This document shows, piece after piece, positions 1 to 64,000 of a DNA stretch of 64,000 bases; positions within the stretch are counted from its first letter, which is position 1, and each line of letters begins with the position of its first letter. Location: the NCBI RefSeq assembly GCF_018977255.1, contig NW_024704742.1, positions 50,656,001 to 50,720,000 on the forward strand, read 5' to 3'. This DNA comes from Callorhinchus milii. Taxonomy: Eukaryota. Both the position numbers and the translations under genes were made by a program. The notes beneath the pieces are model-generated. The model was not told where the DNA came from. It did not search any database and worked only from the letters and a program-made list of their open reading frames with translations.

Positions 1-2173
1 AAACACAAGCACGCTTTTTTATTCCAAAGCACATGGACCTTGTTTTGATTTAGGTTGTTCAAATATGTTCCACTGGTAAGAGAAGAAGTAGGTCAGAAGC
101 TTCATTATGTCTACTCCATTCACCATACGGTTGTGAGAACATGAGCTGCTACAGATCAGGGAATGTCACTCTTGCTGACCTGCTTCTCCACTTTATCTAG
201 TGGAACATTTTTCCGGAGCAGCCATAGTTTGTCTGGAACAATTTGAACTCTGTGATCCATCACGAAAGGTGTGAGAGACCGAACTCATTGAGAAGTACTT
301 AGTTAATCAGGCACGTGACTGAAATGCAGGCATTTCATGAACAGGGAACACTCAAGGTACAAAACGTCCACTTTAAGTGACCTTTTATGTGTGTGTTTCT
401 TATCAACGTCTTTCGTCATCCGTGTTTTTGTGTTCATGATGAGGACGATAAAATGAGAAGTTATCAGTATTTCCATGAAAAAGATGCCTTCCAGCGTCAA
501 GGGAGAATGATGCCAAGGCTATAACAGTGTTTAAAAGGGATATTTGGATAAATGCTTAGATTAAGTTATTCTAGAGGTCATAGGAAAAGAACAGGAAAAT
601 GGAATTAGAGCAGATGGCTCTAGTCAAGGAGTCAGCACGAACAACAATTTGCATTTATATAGTGCTCCTCAAACAGGATAGCGTGCCAGAGCACCACAAC
701 AGACTCCATGAGCTGAATGGTTTCCTTCTGTGCTCTAAACTTTTTATGATGCTTTCTGTATGACCTTTTTGTGGCATTCTTTCCATTTTTACACCTCACA
801 ATGATTGCGAGTCAGATTGACTTTCAAGTACAATATTACCATGGATTTATTTAAATTGTTGATTTATGAAGCATGCTTATCTGATGAAACTTGTTCAATA
901 AATGTGCATCTCCTTTAACTTTGGTCAATCTAAAAATGGAATCTCCAGATTTCTCTCCAAACTATTCAATCACTTTTGGATTTTACGAAGGGTCATGAGG
1001 TTTCAATAGCACTCATTGGGAAAACTGAAGTTCTTGCAGGTTGGGGTGATGAGGTTGGGTTTGTTGCTGGAGACACACATTATGTCCTGAGGTGCTTTAT
1101 CCAGCAACAAGATGCCATTTACACTTCTGCTTGTACAGTGAGCTCTTTTTAATAATAATAATCCTCGTGTTCAATATAGCTCCTTATCACATAGATGAAA
1201 CATCTCAAAGCGCGTCACTGAATATATTGTAAAGTGTGTACTTTGTGGGCGAAACTTGGCAGCCAATTTTTCAACCACACTCATAGATTTGTGAAATTTG
1301 ATATTTCTAGCTTGAAGTTGGTTGAAGAATTGTTTCGCTCCAAAAATATACAGTCAATTCACTTTGCAGTATATTCTGCAAAGCGCTTAGAGACGTCTCG
1401 AAGATGTGATAAGGTGCTACAACAAATGCAAGCATTATTATCATTATTATGATAATGAGCTCTTTTCAACCACACTCACTGCTCAGCAATGGTAGCAATA
1501 ATTGCTTTTTAGAATTGGTAACCACAAGATGTTCAGAGACTTGCTGGAAGAAGGTGTTTGTTTACCTGTGCTCAAGAAGCATGGGAAACTATCAGGTGAG
1601 AGGCAGTCCAATGGTGTATTCCATGTGGGGGTAAAGTGAGGAGAACAGCAGGTATATGTATCTGATCCTGACCCGCTCACAGTTTACTACATCTGAATTC
1701 TAACTCTACTCTAAAGCCGTTTGCGCCCAGCACCTCTTTTGATTGAAGGAATTTCCCCAATTTAAGAACAATTAATGTGATGCAGAAGCAGCAACCTTAA
1801 AAAGTGGTGATAGTGCTCGCCAAATGCATTTTGTGAATATTCCAGTAAAGGAGTAAAGGGGTCATTAACTTGGATCCTTGAGGGAAACCCTGTTAACATT
1901 TCTGGAATAATTTGAAATACCTGTAGTTGCTCTTTAATACATTTTCAGTTTTCTGTACCATATTGCAGAGTTTTACCACTCTAGGCAAAAGAGCCACCAA
2001 ACATAGTAATAAAACTGCCTTGTGCACCTGCTGATGGGAGCTACAGTATAAACACTGGTATATGACCTACCGGTCCTGCTAAGCAGTGGGGTATGCTACA
2101 GCTACATCGCCGATAGCAGATTCAGTGTTAAAGTTACACCTTCAGTCAGGTTGCTACAAACTACTGACCTTAC

Positions 2174-2303
2174 CCTAATCCAAGCTGCTTGCAGACTAGT
2201 TGGCTCAGCTCCTCCTGCCAATCATCAGCGCACACATGATAGTTAGCAGAAGACCTGTGCACAACCAGCAGAGATGAGGAATTGCCATGTTCTGACAGTG
2301 ACA
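2174..2303 (-). CDS. corin: corin exon 16 equivalent: SRCR N-half (VSLSEHGNSSSLLVVHRSSANYHVCADDWQEELSQLVCKQLGLG)
   Basis: Read manually; 130 nt, phase 1-2; tttacag|TG and GG|gtaagg; VCxDxW...CxQLG SRCR motif. Confidence 0.95.
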
Positions 2304-3139
2304 CTGTAAACAAACCACAGAGACACATACTTCAGAGCACAGCTAGTAAAATGTACGTTTGTCCCACTCTTGTGGTGAACAAAAAACAAAAAATACATGA
2401 GAGGGTGTAGGGAAAAGGTGAGGGGGTGAGATTCAACAATTGGTGAGCCATGGACACAATGGCCAAATGTTATATTATTATTAATATATTATTATATTAT
2501 TGTTATATTATATTATTAGCAAATGGCCCAATGCTGTGCTGAAAAATTCTATGATTCTATAGGGCAAATTTTGGGGGAATTCTTTATAAGTTACTTATGC
2601 TAATTAAAACAAGGAACACCTTAAGAAATATATTAATAATAATAATCCTTGCATTTGATATAACCCCTTATCATATCTTCGAGCCGTCTCAAAGCGCTTC
2701 ACAGAATATACTGTAAAGTGAATTGACTGTATATTTTGTGGGCGAGTATCATAAATTTGTTACTAATTTCTTAATTATATCCATCCTTAACCATTAACCT
2801 CTGCTCGCTGCTCCAGGCTTCATATAATGAACCTCCACAGTCAGCTCCTCCTGGTCTGGTGGCATCGAAAATAAAGACCATCCAGGAAGCTGATGAAGGC
2901 CAGGAATGTGGATATATGTCCAAAATGGAGTTTAACTCATTTCCTTTGTAAGTCGTGTATGACTTCACCTTTGAGAACAGTTTATTGGGGAGGACCAGAG
3001 CCTACCTCCCACACATAAGGTACATTTAATGTGCTAAATATAGAATGCTTTCCCCTGACTCCATTACTGTGCCCAATGCCCTTACAGTCACAGTTGTGAA
3101 GGGTTAACCCAATGCCACATTTATATCACAGCTGACAGC

Positions 3140-3435
3140 AGCCCTGCATTTAATGGTATTTCTTCAATATGAAATAAATCACATGCAAAGTCAGAAAACG
3201 TCCCAAAGTGCTTTACAGAATATTTCTTTATGTGGCCAAATCCAGCAGCCAATGTTGGCCACAGCAATGTCCCAAAAATTGCAATGGAGCGACTGATCAA
3301 ATTTTTGGAGGGGGTTATTGGTCAGGACACCAGGAGAGAGAAACTCCCTTCTCTATTCAAAAAATGCCGTGGGATCTTTAATGTCCATCTGGACAGGCAG
3401 ATGGGACTTTGGCTTGACGTTTCATCCGAAGGAAG
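3140..3435 (-). mobile_element. Deu-domain SINE (AmnSINE1/SacSINE1-like)
   Basis: Reverse complement contains TTCGGATGAAACGTC...GGACATTAAAGATCCCACGGCA...GGGAGTTTCTC...GGTGTCCTGACCAATA, as I recall for the Deu core. Confidence 0.75.
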
Positions 3436-4449
3436 ATATGACATTACCTCTGGAGTCATTTACAACCATACCCCGAAGGAGGGGAGCAGCTTCTTCAGAG
3501 GCAACAGTTCCAGATACAGGAGGATAAACAGTCCCAGTCCCATTTCCAGCTTTGCTGCATGTCAGGATTTGCCAGTGAGTTGCCAAGCCAGCAGTATGGA
3601 TAAGGGATGACTGACCCACACAGCAAGGAAAGGTCCATGGCCAGAACATTCAATTGTGACATGGAAACAACAGCAAGATACTGTGGTTTCCACCCTAGAG
3701 AGTAATAGCAGGATCTACAGCAGGATCTTCAGCGGACGGTAGAGCAAGTTCTACTGTGCAACCCTCAAACATAACAGCAACAAAACCTTAAAGGCCACTT
3801 AAGAGGAATGAGATATGCGTGTGAGAGACCACTGTCCCTACTGTTTTAGTTCTGCATTACACAGCACTGCACTAAATAAGTTGCAAGCCACACTTTGAAA
3901 CCTGACACAATCAAGATTCTTTTAAAAATAACCTTTGGTGAAGTTGAGCATTCAAAAAATAATGACTTTTTATTGTATTGCTTTGATTCAGATGTCTTTG
4001 GTTGTGACATTAACCTTCTTGATCTTCTGCAAAGTTATTATTTGAAGACAATCCTGATGAATCACAACAGTAAGTTTAAGGGAGAAGGAAGGGAAGAACT
4101 GAGCAAAGGAAGACACGGAGTTTTCTGTTCAAAACAAATGCCTTTCTCCTTTCCTGGTGCCCCTTTTACATTGGGGTTAGTCTCCAGTGCTGATTCCTTA
4201 GGGAGCCTGTTCCATTTACTATTCACTCACTGAAATAGTGTTTCTACTGATATATTTCGAATTCACCCCCTTCAATAAAGAGAGGTATTCGAAAAGTAAG
4301 GGTTTTAAGGAAATTGGAGAAAAGATGGGAAAATGGGATTAACAGATCTTCCATAGTCTAAAAATGGTGGAACAGGCAATGGTGGGACAAGTAACCCATC
4401 TCTAAAATCCTAATCAACAAAACTGTTTTCATTTTAATTTAACACTCAC

Positions 4450-4560
4450 CACAGTTCAATTCATCTGAGCCATCAGGACAATCGCTCGATCCATCACACC
4501 AAACTTTACGGGGCACACAGGCATGGCTTCTGCACTCCAGCTCATTCTCTTTGCAGAATG
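4450..4560 (-). CDS. corin: corin exon 15 equivalent: LDLa8 (SFCKENELECRSHACVPRKVWCDGSSDCPDGSDELNC)
   Basis: 111 nt; ccctgcag|CA and G|gtgagt. Confidence 0.96.
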
Positions 4561-4569
4561 CTGCAGGGT

Positions 4570-4793
<224 letters not shown>

Positions 4794-5764
4794 GACAATG
4801 AATCACAGATACCAGAACAATAAGTCTTAAAGTGTTCAAAAAGATTTCTTGTGCTTGCATATGCTATGCACAAAATTTAACTTGCTCAAAGAGGATGCTG
4901 TAATTGTTTTACAAAACATTAACACTGTGCATCTTGAAAAGATTGCCGTTCCAGTTCTGAATTGCTCAAGAATATATCAGGTGATTTTTGACCTTATTGA
5001 CAGATCAAAGGCTCGAAATTTCTCAACATCGTGGCTCAGCCTTGAATGTGGCCAATTCTTCAGTTAAACATGTATATAACATACACATTTCCTCATATCA
5101 TGCAAACACATTGCTTCCATGAAGAGCACATTGTGTGGCTATGAGAAACAGAACAGTTCACATGCCATGTGTTCTTGATTGGATTATCTCACCACTATGA
5201 AGATAGGGCAATAGAAAAAACAGTGACACTTACTCATTCAACCTATATTAAATAAATCATCAATATTATAAAAGATACACTTTAACAAAAACGAGCTATG
5301 CAGCATTATGGATGGATTGTGCCGAGGCCGTTGAGCGAGTAGTGAATTATGGATGTCTATTCACTTCTGAGACAAGCTTGTCACTATTGATTTATAGGCA
5401 CTTCACTCTTGAAGCAGTCTAGTAATTCATAGCTTCTGGGGATAACCTTCTGCTCACATAATGGAGGCTTTTGATTTTGTTTTGTGTATGTGCCCCCAAA
5501 TCCCTAATGTGTTAAAGCCTGCAGTATTCACTGTGGGGGAGGCACATTGCCATTATTCATTATGCTAAATATGCTCAGCAGATTAAGGAGGTAGTTCCTG
5601 ATGTATTTGTATTTGTTTTCAACGCATTTAACTATGAAGTTCTAGGTTGATCAAAAGCATCTAAAAAAGCGAAACATCAATAGCTATTTTAAGAGTCGTG
5701 TTCTGAGGGGAAAACAATCCATTTCGGTGAATAAAAAAAGTACATAAAGCTTGTGATAAATTAC

Positions 5765-5878
5765 AGCAATTCTTTTCATCCGCGCTGTCAACACAGTCCT
5801 GGATCCCATCACAGACCATTCTGTACTCGATACAGGTCTTCTCAGTGGGACATTCCCAGAGGCCTCGCTTAATACAAT
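5765..5878 (-). CDS. corin: corin exon 14 equivalent: LDLa7 (DCIKRGLWECPTEKTCIEYRMVCDGIQDCVDSADEKNC)
   Basis: Read manually; 114 nt; ttcccag|AT and T|gtaatt. Confidence 0.95.
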
Positions 5879-6046
5879 CTGGGAACAGAAAATGAGAAGG
5901 TAGGAGTTCCAGGACATCAGAGATTCATTTTCCAGGTTACAATGTACAGGATCGTTAAATAAATCTATTAGTTTGTTAATATCATCCTTTTCCAAATTTT
6001 TTAAAAAACCTAGCTGAAGGGCTGTTTCACTTTGCCAGAGTATTGT

Positions 6047-6495
6047 GGATCCTGTAGCTCAGTGGTTAGAGCACTCGCCTCACAAGCGAGAGGACATTGG
6101 TTTGATTCTTGGGCAGTGCAAAATGTTAGGCATGTTTCCTTACTCCACACACCTCTGTTTACCTAGCAGTAACTAGGATCCCGGTTGTTAGTCGAATGGT
6201 GGAGCCCTTTCTGAATAAATAAAATGTAAAAAAATAAGAATTTGTTCCTTCAATCCACAACTGTTTGTGGGACACTGCTGTGTGCAATTGGCTGCCACAT
6301 TTTGCCCACAAAATACCCAGTCAATTCACTTTACTTCAGCGCCTTGGGACGTCCTCCCGACGTGAAAGGCGCTCTATAAATGGAATCTTACTGTTGTTGT
6401 TGTTGTTTACAGTATATTCTGTGAAGTGCTTTGAGACGTCTTGAAGACACGATAAGGCACTATATCAAATGCAAGGATTATCATATTATTATTTG
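6047..6495 (+). mobile_element. tRNA-derived SINE with L2-type tail (composite tail)
   Basis: A-box TAGCTCAGTGG, degenerate B-box, shared body and L2-like 3' end. Confidence 0.88.
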
Positions 6496-7498
6496 CCAGA
6501 GTATTCCCAGCTCCACCTTAAAGCCCACAAGCCAGGAGCTCTCGTGTGACCTGCTTAAAACAAGCCTATCGGCTCTCAAGATCTCTTTACAGGAGACATC
6601 TGCTAAATGTCTGACTGCTGGAGATAGCTCGTGCCCTGGCCCTGAAGTGGACTCAAGATCATTCCGGGTAATATAACTTTAATCGCAGGCACTACTAGGG
6701 TGTTGTTAGTTAAATTAGCACATTATTAACAACAGCAAGGAATTTAAGCAGGGACGCTAAATGTTTGTGTGTTTACGTTAGTTGTGAATTAGTTGTTCAA
6801 TTCCCTGCCAAGCAGTGAATGCTGATGGTGGTTTCTGAAACATTGTTGAAAATGTAAGTAAGGCATTAAATTGATGCTGGAAGCCCATCTGGGATTGACT
6901 GTCAACCCTGTGACTAATTGAAATATGGGGCAATCATGGTCTGAGTTGAAGTGTTTGGATAACTTTTCATTTGTATATTTTGGAGGAGCAGAATGGATGG
7001 GAGATAAAGGCAACTGGATAACTGCAACAAGTCTTCCAGTTGTTCAGAGGATTGCAATTCAGCTTCTGCAATTAGCCACAAAAGCAAACGTCATGTCTGT
7101 TTGTAACTGGACAATTCATTCGCAGTACAAATCTGTGATATACATATGATTATACATTTATACCATTCAGCCTGTTCTTATACAAGACTGAAGGTTATGA
7201 AACATGTGTTGCTTTGGGATATCCTCCCAATGTGAAAGGCACTATCTATATAAATGTAAATTGTATTGTTTAAAAAAAGATGGGATACATGTTAAATATT
7301 TAAGCTATTTGGGGTTTATTCTACACATTAATTATTAATGCACACTGCTGAAGCTTCGTATGTATACCAACATGTCACTGTCTTATCTGGTAATCTATGT
7401 GGATCCCACAATAGCAATGTTCATTATTATATTTTGCCAGCGGAACTGTTTTTGGCACTTCTGTCATTTATTTTCGAAGCAAAGCATATAACTCTTAC

Positions 7499-7606
7499 CA
7501 CATTCCTCCTCATCACTACGATCAACACAGTCTGCCTGTCCATCACACCAGCTTGATATCAACACACACCCTCCTGAGTTACACTTGAAATGACTTGGGG
7601 AACATT
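7499..7606 (-). CDS. corin: corin exon 13 equivalent: LDLa6 (ECSPSHFKCNSGGCVLISSWCDGQADCVDRSDEEEC)
   Basis: Read manually; 108 nt; ttttgtag|AA and G|gtaaga. Confidence 0.96.
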
Positions 7607-7774
7607 CTACAAAACGAAAATAAATAACTCGTTAAAGCATGTGATTACTGACAGAGGAAGTTTTTGCCACAAGGCTCAGGCTGACTGTTTTCATAGAGAT
7701 ATAAAAGGCTTACAGCACATTGTGCCTGTGCTGGTGCAACACCTCCAACCACAGGGGTATGGGGAAACAGCAGG

Positions 7775-10700
7775 TAACCCGAGCGTCCCCCTCCACTCTA
7801 AATGTCTCTTCTCTCACCCCCCTCTATCCGCTACTCCCCCTCTGCCCTTCTCTCCCACCGCCCTCCCCGCCTTTTCTCTCTCCTCGACCCCATCACCACT
7901 TCCCTCTGCTCCAGCCTGGGCATCCTCCACCGGGCCCATCGTGGCTCCCGGCACTGGCTGTCCCAGAGCAGCAAACCCATGTGTCCAATCATTCACTCCT
8001 TCCGCTCAAACCGCCTCCTTAAGGCAAACCCAACTTTCCCCTCCCCCATACGTACCCTCCCCAACTCTCCAATCCCACTCTCTCCACAACCATCTCTCCT
8101 GTACTCCCAAAAATCCTCTCCGCATCACCCTCTCCTCTCTCTTCTCCCTCCAGAAAACCCACCCACATTTCCTTCCAAAACATCTGTTCCCTCTCAAATA
8201 AAGCCCTCACCATCCACAACCTCATCCTGGACAAGCACCTTGACATTCTTGGGCTCACCGAAACCTGGCTCTCCCCCAATGACCCCATCCCCCTAGTGGA
8301 AGCCTCCCCTCCAGGCTACACCATCCACCACACCCCCGTCCAAACCAACGTGGCGGCGGGGTGGCCTTCATTTCCAAAGCCTCCCTTGGTCTTATCCCCT
8401 ACTCCTCTGGCTGCTTCCCCTCCTGCAAGCTCCTCACCCTCTTCCACCCCTCTCTCCCATTGAAAATCCTCCTTGTCTACCGCCACCCTAAACCCCCTGG
8501 CTCCTTCCACACAGATATCTCTACTCTCCTCTCTTCCCTGTCCCTCTGCTCCGAGCGCCTGCTCATAATGGGCGATTTCAACCTCCACCTAAACTCCCCC
8601 TGCACTACTTCTGCCGACTTCACTGCCCTCCTCTCCCCCCTAAACCTCACCCTTCATATAAACTCACCCACCCACAACCATGGTCATGCCCTTGATCTTG
8701 TTATCACCCACGGCTTTGACACTTCCGACCTCAGCATATTGAACATAGCCATCTTGGACCACTTCCTCATCTCCTTTTCCTCTCACATTCCTCACTCCTC
8801 CACCAAACCCTCAACCATCCTCTAGCGCCCTTGGACAAGGCTACCCCCTGAGACCCTCACAAAGGCCCTCTCATCATCAAACATCCTATCCCTCTGGCCT
8901 TCCACCTGCAATGACCCTGAAGCAGCCGTCCAGCTGCTCCGTGATTGCCTCTCCTCCACCTTCAACTCCCTCATCCCCCTGAAATCCAGGACCCCCATCT
9001 CCAAACCCACCCGATCCCTCTGGTACAACAACCATCTCCACTGCCAAAAAACCCAAACGGGGCTGATCGAGCGCAGATGGCAGAAAACTGGCCTGACAGT
9101 TCATCGGCACCTGTGGCCCAAGCATCTCCACAGCTACCGCCGTTCTTTGACACGCGCAAAAACGGCCTTCTACTCCAACATCATCTTGGAGACAAAACAC
9201 AACCCTAAAATCCTTTTTTCCACCACCCACTACCTCCTCCGTGCCCCCCCTCAGGCCTCCTCAATCTTCATATCAAATGCCAAGTGCGAGGAGGTCATGG
9301 ACTTCTTTTCATCTAAAATACATAACATCCGCCAGGCAGCCTCATCCACCTGCCTCTTGTCACCCACCACCACGCCCTCTCTGTCCCCCTCACCCTCCCC
9401 ATCATCTGCTCCTACCACCAACCCCATCCTATGTTCCTTCCTCCCCATCTCTCCCTCCTCCCTCTCACCCACCATCACCTCCATGAAACCCACCAACTGC
9501 TGCCTTGACCCCCTCCCCACCAACTTGCTGGTCACCCAGCTCCCCCTCCTCTGCCCACTACTGGCTGATGTCATCAACCAGTCCCTCTCCTCCGGATCAG
9601 TCCCTGCTCCCCTCAAAACTGCTGTCATCACCCACCTCCTCAAAAAACCTTCCCTAGATCCCTCAAACCCCAGCCACTACCACCCCATTTCTAACCTGCC
9701 CTTCCTCGCTAAAGTCCTAGAACATGGTTGTTGCCAATCAACTTCGCGTACACCTCTCCTCCCACTTCCTCTTCGAACCCCTCCAGTCCGGTTTCCACCC
9801 TGCCCATAGTACAGAGACTGTGCTTGTGAAAGTCACAAACTGCATCCTTTCTATCTGTGACCAGGGCTCCTTTGGCCTCCTTGTCCTCCTGGACCTCTCT
9901 GCTGCATTCGACACAGTCGATCACGCTATCCTCCTACATCACCTTTCCTTCATCATCCACCTGTGGGGTACCCCAAGGATCCATCTTGGTTCCCTCCTCT
10001 TTCTGATCTACGTGCTCCCTCTTGGGGATGTCATCCACAGACATGGGGTACGTTTCCACATGTACACGGACGACAGCCAACTCTATTTTCCCACTTCTCT
10101 TTCTGACCCCCAGTCCCCTGATGTTCTGTCAGCCTGCCTGTCAGATCTCAGGGGCTGGATGAGTGCAAATTTCCTTCAGCTGAACGTTGACAAGACGGAA
10201 GCCATACTCTGGCTCTCGTCAATGTCTAAAATCTCACGGCTCTCACCTCCTCCACCTACCTGACACCCCCTAAATCTCTCCGAACCCATACCCAACCTAG
10301 GTGTCAGATTCAACCCCCAATTATCCTTCCTCCCCCACATCCAGTCCCTCACCAGCACTGCCTTCTTCCACCTCTGACGCATCGCCCGTTTCCGCCAATA
10401 CCTCTCTCTGAAAGCCACTGAAACCCTGGTCCATGCCTTTGTCACCTCTCGGCTGGACTATTCTAATGCCCTCCTCGCCGGTCTCCCATCCGCTACCATC
10501 CATAAAATCCAAATCATTCAAAACTCTGCCGCCCGCATTCTCACCGGCAACAAACTCCGCTCCCCGATCACCCCAGTCCTTGCCAGACTGCACTGGCTGC
10601 CTATCCCAGAGAGGATCGACTTCAAGATCCTCACCCTTGTATTCAAATCCCTCCATTCCTCTGCACCCCCTACCTCTCTGACCTCCTCTCTCCTCAAAAC

Positions 10701-11010
10701 AGTATCCATTGTCTTCATTCCTCCGGTTCTGGCCTCCTCCTTGTCCCCCGAGTCCTCCGCTCCACCCTTGGCAACCGTGCCTTCAGCCACATGCCCCGAG
10801 GCTCTGGAATTCCCTTCCTCACTCCCTTCACCTTGTCCCTCTCTTCCTATTTTCAGATCCCTGCTGAAGACCTTTTTTTTGACTGCGCCTTTGGTCACCT
10901 TCCTCCCCCTCCCCCTGGCTCGACCCCGGAATCCGTTACTGTGAAGTGTTCTGAGACGCTGTCCGGCATGGAGGGCGCTGTATAAATCCAAGATGTTGTT
11001 GTTGTTATTG
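7775..11010 (+). mobile_element. L2-clade LINE, near-complete but disrupted ORF2 (APE endonuclease + RT) and 3' tail
   Basis: LTETWL, GGGVA, IMGDFN, HALDLV, DHFLI (APE); LLDLSAAFDTVDH, PQGSILG, HMYTDDSQLY, LNVDKTE (RT); frameshifts and stops; (GTT)n tail. Confidence 0.95.
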
Positions 11011-11060
11011 TAAATTTCCGATTTAGTGCTGATCTGTAAGCTTGCATTGATAGGACTAAC

Positions 11061-11206
11061 CTTCTACATTCTCATCAGGCATCAGACAGGTCTGATTGTC
11101 CAAATTTTCCCTTGGGAACTGATTGCAGTCCGTGCCATCAGGCCAAGATAGTCCAACCAGGTTCAGCAGTTTCTGACAACGCTCCTTGGAATTCTCACAC
11201 AAAGAC
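11061..11206 (-). CDS. corin: corin exon 12 equivalent: Frizzled CRD 2, C-half (SLCENSKERCQKLLNLVGLSWPDGTDCNQFPRENLDNQTCLMPDENVE)
   Basis: Read manually; 146 nt, phase 2-1; ctttcag|G and G|gttagt. Confidence 0.96.
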
Positions 11207-11819
11207 CTGAAAGCAACACAAATATCTATTAGGATGTAAAATGGGAATTCAGCTACCAGGCAAACAACAACCTATGTTGGTACAGTTCCTTTCACATAAG
11301 AAATGTCTCAAAATACTTTACACTAAGAATAATTAGAAATGTGACTGTTATCATTCGCCTACAAAATACAGAATCACTGCACTTTACAGTAAATCCTGTA
11401 GCGTGTTCTCCTGACGTGAAAGGCTCCATATCAAATGCAAGGATTATCATATAGTCAAATTGGTTGCTAATTTGCTCCAGCAATATCTTATGCACAACAA
11501 TGAGATTACTTAAATTAATGAAACACATAAAAGAGATTATGATCTGGAAATAAATAATAAACGTGTATTTGATATAGAATGGTATGTAGGCAAATGGAAC
11601 AACAGGTCTGTGACTTCAAAATCCTAGAAATAGCACAAAGGTCACAGGCAATTAAGTTAATTTGCCTGTTACAGATATGAGAAAAGAATGTGCTAACATT
11701 TACAGAACCATGATGGAGAGTGTTGGTTGTGTTGCACGCTGCAATTGGATTAACACAGATCTTTTTTCTTGAAGTTCTGGACTGGAATAATGCTCTCAGT
11801 CAGTTATTCTTACCAACGA

Positions 11820-12032
11820 TAATAATCCCTCCAAAAAAACAAAACAATAATAAATTGGTCATTTTCAATCCATGACTGTTTCTAGGACATTGCTGTGCGC
11901 AGTTGGCTGCCATGTTCGCCCACAAATATACAGTCAATTCACTTTACAGTATATTCTGTGAAGCCCTTTGGGACGCCTAGAAGACGTGAAAAGCGCTATA
12001 TCAAATGCAAGGATTATTATTATTATTAATAA
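11820..12032 (+). mobile_element. 5'-truncated SINE (one of many tail copies, e.g. ~2636, 14970, 22630, 23600, 38730, 43385, 49300, 54380)
   Basis: cagtcaattcactttacagtatattctgtgaagc...tatcaaatgcaaggattatt signature. Confidence 0.85.
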
Positions 12033-12064
12033 TACATGTTCAATGGCCAAGGCCCTCTGATTAC

Positions 12065-12296
12065 CTGCAAGGAGGGATCCCCTGATGAGTCTCATCATCA
12101 CACTTCGGCACAAGGATGGTGCATACGAAGAACATGAGGTACTTGTAACAGTTGGTCTCGACAAGGGTTGGGAACACAGAAAATGCCTTGCTTAATAACA
12201 CCTCTTTCTGGTTCCTATGGCCCATGAAGTTGGGGTAGATTGTGGAGTTGTATGGCTGATTCATGCAGAGTTCCAGAGAAATGGGCTCACATTTAC
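12065..12296 (-). CDS. corin: corin exon 11 equivalent: Frizzled CRD 2, N-half (KCEPISLELCMNQPYNST...NCYKYLMFFVCTILVPKCD...IPPCR)
   Basis: 232 nt, phase 1-2; ttcttcag|GT and AG|gtaatc. Confidence 0.97.
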
Positions 12297-12700
12297 CTGA
12301 AGAAGAAGAACATTTAAATGCATTTTTCTTTTCCATGACTCGAGTTTTGAAACCTTTGACAATGTGGATGTAAAGCAAAAAAAAGACACAAGGTTTGTTG
12401 TTATACTGTCTTTAAAATTGAAACTGCAGGTCTGTATTACTATAAGGCACTAAAAGGAAATGTATTTCCACTTAAAAACATAAGCAGACTTCCAATTGAT
12501 GATATCCATGGTACGTTCACCTAGAAAATACACACCCACTACATTCAAGGATACAGTATATCCTGTGAAGCATTTTGAGACACTTCAGCAATGTGATTAG
12601 GTGCTATAACAAATGTAAGGATTATTATTACTATTATTTTATGGCTTTCTATTCAACTATCTCAAACGTGCATCATTCAAATTGATTGGATCTAACTTAG

Positions 12701-12808
12701 TGCAGTTCATTCTATTACTTTGATCTGCACAACTAGAGCTTCCATTGCATGGATCAGCACAGGAATGTCCTACACAGGATTGAGCTCCTTCTTTACAAGG
12801 GCTCTGAT
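12701..12808 (-). CDS. corin: corin exon 10 equivalent: degenerate LDLa5 (DQSPCKEGAQSCVGHSCADPCNGSSSCADQSNRMNC); donor is non-canonical CT
   Basis: 108 nt; ctggcag|AT acceptor; the expected donor reads A|Ctaagt; 6 Cys without SDE, as in mammalian LDLa5. Confidence 0.88.
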
Positions 12809-13093
12809 CTGCCAGAGAACATAGAAAAAACAGGTGTGATTGTTGTTGACAACATGCAATCTTGATCAAACGGTCAGGAAATTCTATTCATGCCGTTCTT
12901 TGGTCAACCCATCACAAGGTAATCTTGAGATATACAGGAAAAGCAATCCTATATATTGCTTTTACAGTTCAGTTTTAATTCTGAAACTGGTTTTGAAGCC
13001 AATCTATTCAAGAACCATGGCAATTGTAGAACTTTCCAAAATTCTGCACGATCTTGGATTTTAACATGAGGAACGTCAGGCCTCAGATGTATA

Positions 13094-14012
13094 CAGTAAA
13101 ACTCCCATAAGTCTGATCTGTATAAATCATATAATCGCCTAAATCATACATTTACCCAAGTCCCATTGAAGTTCCTATTAAATCCACTTCAATTTATCTG
13201 CAAAAGTCGTATTAACAATCTCAGAACTCCCAATGCTGCTACTGCACTTGCCGGCTCCTGGGTCAAAACTTTGTTTTCCACGCCTATGTCCAACAGAGCA
13301 CCTCACATACTCATCCTGACTCTCTCCATGTCCTCCCTCCCAGGGTGTAACATCAACATCATCGCGCTTGGCAGTGTGAGGGGGGAGGCTGAGAGAGGAA
13401 AGAGCATCACCTGATCACGTGATGAACAAGGGATGCCTGAGTAAAGGGGACCCTTCACTGCATTCACACTTACCAGACTTGAAACAGCATAAACAGTGAT
13501 CCATGTGGAACCTCAGTCCACACCTCATGCTCATTTACAGGCTGCAATGATGCAGGACCACATGCGCAGTACAGAACACTGAACAAGTATAGAAGACAAG
13601 ATTTTGACCAGGCATCATGGCATCAGGCAATGCAGATACCCCAACTAAACACAAATTAAGTTTATATTCTATTAAAACAGTTCTGTTCTGAAACCTGTTT
13701 GGTTGTGCCAATCATTGTACAGGACATGTTTTCTGCACATGAGGTACACTACTGTGCAGTACTGGATATATAAACAATGGGCTACCATAGCTTTAATATA
13801 CATTGGTTAAACATGGTACAGAAACCTTGCCTTAATATCATCAGCCAGTTCAGTACTTGTTATTTATTATGTGTTAGTCATATAAAATCCGACTTATACA
13901 TAACTTTACATAAGTCATGTATAATACAGTCTAAGTTTCACATAACTCATGCTTTGCATAAGTCATATTAAATGTATGGTCTCAACTGATACAATTCATA
14001 TGAGGTTTACTA
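13094..14012. mobile_element. possible non-autonomous Tigger/pogo-like DNA transposon
   Basis: TA|CAGTAAAACTCCCATAAG ... CATATGAGGTTTACTA|TA degenerate TIRs with TA flanks. Confidence 0.4.
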
Positions 14013-15268
14013 TATAATAGGATACCTAGCAATACAGTACTTAAACTTTCACCTTTACCTTCCACCTCTGACTTAGTGTGATCCTAATCTATCACCAGGC
14101 ATGAACTGTGCCCCTGAAGAACTGACAGGAAATAAATCTACTGATTTTCCTAGTTCAGACAAGAGTGAGGAAGTTGGAAGAGTCTTTAAATCAATGGTGC
14201 AATTGTGCAGCCTGCTGTATTTACCTGCTGCTTGCAGTTCTGCCTTAAAATGGTCAGGTCTTGCCAGGTCTCAGTAACAAAGCTCTCATTTCATCTGCTC
14301 AAAAGGAGCCAAATAGGTAAGTTTCTACATTTCATGTAGAGGTGACTAGACAGGTTTTCACTGAGACTGATTGCTCATTCACTTCACGGCTGTTTATGGT
14401 ACATTACTCTGCTCGAATTGGTTGCCGCAATTGCTACAAAGCACAGTCACTCCACTTTACAGTATATTCTGTGAAGAAGCATTTTCAAATATCCACCTGG
14501 CAAGAAAGGCCAAATCAAATGTAAGAATTAGTATTATTATCACATTTAATCTGTTTCAAATGCCACAAATTTCACCCCATAAAGTCATATTAAAAATCTT
14601 AAGGTTGAATTATTTGTGTTGTAAAATTGTAATTACAGATATTTCTAAACGTATATAAATGAACTTGCAAAATTTACTGAATTGGGGAGAATAGTGTTTA
14701 ATTCACATTAATTAATGTGCTGCAAAGCAAAGTAGCAGTTAATTAACAGATGATTTTTTTCAACATTTCACTGAAATGCAAAAAAAACACAAAATAAGAG
14801 TAATTTTCTTTTAACAGAAACAGCTTTTTGAGTGAAAGAAATGGAGGAAGTTTGGACCTTTGACCATTCAGTGAGACCAATATACAAACATGAAATATTT
14901 AAAATACTTCTTGTAATTGATAACATTTAAAATTAACTTAATTTTTCACAATCACCAGTTTCTTGGCTAATAATAATAATCCTTGCAATTGTATAACGTC
15001 TTATCATGTCGTCACAACGTCTCAAAGCACTTCACAGAATATACTTAAAGTAGTTTTGACTGTGTATTTTCTGAGCAGCCAAATGTTCCGAGTCCTGACA
15101 TGGAGCATGAGCTTACAACCTTCTGACTGAGAGGCGAGAGTGCTTCCACTGAGCCGGGCTGACACACCAATGTGAATCTATAGTATTTGATTTATTTCAG
15201 AAATAAATTCTGTTTTTAGTCTTTTCATCTTCAAGTATTGGTGCTGGATTTTCAGAAGAATTACAAAC

Positions 15269-15394
15269 CAGTAGGAGAGGTAGAGCAGTTCACTTCATCA
15301 CTCCAGTCTTCACAGTCATTTTCACCATCACAATGGAAGAGCTTTAGGAAGCAATTGCCGTTGCCACAGTCCAGCATACCTTTGGCGCTGCAAG
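15269..15394 (-). CDS. corin: corin exon 9 equivalent: LDLa4 ([42 protein letters not shown])
   Basis: Not in the ORF track on this strand; read manually; 126 nt, tttttcag|CT acceptor, G|gtttgt donor (weaker, so the 3' boundary is less certain). Confidence 0.9.
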
Positions 15395-17228
15395 CTGAAA
15401 AAGGAGCAATATCAATGAGTTCAAAACCCTAAAGGCTTTCAAACAAAGCAATTCTCAGCACAGCATTCAAGAACTCTTAAAACCAATTATATTAATATGT
15501 AACAGAATGAGGAGTGAACTACTGCCTGAATTTGATTGATGTTTTGCAATATTCAGTGAGTTTGACTAAATCTAGAACATAGAAGGAAACCCTAAGCACA
15601 TGGGAAACAAGGCTGATAACTATACTGAAAAAAAGCTATGTTGGAATTCGTTGTGGGTGGTACCAAAACATGTAGCTTGTCCGTCCAGGTCATTTTAATG
15701 CAATTCTTGGAAATGTTTCTTAAAGAAGGGCTTTAGCATAGCAGAACTACACAGTGACCTTCTCCTGCAGAAGTCATCTGAGAGATAATTGTAATAATTT
15801 AGAGGCACTACAAGCTGACCAGTCTGCCGCGTTCTTCATTGCATCGCTTTGACGAGGCACTAAAATACTCTGACGTTGCTGGGCTCCCTGCTGCTCATTG
15901 CTGTTCAGTCTCTATCAGCCAACTCCTGGTAATGTGTACTTTATGATATCAGTTTATGAATTATAATTTTTTTTCAGATGGCACATAGGCAAACATTTCT
16001 TTATCGTGAATATCTCTTCACACTCCTGATGATGAAGCAGCTTCGAATGTGTTGTATATATTTCAATTATTGCAATAAAGCAATGCAGCTTTTGTCAGCT
16101 TCAGTTACAGACCCAGACACGGCATTACATAAGACAGACAGACAACCATGCTTTCTTAAGAAAGTTCAGTCTCATCTGGTTTAGTGTTGTGTTGGTGCTG
16201 ACACTCTACATGCCAGATCCTAGCAGTATATTTAGTTATGGTGTAGAACAGACAGATGGGATATTTATAGTAGAGCTGTGCTGACTGGATATGTCTGCCA
16301 GCAACTTTACTACAGCTGAACATGTTGCCAGGTCCTGACTAGCAGTGTCTGATGTCTGCTTTTACAAAGAGGCATTTAGACACTGCTTGGTAATGAAGCT
16401 CCCAATGGCAAACACAACATTAGAGTCAATGGAGTACCATTAGTCACTTAACTGCTGCTAAACAAAGCCACTGAGGCAATAAAAAGATGTGTTTCTCGTC
16501 CCAATCCCCAGCTCGGCTCCAAATCTTTCATTGGCCAGTGCCTTGCGAAAGGCTATACAAGTGTACTTTGTTGTTGTTGATAAAGAAACATATGAAGAAA
16601 TATTGCAAAATTTACCCTTCATTTTTTATGAGCTTTTTAGACCGTTTGAATTTCTTGTTTACACTAATGGATTGTTACTCACTAGCCCTGGTATGCTAAG
16701 GAGGTGTATTTGTGCTTAGTTTAGGGGACAAGGAGATATGTACTTGGCGTTCACCTGTCCATGTCACATGTATGATCTGATATTTGATCGATCATCTATT
16801 CTGACACAGACAAGAGACTGTAGCTTCCGCCGCAAGTCCAAAGACAGTGAGTGCAACTTTAAGCTCTATCAGAACTTAGCTGTGAAACAAACCTACACAG
16901 AAAGTGGTAAACATGTTATCCAAGGCAAAAAACATTGATCCAGTTATTGACTTAACGTTTTCTGGTGATATAGTGCAGATAAAGAGGGAAATTAGCTATT
17001 TGCCAAAGTAATCAACTAAAGGGTAGTGAAGGATTTTCTTTTTACTTTGGGCTCATACCGTTACACTACAAAGGTGTTTTCCGTTGCTGTACATTCTTAT
17101 GTACACTAAATCTGGTCTATGTGCCACTAATATTCAAAGCACACATTCCTAACTTCATTTCTAGCCAACATTACTGAAGTGCTTGTATGACTGAGCGGCT
17201 GTAGTGTTGTAGTGAGTTGAGGACTTAC

Positions 17229-17339
17229 AGCAGTTAACCTCATCAGAATAGTCGGAGCAGTCATGGTCTCCGTCACAAACCCACGACTTCAGGATACACC
17301 TGCCATCTCCACATCTGAAACCCACCTCTGGCTTGCACT
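17229..17339 (-). CDS. corin: corin exon 8 equivalent: LDLa3 ([37 protein letters not shown])
   Basis: 111 nt; ctacag|AG and T|gtaagt. Confidence 0.96.
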
Positions 17340-18733
17340 CTGTAGATAACACACAGTTTAAGGGCCTTGTCAACACATTACATCGCATTAACGCTGGCAC
17401 GAATTGAAGGAACACTTAAAAATACTGCGAATATTACCCTAATGTTTCTTCATAAAACCAGTCACTTAAACACAGTCCATTGATTGTTAGGGACTAATCA
17501 TCTGGAGATCAGTTTCCATATCAGTCTGACCTTTGTTCCCAACACAGTGATCTCATAGACCAGCCTGACACATCAGGTTAGTACTGGTGTGAGCCTTCAT
17601 TGTTAGAGGTGACATGTTTTGTTTAAGATATTAAAACTGGGATCTTCTGACTGTTCAGGAGGAATTTAAAGATTCCATGACACTATTTAAAAAGTGAAGG
17701 GAGTAGCTCATTGTGTCCTGGCCAACAATCTTCCATTGGACATTAATTGACATTTACTCCATGTCTATTTGTAAGATTTTCCTGTGTATAAAATGGCTCT
17801 TTGGCTAATTTAATCTCATCCTTCCAGAACAGCAACTTAAGTCTTCCCATTACAACACAATGTGGTTTAATTAGCTTTATGTCCTGACCTGACGTAAACT
17901 ACGCTTATTAATAACTCATAATAACTACTGATTACTTTCTGTCTAAAAAACGTACTTCCTGGCGTTTACTCTGAAATTGAACTTTTGTCCTGTTGTCTTA
18001 GAATAGCTCTATCTCATTTGGCGTTCATATATCTCCAAAGATCTCCTTAAAGTTATTTATTTTCAAGGCTGAAGAGTCCTATCTTATCTACTTGTTTCTC
18101 ATAGCTCATCCCTCTAACAACTCTTGTTGCGCTTGGTAGGACCTGGGAAGACTCCTTATGTCACACTCACCAGAACTGTGACCGTTACTCTTGGAGCAAC
18201 CCGACCAGAGACTATACAGCTTGAGCATGACCTCTGAGCATCTGACCTCAAATGATTTGGTAATAACAGCCCAGTCACTCTTTCACCTTGTTTTTCACCT
18301 TCCCTTGGTAGTTTTTACCTCATTCATGGTATGTACGTCTTCTATTTTGGCTTCCTATATTGTATTTATCTGTATTAAACATAATTTGCCAGTGAACAAC
18401 CAATGTGCTTACCCTATTTGGATTGCTTCCTGATTCCATAGCTCTCCCTAACTTACTTGGGTCTATAAAATTGAACTATCTGTAAATCCAGGTCATTTAT
18501 TTAGACGAGGAACAGGTGAGGACCCAGAGAAACTCCACTCAATACTTCCCCACATATCAACCGAGCGAGCATGAATGTGATTCCCATCTTCACATGTTCT
18601 GATTTATGTTCCAGTAAAACAGCACTGAACATCTACAAAAATGTAATGAAATAAAATGTTGATTTGCAAATATATATTAAGCACGGGCTTTGGTTGTTAG
18701 ACAGGGAAAGATGGTACATAGAGTGGTACTTAC

Positions 18734-18841
18734 CACAGCCCATTTCATCGCTGAGGTCCCCACAGTCATCATAGCCATCACATGTGTTATTGTAGAGTAT
18801 GCATTTTCCAGTGCCACACTGAAACTGGCTTTCACCACAAG
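18734..18841 (-). CDS. corin: corin exon 7 equivalent: LDLa2 ([35 protein letters not shown])
   Basis: 108 nt, phase 1-1; ccacag|CT and G|gtaagt; 6 Cys plus SDE motif. Confidence 0.96.
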
Positions 18842-19590
18842 CTGTGGACAAAGAACACCAAAAGCTTTAGATCTATTGACAATTTACATGAAGTTCAAAA
18901 TGTCTGCAAACTCAACTACTGCACTAAGCAATTCACATTTGAGCCAGTGGGCAATACCTCTGGTTTCGCATTTTTTTAATATCTTACAACCTCATTAAAA
19001 TAAGGTACATTATTCAGTCCTTTTCACTTCTTTCACTGCTCCCCAATGAGCCACCTTCAGGCAGGGAGTACAATGATGTGGTCTCAGTTAGCTCAGTACC
19101 TACCCAGAGTCATTGCCGTTCTGATCCTCCAACAGAGCACTTGTTGATTGCTTTTTTCTTGATAAAGTTAACATGACGTAGTAGACATCAGCCGACACAT
19201 AGCAAAACGAGCACAAGATTTAAAAACTCGCAGGACATTGTTTTGAATATATTGAAACATTTGGGTAAAAAACCATGGTCCATAGAGCATGGGGGCATCC
19301 TGGGGGCAAGTTTGCACGAAGCAGGAGAAGAGACAAGGTAAATTAACCCTAGGCAATCCCAAGCTTAAGTTTTAGAAGCCTTTTGTAGGAGGAAAGGAAA
19401 ACTGAGCGAAGTCAAGAATTAATTAATATCATAATTACTCAAAATCAGCTATAAGTGTCCAATATATATGCCACCAAAGCGGTATACACAATGGTTTCAT
19501 TTTCCCATTACATTACTTATCAATGAGTCTATGGAAATAGTGCAATGATTCTCTAGAGTCAATGAAGGAAAAGAAACAATAGTGACATAC

Positions 19591-19704
19591 TGCAGTGTGC
19601 CTCATCGCTCCAGTCGTCACAATCATTGTAGCCGTTGCACATCAGTTTCCTCTCGATACAGAAGCCGCTTCCACACAAGAAATTCTCAAGACCTCCACAT
19701 ATAG
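19591..19704 (-). CDS. corin: corin exon 6 equivalent: LDLa1 ([38 protein letters not shown]); acceptor is non-canonical AT
   Basis: 114 nt; A|gtatgt donor; [16 protein letters not shown] matches corin LDLa1; the expected acceptor reads tttttttgcaT|CT. Confidence 0.9.
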
Positions 19705-19789
19705 ATGCAAAAAAAGAAAAACACATAATCAAAGCTTCAGCACTGATATTTAAGCTGGCCAGAGTTGGCAGAGCAGTGGAAACAGATGA

Positions 19790-20000
19790 GGGAGAAGTGT
19801 TGCAAGAGATCACCAAGGTAGGATTGGGTAAGGCAGTGGACGCACCTAAAGGCAACGAGGAAGATGTTAAAATTGATTCATTGGGGAATAGGGAGCCAGT
19901 GGAGCCGGGACAAGGGTAGGGCCGCGGAGCCTATTGTGGGAAAGGTGCCGGCTGCAGAGTTCTGGTTGATCTGGAGCTTGTGGATAGTGAAGCTACCACG
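19790..20000 (-). mobile_element. L2 fragment
   Basis: IHKLQINQNSAA...RLHWLPIPQ. Confidence 0.75.
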
Positions 20001-20007
20001 TCCAGAA

Positions 20008-20428
20008 ATAATATAATAATAATGCATGCATTTGATATAGCGCCCTATCAGGTCCTCGAGACATCTCAAAGCGCTTCACAGAATATACTGTAAAGTGAAT
20101 TGATTGTATATTTTGCAGCAGCAAATAGCACACAGCAGTGACCCACAAACAGTCGTGGATTAGGTGACCACATCCATCTATCCACCCACCCACCCACCCA
20201 GCCAACCAGCCAGCCAGCCATCCATCCATTTATTTATGTTTTTTGAAGGGATTATTACCCCCGGAAAAGCGATCCGCCAATCGACCAACAACCAGGTTCC
20301 TACTTACTACTAGCTAAATAGAGGTGTGTGGAGTAAGGAATCTTGCGCAACGTTTCAGCCTGCCAGGAATCGAACCAGGTCTCTCGCTTGCAAGGTGAGT
20401 GCTATAACCACTGAGCTACAGGACTCCA
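20008..20428 (-). mobile_element. full-length tRNA(Ala)-derived SINE with an internal tetranucleotide repeat
   Basis: GGAGTCCTGTAGCTCAGTGG head, GGTTCGATTCC B-box, (ATT)n tail. Confidence 0.9.
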
Positions 20429-23400
20429 CAACAGGGCATTGGAGAGTTCAAGTCTGCAAGTGGGCAGAAGTTTCAGCTGCTTTGATGGTGAGGAGCAGAG
20501 ACGGATAATGTTGTTGAGAGAGAGGAAATTAGCCAGAGCCTGGATAAAAGTTTTAAAGGACATTAGAGAGTTGAACAAAACAAAATAAAAAATACAAAAA
20601 ATTCTCTGCCGTACGTTTCAATTGATATTTTTAAGATTTCTAACGTCGCATGAAACCCAGATACACAATACATATCTCTGATTAGCAAGTTCTCGATAAC
20701 CTGCTTTAATTAACAGCAACAAATTGCATTTATATAGTGCTTTTCACGTTGGGAAGAAGTCCCAAGGCGCTGCATTCGGTTGTAAACAAAACCAGATTAC
20801 GAAAGACCTCACTTCAGTACAGAGACATAATGTTTTCTTATGATTCCCATTAACGCAAAAACATCCACTCAATCATGACAATCTCACTGGTGTGTGGTAA
20901 CCAGAATGTTACATTTCTGCTTTGGCTGTTGTCATGGAGAATGCAAGTGCCACGTGGCACATTAGCTTAATTACCCACATAGCCACCATCTGTTACCCTG
21001 GAAGATACATTTTCCAGCTCCACAATGTATATTCTAGGCTATCAGATGTTCACATTTCTTTCCTCGCCATTTAACTTTAGAGTTCACCTAACACTGTGGC
21101 TTAACTACATAATGGGGCAGCAAGCTTACATGGAAATGAGACATTTCAACCATTACCTTAAAGATTATTTTGTGACTCAGTCTGAATGGAAATATACAAA
21201 CTAAGTGTTCATGCAGCGTACATGGTTCCTGGCACACAAAGACAACACAAATGGACAATAATAGGTTCAAATCCATTTTAACTGTATCACTGGTGTACAT
21301 TTGATTGTCATCTCAAATGAGTACCAATACTGATGAGATTCAGGATGGGTAGCTAGGTTTCATAGATGGCAATACATCTGTGGAACTCTTAGTTTGATTT
21401 GGATACTCTTAAGTGCGGTGATGAACTTGCGCATGTGTCAGACACCCAGTTGACCAAAGAAAAAAATCCATTTCTGTTTCTGAGCGAGATTACTTTATGG
21501 AAGCAGAGTGCTAAATGTTTTCCATAGCTAGCAATATGAGACCCAAACCAAGAAGGCATTTCTTCACGTTAGCTACACATTTGCAAGATTGGAAGGATCA
21601 CGGGATATGCGAAGAGCTGCAAAATCACAATTACTGTGGAAATGGAGTATTAGTCGGAGAGAAATATTCACGGAAAAGAAGCTCCAAACATTCCCTTAAG
21701 GCTGCTATTATAATATTAAGACTGAGAAGGTTACTTACATTTTCCATGTGTATTTACAGAAATCTATACATTCACAATGGAATCTTATTTGTGATATTCA
21801 CAAACTGCAAACCCTTCACTGTCCAGTGCCTTGGGACATCCTCCCGACATGAAAGGCGTTATATAAATGCAATTTGTTATTGATGTTGCATTTGCTCTAT
21901 TAATTGCGTCTTTAGTTTGCAGATAACAGATGAGGCTATAGTGTGGTAATACACTGGTGTAATTTCATACTACAGTATGAAAGCCTAGGTCCAATTGTAT
22001 CTGTAATACTAAAGATGGAAGTGCTCGCGGAGGAGGAGGAGGAAATAACATTTTCACACACTTATAATGGCAATAAATGTTTTAATAAAACACAGTAGAA
22101 ACCAAGAGGAAATTGGTCTATGTGAAATATAGTTACCTTTGTTCCTACAATTACAGGAACAGCTTTTGATTTCTTTAGCAGCCCCAAAACATAAGGCTTC
22201 AGGAAGCTGAACCAGCAGGTATGCTTAAACTACAGGATCCCAGCTCTACATCCTCCTTCTACATGCTCTCTGGGACCAACAGGAATAAAGAAATTAATGT
22301 GTTTCTTGTTCCACGATGATAAGAGATCCCAAAGGAGTGTTTTATTAAAAGAGCAGACACATTCATTTCTTGGCACACTAACTTGATTTGGGTTTTGTTA
22401 TAAATGGACTAACAATTCAGGAGTCTGCTAGAGATTACCACTAGTCTGCCATGATCCTTGGAATAACACTATTGTATGTTGAATTCAATGTGATACTGCT
22501 GGTATTGGGGAGGGAAGCCGATTGAACAGTGAAATCCATCATCACTGATCACTTTCAACAAATGCTGGTTTAGAAATCAACGACTGAACCAGATAGGTTC
22601 AGTCAATTTGCAGATTAGTTTTTCCAGGGTAATAATCCCTTCTAATATAAAATCACTCAGTCCATGACTGTTTGTGGGACACTGCTGTGTGCAATTGGCT
22701 GCCTCGTTCCGCCCACAAAATATACAGTCATTTCACTTTACAGTATATTCTGTGAAGCAATTTGAGACACCTCGACGTAAAAAGGCACTATTTCAAATAC
22801 AAGGATTATTATTATAGCACACACAAAGTGGATAGATTCGCAACACTCCTAGAATATAGCACACATAAATGGGGTAGGAATGTTCAGAGTGCCTGTTTTA
22901 GCCGTGATATGCTAGAGATGGTAAAGTACTGATATGTGATCAGATGCCACCCACGTGAGTTCAACTCTGCCACTGTGGAGAGACAGGAGCAGAGGTCATG
23001 TTCTTTCCCTAGGTGAGGGAGGAGGAAACGGAAATACTGGAAGGTCAGTTAGTCTATGAGGGCTTCTCTGAGCTGGAGCAGATGGGTGTGACAACCACAA
23101 GAGTTCTGTTCTCCCTATTAAGGTTAAATGAAATCATTCACTGAAGCTGAGAATGAATCACTTTTGCATTTCCTACTGTCTCTTTGTCTCTCTTTTCCAT
23201 CTTTCACATCATATCGACGTGAAAGGTGCTATACAAATGTAATTTTGTATTGTATTATATCTTCTTTAAAGATCACCAGGGTGCCAAAGGTCTCATGCGG
23301 ATTATAAAGTCCGAGCTGTCCAGACCAGAGGTGAAAAGTAGGGATGTATATTCTTTACTGTATTGTATTACAATTATTATTATTTATTTATTACAAGATC

Positions 23401-24423
23401 ACATCTGGTCTAATTTTTCCAGAACACTCATCCTACCATCTTTCTATTACAAAATCAAACTGTTTTTAAATGAGCCCAGCATTCTTGACACAACCACCTT
23501 TCCTGGCAACTTGTTTGAGTCATTAATTATCCTACTTCCTGGTGTCTGTCCTAAAATTGCCCTTTACACCTTAAGCTTACGTCCTCTTGTTCTGTTGTCT
23601 TAATAATAATAACAATTCTTGCATTTGATATAGCACCTTATCACGTGGTTGATATGTCTGAAAACGCTTCACAGAATATACTGTAAAGTGAATTGACTGT
23701 TTTTTGGGGGCAAAATAATAATAATAATAATCCTTGCATTTGATGGTGCCCTAACATATGACCCAAATCCTGTGGTTTGTCATAGGGTGTAAATTAGGGT
23801 AGAAATTTCAGCACAGGAAGATACTGTATGACTCAATGTTTTAAACCAGTGGTGGTTAACCTTTTTGGTCAACCAACCAAATATATTTTTCTTGATTCAA
23901 TATGTCCTGTTGGGTAAATTGACAATAGAATAGGCTTGTTTTCTACCATGCTTTTTGTGTGCTTTAGAAGAGAAAAATGCAAAGAAGTACAGAGAAGGAG
24001 CAGAGAATTTGGATTAGATTATATAGCTCCATTGTGGAAGCTGGCCTAAATGATCTCTTTCTGTGCTGTAATTTCTATGATTCCAATATCCCGTCTCAAA
24101 AAAACCCAATGGAAAATGAAACCTGGTAGTTATTCATTCAAGTGAATTAAATAGAATAAATATATCTGCGTACTTCAAGATTCCACTTCATTACAAATGT
24201 GTTTTATACACCAATGGTGCAATGTTCCAAGAAAAGAGCAGATTGAACAGCTGAGTGTTCTGTTTTTCTCTTTGACCGTGCCTTCAGCTCCCCTCTCGAC
24301 TCTCTTCCCCCTTCTCGCTCCCTCCCATCCCTCCCCTCACCCTGACCATTTCCCCCCTCCTCGCTCCCTCCCCTCCCCTCACCCTGACCATTTTCCCCCT
24401 GCTCGGGTCATGACCCAACTGTG

Positions 24424-24606
24424 CAGCGCCTTGGGACGTCCTCCTGACGTGAAAGGCGCTTTATAAATGGAATCTTGTTGTTGTTGTTGTTGTCCCGCCT
24501 ATCACTAAAGAGTTCATATCTTCCCATGGGGTCACCGTCCATACAACAACAACAAGATTCCATTTATTGAGCGCCTTTCACGTCGGGAGGACGTCCCAAG
24601 GCGCTG
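24424..24606. repeat. tail-to-tail inverted L2 3' ends, 64-bp arms
   Basis: Arms 24424-24487 and 24543-24606, 3 mismatches. Confidence 0.95.
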
Positions 24607-26694
24607 ACAAGATACACTAACATCTTGCCTGGACAAGATACAAGATACTCCCAAGGAAAAAAAACCACTTGCTCCTGCATTTTATAACTTATCATGTTGA
24701 AATATCTCAGTGTTTCACAAGTAATTGTTATCAAGCACTCCTACATAGTTTGAAAGTCACTATGTACTTTGTCTTTATGTGACTGGCCTTTACCTCTTCA
24801 GCAAAACAATGTTCCATACATTTTGGAAATAGAATGTTCGTTAAATGTCATCAAACTGCACTATTCTTTTCAGTTTCTTCAAATTAAAATAATTTACAAG
24901 TCAGCTTGACATTTTCCAGTTTATTGGTAAACTGAAGCAGAAAAATCTAAAAAAGGCATGTGGAAATCGGCAGAAAAATAAGACTACACAGACTACACTA
25001 AGCCAAATAGGCTTCTTCTGTGCTGTAAAATTCGATATCATTGTATGAACTGTTATCTCAAAGATGCAGAATCTTTAGATTTGAAACCAGTAAGTGATTT
25101 GTGACTGATAGTGTGCTGTTTTGTAACAGATTCAATGTGATATAACATCAAACCTATTATGAAATATCCCAAATTTCACCGCAATAATTATTTTTCAATC
25201 GCTAATAACTTGCACCATTACTGTAGCTCCCTTTTAAACTTAGTAATTAATGAGGAAATAGGCAGCTGCAAAGAGGAGGACATCTGAGTGGAATACTTAG
25301 TAGGAAGATTGTTGAATCATGCTGAAGCTCTTAAAACTATGTGCTACAAACAAGCTTCCCTGATTTGCAGCTATTAAACATGTACACTCACCGTACACCT
25401 TGCTATCAGGCGCCTATTTAACCCCAGCTGGTTTTTTGAAAAGTATCAAGGCTACAGCTACCATAACATTGATCACAAATTTTCACCATAAAAATACTTT
25501 TTTATTTACTTGCTCTGAACTTATTTTGTGGCATTACCAAGCTATAAGAACGTATCAGTGTGGGGACTTACTTGTACACAGTGACTATGAAAAGGAAATT
25601 GCACTGTTATTCACTTTTTTAATGTTGTGAACACCATCCTGGAACTCTGGAACTCCATCTCACAGAATTCAAGGGACTTTTTTAATACAAAGTAGGGTGC
25701 CTGTGTTCATAAATATTCACTATTTAGAGCTCAACGAATCGATGATAATTATCACAGTACATACAGCATTTTCACCCAAGGTTTTAAATTAAAGATAGAA
25801 ACAGAGCAAACGAGAATAGCCTACAAAGAGAGCAACAATCTCAAAGGGCTATCTATCATCTTGATAAAAAAATGTGTGTAAACACGAAAAAAAGATTTCA
25901 AGCATTTTGTATTTTTTCTCTAAACTATTGCACAATTGTAATTCAATGAAAGCCACTGTCATCCACTCCAGTTTAGGTTTTTTGGAGCAACTTGTTGTGT
26001 ATGCAGCCGTTTCCACTTGTTTGCTCATTGTGCAACAGCCAAAAAGAAACATTTGTCTTGTTTTAAATGAAGATTCAAAATAGGTTTTGGAAATGAGTCG
26101 CCTTAAAACATTGGGAAGTGTAGATAGTAGTTTCCCCGGTATGTCCATTTACCGCTTAGTCATTTGGTATGTAGTGTTGAGGACATGTCTACATCTCCAT
26201 TTTCACCTGATCAGACAGTTCACCCTTAGGGAGACTACTTATTTCCTTCCTTTTAACAATTGAGGCCAGAGTAACATAATTGGCTGACTACATGCTGTGA
26301 TTGTGACTAAGATGATTATCCTCACCAGCTGAATAATGAAAAGCCTGACATATTGTTTAATTGCAAACAGTAGGCACTTCATTCCTGGGCCGGAGTCTTT
26401 CGAATGGATCCCAATCTCCAAAGACATTCTTCACATTTCATAAAAATTAACATGTTCTCTTAAATCCCTCAGTGGGAGATTATTCATTAACTTTCTGCTC
26501 GGAGGAGGAGGCTTGGAGGATGTTTAATATGGAATCCAAATTAAAATCTTCTCAGTGAGATTAAGCTGCACAAAAGCTTCTAGAAGCACTGTACTCCAAC
26601 ATACTGTATTTTTAAAGATCATTAAAGTCATTTTTTTTAACAATTTTCTCAGATAAACATGTTTTTTCAGTAAAAGTTAATCGGTAAAAAAAGC

Positions 26695-26965
26695 AGCTTG
26701 TATCCTCTCCAGCACTAGGCTCCACAAGTTCATCACCCCCATCCTCACTCAGCTCCACTGACTCCCCATCCCCGAGAGCATCAAGATCCTCGTCCTCACA
26801 TTGAGATCTTCACACTCACTTCAAATCACTTCATGCCCGAGCACCTCCTACCTCTCTACCTGATTACACTGTGTTCTTCTACCCATCCCCTTCACTCAGC
26901 TGACTACGGCGTTCTACACATCCCTCAACCCCTCCACCATCAGCAGCCGTGCCTTCAGCTTTCCC
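26695..26965 (+). mobile_element. L2 3' fragment
   Basis: catcacccccatcctcactcagctccactgactccccatc matches the L2 copies above. Confidence 0.75.
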
Positions 26966-27303
26966 TGTACAGGGCATTTAGAATATCCTCTGACTGAGTG
27001 ACCACTAACGCACTTCTCCTTGAATTTGATATAGTGGTTTATCATGTTGTCAAGACATCTCAGAGCACTTCACAGGATTTCTTGTTAACTTCAGTGACTG
27101 TATATTTTATAGCAAAATGTAGCAGCCAATTTACACACAGCGATGTCCTATAAACAATCGTGAAGTGAGTGACTAATTTTATCCAGGGGATTATTAGGCC
27201 TGGAGACAACACCTACAGAAATCACAGAGCAGGTGATCTCACCTTAGTCCCTTAACTCCAAACCCAGGAAACAAAGTAATCAGGCAATAAACACTTAACT
27301 TAC

Positions 27304-27485
27304 ATATTTTCGCTTTGCCTTTTTCAGGCGAAAAGCATATCCCGCTGGTGTTTTCCATTTCTGTGTCATTGACAAACCAGGAGCAGTTGAGAATCTCTGG
27401 CCATTCAGCGTTCACCTCCAGCAGTAAGGGCTCACAGCCTTTCTTTGCAGCCTCACAGAAGGACATGCAGGGTAGAATTACTGTT
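27304..27485 (-). CDS. corin: corin exon 5 equivalent: Frizzled CRD 1, C-half (TVILPCMSFCEAAKKGCEPLL...WPEILNC...CFSP)
   Basis: 182 nt, phase 2-1; atttag|A and T|gtaagt. Confidence 0.95.
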
Positions 27486-27618
27486 CTAAATAAATCAGAC
27501 AATATGTGAACATTGTAGCGTCTTTAATGTCTAAAAAGCACATTTTTATATTAGATTTGGAATTGTAATCAACTTATTTCATTCCTGTTATTGTACAGAT
27601 GGGAGCAGGAATAGGCCA

Positions 27619-27671
27619 TTGCAGGATTGTGCACCTTGCAGGATTGTGCACCTTGCAGGATTGTGCACCTT
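27619..27671. repeat. 17-bp tandem repeat, 3 copies (TTGCAGGATTGTGCACC)
   Basis: Three perfect copies. Confidence 0.97.
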
Positions 27672-27914
27672 TTGGAAATGTCTTAAGCTTTCTTAATTTG
27701 GAAGCAAATTTTCCGTAGTGCTGTTTTTGAAAAGAAATTAAGAAAACTGGCTTCCAAATGAAGACTGATAAAATGTTTCTGGAACATGGAACTTACAGAA
27801 AGAACATGGGGATCTTGTGAAAGTTAACTTGGAAATGTTATGGTATTTAAAATTCTGACAGGATCTAGTTTTGAAAACATACAAACACACACACACTCAA
27901 ATATACACATAATA

Positions 27915-28235
27915 ATAAAAGTGAATTTTTTTTTAAGGGATTATTACCCCCGGAAAAGTGATCCGCCAATCGACTAACAACTGAGTTCCTACTTACTGCT
28001 AGGTAAACAGAGGCGTGTGGAGTAAGGAAACTTGCCCAACATTTTGCCCTGCAAGGAATTCTGTAGCTCAGTGGTTAGAGAACTTGCCTCGCAAGTGGGA
28101 GACATGGGTTCGATTCCCAGCTATTATTACTAATAACCCTTGCATTTGAGATAGCGCTTTATCACGTTTTCAAGACGTCTCAAAGCGCTTCAAAGAATAT
28201 ACTGTAAAGTGAATTGACTATATTTTTTGGGCGGC
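27915..28235. mobile_element. SINE composite: minus-strand body, inverted tRNA head, second minus-strand tail
   Basis: Head reads on + at ~28057-28120 while the flanking body and tail read on -. Confidence 0.82.
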
Positions 28236-31200
28236 AACAACAACAGGAGCAGCTTGCAGAGTATATTGTATTTGAAGATTCATAATCCAATACTTGACAA
28301 TCAGTCTGATGATCTTGCATGTTAGGTGAGTTGTATTTGCCAGCCGTGAAGTCCATGCCTTCCACAGACCAAGTACCATCTGTTCCAGTGTGCACTCCAG
28401 CCAAACCATTGAATCTACATACACTGTAAAAAGTGTCCCAAAGCTGCAAAACATTTCCCAAAGAGATTACTGCTGAATTTAGTGACCCAATTTGATACAA
28501 TGGGTAGGTCAAGGAGTTCTATTGTTGCTGGTACCTTTGAGTCTATGTTTGCTGGCACTGAGATGTCTGCAAGAACAAATGTGTTCATTATTCCCGAGCC
28601 GCCCTGCCCACCCACATCAATCGTCTCATGTTAGCAAATGGTATTTAAAATTCTGTTTTCATCTAGCTGTGCTCTGCAATCCATTCAAATTGTGCAACAA
28701 AGGGAGGTCAGGGCCTCCCCTGACTAGAGACATGCATAATAATAATTCTTCCACTTGATATAGCACCTCAGCATGTCGTTCAGATGTCTGAAAGCAGACT
28801 TATTGTAAAGTGTAGCGACAGTGTATTTGTACACAGAAACGTCCCACAAATAGCCAAGAAGTAAATTAACAATTATATCTGAGGTGTTTGTGGGTGGGAA
28901 ACTGGGAGAAACTCCCTTCTCTTTTTGAGTAGTGCTATGGGATCATTAATATCCACCTGAACAGGCGGACGGGACGAGATGCACTGAAGACATAACTCAG
29001 TCAAGTAAAGATGGCATAGCATTATTGCCAAGCCTAAATAACAACGTCAAATCCGTCTTGGTACATTTGCAGACTAGAACCACATGACATCAAACAATTC
29101 ATGTTACTGAATTAGCTAAGACTTTTCTTAGAATTACCCAGATAATTCAATTGTGCCACAGGACAATAGACACACGGCTTTTAATTACACAGCAATGCAA
29201 CAGGCCATTTAGCCCAACTGGTCTGTGTCGGTGTTTATACTTTTATATGACCCTCTACTCTTCCAAATCCTGTATCTCTCTATCCTCTTCCATACCTCTC
29301 TTTTGCTTTCTGCCTCATGTACATTTGAGTCATCCTACCATGTGAAAGGCAATATAAATGTAAATTAGCATTTATTCTATTATCGCCATACACCAGTAGG
29401 GGTGAAAGCACTTCAGCTGGGACATCAACGATTCTTCCCTATCCCCAGAAGGCTGGTAGATAGCCAATCTTATGTAGACAGAGACCATTACTTGTTAGTT
29501 TGTTATGGATATCAAAGTCTGTAAATCTCTGGTCTTTTCTATTTTACCCATTAAGGATATACTTTGCAGGTTCAGCCCTGATAATGCACGCATGTCCTCT
29601 GATCCAGGAGTGGTTAGGTTAGATCAGATTGGAATCTTGCTCTCCTCCCCATACATTACACTATCAATGTAATCTTAATAAGACAAAATAATAACCTCTT
29701 TCCTGGTGAATAATAAACACCACTAAGCCCAATTCCCCTCAATAAAAGGGAATAACTCCATGTAAAATATATATCCAGGATTTCTCCTGGTTTTCAGTTT
29801 TGCTTCACAAGTGGAATAAGCTACTATGCAGCATTAAAAGGCCCACAACAACAAATTGCATTTATATAGCACCTTTCAAAAGCAAATTAAACAGATTTAT
29901 TTTAGAAAATCATATCTTGGGATACAGTATATAGTTTGGGTCACGACATGTGCATGCGACTGCCAGGATGGTGGAAAGCAAACTGGATGAATCTGGTTCT
30001 TCTTAACATCCAGCAATTCTTATGTTCATATGTTTCACATTAGGTCACAGGGATTATGGAATAAGAAACCCATCAAATACACTCCTTGCAAAAGCCCACA
30101 TATAACAAGCACAGTTATTGACTTTCCCGAAGCACTACGATCTCTTGAGAGGAGTGAATAATCACATGTAAAAATTCTAAATTGTTAAGCCCCTGTGCAA
30201 TTTATCTCTCACCTACAAACATGATCAAGTGGATATTGATTTACAATATGGAAGTATTCAACCCTGACCAGGCACGTTCCAAATAGGTCTTGGACAAAAT
30301 ACTTACTTGCCTAGATTTTATACACATTTTATTTTTACAGATCAATAATCCACAGATTGATGCTTGGAGAAAGTAAACCCAGAAACAATATTTCATATAA
30401 TTCAAGGCAGTAAGTAATGGACAGAGACTAAACTTGGAATTCAGGAAGGATGAGATAAAATGGCCCAAAGGGCCTTCTTCACCCAAAGCTCTCATTTGGT
30501 ATAAAATGACATGTGTTTCCCCCAAGAGTTTCCCTGTCTATACTTTCCCTCTCCATCCATCCCTTTTTGTCACACTTTCAAAAGCAGTAAAATTTGCTCC
30601 TTTTAAACTGAAAATAAGCTATCTTCCATAGTGTATATGTTTTCCAACCTCACATCAATCCATGAGATCTTTTCTAGTGTTGATGGGGAGGTGAGGGGGC
30701 AGAGAGGAACAATTTTAAAACTATTAGATTTGTTTCCTTCACAAATTCCATTCCCGGTTTATAACTTAATTTGGTTTATTGAAAGCTGTAAATGGGATAC
30801 TATTAAATAGGAGTCATTCTATCACTCTAAACATTGAGATTTTGGAATGTTACTTTTCACATAGGAGAACTGACTGGCTCTTAAAGCTAGTATTGTATAG
30901 CAGTCATTTTTCTGTGACCCTTTATATTAGTACAGAGCATTTTGTTGTCAGAATGACTTTATTTGGGATTAAAGTGCATCCTTAAACAAACTGAGTGACA
31001 TTGCCTTGAAGATACTGTCTATTATTTGACCACTTAACTTTCCATTGCTGACACTTCAGTGTTATTCCTGGCAATCGATGCGTCAATAGAGTTATTTGGC
31101 TGGATCCCAGGCAAAACATATTCAAATATGTTTGAAGATTATATGCTTTGGCATAAAATTGTATTTGTATAATGCAAAAAATGAAAATTTTACAAACCAC

Positions 31201-31779
31201 TTCCACCCATTATAATTAGGAACAATATTTACAATGTTACAATGTTTAAACCGAGTCTCAGTAAGTAAACAGAACATAGCAATCTAACGGCAGTTACCTG
31301 AAGTTTTTCGACCCAGCTTTGGGTCCAAGTAATGGGAGAAAGAGGTTCACAGTTGCAGCCAATTGATAATTATTGACAATTTACAGTAATATCAAAACAA
31401 CATAGAATCTTACAGCAAAGAAGGAGGCCATTCAGCCCATTATGCCTGTGCTGGCTCTTTGAAAGATCTATCGAATTAGTCCCACTCCCCCACTCGTTCT
31501 GATTGTCACATTGGGCACATTTTTCATCCTTTGGTTTTTAATTGAAATTTTGTGTTATTAATTATTTTGCTCAAACAAATGAACCAAGACCACAGCCTGC
31601 CCCAAGCTATCCCAGATGAGGTCCAGCACAAGATAGATTTAGATTAAAGCTCCATTTACTCTGTTCCAACCTCAGAAGAACACCAATGTGATATATTTCC
31701 CTTTCCCAGACCGTGGCCATGGGACAATGTGCACTGCCAACTGAGTTGAGATTGTTCACATTCGGTTCATATAAGACAA

Positions 31780-32330
31780 TGACAATAACTTGCTTATTAC
31801 AGCGTACTTCACACCGAGCGGCGTCTCGGAGCGTTTAACATTGGCGTGGCTTAACAGTGGTGGAGCCCGATGCCAAGCCAGGGGAAGAGGGAACCTGAAC
31901 ATAGGCACGGTCGAAGAGGAAGGTCTTCAAGCGTGACCTGGAAATGGGGAAAGAGGGGGCAAGGCAAAGGAATTGAGGAAGAGAGTTGCACAACTATGGG
32001 GTTAGCGGTTGAAAGCACGGCCGCCAATGGTGGGGGAGAGGGACCAGGAGAAAAGGAGAAGCCTGGAGCCAGTCGAGCGGAGGCAGTGGGTAGTAGTGTA
32101 GGGAGAGAGCAGGTTGGAGAGATAGGGGGGTGCTGGGGTATGAAAGGATTTAATACAAGAGTTAGAATCTGAAATCGATCTGCTCTGTGACAGGGAGCCA
32201 ATGAAGTTTAGCAAGGACTGGGGTAATGAATGTACGGAGTTTTGTGCGGGTCAGAATGCGGACGGCGGAGTTTTGAATTACTTGAATTTTGTGAATTGCA
32301 GAGGGGAAACCAGCAAGGAGGGTGTTTGAG
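31780..32330 (-). mobile_element. L2 3' fragment
   Basis: Similar to the L2 RT C-terminus (LHWLP region) and tail. Confidence 0.85.
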
Positions 32331-33489
32331 TAGTTTTAAGACCTTTACAAACCACACGTGAAGGAGACTGGATTTAAACCTAGGGACCCAAAGAGACAGC
32401 AATTAATGACTAGAGATTAGGTCTTCCAATTCATTTAAGAAACAACTTGATGCTGTAATGGGAAGATGGTAGGCTGCGTATTCTGGAAGGTTTAGATCAA
32501 ATGAGCTGAAGGACATTCTTCATCTGAAACTCTCTTGTGAATGGCCAGAGTCTACTCCACTAACTATACAATCACATCAAAGATAAATATAAATTTTAAA
32601 ATGAAACAGACAAATATCGCGGAAGTAGGTCACATTTGACTGTGAACTGTCAAGTCTTAAAGAATGTGAATGATGTATATGTTCTTATTGCTGTAATTCT
32701 ATTTCAGCTACATTTACTTTATCCCTGCAGGTAAAAATATGCTGCAGTGTATGTAATTTAATCCAGAAGTCTAAAGTACTATGGTTTTAAACTCTAACAC
32801 CTTAGTGTCAGATGTTCAAATTACCAGAGCCAGTTATAGACTACAGTAGAGTGGGTTGGCACTCAATGTGTAGATATAAGATTTTATACGATCAAACAGC
32901 AACAGAAGCAACTGTTGGAAAAAAATAACAGTGCTAGAAGATAAGGCCATGAAAACCAACAGCATTCCTGGCTATTTTAAGAACACATTTTGCGTAGGTC
33001 TGTATGCAACACATTTTTGAGTCAAGCACCTGGAGAAAGAGGCAGATGAATAAAAGGGGTTATGTTTAAATAGCGAACAGGAAAAAGTACTCTCTGTAGT
33101 AGCATTTTAGATGGTGGTTTTTCATTTCTGGGTAGATTGACTTTGGTTCTGACTGAATAGATTAACATTTTCTCTTCCAAAAGGTCACAGGTAAAAAGAG
33201 TTCTGGCAGTTCTCAATCTATCTCTCTGTGGATTTAAGCCCATAGCCTGCGATCATTTCAAATGTAATTCTGATTGACATTAATTCAGCAACCACAGTCT
33301 GGAAGGTCAGAAAGTTTTTCTGGCAATAGAAATGTCACACTGGTATAGGATATGACACCTGCAGTCAGAGATGGATTATATTGTACATACTGTACACACA
33401 TATATGCCCAGTTCACAATAGGTGAAATAATAATAATTTGGCCACACACTCCACAACTGCTTGTCGGACACTGCTCTGCGCAATTGGGG

Positions 33490-33815
33490 CCCGTACTCAC
33501 CCAAACTAAACTCTGTACCCCCATCACACTAGTTCGAGCCAGGCTCCAGTGGCTCCCTATCACCAAACAGAGCGATTTCATGATCCTCACACTCACTTTC
33601 TTTTATAATACCTTTATGCTCTGGCACCTCCCTACCTCTCTGACCTGCTTATTCCCCAACCCACTACCTGCTGTCTCTGCTCAACTGGCTCTGGTCTCCT
33701 GCATGTCAGCTCCCCCTCCCCCCAGCTCAGACTCACGCTCCACCACTGTCAAGATCTGGGACTCTATCCTTCGTGAGGATTGCTATTTAAATGCAAGTTG
33801 TTATTGTTGTTGCTG
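33490..33815 (+). mobile_element. L2 3' fragment embedded within SINE sequence
   Basis: RARLQWLPI motif; SINE body segments on both sides. Confidence 0.75.
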
Positions 33816-34009
33816 CGTTTTGCCCACAAAATATACAATTCACTTTACACTATTGTCTGTGAAGCGCTTTGAGACTTCTCAAAGACATAAGGCGCTATAT
33901 CAAATGCAAGTATTACCACTATTATTATAGGGACTTGTGATCATTTCCAATAGTTTAAACATTTAGATTGACAGAGAACTGGTGCCCATGCTAGCTTTTC
34001 GCTTTTAGG

Positions 34010-34410
34010 CAGGTTGGTTGGTACATTATGGTAAGGTATCAGCATTCTCACCTTTCACCCAGTCAGAAGATTGTGGGTTCAAGGCCCACATCAGAGCTTT
34101 TAAACTCTTAATCTAGACACTCCAATGCAAAGATGGAGGCTACTGCATTGACAGAGGTATTGTCCGTTGAATGAGATGTTAAAGTGAAATCCCATCTGCC
34201 TGTTCAGGTGGACACTTTAGATCTCATGGAACTATCGAAAAGCAGAACAGAACTTCTGAGTGTTCTGGCCAACAAGTTCACAAGTAAAATTCATATTCAG
34301 TTCATCGTTGGCTGCTGTGTTTGCTGACAAATACATTTTACAGTAAATCATGTGAAGCACCATGAGATATTTCAACAATACAATATATCAAATCCCAGTA
34401 TCATTATTAA
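34010..34410 (+). mobile_element. Deu-domain SINE with tRNA-like head (related copies at ~17590, 28740, 37050, 42180, 45955)
   Basis: gaatgagatgttaaa...gttcaggtggacac...agatctcatggaactatcgaa core. Confidence 0.7.
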
Positions 34411-34885
34411 TGATGTCAGTGCTCTTAATCCAGTGGATTTGTGCTGATTTGTGCTGAGACACTGGGCTGGATAACTATTGCGCTATTGCATTTATGTAAT
34501 TGGACTAATTTGTAAAGAGAAGAATTTTAAAAAAAGATTCACAGCCTGATTTATACTTAGTACTCTAAATTGCTTTGGTTGAGAGCTGAGGTGAGATCTG
34601 GGTGTCTATATATTAAGCTTGACAAAATGCCAGTTGTTTCACAAATTTGTTAAGGAGCTGTGAGTATGGCTATCTCTCCGCAAACATAAAAAAGTCTCCT
34701 GGACCACCCAAGAACTCTTATGGGACTGTTCTTGAGCTGAGGTTGAGTTGACTCACACCATATCACAGGAAGCGAGTATCAATGCCCTTGTATACCACCT
34801 CCTCGAGGCTCTATCAGCAGCTGGACTCCAGCGCAAATCACCATGCCTCAAACAGGATTTATTATGTGATCTTTCCTAGTACATA

Positions 34886-35261
34886 ATAATAATCCTTGCA
34901 ATTGATATAGCGTCTTATCACATCTTCAAGACGGCTCAAAGCGCTTCACAGAATATCCTGTAAAGTGAATTGACTGCATATTTAGTAGACAAAATGCAGC
35001 AGCCAAATGCACACAGCAGTATTCCACAAACAGTCGTAGATTGAGTGACCAANTTTTTTTAATGATTGTACCCCCAAGAAAAGTGGTCCGCCAATCGACT
35101 AACAACTGAGTTCCGACTTACTGTGAGGTATACAGTGGGGTGTGGAGTAAGGAAACTTGCCTAGCGTTTCGTCCAGCCCGGGAATATGGAGTTGAGTTGT
35201 GTAGCGTCCCATTGGCGAGGTGAGTGCTCTAACCAATACGCTACAGAACTCAACTCCATAT
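34886..35261 (-). mobile_element. tRNA-derived SINE with a rearranged head
   Basis: Same family body; inverted duplication replaces the B-box. Confidence 0.88.
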
Positions 35262-35389
35262 CAACATAATGTTCTTGTAGAAAAACTATAAGTATTACCT
35301 TGTATCTAACCAATATTTGAGAACATTGAATACAATATTACATTCATATTAGTTCAAATAGTTTGATAAACATACACGGACATAAATAC

Positions 35390-35810
35390 AACAATAACTT
35401 GAATTTATATAGCATCCTTCACATGGGGTAGCGTCTCGGAGCGCTTAACAGTGGCCGAGCTGATGCCGAGCCGGGGGAGAGGGAAGAAGTGACCATTAGC
35501 ATGGTCAAAGAGCAAAGTCTTCAATCATGATCTAAAAGAGGGAAGAAGAGGACAAGGCCAAAGCTTTGGAGAGCTCCAAAGGTTGTGAGTGTAGTGGCTA
35601 AAAGCGCGGCCTCTGATAGTGGAGCAGAGGAGATGAGGGACAAGCAGGAGGCTAGAACCAGCTGAGCAGAAGCAGCGGGCAGTGGAGTGGGGAGAAAGCA
35701 GGTCAGAAAGGTATGGAATTGCCAGGGCATGAAGGGATTTGGAGATGAGTGAGAGGATCTTGAAATCAATCCATTCTGTGATAGGGAGCCAGAGGAGCCT
35801 GGCAAGGCAA
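35390..35810 (-). mobile_element. L2 3' fragment
   Basis: WLPITEWIDFKIL motif and tail. Confidence 0.85.
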
Positions 35811-36069
35811 ATAGTAAATACACACCACAAAGTGTGTGCATTTCTATCAATGTATTATTATTATTATCAATGTTGTCTACTATTTTAGACTTCCAGGATG
35901 AAACTTTTAAGTTCAGCATCAAACTGCAAATTTGCAATGATTTTGTTCATACCAGCCAGTACTTCATTTGATTTATATTCGGCTTCAACTAATCTAACTA
36001 TTCTCATTACAGGGCAGATAAATACAAAAGTCATCTGTTTCAAACTATTAAAGGGCAAATATCCACTTA

Positions 36070-36465
36070 CATAACAATAACAACTTGGATATGTTTAGTG
36101 CTCTCCACGCCGGATGGCGTCTCAGAGTGCTTCACAGTAACAGATCCCGAGGCCGAGCCAGGGGAATGGAGAGCAAGGTGACCAAAGGCGCGGTCGAAAA
36201 GGTCTTCAGTAGGGACCTGAAAATAGGAAGAGAGGGGGCGAGGCGAAGGGAGTGAGGAAGGGAATTCCAGAGCCTCGGGGCGTACTGGCTGAAGGCACGG
36301 CCGCCAAGGGTGGAGTGGAGGACACGGGGGACGAGGAGGAGGCCAGACCCGGAGGAATGAAGGCAACAGGTACTGTTTTGAGGAGAGAGGAGGTCAGAGA
36401 GGTAGGGGTTGCAGAGGAGTGGAGGGATTTGAATACAAGGGTGAGGATCTTGAAGTCGATCCTCA
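36070..36465 (-). mobile_element. L2 3' fragment, close relative of the 7.8-11 kb element
   Basis: Reverse complement aligns by eye to ~10610-11010. Confidence 0.92.
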
Positions 36466-36671
36466 TACTTGCTCTTCTACATTTGTTACAGGAGCAAATA
36501 TTCAGTTACATTTTTCCCCCTATAGGCAAATAACGCCCACACAACAAATCATTCTTCTCCCCCACTAATTTAGAAAGTGTAATTGTGAAGCCAGTAAAAG
36601 ATTGCAGAGACAAAAAAAAGATTAAATACGTGGAAATAGCAAATAGAGTCCAACATAGTAAATTGTGGACA

Positions 36672-36880
36672 AAACACAAAATACTGCAGATGCTGGAATC
36701 TGAAACAAAAGCAGAGAGCTGGGAAATCTCAGCAGGTCAGGCAGTATTTATGGAGAAAGTTAGCCAACGTTTCGGGTCCATGACCCTTCGTCAGAACATG
36801 TTCTCAAAACGTTGACTCACTTTTCTTTCTCCATAGCTGCTGCCTGACCTGCTGAGTTTTCCCAACTCTCTCTGTTTTTA
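36672..36880. mobile_element. Penelope-type terminal-repeat fold-back element
   Basis: Inverted arms (ctcagcaggtcaggcag...tatggagaaag / ctttctccatag...ctgcctgacctgctgag) around a hammerhead motif. Confidence 0.7.
36763..36797 (-). ncRNA. minimal type I hammerhead ribozyme motif
   Basis: GUU-CUGACGA-A-GGGUC-AUG-GACCC-GAAA-CGUU-GGC: intact core, 5-bp stem II, palindromic AACGUU helix III. Confidence 0.65.
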
Positions 36881-37479
36881 TAGAAAATTGTGGATATATT
36901 CTGGACCGAAGAATGGTAGAGGGGAATACAGTTTGCATAGGGAAGGCAAGTGGGAGATGCACAAAGGGATTTATGGGTTGTAATTCATTTAAAACCAGTT
37001 CGCGGGTTTGGGGGATGGGCAATGAAAAAGGCTCACAAAAAGCTTGTAACAAACCGCGACAGCCAATTTGCACAATGTCCCACAAACAGCCATGAAGTGA
37101 ATGATCAATTATACCTGGGGATTTGTTGGGCAAGTCACTGAGAGAAACTCTGTTCTCTTTTCAAATAATGGCCCCAAGAATGGAGGGGAATGTATTCTAA
37201 ACTGGGAAGGCAAGCGGAAGATGGACAAAGGAATTTAGGGTTCATAAGTCATTTATCTTCGGCATACAGGCAGTCGAGTTTTACGACTAGTCCAAAGAAC
37301 AGCACCACCAGCAATGCAGCATTCCCCAGCAGGGCATTTGAGTGCCAGCCTGGACTGAGCTCACAAGGGCTTTACATGTGGGCTAGAACCAACAACCTTC
37401 TGACTCAAAGGCAAAAGTGCTAGCAACTGAACCAGGTTGACACCCTATAATACAAAAGAAGGCAAGCAATATTGCATTT

Positions 37480-37975
37480 GTATGGTGTGCTGGTCAATCC
37501 TTATTTGAGGTATTGTGTTCAGTTATAGTTAGAAATGAAAAAATAAAAAAAAACATTTGAATAGAGAAGGTTGAGCGGTGATCTGATAGAGATATTTTAG
37601 AGACAGTAATGAGAAATTATTTTCACTGGGCATAAAAGGGCATCAATCTAAGATTATTAGCAAAAGAGCAAAGGGGAGATTGGGAGGATCTTATTTCCAC
37701 AAATAGATCTTAGGGTGTGGAATGCCTGCTAGGTGCAGTGGTGGAGGTGGGATCCTATTTAGCTTTCAAAAGGGAACTAGATGGATATCAGGACTCCAAG
37801 ATGCTAGCCGACGTTAAGGGTACTTTACAAATGCAAGTTGTTGTAAAAATGAGACATTTTGAAGGGAGTGGGGAAAGCGCAGGTAAATGGAACCGCATGG
37901 ATTTCTCTTTCAAAGAGCCAGCACAGATACAATGGCCTGAAGGGCTTTCTTCTGTGCTGTAAAATTCTATGGCTG
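37480..37975 (+). mobile_element. CR1-like LINE 3' end (related tails at ~500-750, 31400, 45060)
   Basis: tattgtgttcagtt; gagaaggttgagcggtgatctgatagag; gtgtggaatgc; ttcaaaagggaactagatgg. Confidence 0.7.
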
Positions 37976-38360
37976 TATTTTTTCGCCCAAAGGGTTGTCA
38001 AAATGTGGAATGCAAGGCTGTCAGATGATGATAGGCGGGCATTCAATTGAGACGTTTAAAAGGTATTATATATAATATATATATTAAGATATATATGGGA
38101 AATATCTTAATAATCTGGCTTCCCAAATATATAACATAATAATCAAATGCAAGGAATGTATTATATATTTGGTAAGGAAGGATTTTAAAAGATATAGAGA
38201 AAAAGTAGGAAATCCAATAAAAAGAATTGCGATGATCTAATGAAAAATCAGTAGCAGTTCAATATGCTGAACATCCTCCTGTTCCTCTATTGTACTAGAC
38301 CAGATATAAAAAGTTTGAATGATATTTTGCAGAATCTCAACCTATTGGAATATCAATGCT

Positions 38361-38966
38361 TATGACCAGATTAAGGGATCTGGGGGGGCCTAAAATAGAT
38401 CACATTTGGGGGCCCTTCGTACTATGCACACAAAATAAGCAACAATATATATTTTGGGGGTGACAGACTCGTATTGATATTCAATCAGATTATATTTTAA
38501 TATATTTAAAATTACTTATAAATATTTAAAAGCATGTAAAGTTGCAAATGATATGATAAAAGTGGGTACAAAGCTGATTTATCCACCATTTCCAAGACAA
38601 AATGTCACAAGAACACCAGCTCTGTATGGTTTTCCCAATTGTGATCATCGTTGGCAACTCATCGGTTGCGATGGCACACAATATGCGAATGTACAGTACG
38701 TTTGACTGTTTTGCTACTATTTTTACAAATTATAATAATAATCCTTGCATTTGATGTAGTGCCTTATCATATCGGCGAGATGTCTCAAAGCGCGTCACAG
38801 AATATACTGTAAAGTGAACTGATTGTGTATTTTGTGAACTAAAATTATGTTATCATATTAATTTTAGGTAATCTAATAATACGTAAAGGCTAATGTTTCA
38901 ACGCAATATCCATATCTCGTGGGCCTAAGGCATGACTTAGTTGATTTATTAGTTGATCCGGCCCTG
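38361..38966. mobile_element. possible hAT-like non-autonomous element with a nested SINE tail
   Basis: Right end GATCCGGCCCTG, decayed left end (gaccagattaaggg), GGGCCC/GGGCCT subterminal motifs; no TSD seen. Confidence 0.35.
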
Positions 38967-39496
38967 CTTGGTACCACTTAATTCCTCCATGCCACTAAAA
39001 TTCATACTTCAGCCACATTCCTGTGGGGAGCTATTGAGTCTCTGGAAGTCAGGGAATATCACCACTGCATTGCTCCAGAACATCTGCCGACATATTCAGA
39101 GCAGCATCGGCAGACGCTTGCTCAGACACTCAGACACTCAGCACAGGAAGCACAGGGGAGCCTCACAACAATAATGCAGGGTTAAAATCTAGCAAATGTT
39201 TATTATAAAGGAGGGTGTTAAGGAAAGTAGCCAGTTGGCAACGGGAAAGTAACAGACATTAAATATGGCAAAATCAACTTTCTTTTTATGTCTCACTGAT
39301 GCTTTCCAATTTGTGAGCCCTTCATTACAAAAGTGTGTCAATGAGACTGTTTAATGTAATAATAGTGGAAACAAATGGTCCATTTTGTCATCTGACAAGG
39401 GACTTTCGGCTCTGCCTGAGAAAGGTCTGTGAAACCCAGCTTCAGAAGTATCCCAAAACCTCAGCTCACCTGCAACCAAACAATGTTGTCTAGTAT

Positions 39497-39938
39497 CATT
39501 AATAATCCTTGCATTTTGCATTTGATATAGGACCTTACCACATCTTTGAGACGTCTCAGAGGCTTCACAGAATATACTGTAAAATGAATTGACTGCCTAT
39601 TTTGTGGGCGAAACGCAGCAGCCAATTGTGCACAGCAATGTTCCACAAATGGTCGTGGATTGAGTGACCAAATTATTATTATTATTTTTGAAGGGATTAT
39701 TACCCCCAGAAAAGTGATCTGCCAATCGACGAAGAACTGAGTAACTACTTACTGCTAAGTAAACAGAGGCGTGTGGAGTAAGGAAACTTGCGTAACATTT
39801 CACCCTGCTGGGAATCGAATCCCAGTCCTCAAGCGAGAGCAGCAAAGCCAATTGCTTACCTCTAGCATTAGAGGTCAGCAACAGCTTTGTTGCTCTCACT
39901 TGCAAGGCGAGTGCTCTAACCAATATGCTACAGGACTC
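39497..39938 (-). mobile_element. tRNA-derived SINE with a hairpin insert in the head
   Basis: Same family body and tail. Confidence 0.88.
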
Positions 39939-40565
39939 GCTATCATTGGCAACAAGTATTTATATTTGCTGACAGCAGCAATGCAACTTCCAGAGACCGA
40001 GAGCAGCCACTTGAGATCTCAGAATCTCTGTCAAAGGCTAACGTCACAGAGTTGATAGCAATGTTGTGGTAGCCCTATAATCTAACAGGAGTTATCAGAT
40101 GAAGGTGCCTTATGAAACAGTCTGGCACTGTACAACTGCTCAGAGCCAAGACTCTGAACTGTGCTGTTTTGATTTCAATTAAAAGATTACGAGTTGTGAT
40201 ATTGGCTTCCATTTGCCACTTCTGAAAGCTGCCTGATTTACAATACTCACAAATCGGCTGATTTTTATTTCCCAAAGCTCCTAAAATGCCGGAGAACAAA
40301 ATTTCATCTGCGTGTTTTTCTGTTTTCGGAGTTTGGCAGAATTTTGTAATTTAAACATCAAAATGAAAGTCACAATTAGTGCATCACATCCCATTGCAAA
40401 TACTACAAATTAGATCCTAATTTGTGGGTTTCAAAGGGGGCAAATACCTACAATATCTTTATGGTACAATTGAAATAACAAATGTATATGTGCTGATTAT
40501 ATTTTGGTGGTGTATGCAGATGTTGGTGTATGTACTGTTCTGCTGTATATATTACAGGAGGGATA

Positions 40566-41700
40566 TCACAACAACAACAAAAACTAGCACCCTACATGCA
40601 GGGCAGCATCTCAGCATCTTAACATGGTGTAGCCTGACTCCGAGCCGGGGGGTGTGGGGGGTGAAGGTTTTCAGGCGAAACGTGAAAAATGATAAAGACG
40701 GGAAGGCGGAGGGAGAGTGTTCCAGTGTTTCGGGGCGTAGTGGCTGAATATGCGACCTCCAATGATGGAGTGGAGGGCGCAAGGGACAAGCAGGAGGCTG
40801 GTGCCAGTTGAGGGGGGCATCGGGTGGTAGATTGGGGAATGAGGAGGTCAGAGAGGGAGGGAGGTGCCAGGGAGTGAAGGGATTTGAACACGAGTGTGAG
40901 GATCTTGAAGTTGATTCTTTCAGTGATGGGGAGCCAGTGGAGCCTGGCCAGAACTGGTGAGATGTGGGTACGGAGTTTGGTCCGGGTCAGTATGCGGTCA
41001 GCAGAGTTCTGAATGAGCTGGATCTTTTGAAAAGTGGAGCTGGGGAGACCGGCGAGGAGTGCGTTTGAGTAATCCAGGCGGGAGGTGCCAAACGCATGCA
41101 CGAGGGTTTCGGCCTCATTTCGGTCAGAGGTGGGCAATGTGGCGGAAGTGGAGGAAGGCAGCCCTGGTCAGGGATTGGATGTGGGGAGGGGGGTGGGAAG
41201 GACAGCTGGGGCTCGAACTGGATGTCTAGGTTGCGCACTGGTTCGGTGAGTCTGAGGGAGAACCCAGGAAGGTTGAGGAGTTCAGGTTCGCAGGAGTGAA
41301 GACCTTGATGGGAGCCAAGGAATATGGCTTCCGTCTTGTCCACATTCAGCTGCAGGAAGTTTCCATTCATCCAGGCCCTGATGTCTGCCTCAGCGGACCT
41401 GGATTTGGTACTGGAGGAGGCAAAATAGATTTGGGTATCGTGTGGAAATTTACCCCGTGTCTGCAGATGACATTGCCCAGAGGGAGCATATAGATAAGGA
41501 AAAGAAGAGGGCCAAGGATGGATCCCTGCAGGTGACCGGGCGAGGGCGGGCAGAGAAAGCATTTGCCGAGATGAAGTAGAGGCTGTTGTTTAAGTAGTAC
41601 TCAAACCATGCGAGTGCAGTCCCACTGAGGTGGATGAGGGAGGAGGTGTGACCGAAGTTGACCTGCAACAATGTGATTGTGGTTGAGAGGGAGGAGGGAG
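40566..41700 (-). mobile_element. L2 LINE 3' fragment (RT C-terminus and tail)
   Basis: NFLQLNVDKTEAI and [24 protein letters not shown]...LARLHWLPI motifs. Confidence 0.92.
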
Positions 41701-41959
41701 AAATGGGGCCAAAGAATCACAGAACATATGACCAAAGGCACAATAGCAAGAAAATAATTAATTTTTTTAAACACATTTATCGGGCAGGGAACGACCAGCG
41801 AGTCTTATATTTTCCCCACAAGACAGTGCAAACATCACTACAAACATATACCACCCACAGTACATTCACAAGGTTAATTATTTTCTCACTGGACATCTGT
41901 TATTGTGCAACTGCAACTAGGCGTGTTTTAAATCCAATGAAATAAAAAGGTATACCTCT

Positions 41960-42170
41960 TAAACCCATCATCCCCTGTCCTCTACCCCATTTTCTCCTTT
42001 GTCTTCCTTGCCCTGCCTCCCCCCTCTCTGTTAGCCCTTAAAAGCCTCTCCCTCGCAACACGCCCCCGTTCTGACGAAGGGTCGTGAATCCAAAACGTTG
42101 ACTCACTTTCCTTTCTCCATAGATGCTGCCTGACCTGCTGAGCATTCCCAGCGACTTCTGTTTTCGTTGA
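41960..42170 (+). mobile_element. Penelope-type terminal repeat, single arm, with a decayed hammerhead
   Basis: ctgacgaagggtcgtgaatccaaaacgttgactc followed by the same arm sequence. Confidence 0.65.
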
Positions 42171-42829
42171 AAAAGATAGAAACCTTGCATTTGATATTGT
42201 GTCATATTATGTCAAAAGGTCTCACAGCACTTCACAGTAATCGCTTTTAAGTGTAGTGACTGTGTATTTTTATAGGCAAGCACAAGTACAAAGAGGAAGC
42301 AAGTGAATGAGAATTTGAACTGCAGATTGTGATGGGCTGGACAACAGGAGATACTCACTTCTCTTTTTGAATAGTATCATTGAATCTTTAATGTCCATCT
42401 AAACAGCCACACAACACCTTTGGTTTAACTTCTCATTTGAAGGACAGCACCTCTACAAGTACAGTGCTTCCCCATCACTAAATATCAACATCCATTAAAG
42501 GTAAGCAATTGCTTTGAATGTGAATAACACTGTGCTTAACTGTTTCTCTAGCAATGACGCTGTGTTAAGTACTTTTTTTTAAAGAAGATTTTCCATTTCA
42601 CCTGCCACTTCAATGTTTCGTAGAGCTTGGTAGTGTGCCACAGCATCATTTATCAGGTTCATTTTGTCTATTTACATTGTTCATCCATTTACTGTCATTA
42701 CTGAATAGATCTCTTCTAGGCCTGATGATTCTTTCAAATCTTAAAACCATTACTCCATCCCTATTCTATGAGCTCCACGATTGCTGTCCATGACATTAGT
42801 TTGTGAAACTGGACTGACAGGCAATAGTT

Positions 42830-43325
42830 TTATTCAGAATTCTGCAGCTCATGTCCTTTCACACACCAGGCTCCGTGATCCAATCACCCCCATCTGCACC
42901 TGGCTCCACATCCTCCAGAGGATTGAGTCAAAAATCCTCGTCCTCGCTTTCAAAGCCCTCCACAGCCTTGCTCCTCCCTACCTCTGGGACCTGCTAACTC
43001 CATATTGGCCTGTCCGCTCACTCTGCTTGTCGGACTTTGGTCTACTCCACGTGTTCCACCCTATCCGCCCCACAATCAGAAGTCGGACATTTAGCCTTTC
43101 TGGAACCCCATCCCACAGTTCCTTTGCCATTGCTCCTCCTTTCAGGGCCTGTTTCAACACCTTCCTCTTCGCCCATGCCTTTGGTCAACCTCCTACCCCC
43201 ATCCTTCCTGCCCTCCAACACTCCTGATCCCAACCGCCAGCTCGGGCGCACGTCCTTGACTGACCAGTGCTTTGGGATGTCCTCCCAATGTAAAAAGCGC
43301 TACACAAACATAATTTAATGCTGTT
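42830..43325 (+). mobile_element. L2 3' fragment
   Basis: IQNSAAHVL...KILVLAFKALHSLAPPYL motif. Confidence 0.85.
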
Positions 43326-46300
43326 GTTTTAAAACATATTCCCTAGAAAATTATACTACATGTGAAATGATCTGTCTCATACCAAATAATAATCCTTGCA
43401 TTGCATTTTATATAGTGCCTCATCATGTCATCGAGACGTCTCAAAGCGCTTCACAGAAAATACTGTAAAGTGAATTGCCTATATAGGATGGAATATCGAA
43501 AATGCTGGAAAGGAGACAATTTTTTTTGTTTCACATCTATTCTGCTAATTGAAAACGAAAGATTGAATCCAGAGCTGCAGATAACATCCAACTCAAGTTG
43601 ACTACTGTGGAAGTGGATTTTCTGAGCTTACTATCCAAAAGCTCTGGCACAGACTCTGCCCTGAAATCCAAGTGGAAAATTTAAATGTGATCCTTGTTTG
43701 AAGTGCTACACCAGCCATGGGTTTGATGGCAGCCCTGGGGGCCCTGATGCAGAAGTGCCAACAGCCAGCAAATTTGGGTACTTGGAGACAGCAAGTTCAG
43801 TTAAGTCCAGATACATTGAGGGTTCTCCAGTCAAGTACCCATTAGGACCTCCAGTGCCTTCATTGGAAACTCCATCCAACTTATATGGGGAGTTTGAGGA
43901 GGCGAAGGTCAACTTCTTCAAGCTTGGAAAATTGGACATGAAAATTCACTCTTCATTTTGGAGCTGAAATTCCACAGTACTTAACAAGCAACAGCTTCCA
44001 AATCAATGCTGAGTTTGAGGATTTTCACAATTCTGCACAACATTTGAAATTTGAAGCCTAATCTGTTTTGAGTTACTGAAATGGTTAAATATTACAAGAC
44101 AGATCCTATGCAGATCCAATTTGACTGCCAGTCATGTTTCATTCTGTGTTGACAATAGTCTGGATGTTAGCCAGTATTGCTACTTTTCACATTCACTTTA
44201 TTAGAGCTGTCATCAGGGTAGAGTGACCTGGAGTGCCTGAGGTCCAGTATCAATGCAAACCTGGAGCCAATTGGCTTGTTTTTCCTCCTAATCCAGAATT
44301 CGTTTGCATTTTGCATTTAGCCCTTTTACACAAAATTACCAGTTTGTTTAAAATCAAGGAAACAGATTTTTACAGTGATAAATGAACTAATTTTCTGTTA
44401 AGATAACAAAGCTCCTTTAACATATAAAGGATCCCTAGCTAGTATGAATGTTATTTCAATACAGCATCTGTTTTACTAAAGACATAATAAAATGCACCAC
44501 AAGGACTACTTTCCCCTTGCGCTAATTTTGAAAATTACAATAATTTCTCAAAAATATTTCATTATTTTGAAAATTGTTCAGAATCATAGAGGTTACTTTA
44601 AATTCCACAACTTGGGTGAGCAGCCAGTTCTCAAGTACAGTTATATTGGATCCAAGAATTAGTCAATTATCTTTTGTAGGAGCTTATGCCACATTTTTTG
44701 CTTGTTGCGTTTCTCTAAAAATCGAATCCCACCGCCTCCTTCACTGTTTACAGTCTTTGGGGAAGAAGGAAGCCAGGTTAACGTTGCAATACCCAAAGCA
44801 TTTCCTATAATGAAACACATTTTCTGATGTAGCTTATTGTGCCTAATGCTGCAAGGCAAGTTCCCCATGTGTAATAAGCAACAGAATGATATAAACAGTG
44901 TGCAATACATCATCTCAATGGCCCACTACCTCATTGGTGAATGTTGAAATCCCCACTGAACAACCTAAATTTTGTTTATTTCCTTCAATCTTATAGAATT
45001 ATCTCCAAAGTTTTAGATTGGGTATTTGTTTTCTATACTAGATGATGTAATACAGCCTCGAACCATAGAATCCTACAGCACAGAAGGAAGCCATTTGGCC
45101 CATCATGCCTGTGCCAATTCTTCGAAAGAGCTTTCCAATTAGTCCCACTCACCCACAATTTTTTTCTTTTCAAGTAAATATCCAATTCCCTTTTAAACGT
45201 TATTAATGAATCCGCTTCCACTGCCTCACTTTTATTTTTTTTTACAGAAGTACAAATTACAGTAATTTAAATTGCAACAATTCTGCCCATCGAGTCTAAG
45301 GATGAGGCTTCCCCTTAACTTGAATTAACCACATGAACCCAATTCCCTACCCTTGGCTATTCTTTCATTCCAAATGGTTATACAACTCTAATTTAAATGT
45401 TATTATAGACTCAGCCTCAATAGCTACATGAAGACATTGGGGTAAGTGATAAATGCTTTACATTACACAGAGTCCACTAATGTTAGGTCATTTGTCAAAA
45501 TAAATCTAATCTAATGAACATTTACAAAATATTTTCATTGGCTCTTCAAGACAAAGGGTCTTGACTAAAGACCCTTAGTCTTGAATATTTTTGTGCTGGA
45601 AAATCTGGCAGTTGTGATAGAACTGTATTTTCTGATCCGTTGACTAAATATTGTGTTGAGCGTAGGACATAAAATAAGGAATGTAGGAACATCTAAATGA
45701 CGACATTTGGTGTTTTCATATACTCCCTTATTTCACAATCACCATTACTGCACTGAGCATGGATGAGGTTACCCGTAACCGCTGTGCACAAATGCAATGT
45801 ACTCAACAGTCCATTGCTGGCTAGAACCCAAAGCACAATTTATAAAAACAATAGGGCATTCTGATGAGCTGAGCAATTTCAATTCATTCATCTGTCTATT
45901 CAAGTGTTTCAATATTAAAAGTGGAAGTTACATATGTATAAGTAATATAAATTCGGTCCGCACATTCAGGTGGACGTCAAAGATCCAATGGCACTATTCT
46001 AAAAGAGAAGGGAGTTTCTCCTGGCGTCTGGCCAATAATCCCCCAAATAAGATTAATCATTCACTTCACGGCTGCTTACGAGACATTGTTGTGCACATAT
46101 GGACTGTCATGTTCGCCTACAAATATAGAGTTACTACATTGTACTTTATATCTTGTGAAGCGCTTTGAGACATCCTCCTGATAGGAAAGGTGCTATACCA
46201 AATGCAATGATTATTATATGTATATTTCTAGTCAGGGAAGCCCTGTCCTCTCTTTAGTTGCAAAATGTTAATGGAAACAGAGAGCACATTGGAATGCGCC

Positions 46301-48034
46301 TTAAAAACAGGGGTTTAATCTGTGTTGCTTTATAGGTAAAGTGGTATGTAAAATAAACTTCTAAATTGATATAAAAATATTGTTTTATATTCTGGTTCAC
46401 ATACTGTGGCATTCTGATCTACCAACAGCAGTGTTCCACATCCTTAACTGAAGTTATAGGCCGGAAAATCACATGATTAGTATTAGAGATTTCATTCCCC
46501 TAATCATTTTTTTGGGAAATGTTCTCTTATAAATAATCCAAACCAATTGGCTTCAATGTCCTCACCCACAAGTATAAATCGCTTCATGTCCGAGGACCTC
46601 GCTATCTCTCATCTTTGCCTACTCCACTTCTTGGCTTGTCACAACTTCTCAGCTAACTCACTTATGCTGTGCCGCCTCCCCAAAGCCGATTTTAGAAAGT
46701 CAGCATTTATACCAGCCGCTTTACTAAGCAAAGAGATGCAGAGTGGAGTCCACTTCCTCCTAGCACACTGGATCATTAAGGACTTTAATCTGCTCAACAG
46801 GTCATGTTACCTCTTCAAACCTCCATGCAGTTGAATCTAATCTAAGGCCTGTTGGATCAATGCTAACTCAGCATAATGCTCCCTCCCAGGGCACCCTCAT
46901 GGGTCTCTTGTAAAATAATGGACTTGTCTAACACTGGTACTAACCCAGCCTTGTGTGGTTGGGAACTCTCACTGATGTAACCTACTGATTAGCTTCATTT
47001 TCCTAATGAACTCCTTAGCCTCTTGCCATTCTTGGTCATTAAATTCTCTTTACAGTGTTCCTAGCTTGCTCTGAGGAGGCTTCTAGTACTAATTTAAAGC
47101 CCCTCCGTTTCAGCCTAATAGCTCTCTTTCCCTTTCCAGTTACTTTGACAGGATCCTAAGTGTGGATGAGTGGCTAGCATGGATAGCGCTTTGAAGCTTG
47201 GGACCAATACAGTGGAGTTTCGGAAGTGAATTTACACACTACTATTCTCAGCCTTGGTGTTAGGAGCGCAGATGAACTGAAGTTGAACGCCCAAGTTATA
47301 GATAAGGGGAAAGCATACCAAAGTTATTAGTAAGATATTGATAACTTCTTTAAAAAAAGAAGTTGCTTAAACATCTGGATATTAAATGAATAGAGTTTAC
47401 AGGTATATGTAAAGACACAGCTAATCAATATTCTAAACATTATGGGTCAGGTCATGTTGAAACCATGGGATACCATTTGTGGGAGGCAGTTAAGGTGAAT
47501 AAACTAATGTCATACTGATTACATGGAGTTTGATTCCAAATTTCCTGTGGATTTTCCCAGTGATTATTAACCTAACTCAGGAGATTAAATAAATTATCTC
47601 ATAATACAGACTGTACATTGAAATCTAAACTGAAATTTATCAGAAGTTTATTAAACAGCTAATCCTGCACATTCCTGGATCTATCTTTCTGGAACTCTAC
47701 CTCAGTTTCAATTTCTGTACTTGCAACCTCAGTAAACGACATCAGCATCTGAGTGGATTTCCATATTCACTATCTACAAATCCTTTTACGAATATCAAAA
47801 TTAGGCCACATTAACTGTACCCGTTGAAAGGAATTAGTTCAATGAACTAACTCAGCATTTCTCATTCCATACATCAATGCCTTTGATTTTATTATAATAA
47901 GACTCCAGTTGTACGCTTGAAATGTTCGCTGATCAAGAAGACACAGACTCCAAACACTCACAGGCACATAAAGGTTCCTAATGCTTTTCACATTATGTAT
48001 AGATCAGCAGAATAAGATGTACGTGGTCACATAC

Positions 48035-48242
48035 CTCTCAGTGGTGTTGGTACACTCTGGAAAGACAATGCTACAGCCAAAGAGCATGGTGTACTGATAG
48101 CACTGCAGCTGACTGAGCTGACTGAAGATGTAGAGGAGCATTTCCAAGTCACTGGTGTTGAAGTCTGTGAGATTGGGCGGTAGAGCAGTCTGATTGTAGG
48201 GTAGTATTTTACACTGGCTGTAACTGATAGTTGTACAGGCAT
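48035..48242 (-). CDS. corin: corin exon 4 equivalent: Frizzled CRD 1, N-half (DACTTISYSQCKILPYNQT...CYQYTMLFGCSIVFPEC)
   Basis: 208 nt, phase 1-2; cctacag|AT and AG|gtatgt; Fz cysteine pattern. Confidence 0.96.
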
Positions 48243-50022
48243 CTGTAGGGGACAGACAGATAGAATTTAAAAAGTCAATATGAATCCTATCGTTTGTAGA
48301 CTTCATCGTATTGAATTTTGCGTCAGTGAGGATAAATTTTAACTGATGGCAAAGTAATCTATATGTGCACAAAACTATACATAACAACGTTTCATCTCAT
48401 TTCATACATAACAGTTTCATTTCATTAATTTTCATTTCATCATTCCTGCTATCTTCCATTTACTGCATCCAGATCTAGTAAGTTAAACATTTTACAGAGC
48501 AAAATGGTATCCCATTGATATTGAGATCTAATTTGCAATATTAATAAACTGGATTTGTTGTGTCAACATTAACTTCCAGTTTACAGCATTTGTGGGCAGA
48601 AAATTCCAAGTTGGCAAAGTCTGAAAAAAGGCCGAGGAGTTAATTGCCAGCAGGAAACAGCTGGCTGCTTTGCTAGACAACTCACATCGCAAACCGAAAG
48701 TCATAATTACACAAGAGATCATCTTACAAATATCGGAAATTAGATCCCATTATGTGAAATGTGATTTATGTGGCAGGTTGGATTTAAATCTATTGAGTTT
48801 TTTGGGGTGGATTTATATTCGGAAAAACAGCAGTGAACAATTTTAACCAGTGGGGATTACTCAAGAATCCAAATAACAGAATCCTGTATTATATTTATGT
48901 TACCTCTAGTCTTTTACCATATGCAAAGAAAGTAATGCATATGGTAAATGACTAGTGTAACACGAATAGGGTATATGATTATGTGGTGGGGAGGCGTTGG
49001 AGGCCAGTAGCCAATGTGGAATATGGGGATCACATTGCCATCATTGAGTGCCAGAGTTAGGCCCGGAATGGGAATCAGCTGAAGCTCCAGGCTGTGGAAA
49101 TCACAGGAATTGAGACTGTGGTGGAGTAAGCCAGTGAGGATCAGCAGCACGAGATCTGCTTCCAAACACTCGGGGGGGTAGCAAACAGAGGAGCTGCCTG
49201 AGCCAGAGCTAACTACCTCCCACAGCACACCCTCTACTGCTTGGAGAAACACCCCTTTCCCAATGGAGAGGTCCAGGTTTCTCCCACTAGGAGGACTCTT
49301 AATAATAATAATCCTTACATTTGATATAGTACCTTATCGCGTCATTGAGTCTTTTCAAAGTGCTTCACAGGAATTTACTGAAAAATGTTGTGACTGCGTA
49401 TTTGTAGGCAAACACAGCAGCTAATTTACACACAGGAACTCTTTTGGTGAATTCCAGCAGAGTGATACTCTTTATACTCTTTATACTTTATAATTTATAC
49501 TCACGCTTAGGAGAATGAGTCAGGTCAGGAATTAGAATGGATAAGAATGGAGGCAAAGTGGTCTGGGTTTTATATATTTTTCATTACATTTTAAATTCTT
49601 CTTTTGTTAACCAATGTCTCACTGACCATCCAACACCCCACTCCCTTCCCCAACCTGCTACACTATCCATTCTAAAAGTCATAATACTTTTTGGATAATG
49701 CTATGCCTTTCTGATAGTATCTGAAGTTTTGTTTTACATTTGTTTTGCCAAAAGGTGTCATGATTTCAGGTTAAGATTGTGAAGCACAGTGAAGTGACTT
49801 ATAATCAAAGTAAATCCAATATGAGCTTCCTGTTACAGATGTAATTTAAAAGCCGCAAAAGTCCATCAGCTATTCATGTTCATTCTATTCAGCGCAGGAT
49901 CAAGCCCAGTATTTTGAGAATGATAGACTAAAAATCAGGTACCCAGTTGTACCTCAACATTTTGGTTGTCAGACGATCCAAAACATTTTTCAAGTCCTAA
50001 AAATGATTATTGTTTTCTTTAA

Positions 50023-50252
50023 ACAAAAGCCAAAATACTGCAGATGCTGGAAATCTGAAATAAAAACAGAAGTCGCTGGGAACACGCAACAGGTCAGGCA
50101 GCATCTATGGAGAGAGGAAAGCGAGTTAATGTTTCAAGTCGATGACTTGAAGCGTTCTGACAAAAGGTCATCGACCTGAAACGTTAACTCACTTTCCTCT
50201 CTCCATAGATGCTGCTCGCACTCCTGAGTATTCCCAGTGACTTCAGTTATTT
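50023..50252. mobile_element. Penelope-type fold-back element with two decayed hammerhead motifs
   Basis: ~90-nt inverted arms; ctgacaaaaggtcatcgacctgaaacgttaac on +. Confidence 0.7.
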
Positions 50253-51216
50253 TTTCCTTTATTTGACTGTATTCCATTTGCCAATCTCATTTATACTGAA
50301 CCGTCACTAGAATATAAAGAACTTGTATTTTTACAGTGTGTTACCATGTTAAAATGTCTTAGAGTGTTTCATACATTATTGTGTTTGCTTAGTCATGGCT
50401 AACATAGATGTAAGCTGACTATTTAAACTGGACTATCAGTGCATAAGGCCACAATCCTGAGCTTCAAGGACGACTACATATCCAAGAACATTCCCCATCT
50501 CCTCACCCAGAGTAGCAGTTATGTAAAGCTCATTCCCAGCTCGTCCACTGATTAACTCCTTCGTCAAATATCTGGCTAAACATCAAACTTTCAGTGAATT
50601 AAGAGAAATGATGACACATAGCAATAAAAGGTACAAGTCCTTTCCAATAGTTACAGAGTTTCTAGAACCATGAATTGCATGCCATAGATAGCAACTGGAG
50701 TGAGATAAGGGTATAAGATATGGGGATGGGTACATTTTTGAATTGTTTTGGCTTTTAAGAGGAAGAAATTAGAAATTTTTCATCTTACTTTTCACGAAGA
50801 GAGGATGTGAATACAGTAAAGTTTATGGTAGAGAATCTGGGAAGAGAAGGAACATAATGAGCCAAATGTTTTTTGTTGCTCCATGTTCTCTCATGTTTAG
50901 GTGCTTTTCTTCAAAATAATCAAAGCAGACAGATAATTCTAAGATACCCTGACTGTGCCAGTCAGTGTAAATGTTAAACAATATCTAGTCTGTCAAACCA
51001 AGCTCTGAAACCAATAATTTTAGTATTGCTTTCACAGAAAGCATTTCATACTCATTAAAATGCATGAACATGTGAGAAATATACTGTATATTGAAGCTAA
51101 TGTTCATTATATTGTATAGGTATGATCAGTCAGAATCTGTTTGAATTATTTAAATCAATAATGACGCATCAGTCAAACATTGTAAAAGAAGAATATAGAC
51201 TAAAATAAATTCTTAC

Positions 51217-51708
51217 CAATGCTGATGTTAAAATCGAAGGATTCCAGTGCAAGGGCAGTATCTGAAGCCAAACTGATAGAGCTGAGGTTGGGAAAGGCAG
51301 TGTTGAAAGGAGAGGCACTTGTGGACACCTCAGGAGAACTAAATGCGCCATCTCTCTTGTTAGGCAATGAGCTTGTGTCCTCTAAGTCGAGTAGCGAGTC
51401 TGAACTTGTGTCACTAGGACTGACTGCGCTACTTGGTGTAAAAGGCAGCAAATCGGTCTCTTGTAAGCTCTTCATGGTCAAATGTTCTCTACTTGACTCA
51501 AGCAACTTGTCTTCTCCATTTTGGTCACCAGCGGGTGAGAGATTTTTTGTCATTACAAATGGGGAAATTGTCCCCAAGTCCATTCCTGCTTGTGCCCCTG
51601 AACTGTTTCCTACAAAGCTTATGTAAGGAATCACAGATGCATGTTCGGTCTCACTGGTTGAAAGTATGTCATTTGTATTCTGATCAACGTAGCCATCGCC
51701 TATTCCAC
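51217..51708 (-). CDS. corin: corin exon 3 equivalent: long Ser/Thr/Pro-rich juxtamembrane stem
   Basis: 492 nt open frame, phase 1-1; ttttcaccag|GT acceptor, G|gtaaga donor; overlaps ORF 51200..51634. Confidence 0.85.
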
Positions 51709-52309
51709 CTGGTGAAAAGCACAGAGAGAAAGAAACATCACGATGTTATTCACCTGAGATTCCTTCTTTAAAATCACTAAATAATAGGCTATTACTATCT
51801 TAAGGCAATCATTTATACAAAATTCAAATTACTGGAGTATTTTGTCATCGCTTTCTGTGGTATAGAGATTGAGAACAGGAAACAGCTTTTAAATTTCCTG
51901 CTCCAAAATTGCTCTCTGAGGCAGCTCTACCAAACGCAAAACTCCACGGATTAGAACGCCAGTTACTTTATAAATGTTACTGAAGAACTGGCAGTGAAAA
52001 TATCTCTTTAGTTCATTGAAAAGCCTCAAAGTTGTAAACTCAACTGTTAAGTTTAAAAAAAAGTATTTTCCCTAATTGGATGTAGTACAAACTTAATCTA
52101 CAGGATAGTCAATACAGGAGTGCCACTCTGAATCAAACACATTTTTACACCTGAATTTTAACATAATCATAGCATCTTTTTGAAACAGAAACATTGTTAA
52201 ACCTCTGTATAAAATAGGCCATTAATTAATGCAGGGATCAAGGGAACTTTAAATTTGTTTTGACAAATGTAATACCTGAACCACTTCACTGGGGCATTGA
52301 GTAAAATGC

Positions 52310-52525
52310 TCATGGCAGAATAGGTTAGCACATTGTCCTTTCACCTCTGGAACCTCACTGACAGCAGCCCAGGTTAATGTTATGACACTTTCTTTCTCTG
52401 CTGACTGCACAGAATTTTGATGAAATTAATTTAGGCCGTCTCAGCCCATCTCGTGCTGATTGTGGGCCCACAGCATAACTCTGTCCCTCATTGGACTTCA
52501 ATTGATAATCTGAGAGGCTAACCAA
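52310..52525 (+). mobile_element. LF-SINE-like ancient SINE
   Basis: CCTTTCACCTCT...CAGCCCAGGT...TGAAAT...GTCTCAGCCCA in the order I recall for the LF-SINE consensus. Confidence 0.5.
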
Positions 52526-55056
52526 AATGTGCAGCAGAGTGTTATTCTAATGTTGAGGCTGATGTTCGATGTGTTAGGGTGGAGTTGAATAAGATTTGCT
52601 CTGCATCTGGTTACTATACACCTAACCTGAGAGTGCTTGATGTGGATACAATGTGTTTGAAATGGGAAACTATTCCACTTGGCTTGACATGCGCTAAAAT
52701 TCCCTTCAGGAAGCTTCTATTTTTAAAAAGGTACTCTCCATTCTAAATTGGTTGTGTTCACAGAGGTGAGGGATTCCTGCACAAAACAATAAAATATTTT
52801 CCCATTTCAGATTCCGAACGTCAACATCAAGTGCCCTCAGGTCTGATATATGATACACAGGAACAGAATAAATTCTCTTCTGCTCTGTCCCTGCCCTGAA
52901 CTCCAAACTGCCCCCCTGCCTCCCCACCTCCAGCCCCCCATCATTTTCCTGTACTATTATGGGAGTATTCTATTTCCTACACCAGCTATCCGTATGGACC
53001 CTGAGCCAGATTAACAATACAGTATTGTGAAGCTACACCTCCCAAGAACTGCGTTGAGAGAGCATAAATCAATTCCACTTTCCTCGCCAACCCCAGTCAT
53101 CAGGCTAGATTAGAAGACTCCCCTCCCACAAGTTTCTTCAATATATGCTGAACAGCATCAAATGCAACTCACATTCTCAGAGCACTTATAGAGCAGTTTC
53201 ACTCTTTACCTACATATGCCCACAATTGTCTGGGTGAAGATGGTGACGACAGAATTTATAATAATAATAATAATCCTTGCATTTCACCTCATAATGAGCA
53301 CCCTATTCCTGAATTTCCGTTTCAGAATCACACTGCTTGAACCACATATGTGAACTGGAACCAAATACACTGTTTGCTCTTTCACTACGACAAAGATAAC
53401 ACAACTTAAAGAATAAATACAGAAATATATCTATGTTTTTATCCTGGATTCAGATCTATGGCTGTAGAATATTTCTGCGGAAAATTCCACCTGGGTCTAG
53501 ATTTACCCTATGTAGTATTTTTAGAGCACCCAGAATTTGGCAAATTGTTGAATTCAGTCTTATCTCTGAATATGTTCTCTCCAGTGTTTTTTTAAAATAA
53601 CTTATCGAAAACACGCTTCAAAATTAAAGTTGCATTTAGGAATTAGTCAAATTCTGGACACTCTAAAATGCTACATAAATAATATAAATCTAGACCCAGA
53701 TGAATTTTTTCTCTGTACACATATTGACACTGGAAAACTAATCCCGAAATAAATATACATAAATATACCTATACAAGAATACCTACTAAGAATAAAAAGG
53801 TAAAATTAAAAACAAAATAGATAAAAAACCTCCCCAGTCAGGATAGATAGGCAATGGTTCTTTTATATATGGGGGCTTCTATCTAAAATATAAAGGTATA
53901 TTTCCTTATTCTGTTCAATCTATGTGTAAACTGCACAATACAATATATTATTGCGCATTAGTTACATAGATTGATTATCTTATTCACTGTAGTCACAGCT
54001 TTGTACAAGCTCTTGCAAGGTTGTTCAGGTCAATAGTTTTGTTGGCTTTCTGTTTTTATGCTGAACCATGACTCCATGCAATCTCAGTTGGATAAGACCA
54101 AATACAGATAAAAAGAGCGACATGCTGTAAAACTTTTATTACAACCATACAACAGTTTTATTTTCACCAGAATGTTAGCACAGTAGACTTAACCAATGGA
54201 AGTTGAAATAGTCATTTGACCAAGCCTTCTCATTTTTGTCTTTTAACGTCAAGAGGAAAGCAGCATCTTAACTACTGCGAAGAAACTCTTTGGAGTTATT
54301 CAAAGAATTGCAAGGTAACCTGAAGGAGGAATTCACCTTTGTTGGAGAGGGGCAGTTTGATAAGAATAATCCTTGATTTTAATAATCCTTGCATTTGATA
54401 GAATGCCTTATCACACTGTTGAGACGTCTTAGAAGTGATTCACAGAATACATTGTAAAGTTATGTGGGCAAAATGTGGCAGCCAATTGCACACAGTGGTG
54501 TCCCACAAATAGTCATGAATTTAGTTTTTTTTAAAAAGCAGGTAGTTCTTAAAGAACAAGGATCTTAGGGGAAACAAAGCTGATATGATTTAGCCAAGCT
54601 TGCCTTCTTCATGCTACAGACCATCCTCTGCAACAACCGTTTTGTCACAGACAATATGACAACTTTTGTTAAAGCCTTTCATATGAGTACCTGGATTAAA
54701 CAGTTGGTGCTGAGAAAGTCTGGTACACAACTTTGGACTTGGACAGGCATCAAGTTGGCTGGCATGCCACAGGGTCCTCCCACCGTGCTGAGAGTAGACA
54801 CTTTCAAATAGTTCTCAACTCTGAGGCTTGAACCAACAGCTGCTGGAAGCTGTTACCAGGGCTTGGAATCCACCTTGATTGGTTTGCAGAAAGGTAAGCA
54901 GATGCTGCTCAAGCTGTGCACCTCTAATTTGTGAAACCATCGCTCAATGGGTCGGGACGTGTGTCCAAGCTGTAGACAGGAAGATGGTGACAATGCTCTC
55001 ATGCATTTCATACTGAGCTCAGAGGGAACTCCTGATACCTGTCAAAAACATAGTGT

Positions 55057-55357
55057 GGAGTCCTGTAGCTCAGTGGTTAGAGCACTCGCTTTGCAAGCGA
55101 GAGACCTGAGTTCAATTCCAGGCAGAGGGCGAAACCTTGGCCAAGTTTCCTTACTCCACACAGAGCCTAATAATAATCCCTCCAAAACCAAAAAATTGGC
55201 CTTTTTCAATCTACGACTGTTTGTGGGACATTGCTGTGCGCAATTGACTGCCGCGTTCGCCCACAAATATACAGTCAATTCACTTTACAGTGTGTTCTGT
55301 GAAGCGCTTTGGGACGTCCTCCCGACGTGAAAAGCGCTATATCAAATGCAAGGATAA
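55057..55357 (+). mobile_element. short-subfamily tRNA(Ala)-SINE
   Basis: Head CTCGC-TTTGCAA-GCGAG; near-identical to the 60520 copy. Confidence 0.9.
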
Positions 55358-55404
55358 ATGCAACTGAGGGCTCAAAACTGTGTTTGTCAGATGTCAAATG
55401 TCCA

Positions 55405-55955
55405 ACTACAACAACAACTTGCATTTATATAGTGCCCTCCATGTGAGTAGCATCTTAGAATACTGAACAATGTTTGATGCTGAGCCAGGGAGAAAGGGAA
55501 GTTGACTGCAGGTACGGTCAGAGAAAAGTGTGATTGAAGATGGGTAAAAAAGAGGCAAAGGAGAGGGATTGAAGCAGGGAGTTCCATAGGTTTGGGGCAT
55601 AGTGGGTGAAGGCACGGCCTCCAGTGTTGGAGAGCAGAGGTTGGGGGATGGCAGAAGGCCTTAGTCGGCTGACGAAGGCCGTGAGTAGAGGAGTGCTGTG
55701 TGAGCAGGTTGGAGAAGACGGTGCGTGGGCATGAAGTGATTTGTAAGTGAGTATGAGAATCTTGAAAACAATCCTTTCTGTGACTCGGAGCCAGTGGAGC
55801 CAGGCTGGGGTGTTGGGGATGAAGAGTTTGCTATGGGTGAGGATACGAGCTGTGGACTTTGTGATTGATGAAGCTGTGGAGGCCAACAAGGAGTGCATTG
55901 GAGAAGTCAATGTGGAAAGTGACAAAGGCATGGGTGAGGGTTTCATCAACATTGA
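55405..55955 (-). mobile_element. L2 3' fragment
   Basis: LHWLRVTERIVFKIL motif and (GTT)n tail. Confidence 0.85.
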
Positions 55956-57689
55956 GTGTTCGGGGAACTAGTGACTATCCTCCTTGAGGGGTAAGTAAAT
56001 AGAGTCTCCTTAGAACCAAGTCAATCCTTTGTGGTGGTCTCCGTAGTCCGATTCCTGAACCAGGCCAGTCCACAGTATTCCACAACACTGATGACAGCAC
56101 AGCCAGTCTGGCTCATCAGCAGGACTAGAAAGGGCAGACCAGCCATTTAGGCCTGAGGCGTTTCCCATTCAAACATGTTGCATGGCAGTGCTTTGTGATT
56201 TCAGCTGGTTACAATCCAGCAGTACCTCAACGCACACTTTGGAGACCCAATCCTTGTCTCTTGCCAACCTGCACCTAATACTTTCCAAAATTTAGGTAAA
56301 CAGCTAAAATATCAGGTGGAAATCAATTTAGTCAACACATGTTTACATTTTTCAGGTTATCAGTACCATTATCTGAATACATTGCTTACTTAAAAAAAAT
56401 CGACATTTGCCACATTTCTGACCAACAATATAAATAGGATATTTTTTTAAGAAAAAGTGAATCATGCTCCAGGCTCTACAACCAAGTGTTCAGGTTCAGC
56501 ACAAAATGCTAACATGTTTATTTACATTCAGTTCTCCAAATGATTATTCAACTTCATTGCTATTTGACTACAACAACAAAATTACATTTATAGAGCGCCT
56601 TTCATGTCGGGAGGACGTCCCAAAGCACTGGACAGTCAGGGGTCGGGACCTGAGCATGGGGGAGGGGTGGGGTAGGAGTGAGGGAAGGGAGAAAGGTGGG
56701 AGAGCGACCGAAGGCACGATCGAAGAGAAGACTATCTCTCTTTAACTATTTATAATCATTATGTACTATTTGTTTTAACTGCTTTATTCAACTAAAATTA
56801 CTATGTTTTAATCCCCAAATAATGGGAAAGTAGGCATCTTTATTTGGAGACTTGTTTGATCACATTTCAGATATACAGTATATCAGACCAGCAGCCGAGC
56901 CTCACTGAGCTAATGTTTCTGTTGGGAATTTTCTTTCGCATGAAAGTACCCTACAAATGTCATGATCTATGGAGGTCAAATTTTCTTCATTAACCCAGGG
57001 TCAACATGCTTTAACATGAGAATGAGCTCAACATTGTTCATCCGCACAACATACATATTCAACATGCATATTCAACCTCGCCTCAGGCAATGTGTTTTTG
57101 ATTCTCAGAGCGATGAACCATGGTATAGTCTGACACCAAACCGGGGAGCCAGGGGTAATAATTGTTAAAAATCTGTCTTGTATTTTCATACAAATGTTTA
57201 ATTAAAAATTACAAAAGCAGCCTGCAAGTTATCCAACGTTGAAGGAACTTACTTAATAATAATAAAATAATAGTGCCATCTCAAGACAGGCAAACCTTCT
57301 TTTAAAGATTTTGCCTAGAAATTGTTAACAATGTAAATGGTGATCTAGTTTTCAGATGTAAAATTCATGCCAGGGACTTGGTGGCATTCCAAAACAAAAA
57401 ATATATGACAACTAGTGACACAGTTCACTTCTGACCACCTCCCTCCTCCAATACTTCTCAAAAGGATTCACTGTGAAATACAGATTTTTTACAATTAGCA
57501 CTTTATTCTCCGAGACAAGATGGTACCCTACATGACGGGAGCTCTATAAATACTGTATATAAACAATAAAGTTATTGTTGTATTCACACCATTTTCTGCA
57601 AACTGTATTCTTACTAACTGTATTTCTGCATCTCAGAACATGTAGACTTTATTGTAAATTTGACATCTCCGATATCAGCCTGCGATTGT

Positions 57690-58230
57690 GGAGCTACATG
57701 AACAATACAACAACGTCTCGGAATGATCAACAATGGCATAATCCGACCTCGAGTTGGGGAGAAAGGGGAGGTGATCATCAGCACCTGAGAAGAGGAAAGT
57801 CTTCAGGTGCGATCTAAAAATAGGTAAAGCGGGGGCAAGGCATTGGGATTGAGGTAGGGAGTTCCAGAAATTCAGGGTGTAGTGACTGAAAGCACGGGCA
57901 TCAATGGTGGAGAGGAGGAGTCGAAGGACAAGCAGAAAACCTGAGATGGCTGATTGAAGGCGGCGGGTGGAGGAGTGGGTATGAGCAGGTTGGAGAGGTA
58001 GGATATGCCAGGGCATGAAGTGATTTGTAGGCAAGTGTGAAGATCTTGAAATTGAACCGTTCTGCCAGGGGAGCCTGGTAAGGACTGAGGTGATGGGGGC
58101 GAGGAGATTGGTAGTGATGAGGATACAAGTGGCAGAGTATTGAACTAGTTGGACTTTGTAAATGGTGAAGCTGGGAAGACTGGCGAGGAGTGCATTGAGA
58201 AATGGAGGTGGGAGATGACAAAAGCAACCA
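57690..58230 (-). mobile_element. L2 3' fragment
   Basis: NALLASLPS...VQLVQYSA motif. Confidence 0.82.
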
Positions 58231-58397
58231 ATGTTCAGCAATACAAACAGGCAGAAAAGAATTTGCTTACGTCTGCACCTGCACTATTGAATTTACTATT
58301 CACACACACATACCATTCACATAATATTCACCTCTGACCACACATCTATTTGTAGAGTTACAGGTCGGGTCTGATTCGGGGGATGATCAAGGAGAAT

Positions 58398-59344
58398 AAA
58401 AAGAAAATTTGTACATGGAGTTTCATGAACAAAGCAACTCCAGGAAAGGATCAAGGACTCTGTAACCTAGGAACTTAAGCCTTAAAACTCCCAGCAACTT
58501 AATGTTGTTCTTGGCTTTATATAGTATGGGATACTAATCGTCTAATAGCCACACAGAATGATAGATTATAACAAACTTACACTTTCTGTATCATTTCCCA
58601 ATCATCCTCCAAAGTCATACATGAATCCTCTCCAACGGGAGCAAATAAATATTTTGGAGGAGTGGGGTATGAGCAGGTTAGAAGTCGGGATATGTTTGGG
58701 CATGATGCTCTCAGCGACGCTACCTCACGTGAAGGGCACTATATAAATGCAAGAATATACTGTAAAGTGGATTGATTGTGTATTTTATGGGCAAAACTTG
58801 GTAGCCAATTGTGCACAGCAGTGTCCCACAAACAGTCCTGGATTGAGTGACCAAACGCTTATTTTTTTTGGAGGGATTATTACCCCTGGAAAGCAATCCG
58901 AATCGACTAACAACTGGGTTCCGACTTACTTTGAGGGAAACGAGAGGCGTGTAGAGGAACAAAACTTGCCTAAGGTTTCGTCCCACATGGAAGTCAAACC
59001 CGGGTCCTCTCGCTTGCGAGGCGAGTGCTCTAACTGTATGTTACAGGACTCCTCTTTTTCTCCTTGAGATGCTCAAAGAAGAAAAAAAGTTTGTACATGG
59101 AGTTTCACAAACTAAGCAACTCCAGGAAAGCACCAAGGACATAGTAACCTAGGAAATGAAGCCTTAAAACCCAGCAACTTAAGTATGTTCTAGGCTTTAT
59201 AAAGTCTCAGATTCGAATCGTCCAATATCCACATAGAACAATAGACTATAACAAACTAACATTTTCTGTAACATTTCCCAATCCCCTCTGAAACCTTTGC
59301 CATCCAAGGTCATACGCGAACACTCTCCAACAGGAGCGAATAAC
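58398..59344. repeat. ~250-bp diverged direct repeat pair (58398-58650 and 59078-59344)
   Basis: Both read tttgtacatggagtttca...aagcaactccaggaaag...gtaacctaggaa...catttcccaatc...ctctccaac. Confidence 0.92.
58745..59052 (-). mobile_element. tRNA-derived SINE
   Basis: Same family, diverged. Confidence 0.85.
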
Positions 59345-59516
59345 TATTTGTTAACAAGATAGCTAGAATTGTTTCCACTGATGGTTCATGACATAATCCC
59401 TACAGCAAACGTGTTGAAGGTGGGTCAGTAAAATCTAAGTACCTTGTGCTGTGCACACTGAAATCAAACCAAGAGCATGACAGTCACTGGCAAGTACAGT
59501 GTCGAGGTTATCTTAC

Positions 59517-59661
59517 CCATAAATGCTAAGAGGATTGCAAGTACACAGATGAGGGCGCAGACTGATGGAATAAGGATAAACAGCAGGAGGCGGAGGTGCT
59601 TGACAGATCCCATCTTCTGAGGAATAGCGTCGCCCACACCACCTTCATCTGTGCCCGGCAT
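59517..59661 (-). CDS. corin: corin exon 2 equivalent: cytoplasmic tail and signal-anchor TM (MPGTDEGGVGDAIPQKMGSVKHLRLLLFILIPSVCALICVLAILLAFMG)
   Basis: 145 nt; gagcag|ATG acceptor, G|gtaag donor; resembles mammalian QKLxTANLLRFLLLVLIPCICAL. Confidence 0.95.
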
Positions 59662-60519
59662 CTGCTCAAGGAGTAAAGAGAGAAAGACACCAGTGACTTT
59701 ATCAGCTTGCTGTGGTTCACAAACACCGAGTGCAGATGAATCACATATAAAAAAAATTTAAAAAAGGAATAAAACGGTGGCAAGATTCAGATTTACAATT
59801 TCATGTCACAGCCCTGGAGTTGTTCTGGGTTTTGGGGTCAGGATTTCTCAGGCGAGGTTAATGTTTGGTGATCAGCACACAGGCAGGTAAGGCTGCCTTG
59901 CAATTGCTCCAATGCAACCAACCAATTCATTGCAGTGAAACAAACATACATTGAAACAGAGGGAATTGACAGTAGTGTTGAACATCCCCGGGTGCAATTT
60001 AACACTCGTGCAATTTTTTTTTTAAAAATGTTAGAAATTATTTGAATGTTGAACGCTTTCCAAATCGAAATTGTGCAGTCGTGTCGTTTCTGTTTAGACG
60101 AATAAAATAACATCAGAGAGACCCCTCGAGCTGGACTCGAACACACAAGGAGTTTGCTGCAACTCTGCTGCGCCTTTGCTTTGCAAAGTGCTGCGAGGTA
60201 TTATATAGCTGATCCAACCCCTCACTCCTCAGGGTGCGATCACTCAATGTTAGGACTTCAATAGTTTCCCCTGCAACCATTTCAAGACCTGGTTTCCAGC
60301 AAACAGCCGATTAAACTGGTGGGAACTGAAATACACACAGGATCTGCTCAAGACCCCCATGTACAGGGTATCCAACTGCCATCAGTTCAATCGTCGCCTG
60401 TTTGCTGTCAGTGAGATCTTGAAAAGGGTTGAAGGGCATCAATTGAACTCCTAATATTTTGCGTTTCCAATGACCCATCTCGGCTTCTCCTTGGTTCTGA
60501 GTCACCGCTCTCACATGAT

Positions 60520-60870
60520 GTCCTGTAACTCAGTGGTTAGAGCACTCGCTTTGCAAGTGAGAGACCTGAGTTCAATTCCAGGCAGAGGGCGAAACCTTGG
60601 GCAAGTTTCCTTACTCCACACAGAGCCTAATAATAATCCCTCCAAAACCAAAAACAATAACAAATCGGTCATTTTCAATCTACGACTGTTTGTGGGACAT
60701 TGCTGTGCGCAATTGGCTGCCGCGTTCGCCCACAAATACACAGTCAATTCACTTTACAGTGTGTTCTGTGAAGCGCTTTGGGACGTCCTCCCGACGTGAA
60801 AAGCGCTATATCAAAATGCGAGGATTATTATTATTATTATTATTATTATCATTATTATCATTATTATAAC
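60520..60870 (+). mobile_element. short-subfamily tRNA(Ala)-SINE with an (ATT)n tail
   Basis: Near-identical to the 55057 copy. Confidence 0.9.
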
Positions 60871-60879
60871 TATGATCCC

Positions 60880-61320
60880 AAACGTCCGAGCGGAGTCCCC
60901 GCAGCGGCGCACTGCTGCTGCTTTGCGGTAATGTTTGCAGATTGTGTGCCCGATCTGATCCGTCATTAAACAGAGTTCTCCCATCGTGTCTTTCGGATGT
61001 CCGCCCCGTTTGGAGCACTCGCTGTTGGTGAGCGGTGCCACACTCCCTCCCACTCTCACAGCTTTCCTGTCCAACAGATAAAGTTACATACACTCACCCC
61101 CACAGCGGCCGCTCACACCGTGAACTTCACAAAGGAGACATAGAGGTCGTGGCTGTTGCTGTGCACTAACCTGTACGATGCACTAAGACAGACTGAGCTG
61201 CATGAACCCCCCACCTCTCCTGACTGCCCTCCCGGGTTATAACCCGCCGCTCACTCTCACTGCTCTCAGCCTTTCCACCGCAACAACGTAGTGTGGAGGT
61301 GGGAAACATTATCGCGCACA
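60880..61320 (-). promoter_or_regulatory. CpG-enriched candidate internal promoter or non-coding first exon
   Basis: Visible CpG density; TTATAA at 61237-61242; GGG|gtgagt donor at 61098/61097; AGATAA (GATA) at 61076-61081. Confidence 0.3.
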
Positions 61321-61726
61321 CAACACAACACAACACAACACAACACAACACAACACAACACAACACAACACCACACCACACAACACAACACAACACAACA
61401 CAACACAACACCACACAACACAACACAACACAACACCACACAACACAACACAACACAACACAACACCACACCACACAACACAACACCACACAACACCACA
61501 CAACACAACACAACACCACACCACACCACACAACACCACACAACACCACACAACACCACACAACACAACACAACACCACACCACACAACACAACACCACA
61601 CAACACAACACCACACAACACAACACAACACCACACAACACAACACAACACAACACAACACAACACCACACAACACAACACAACACCACACAACACCACA
61701 CAACACAACACAACACAACACAACAC
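61317..61726. repeat. (ACAAC/ACACC)n pentanucleotide array
   Basis: Seen directly. Confidence 0.98.
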
Positions 61727-61877
61727 GGTGGTATTTTTACCCAAAGTCTCCGTGTGCGCAATAAACAAGTCAGTCAGGAGGCAGATCTCTTACAGTCTGT
61801 CTCTCTGGGAACGCACTGCCAGGCAGCGAAGCCAAGGCATTTACACTGCCAAGGCTGCCAGCCCAGCCGTGCCACTA

Positions 61878-62179
61878 CCAGCCAGTCTGCCAGTCTGTCT
61901 GCCTGTCTGTCAGTCTGTCTGCCAGTCTGTCAGTCTGCCAGTCTGTCAGTCTGTCTGTCTGTCAGTCTGTCAGTCTGCCAGTCTGTCTGCCTGCCTGTCT
62001 GTCAGTCTGCCTGTCTGTCAGTCTGTCTGTCTGTCAGTCTGTCTGTCTGTCAGTCTCACAGTCTGTCTGCCTGTCAGTCAGTCAGTCAGTCAGTCAGTCA
62101 GTCAGTCAGTCAGTCTGTCTGCCTGTCTGCCTGTCTGCCTGTCTGCCTGTCTGCCTGTCTGCCTGTCTGCCTGTCTGCC

Positions 62180-62211
<32 letters not shown>

Positions 62212-62398
62212 AGTCTGTCAGTCTGCCTGTCTGCCTGTCTGTCTGTCTGTCTGTCTGCCTGCCTGTCAGTCTGCCTGCCTGCCTGCCTGCCTGCCAGCCT
62301 GCCAGTCTGCCAGTCTGTCTGTCAGTCTGCCTGTCTGTCAGTCTGTCTGTCAGTCTGTCAGTCTGCCTGTCTGCCTGTCTGTCTGCCTGCCTGTCAGT

Positions 62399-62429
<31 letters not shown>

Positions 62430-62593
62430 CCAGCCTGCCAGTCTGTCTGTCAGTCTGCCTGTCTGTCAGTCTGTCTGTCAGTCTGCCTGCCTGTCAGTCT
62501 GCCTGCCTGTCAGTCTGCCTGCCTGCCTGCCAGCCTGCCAGTCTGTCTGTCAGTCTGTCTGTCTGTCTGTCAGTCTGTCAGTCTGTCTGTCTG
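61878..62593. repeat. compound (CTGT/CAGT/CTGC)n tetranucleotide array
   Basis: Seen directly. Confidence 0.98.
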
Positions 62594-62670
62594 TGCTCCG
62601 GACACTGGAGATCACCTGTCGGCACCGGTGGAAGGTTTAGCAGCAGTGAGGTACTATCCAGGCATCTTAC

Positions 62671-62742
62671 CTGTCGGTTTTGTTTTATATTCACATCTTC
62701 ACTTGTCAGGTCGGACACAGAGCAAACCCACCCTGTGCTGAA
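62671..62742 (-). CDS. corin: candidate upstream corin exon for a long cytoplasmic tail (FSTGWVCSVSDLTSEDVNIKQNRQ)
   Basis: 72 nt, phase 0-0; tttaatcag|TTC and CAG|gtaaga; splices in frame to exon 2; only weak remembered similarity to the rodent long tail. Confidence 0.55.
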
Positions 62743-63564
62743 CTGATTAAACAGTGCAAGAACGTTTTCGTTTTCAAAAAAATATATATTTTGGAGACAG
62801 AAGTCTTTCTGTTTAGGTCTGAGTTGCTTTTTGGGGACTGATCTCACGCCCTGTGTGTGAACATCAATCATTCAGTTCCCAAGTCTGAATCCGACCATCA
62901 CTGGTCTTGGCCATTCGTGCTTTGGTCTTTACAATTTAAACTGTTGCAATTTAAAGAGAGATGGACAGCATTTACCCAAAGACAAACGCACACTGGGAAT
63001 AACAGGACTGCAAATATAAGAAGAGATCGTTTCAAACAGAGGTCACGTTTCAAATAGGCAACTTTTAACTTCCAGCCATTTCCCAAATCGAATCAGCAGT
63101 TCTTGAACAGTCACATCCCGTTATTAAACCCTCCAAATACTTTATGATAAGAGCAAAAAAAAAATACTGCTGGACCAAAGAAGACCAAGGTCTATCCAGT
63201 TCGCCTTCCACCACCCTGTCAGTCGCAAGCACATGCCATGTCCCAACCTATATAGTTTATCCTGAGATATTATTTCCTAAAATAAATCTATAATTCTAAT
63301 TATAGTTACCACAAGTGTACTATTTGGACAAAACACTGCCTCAACGACCATGTGGAAGTCTTCCCCACCTTGGGAGTGCATTTCGATCCATTAGGGATCA
63401 AAGAAGCTGCACAAAACAAACTCCAACCTCCTGCTCGGATTTTACACAGCATTTCAAGTTTTCATTCAACAGAGCTCTTCGCTATCTTCCACGTGAAGAG
63501 TTCCCTGTGGGCAGCACCTGCCCACACCCGTACCGTTCCCCAAACACTTTGCAGCTCAACTTAC

Positions 63565-63622
63565 CTTCAGTAAGTCACCCCAACAAGTGTGTGACACAGC
63601 TGATCCGTCAGCTGATCGGGAT
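63565..63622 (-). CDS. candidate further-upstream corin exon (xSRSADGSAVSHTCWGDLLK) or 5'UTR exon
   Basis: Perfect AAG|gtaagt donor in phase 0; possible tgtttcag acceptor; no in-frame ATG nearby. Confidence 0.35.
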
Positions 63623-63870
63623 CTGAAACATTCGCACTCAAAAACAGCTAAAGTTGCATTGCGCAATAACACTTAAACTCACACACACACACACACACAC
63701 TCTCTCTCTTTCTGCATTTGGTAGTTGCAGGAATATGATCGTGTGAGAGTTAGTCCTTTCGAAACATTTTTCACTGTTTTCTTTCACGATTCGCAATACA
63801 TCTCTAAACGAGAACTCCAAACGCTCCTCCCTTTGCGGACTCGGTTTAGTTAGCACCCGATCTCACCTCA

Positions 63871-63901
<31 letters not shown>

Positions 63902-63969
63902 CAAATAAACGCACGGATCGTTCATCACGAGGAGGTCGAAAAATAAACGCAGAGCAACTGAAAAGTCCG

Positions 63970-63970
<1 letters not shown>
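63600..63970. promoter_or_regulatory. CpG-enriched 5' region, candidate promoter-proximal
   Basis: Many CpGs compared with the CpG-poor introns; upstream of all exons found. Confidence 0.3.

Positions 63971-63971
<1 letters not shown>

Positions 63972-64000
<29 letters not shown>
63972..64000. repeat. (TA)n microsatellite running to the window end; (CA)n tracts at ~63680 and ~63871
   Basis: Seen directly. Confidence 0.97.

What the first reader, a model, noticed from the sequence alone, without database searches (positions are those of the whole stretch)
12695..12720. corin LDLa5 exon donor has lost its invariant G (A|CTAAGT) and has an in-frame cryptic donor 18 nt upstream
Seen: at the boundary giving a 108-nt phase-1 exon, the intron starts CTAAGT, a perfect GTAAGT except at +1 (plus-strand g at 12700). 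The nearest downstream GT (AA|gttaga, 4 nt on) frameshifts, and read-through stops at ~12657. An exonic AAA|GTAATA (GT at 12718-12717) is in frame and removes 6 codons including the last Cys; skipping the exon is also in frame. Known: CT-AG is not a normal U2 or U12 intron class, and LDLa5 is the degenerate repeat of corin. Inference: a base-call error, a segregating splice allele, or a fixed remodelling/loss of LDLa5.
Basis: partly seen in the sequence, partly recalled or inferred. Interest (0 to 1): 0.72.

Follow-up and report, generated by a model that had tools for sequence, protein, structure and literature searches.

The report
Dead splice donor silences corin exon
In the elephant shark's corin gene one small exon still reads as intact protein code but has lost the essential first base of its splice signal, and the transcripts seen leave it out: an ordinary kind of exon loss, apparently caught early.

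Summary
The window is Callorhinchus milii corin on the minus strand. The 108-nt, phase 1-1 exon for the degenerate fifth LDLR-like repeat (12808-12701) is open and keeps six cysteines, but its intron starts CTAAGT (plus-strand G at 12700). It is not an assembly error. Contigs of two whole-genome-like runs from two other samples span the site: X2 matches it exactly, and X1 has no G>C there. All 13 junctions of the NCBI model in the window have a GT-AG solution. Two RNA runs each give a 3.7-3.8 kb spliced corin contig. Piece ends and depth arithmetic show these contigs omit the exon and fit a direct LDLa4-to-Fz2 join. Both NCBI isoforms show the same join. No use of the cryptic GT at 12718 was seen. 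The RNA contigs do not support that donor either. The exon shows no excess divergence from shark and skate orthologues, so the loss looks recent. This is a known kind of event, a +1 donor mutation causing in-frame exon skipping, and of modest interest.

The parts
15269..15394 (-). LDLa4 exon of corin; its donor (GTTTGT, 15268-15263) is the one joined to the Fz2 exon in the transcripts seen
   Evidence: GT-AG solution 15269 -> 12296 reproduces NCBI model P0029
12809..12830 (-). Intact 3' splice site of the silenced exon: pyrimidine tract and AG at 12810-12809
   Evidence: read directly
12701..12808 (-). LDLa5 pseudo-exon: 108 nt, phase 1-1, open frame, six Cys; orthologous to the fifth, degenerate LDLR-like repeat of other corins; absent from the main mRNA contigs
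   Evidence: single copy in the assembly
12695..12700 (-). Dead donor CTAAGT: consensus GTAAGT except position +1 (plus-strand G at 12700)
   Evidence: same base in the X2 contig, no G>C here in X1
12717..12718 (-). Exonic in-frame cryptic GT (AAA|GTAATA); no use seen
   Evidence: it would give a Fz2 piece end at 12292, not the 12294 seen
12702..12703 (-). In-frame GC dinucleotide (ACT|GCACTA); the donor that reproduces the UniRef/Ensembl-type models (..NRMNCKCEPI..); no use seen in RNA contigs
   Evidence: depth arithmetic
12695..12696 (-). Next GT downstream (+4); gives a 112-nt frameshifting exon that meets a stop codon right after the joint
12657..12659 (-). TAG that ends read-through from the exon into the intron
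12065..12296 (-). First exon of the Fz2 domain; acceptor CTTCAG before 12296; covered by spliced RNA contigs of 3846 and 3732 nt

Best explanation
A real germline substitution turned the donor of the corin LDLa5 exon from GT to CT at intron position +1. It is carried by every elephant-shark haplotype examined. Without the +1 G the U2-type spliceosome cannot use the site. The exon is therefore not defined and is skipped whole, and the LDLa4 donor (15269|GTTTGT) is joined to the Fz2 acceptor (CTTCAG|12296). The exon is 108 nt and phase 1-1, so the frame is kept. The corin made lacks only the degenerate fifth LDLR-like repeat, leaving a short linker between LDLa4 and Fz2. Shown here: the base in independent DNA, the absence of the exon from the main mRNA contigs, and the in-frame result. 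Inferred: that the ancestral base was G, that the change is fixed, that it is recent, and that the shortened protease works.
For: Sequence: CTAAGT at 12700-12695. DNA: the X2 contig 12611-13119 differs from the window at one place only, 13075. X1's only G>C in the 8.8 kb is at 12943. X1 and X2 come from two samples and differ from the window at 26 and 37 places, so they are other haplotypes. RNA: X5 and X6 give spliced corin contigs of 3846 nt (depth 28.6) and 3732 nt (depth 52). They differ from each other at exonic places 11124 and 17302. Their Fz2 piece lies at 12063-12294, the shifted placement expected for the LDLa4 donor. The ancestral CT site would give 12296, the GC donor 12295 and the cryptic GT 12292. 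Depth arithmetic: bins holding LDLa1, LDLa2, LDLa3 and Fz2b match contig depth times exon length, for example X5 gives 10.6, 10.5, 10.8 and 14. In bin 12764-13057 the X5 depth of 3.67 equals the unspliced record 18 alone (3.9 x 277/294). The X6 depth of 7.41 is below what the 52-deep contig would add (7.96) plus record 26 (2.2). Annotation: both NCBI isoforms read '..SPTGKCEPI..'. 13 of 13 junctions of that model in the window have a GT-AG solution. Orthologues: 21 of 25 non-Callorhinchus corin records carry a six-Cys segment here, and 24 of 25 carry at least four Cys. Tolerance: passages of a review state, citing Knappe et al., that Fz1 and LDLR1-4 are the elements that recognise pro-ANP (PMC4063317). 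The general effect of +1 donor mutations is established knowledge; one example with aberrant transcripts is PMC6825843 (passages).
Against: All run evidence comes from assembled contigs, which drop rare variants and cannot show absence. The LDLa4-Fz2 joint itself was not among the joint rows printed (954 rows not shown); it is inferred from piece ends and depth. The piece end at 12294 also fits the +4 GT donor, and only the depth arithmetic excludes that. In X6 the bin over the exon's 5' part has about 1500 depth-letters not accounted for by the listed pieces. A minor exon-containing contig could hide there, though the DNA runs show a repeat-like excess in the same bin. X1's contig has a third difference that was not listed; it is not G>C. 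The tissues of the RNA runs are unknown. The exon shows no excess divergence, which fits recent loss but equally fits continued use. Only two DNA samples were laid, so fixation is not shown.
Confidence: 0.8

Rival explanations
1. The exon is still included in a minority of transcripts, or in a tissue not sampled. Inclusion would go through the in-frame GC donor (12704|GCACTA, which keeps the sixth Cys), the cryptic GT (12719|GTAATA, which loses it) or the CT site itself. The animal would then make two corin forms.
For: The open frame, six Cys and intact 3' splice site are all kept. The exon-to-flank identity ratio is 0.73-0.81 for C. milii against elasmobranchs and 0.71-0.85 among elasmobranchs, so there is no visible decay. 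UniRef models include the exon through a GC-AG solution. CT-AG pairs exist, though very rarely: six EST-supported pairs, as PMC6825843 quotes Burset et al. 2000 (passages). Some depth in X6 bin 12764-13057 is unaccounted for.
Against: In X5 no contig covers 12764-12780, while the corin contig has depth 28.6. The main contigs of both RNA runs omit the exon. The GC site has a poor context (ACT|GCACTA). The only records found to contain the exon are the three homology-built UniRef models (1 cluster among 2 candidates, none).
Confidence: 0.1
2. CT is a common but not fixed allele, and a canonical GT allele still segregates in the species. Some individuals would then include the exon.
For: The lack of decay in the exon fits a young allele. 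Only two DNA samples were laid. The region is polymorphic, with 26-37 differences per 8.8 kb per run.
Against: The window, X1 and X2 carry no C at 12700. The contigs run unbroken from 12611 to 13119 in both runs, so there is no sign of a heterozygous break. The two RNA samples, which are two different genotypes, both skip the exon.
Confidence: 0.08
3. The G at 12700 is an assembly or base-call error, and the real donor is GT.
For: None beyond the prior that odd splice dinucleotides in assemblies are often errors.
Against: Contigs of two other samples agree with the window at this base. Transcript contigs and NCBI models skip the exon.
Confidence: 0.02

Closest known systems
Exon skipping caused by a mutation of the invariant +1 G of a U2-type 5' splice site (a class well known from human disease alleles; example of a +1 donor variant with aberrant transcripts: SMPX, PMC6825843, passages read)
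   Same: A single base change at +1 in an otherwise consensus donor (xTAAGT). The canonical junction is lost. The exon is symmetric, so the frame is kept.
   Different: Here it is the state of the reference and of two further samples of a wild species, not a disease allele. The outcome seen is clean skipping, not a set of cryptic products.
Corin of sharks, skates and bony vertebrates (Fz1, LDLR1-5, Fz2, LDLR6-8, SR, protease; eight LDLR repeats per PMC9138375 and PMC7605860, passages read)
   Same: Same gene: 100% identity to records that the sources name Callorhinchus milii corin. Same exon-per-repeat layout, and the same junction codon after the fifth repeat.
   Different: The elephant-shark mRNA has seven LDLR-type repeats and no fifth repeat. 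21 of 25 other records keep a six-Cys fifth repeat.
Rare CT-AG and GC-AG introns
   Same: The intron as drawn by homology is CT-AG. Moved 3 nt, it is GC-AG.
   Different: No transcript evidence was found that either is spliced. The GC site lacks the strong consensus that GC donors usually have; that property is recalled, not tested here.
Pseudo-exons, meaning lineage-specific exon death inside an otherwise working gene
   Same: The orthologous exon is coding in relatives. A splice signal is broken and the rest of the gene is intact. P0029 keeps the Trypsin, SRCR_2 and Fz domains and seven LDLa stretches.
   Different: The exon body shows no decay yet.

Membership tests
Corin (atrial natriuretic peptide-converting enzyme) orthologue | Sequence identity to named corin records and the domain set Fz x2, LDLa, SRCR, trypsin | tested here: met
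   100% identity to two Callorhinchus milii corin records. P0029 has Ldl_recept_a (7 stretches), Fz (2), SRCR_2 and Trypsin above cut-off.
Corin (atrial natriuretic peptide-converting enzyme) orthologue | Eight LDLR-like repeats, five of them between Fz1 and Fz2 (PMC9138375, PMC7605860, passages) | tested here: not met
   The mRNA contigs and NCBI models lack the fifth repeat. The gene still holds its exon.
LDL-receptor class A repeat (Pfam PF00057), for the 12808-12701 exon | Six cysteines in the usual spacing | tested here: met
   six Cys, as in 21 of 25 orthologous records.
LDL-receptor class A repeat (Pfam PF00057), for the 12808-12701 exon | Match to the Pfam profile, including the acidic calcium-binding cluster | tested here: not met
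   0 families at E<=1 for the 35-residue exon. Corin models with and without the exon both give seven stretches. The acidic cluster seen at the end of LDLa4 (..DWSDE..) has no counterpart here.
U2-type GT-AG intron | G at +1 and T at +2 of the donor | tested here: not met
   C at +1, while +2 to +6 are consensus (TAAGT). The acceptor AG and pyrimidine tract of the downstream exon are present.
U2-type GC-AG intron (placement 12704 -> 12296) | GC donor with transcript support | tested here: not met
   a GC-AG solution exists and matches the UniRef models. It would give a piece end at 12295, and 12294 was seen. Depth shows the exon is absent from the main contigs.
U12-type intron | Donor of the /RTATCCTT type (motif recalled, not from a call) | tested here: not met
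   the intron starts CTAAGTTAG.
Exon silenced by a splice-site mutation (pseudo-exon) | Orthologous exon coding in relatives; invariant splice base changed in genomic DNA of more than one individual; transcripts skip it | tested here: met
   relatives; two further DNA samples, two RNA samples; models. Skipping is inferred from contig pieces and depth, not from a printed joint.

The most novel reading that the evidence does not exclude
The exon is not dead. Its undiminished conservation would then mean that the fifth repeat is still made. That could happen from a segregating GT allele, or by stage- or tissue-specific splicing at the GC site 3 nt upstream or at the CT site itself. The elephant shark would then switch between seven-repeat and eight-repeat corin by a non-canonical donor.
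Probability: 0.07. Interest if true: 0.55.

Novelty: new member of a known kind. Interest (0 to 1): 0.25.

Why it matters
The case shows how a vertebrate protein loses a domain. One transversion at a donor +1, in a symmetric exon that encodes one repeat, removes the repeat cleanly, while the exon body still looks coding. It also serves as a natural deletion experiment. If elephant-shark corin is active, the degenerate fifth LDLR-like repeat, which is kept in 21 of 25 other corin records examined, is dispensable. That agrees with the mapping of substrate recognition to Fz1 and LDLR1-4 in human corin (PMC4063317, passages). It also matters for annotation. The homology-built UniRef models of this gene insert an exon through alternative sites, including a GC donor, that the transcript contigs do not support. 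The NCBI models look right. Beyond that the event is of a well-known kind.

Tried and rejected
- No listed holder was on record as RNA. X5 and X6 were taken as RNA only after laying them showed spliced contigs.
- The joint table was cut (954 rows not shown), so the LDLa4-Fz2 joint was not seen directly.
- Orthologous DNA of other chimaeras could not be reached.
  - The search with the Fz2 exon found no other holocephalan record (28 proteins among 29 candidates).
  - The search with the exon's read-through frame found only the UniRef C. milii cluster among longer proteins (1 among 2 candidates).
  - The same query found nothing among proteins of similar length.
- A second copy of the exon in the assembly: none, one match, itself.
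- U12-type donor: rejected on sequence.
- Use of the exon as an alternative terminal exon by read-through to the TAG at 12657: rejected, because X5 has no cover at 12764-12780.
- Earlier notes of this scan: none at this place. Five notes elsewhere in the genome have no bearing.
- Papers on elephant-shark corin: the search 'Callorhinchus' + 'corin' + 'natriuretic' gave one unrelated paper. The search 'corin' + 'LDLR repeat' + 'frizzled' + 'exon skipping' gave no paper on skipping of this exon. No published description was found in these two searches.
- Tandem repeats in 7600-11000: none.

Full report
WHAT THE WINDOW IS. The 76-residue translation of 12294-12067 (minus strand) is 100% identical to two records that their sources name corin (atrial natriuretic peptide-converting enzyme) of Callorhinchus milii. 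It is 62-78% identical to corins of sharks, a skate, a bird, primates and ray-finned fishes (28 proteins among 29 candidates). tblastn of three of these proteins against the window, followed by a junction solver, places fifteen corin exons on the minus strand, from the first coding exon near 59661 to the first SRCR exon near 2303. Each LDLR-type repeat has its own exon.

THE OBSERVATION.
- On the minus strand a pyrimidine tract and AG (12810-12809) precede an exon of 108 nt (12808-12701).
- In the frame set by the LDLa4 exon (which ends at 15269 in phase 1) the exon is open and has six cysteines.
- The intron then starts CTAAGT, so plus-strand 12700 is G.
The GT at 12696-12695 gives a 112-nt frameshifting exon. 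Read-through stops at 12659-12657. The GT at 12718-12717 gives a 90-nt in-frame exon without the last Cys. Skipping is in frame.
- Shark, skate and bony-vertebrate proteins have their junction at the same codon ('..NCS.CEP..'), so this is the ancestral donor position.
- All 13 junctions of NCBI model P0029 that lie in the window have a GT-AG solution.

IS THE BASE REAL? One index search found 11 runs that hold part of 11000-19800. I laid four of them.
- X1 and X2 come from two samples of one study. Their contigs total about 0.89 billion letters and cover 30 of 30 bins, introns included, so they behave as whole-genome DNA.
- Both have a 509-letter contig over 12611-13119. X2's contig has one difference, and the only difference listed for X2 in that range is 13075. 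X2 therefore carries the window's base at 12700.
- X1's contig has three differences. Two are listed (12943, 13075) and one is not. X1's tally by kind shows a single G>C in the whole stretch, which is 12943, so X1 has no canonical allele at 12700.
- X1 and X2 differ from the window at 26 and 37 places, and from each other. They are therefore other haplotypes and not the assembled one.
- Assembly error is rejected. Fixation is not shown, because contigs drop rare variants and only two samples were laid.

WHAT THE TRANSCRIPTS DO. X5 and X6 were labelled 'RNA?'. Each gives a long contig (3846 nt at depth 28.6; 3732 nt at depth 52) of which 232 letters lie on the Fz2 exon. The bin depths of other exons equal contig depth times exon length.
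- X5 observed 10.6, 10.5, 10.8 and 14 for LDLa1, LDLa2, LDLa3 and Fz2b, against 10.6, 10.5, 10.8 and 14.2 expected.
- X6 observed 19.3, 21.3, 19.7 and 25.5, against 19.3, 19.1, 19.6 and 25.8 expected.
- These are therefore spliced corin mRNA contigs. The two runs differ at exonic places 11124 and 17302, so they are two genotypes.

Two arguments show that these contigs leave the exon out.
- Depth. In bin 12764-13057, which holds 45 nt of the exon, the X5 depth of 3.67 is exactly the unspliced record 18 (3.9 x 277/294). Nothing else lies there. The X6 depth of 7.41 is less than the 7.96 that the 52-deep contig would add, before counting record 26 (2.2).
- Piece ends. The Fz2 piece lies at 12063-12294, not 12065-12296. 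The tool gives letters that fit both sides of a joint to the higher-coordinate piece. This is confirmed at the Fz2a-Fz2b joint, where the next exon starts GT like the intron. A script compared the start of the Fz2 exon with the letters behind each candidate donor. The CT site shares 0 letters (piece end 12296), the GC site 1 (12295), the cryptic GT 4 (12292), and both the LDLa4 donor and the +4 GT share 2 (12294). The +4 GT is excluded by the depth argument, which leaves the LDLa4 donor.
- The joint itself was not among the printed rows, so skipping is an inference from two concordant measures and not a read-out.
- It agrees with both NCBI isoforms, which read '..SPTGKCEPI..'.

THE OTHER PUBLIC MODELS. 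Three UniRef records of the species include the exon ('..SPTGFPCKEG...NRMNCKCEPI..').
- The solver shows how. They use a GT five letters into the LDLa4 intron (last exon base 15265) with an AG inside the exon (first exon base 12801). Downstream they use a junction whose only recognised placement is GC-AG (last exon base 12704, intron GCACTA).
- This in-frame GC donor recreates the sixth Cys codon and drops one Ser.
- Its context is poor and the RNA contigs do not support it.
- No other record containing the exon was found.

IS THE EXON DECAYING? The exon is single copy in the 991.5-Mb assembly.
- Translated in its ancestral frame it is 54-59% identical to the shark and skate segments.
- Divided by the identity of 275 flanking residues, the ratio is 0.73-0.81 for pairs with C. 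milii and 0.71-0.85 among elasmobranchs. No excess divergence is visible.
- With 37 residues the power is low.
- The likeliest reading is a loss that is recent relative to the split between chimaeras and elasmobranchs. Continued use is the alternative, and I give it about 0.07-0.1.

WHAT THE REPEAT IS. Pfam finds nothing in the exon at E<=1. It finds seven Ldl_recept_a stretches in corin with or without the exon, in the elephant shark and in the catshark. The exon is thus the degenerate fifth repeat of the eight counted in the literature (PMC9138375 and PMC7605860, passages). Among 25 non-Callorhinchus records with a recognisable Fz2 start, 21 have six Cys in this segment, two have five, one has four and one has none. 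One further record (P0027) lacked the motif and was left out of the count.

MECHANISM AND COMPARISON.
- The +1 G of a U2-type donor is needed for splicing chemistry, and its loss typically gives exon skipping or cryptic-site use. This is established knowledge. PMC6825843 (passages) describes a +1 donor variant with several aberrant products.
- That paper quotes Burset et al. for 99.24% GT-AG, 0.69% GC-AG, 0.05% AT-AC and 0.02% other pairs, with six EST-supported CT-AG pairs.
- Here the 3' splice site of the exon is intact and positions +2 to +6 remain consensus. A single transversion from GTAAGT is therefore the simplest history (inferred).
- Human corin recognises pro-ANP through Fz1 and LDLR1-4, as a review states citing Knappe et al. 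(PMC4063317, passages). A form without the fifth repeat is therefore plausibly active. This is inferred and not tested.

VERDICT. The base-call error reading is rejected. Loss of the repeat by whole-exon skipping is the best-supported reading (0.8). This is a new instance of a well-known kind of event, and I score its interest at 0.25.

Noticed in passing
window 11880-12030, 12550-12640, 14968-15069: Very high-copy short repeats (SINE-like, starting with an AAT run) sit in the introns on both sides of the Fz2 exon. Summed word depth reaches 1.7-1.9 million in the DNA runs. 11924-12025 and 14968-15069 form a 102-nt inverted pair, 75% complementary. One copy lies only about 60 nt downstream of the dead donor. 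The family was not identified.
   Followed up: partly
window 13075-14425: All four laid runs differ from the window at the same 13 or so places, and all carry a 7-letter insertion behind 14413. The reference haplotype is either divergent here or contains errors.
   Followed up: no
window 7800-10800: A 3-kb stretch in the Fz2b-LDLa6 intron is strongly C-rich on the plus strand, with 81-100 C in most 200-letter steps, and has no tandem repeats. By eye it looks like the coding part of a retroelement antisense to corin. This was not tested.
   Followed up: partly
window 11124 and 17302: These are exonic polymorphisms in corin. 11124 T>C (Fz2b exon) occurs in X2 and in the X6 mRNA contig; read by hand it is a first codon position, Asn to Asp. 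17302 G>A (LDLa3 exon) occurs in X2 and in the X5 mRNA contig, at a third codon position.
   Followed up: partly
proteins P0002, P0030, P0031 (UniRef models of this gene): Besides the LDLa5 junctions, these models replace parts of exon 2 and of the SRCR and early protease region with unrelated-looking residues, compared with the NCBI models. They look mis-modelled.
   Followed up: no
window 59662-64000: NCBI isoform X1 has 23 more N-terminal residues than X2. An AG acceptor sits directly before the ATG at 59661. Three short words from that extension were not found in the minus-strand frames of the window, so the upstream exon lies outside the window or is split.
   Followed up: partly
window 35053: A single N in the window.
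   Followed up: no

What the first reader, a model, noticed from the sequence alone, without database searches (positions are those of the whole stretch)
19690..19737. corin LDLa1 exon acceptor reads AT instead of AG, with two in-frame rescue AGs
Seen: a strong pyrimidine tract ends ttttttgcAT|CTATATGT at the boundary giving a 114-nt exon (plus-strand a at 19705). The donor of this intron is U2-type gtaagt, so a U12 explanation does not fit. A downstream GAG (exon start 19692) deletes 12 nt and recreates the first Cys across the junction (T|GT, giving KI-C-LENFLC). An upstream AAG (start 19734) adds 10 residues in frame. Known: LDLa1-4 and Fz1 are reported to be needed for pro-ANP processing. 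Inference: a compensated acceptor shift, a rare GT-AT intron, or an error.
Basis: partly seen in the sequence, partly recalled or inferred. Interest (0 to 1): 0.7.

Follow-up and report, generated by a model that had tools for sequence, protein, structure and literature searches.

The report
Shifted splice acceptor in elephant-shark corin
In the elephant shark's corin gene a likely ancestral splice signal reads AT instead of AG, and the assembled RNA joins the exon at the next AG twelve bases on, which drops four amino acids but rebuilds a conserved cysteine, so the protein likely still works; such splice-site shifts are a known, ordinary kind of change.

Summary
The window is Callorhinchus milii corin. 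The AT is not an assembly error: contigs of two DNA samples carry plus-strand A at 19705 (X1; X2); a third was inconclusive. A spliced contig from one RNA run (X6) joins the exon ending at 27304 to 19692; no contig showed 19704, 19734 or skipping, but contigs drop minor forms. All 5 RefSeq/UniProt models of this species already read KI-C-LENFLC. The 12 bypassed bases still spell I-C-G-G at the position where relatives start the exon, so this is likely a recent in-frame acceptor shift to the first AG after the pyrimidine tract. Cys1 is rebuilt across the junction; Cys1-Cys2 spacing falls from 7 (113 of 123 parsed models) to 5. A second broken site lies 7 kb away: the exon at 12808-12701 has a ctaagt donor and is skipped in the same RNA contig. 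It is a tidy new example of a known class (PMC4914097). No earlier scan note on corin was found.

The parts
27304..27485 (-). corin Fz1 second exon (182 nt); ends in phase 1 with T, donor gtaagt
   Evidence: its last 30 nt equal the loose end of the RNA contig at 19692
19727..19733 (-). predicted branch point (TTGAT, A at 19729; -25 from the old site, -37 from the used site)
   Evidence: only yUnAy match in 19780-19700; motif consensus recalled; not tested
19709..19722 (-). polypyrimidine tract
19705..19706 (-). dead acceptor, AT instead of AG (inferred ancestral site)
   Evidence: base also in DNA runs X1 and X2
19693..19704 (-). 12 nt of former exon, now intron (would read S-I-C-G-G); its last two bases are the AG in use; X2 carries a variant at 19704
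19591..19692 (-). LDLa1 exon as spliced (102 nt); first two bases complete the Cys1 codon
   Evidence: RNA contig piece 19591-19692, record 1030-1131; RefSeq XP_007890902.1
19735..19737 (-). upstream in-frame AAG, not seen used; lies 5' of the predicted branch point, 9 of 19 pyrimidines upstream
18734..18841 (-). LDLa2 exon (108 nt), joined canonically to LDLa1
   Evidence: joint 18841-19591 with CT..AC ends
12701..12808 (-). 108-nt Cys-rich exon between LDLa4 and Fz2 (LDLR5 in the eight-repeat numbering, my reading) with donor ctaagt; skipped in the RNA contig

Best explanation
A likely recent AG-to-AT change killed the likely ancestral acceptor of the corin LDLa1 exon in the elephant shark, and the assembled mRNA joins the exon at the next AG, 12 bases downstream, in frame. 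Shown: the AT base, the 27304-to-19692 join, the loss of four residues and the rebuilt Cys codon (T from the upstream exon plus GT). Inferred: the spliceosome keeps the old branch point and pyrimidine tract and takes the first AG downstream; that AG already lay latent across the Gly-Gly codons (GGA-GGT); the change could spread because frame and all six cysteines survive. Predicted, not shown: the module still forms the Cys1-Cys3 bond with a Cys-x5-Cys start, a module length also seen in complement C6 and C9, and corin remains an active protease.
For: RNA: X6 contig (2698 nt, depth 173.6) has the piece 19591-19692 and a loose end equal to the end of the upstream exon. DNA: A at 19705 in X1 and X2. 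Annotation: 5 of 5 C. milii models read KI-C-LENFLC; the exon chain built from the window is an exact substring of RefSeq P0001. Ancestry: read from 19704 the junction gives linker 12 and spacing 7, the state of 103 of 123 parsed models (11 of 134 not parsed); all 54 shark and ray models that hold the region have spacing 7 (counted by eye); LCGG (57) and VCGG (12) are common among 161 non-C. milii models, against ICGG in the bypassed bases; two ray isoforms that join other upstream exons place the exon start one split codon plus one codon before Cys1, as at the AT site (P0157, P0166). Scanning: no AG between 19735 and 19694. Constraint: LDLa1 from Cys2 onward is as conserved as in sharks (79% against 77-78% identity to six bony vertebrates); X2 has a variant at 19704, inside the bypassed bases. 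Module length: the spliced module spans 34 against 34 residues of C9 and 35 against 35 of C6, but 35 against 36 of LDLR.
Against: Only 1 RNA run shows the join; the other 2 candidate runs laid on the site (X11, X7) laid nothing. Contigs drop minor isoforms, so shares of use are unknown. The database models probably rest on the same assembly as the window. The DNA runs are one study, and contigs can hide a rare C allele. No other chimaera was reached, so the date of the change is inferred from the undecayed 12 bases only. The shark exon boundary is inferred from protein models, not DNA. The AlphaFold model gives pLDDT under 50 for residues 336-343, which include Cys1 (mean 58, no control), so the disulfide is not shown. 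The used site has G at -3, the weakest NAG (recalled), and an out-of-frame AG lies 8 nt further on (19686-19685).
Confidence: 0.9

Rival explanations
1. A true U2-type GT-AT intron: the AT at 19706-19705 is still used, as the main or a sizeable form, and keeps the 114-nt exon.
For: Strong tract, branch-like motif at -25 and undecayed I-C-G-G codons. A U2-type GT-AT intron conserved in human and mouse is reported for DGCR2 (PMC1557818, passage seen).
Against: The one RNA contig uses 19692; 0 of 5 species models use 19704; X2 has a changed base at 19704. Low-level use cannot be excluded with contigs.
Confidence: 0.03
2. Assembly error or private allele: the real base gives a canonical AG.
For: A single-base change at an almost invariant dinucleotide; X3 was inconclusive and contigs collapse heterozygotes.
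Against: X1 and X2, which differ from the window at other places, both have A at 19705, and the RNA bypasses the site.
Confidence: 0.01
3. The shift is real but is a sign of decay: corin is under relaxed selection in this lineage, and the rebuilt Cys is luck and does not pair.
For: A second broken splice site in the same gene (ctaagt donor, exon skipped). More C. milii-unique than shark-unique changes in several domains, for example protease 26 against 9 (p=0.006) and Fz2 19 against 2 (p=0.0002) with Heptranchias and Latimeria (no correction for 42 tests). Low model confidence at Cys1.
Against: The frame is open over 1084 aa with activation site and catalytic motifs present; the LDLa1 core is not faster than in sharks; against sawfish the protease shows no excess (16 against 15 and 16 against 17); skipping of the other exon is common (15 other models of 115; stingray, manta, horn shark and lungfish models).
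Confidence: 0.05
4. The upstream AAG (exon start 19734, ten extra residues) or skipping of the exon is the main route.
For: Both keep the frame.
Against: Neither appears in the RNA contig or in any of 5 models; the AAG lies 5' of the predicted branch point and has a weak tract.
Confidence: 0.01

Closest known systems
Evolutionary splice-site shifts (Sharma et al., CESAR, PMC4914097; 12 of 25 passages seen)
   Same: The orthologous acceptor is mutated, the exon stays, and a nearby in-frame site replaces it; the paper uses 360 transcript-supported cases from mouse, rat, cow and dog.
   Different: The paper says most shifts are 3 or 6 nt. This one is 12 nt into the exon, removes a conserved Cys codon and rebuilds it across the junction.
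Vertebrate corin LDLa1 exon (sharks, rays, bony vertebrates)
   Same: Same gene and exon order; six cysteines and the acidic DCDDWSDE motif are kept.
   Different: Cys1-Cys2 spacing is 5, not 7. One bat model (Miniopterus natalensis, P0036) also has 5, with a normal linker.
LDLa modules of complement C6 and C9 (PDB 8b0f_B, 8b0g_H)
   Same: Equal span from Cys1 to Cys6 in the match table (35 against 35, 34 against 34).
   Different: Unrelated proteins. The alignments were not displayed; that these modules start Cys-x5-Cys is recalled.
U2-type GT-AT introns such as DGCR2 (PMC1557818, passage seen)
   Same: U2-type donor and good tract ending in AT.
   Different: There the AT is the reported boundary and is conserved between species; here the RNA bypasses it.

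Membership tests
Evolutionary splice-site shift | Orthologous splice dinucleotide is mutated in the species, not by sequencing error | tested here: met
   A at 19705 in X1 and X2
Evolutionary splice-site shift | Transcript uses a nearby, frame-keeping site | tested here: met
   X6 contig joins 27304 to 19692; one run only
Evolutionary splice-site shift | Relatives use the old position | tested here: met
   protein level only: spacing 7 in 113 of 123 models and isoform joins in two rays; no relative's DNA was available
U2-type GT-AT intron | Transcripts end the intron at AT | tested here: not met
   the one contig ends it at the AG 19694-19693; minor use not testable with contigs
U2-type GT-AT intron | U2-type donor and pyrimidine tract | tested here: met
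   gtaagt and the T tract
U12-type intron | RTATCCT donor (consensus recalled) | tested here: not met
   donor is gtaagt
LDL receptor class A module (PF00057) | Score above the Pfam cut-off | tested here: met
   48.5 bits against 24.1 for the exon from Leu after Cys1; 7 stretches in P0001 as in the shark P0138
LDL receptor class A module (PF00057) | Six cysteines and acidic calcium motif | tested here: met
   Cys 343, 349, 354, 361, 367, 376 in P0001; DCDDWSDE present
LDL receptor class A module (PF00057) | Cys1-Cys3 disulfide and calcium-dependent fold | tested here: inconclusive
   model pLDDT under 50 at 336-343; block means 59-77 over 341-380
Pseudogene | Broken reading frame or no spliced transcript | tested here: not met
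   spliced contig and open 1084-aa model

The most novel reading that the evidence does not exclude
Elephant-shark corin has recently been remodelled by two splice-site losses 7 kb apart, which shorten LDLa1 and remove the LDLR5 exon, together with faster change in Fz2 and the protease. This would mark a change of substrate (pro-CNP or a non-natriuretic target) in a lineage whose heart hormone is CNP, and give a natural variant for testing how corin's stem recognises its substrate.
Probability: 0.12. Interest if true: 0.45.

Novelty: new member of a known kind. Interest (0 to 1): 0.2.

Why it matters
Modestly. It is a clean, still readable example of how an acceptor mutation can be fixed: the old site, the bypassed codons and the replacement site are all visible, and the replacement rebuilds a conserved cysteine. 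It also warns that an AT at an orthologous acceptor is not evidence of a GT-AT intron or of gene loss. The spliced product is already in RefSeq and UniProt models, so the protein is not new. It would matter more if the two splice losses proved to be tied to a changed substrate.

Tried and rejected
No whole genome is held for this window, so no genome-wide control and no paralog search. One search listed no holder on record as RNA; the RNA labels are guesses, and X6 counts as spliced RNA only because of its CT..AC joint. laid four runs on 12000-27560; repeats filled the joint and loose-end tables, so X3 and X5 gave nothing usable at the junction. X11 and X7 laid nothing on 18700-19800, which is no evidence either way. 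A search for shorter relatives found 1 protein, from a bichir, and no chimaera; no other holocephalan appeared among the 120 listed of 393 hits. I considered that sharks had slid this intron (donor read through as Cys-Lys, acceptor moved); two ray isoforms place the exon start before S-C-K-E, so I dropped it. The epaulette shark model P0009 differs from its relatives just before Cys1 and was left unexplained. The AlphaFold model of P0001 is too weak at Cys1 to judge the disulfide, and no shark control was folded. The primary domain-deletion paper on corin was not held. Literature searches for corin with elephant shark (1 unrelated hit), for Callorhinchus with natriuretic peptides and for corin splice variants showed no title on this site; I saw only the listings, and the library lacks most subscription journals. 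No paper supplements were read; those of PMC4914097 hold the distribution of shift distances, which I did not see.

Full report
Identity. The minus strand carries exons of corin: tblastn of the RefSeq model places exons from 59718 down to 2173. The Fz2 exon at 12296-12065 is 100% identical to Callorhinchus milii corin (XP_007890902.1). No whole genome is held for this window.

The observation. The upstream donor after 27304 is gtaagt. Between 19800 and 19670 there are five AGs; those giving exon starts 19734 and 19692 are in frame, those giving 19754, 19742 and 19684 are not, and 19694-19693 is the first AG downstream of the tract. One branch-like motif (TTGAT, A at 19729) lies 25 nt before the AT and downstream of the upstream AAG (consensus recalled).

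Is the base real? One search listed 24 runs, 11 of which hold part of the query stretch. I laid 3 of the 4 genome-sized runs (one study). The X1 contig over 19117-20039 has two other letters, both accounted for at 19304 and 19311. The X2 contig over 19528-19800 has one other letter, G to A at 19704. Both therefore read A at 19705. X3 covers the site, but 9 of its 27 differences were hidden by the cut table. Contigs collapse heterozygous sites, so a rare C allele is not excluded; an assembly error is.

Which acceptor is used? In run X6 one contig of 2698 nt (depth 173.6) holds 19692-19591 at record 1030-1131 and 18841-18734 at 1132-1239, joined over CT..AC ends. Its loose end beyond 19692 equals the last 30 nt of the exon ending at 27304. 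So the join is 27304 to 19692. X11 and X7 laid nothing there. This is one RNA run, and contigs drop rare forms. All 5 of 5 C. milii database models read KI-C-LENFLC, and the exon chain Fz1b to Fz2a built from the window is an exact 286-residue substring of P0001. These models probably use the same assembly, so they are not independent for the DNA base.

Which state is ancestral? Of 134 corin proteins, 123 could be parsed: Cys1-Cys2 spacing is 7 in 113, 5 in 6 (five C. milii models and one bat model), 6 in 2 and 8 in 2; linker 12 with spacing 7 occurs in 103. Read from 19704, the elephant-shark junction gives exactly 12 and 7. All 54 shark and ray models that hold the region, from 19 species, have spacing 7 (by eye; two fragments without the region left out). 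Two ray isoforms that attach other upstream exons put the exon start one split codon and one codon before Cys1 (P0157, P0166), the same offset as the AT site. The bypassed bases read I-C-G-G, against LCGG (57), SCKE (33) and VCGG (12) among 161 other models; the pattern occurs at 27 of 127,976 window positions. The AT is therefore the remnant of the old acceptor (inference from proteins; no relative's DNA). That the 12 bases have hardly decayed suggests a recent loss; the X2 variant at 19704 fits release from constraint. No other chimaera was reached.

Mechanism. Shown: AT base, join to 19692, four residues lost, Cys codon formed from T plus GT. Inferred from established splicing rules (recalled): the branch point and tract are kept and the first AG downstream is chosen. 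That AG straddles two Gly codons, so it was likely latent before the loss. Only a shift that keeps frame and cysteines would be expected to spread, so the neat rescue is best read as survival of a tolerated change and not as an adaptation. Predicted: the module still folds. From Cys2 on it is as conserved as in sharks (79% against 77-78%), passes the Pfam cut-off, and matches complement C9 and C6 modules over equal spans (their Cys-x5-Cys start is recalled). AlphaFold did not settle this: mean pLDDT 58, under 50 at residues 336-343.

A second broken site. The 108-nt exon at 12808-12701 is followed by ctaagt. In the X6 contig the distance from the end of LDLa2 to the start of Fz2 is 237 nt, the sum of the two exons of 111 and 126 nt, so this exon is skipped; RefSeq X1 and X2 skip it too, while the three UniProt models include most of it with other boundaries. 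It still has an open frame, six cysteines and 24 of 35 identities with the sevengill shark. Its C was not confirmed in DNA runs. Skipping is common elsewhere: 15 other models of 115 parsed, and stingray, manta, horn shark and lungfish models. Elephant-shark corin has more unique changes than sharks in Fz2, LDLa6-8 and the protease in some comparisons, but in the protease not more than sawfish (42 uncorrected tests). Mild relaxation is possible; decay is not shown.

What is known. Splice-site shifts are a described class: 360 transcript-supported cases in four mammals, mostly 3 or 6 nt (PMC4914097, 12 passages seen). U2-type GT-AT introns exist but are rare (DGCR2; PMC1557818, 12 passages seen). 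Fz1 and LDLR1-4 are called critical for pro-ANP processing in human corin (PMC4256174, 4 passages seen; the primary paper was not held). Furin is said to matter more for pro-CNP (PMC9138375, passages seen), and CNP is named as the shark natriuretic peptide released from the heart (PMC11000733, 7 passages seen; PMC9219612, 2 passages). That cartilaginous fish lack ANP is my recall. PMC10454581 added nothing. Searches listed no paper on this site.

Verdict. Real, explained and ordinary in kind: an in-frame acceptor shift already built into the public gene models. Novelty: new member of a known kind. Interest 0.2.

Noticed in passing
window 12808-12701 (minus), donor at 12700-12695: 108-nt Cys-rich exon between LDLa4 and Fz2 has ctaagt instead of gtaagt and is skipped in the RNA contig; still open with six Cys and 24 of 35 identities to the sevengill shark, so likely a recent loss.
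   Followed up: partly
window 19704: DNA run X2 has G to A (plus strand) at the first base of the former exon, one contig at depth 7; it would be a non-synonymous change if the old acceptor were used.
   Followed up: partly
window 19686-19685 (minus): A second GAG 8 nt past the used acceptor would give an out-of-frame product; its use is unknown.
   Followed up: no
window 4570-4793: About 56 copies of AGAA lie directly before the LDLa8 acceptor and form its pyrimidine tract on the minus strand.
   Followed up: no
P0009 (Hemiscyllium ocellatum) and P0036 (Miniopterus natalensis): Models with odd LDLa1 starts: the epaulette shark differs from its sister genus over six residues before and after Cys1; the bat has Cys1-Cys2 spacing 5. 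Possibly independent changes or prediction errors.
   Followed up: no
P0163, P0176 (stingray, manta): These two rays' corin models lack the LDLR5 exon, and the stingray's is the most diverged of the nine cartilaginous fish compared.
   Followed up: no
window, e.g. 2633-2737, 20010-20114, 23603-23722: A short interspersed repeat family ending in AAT runs occurs in ten or more copies; L2-like fragments at about 41600-40600 and 36500-36100 (family names recalled).
   Followed up: no
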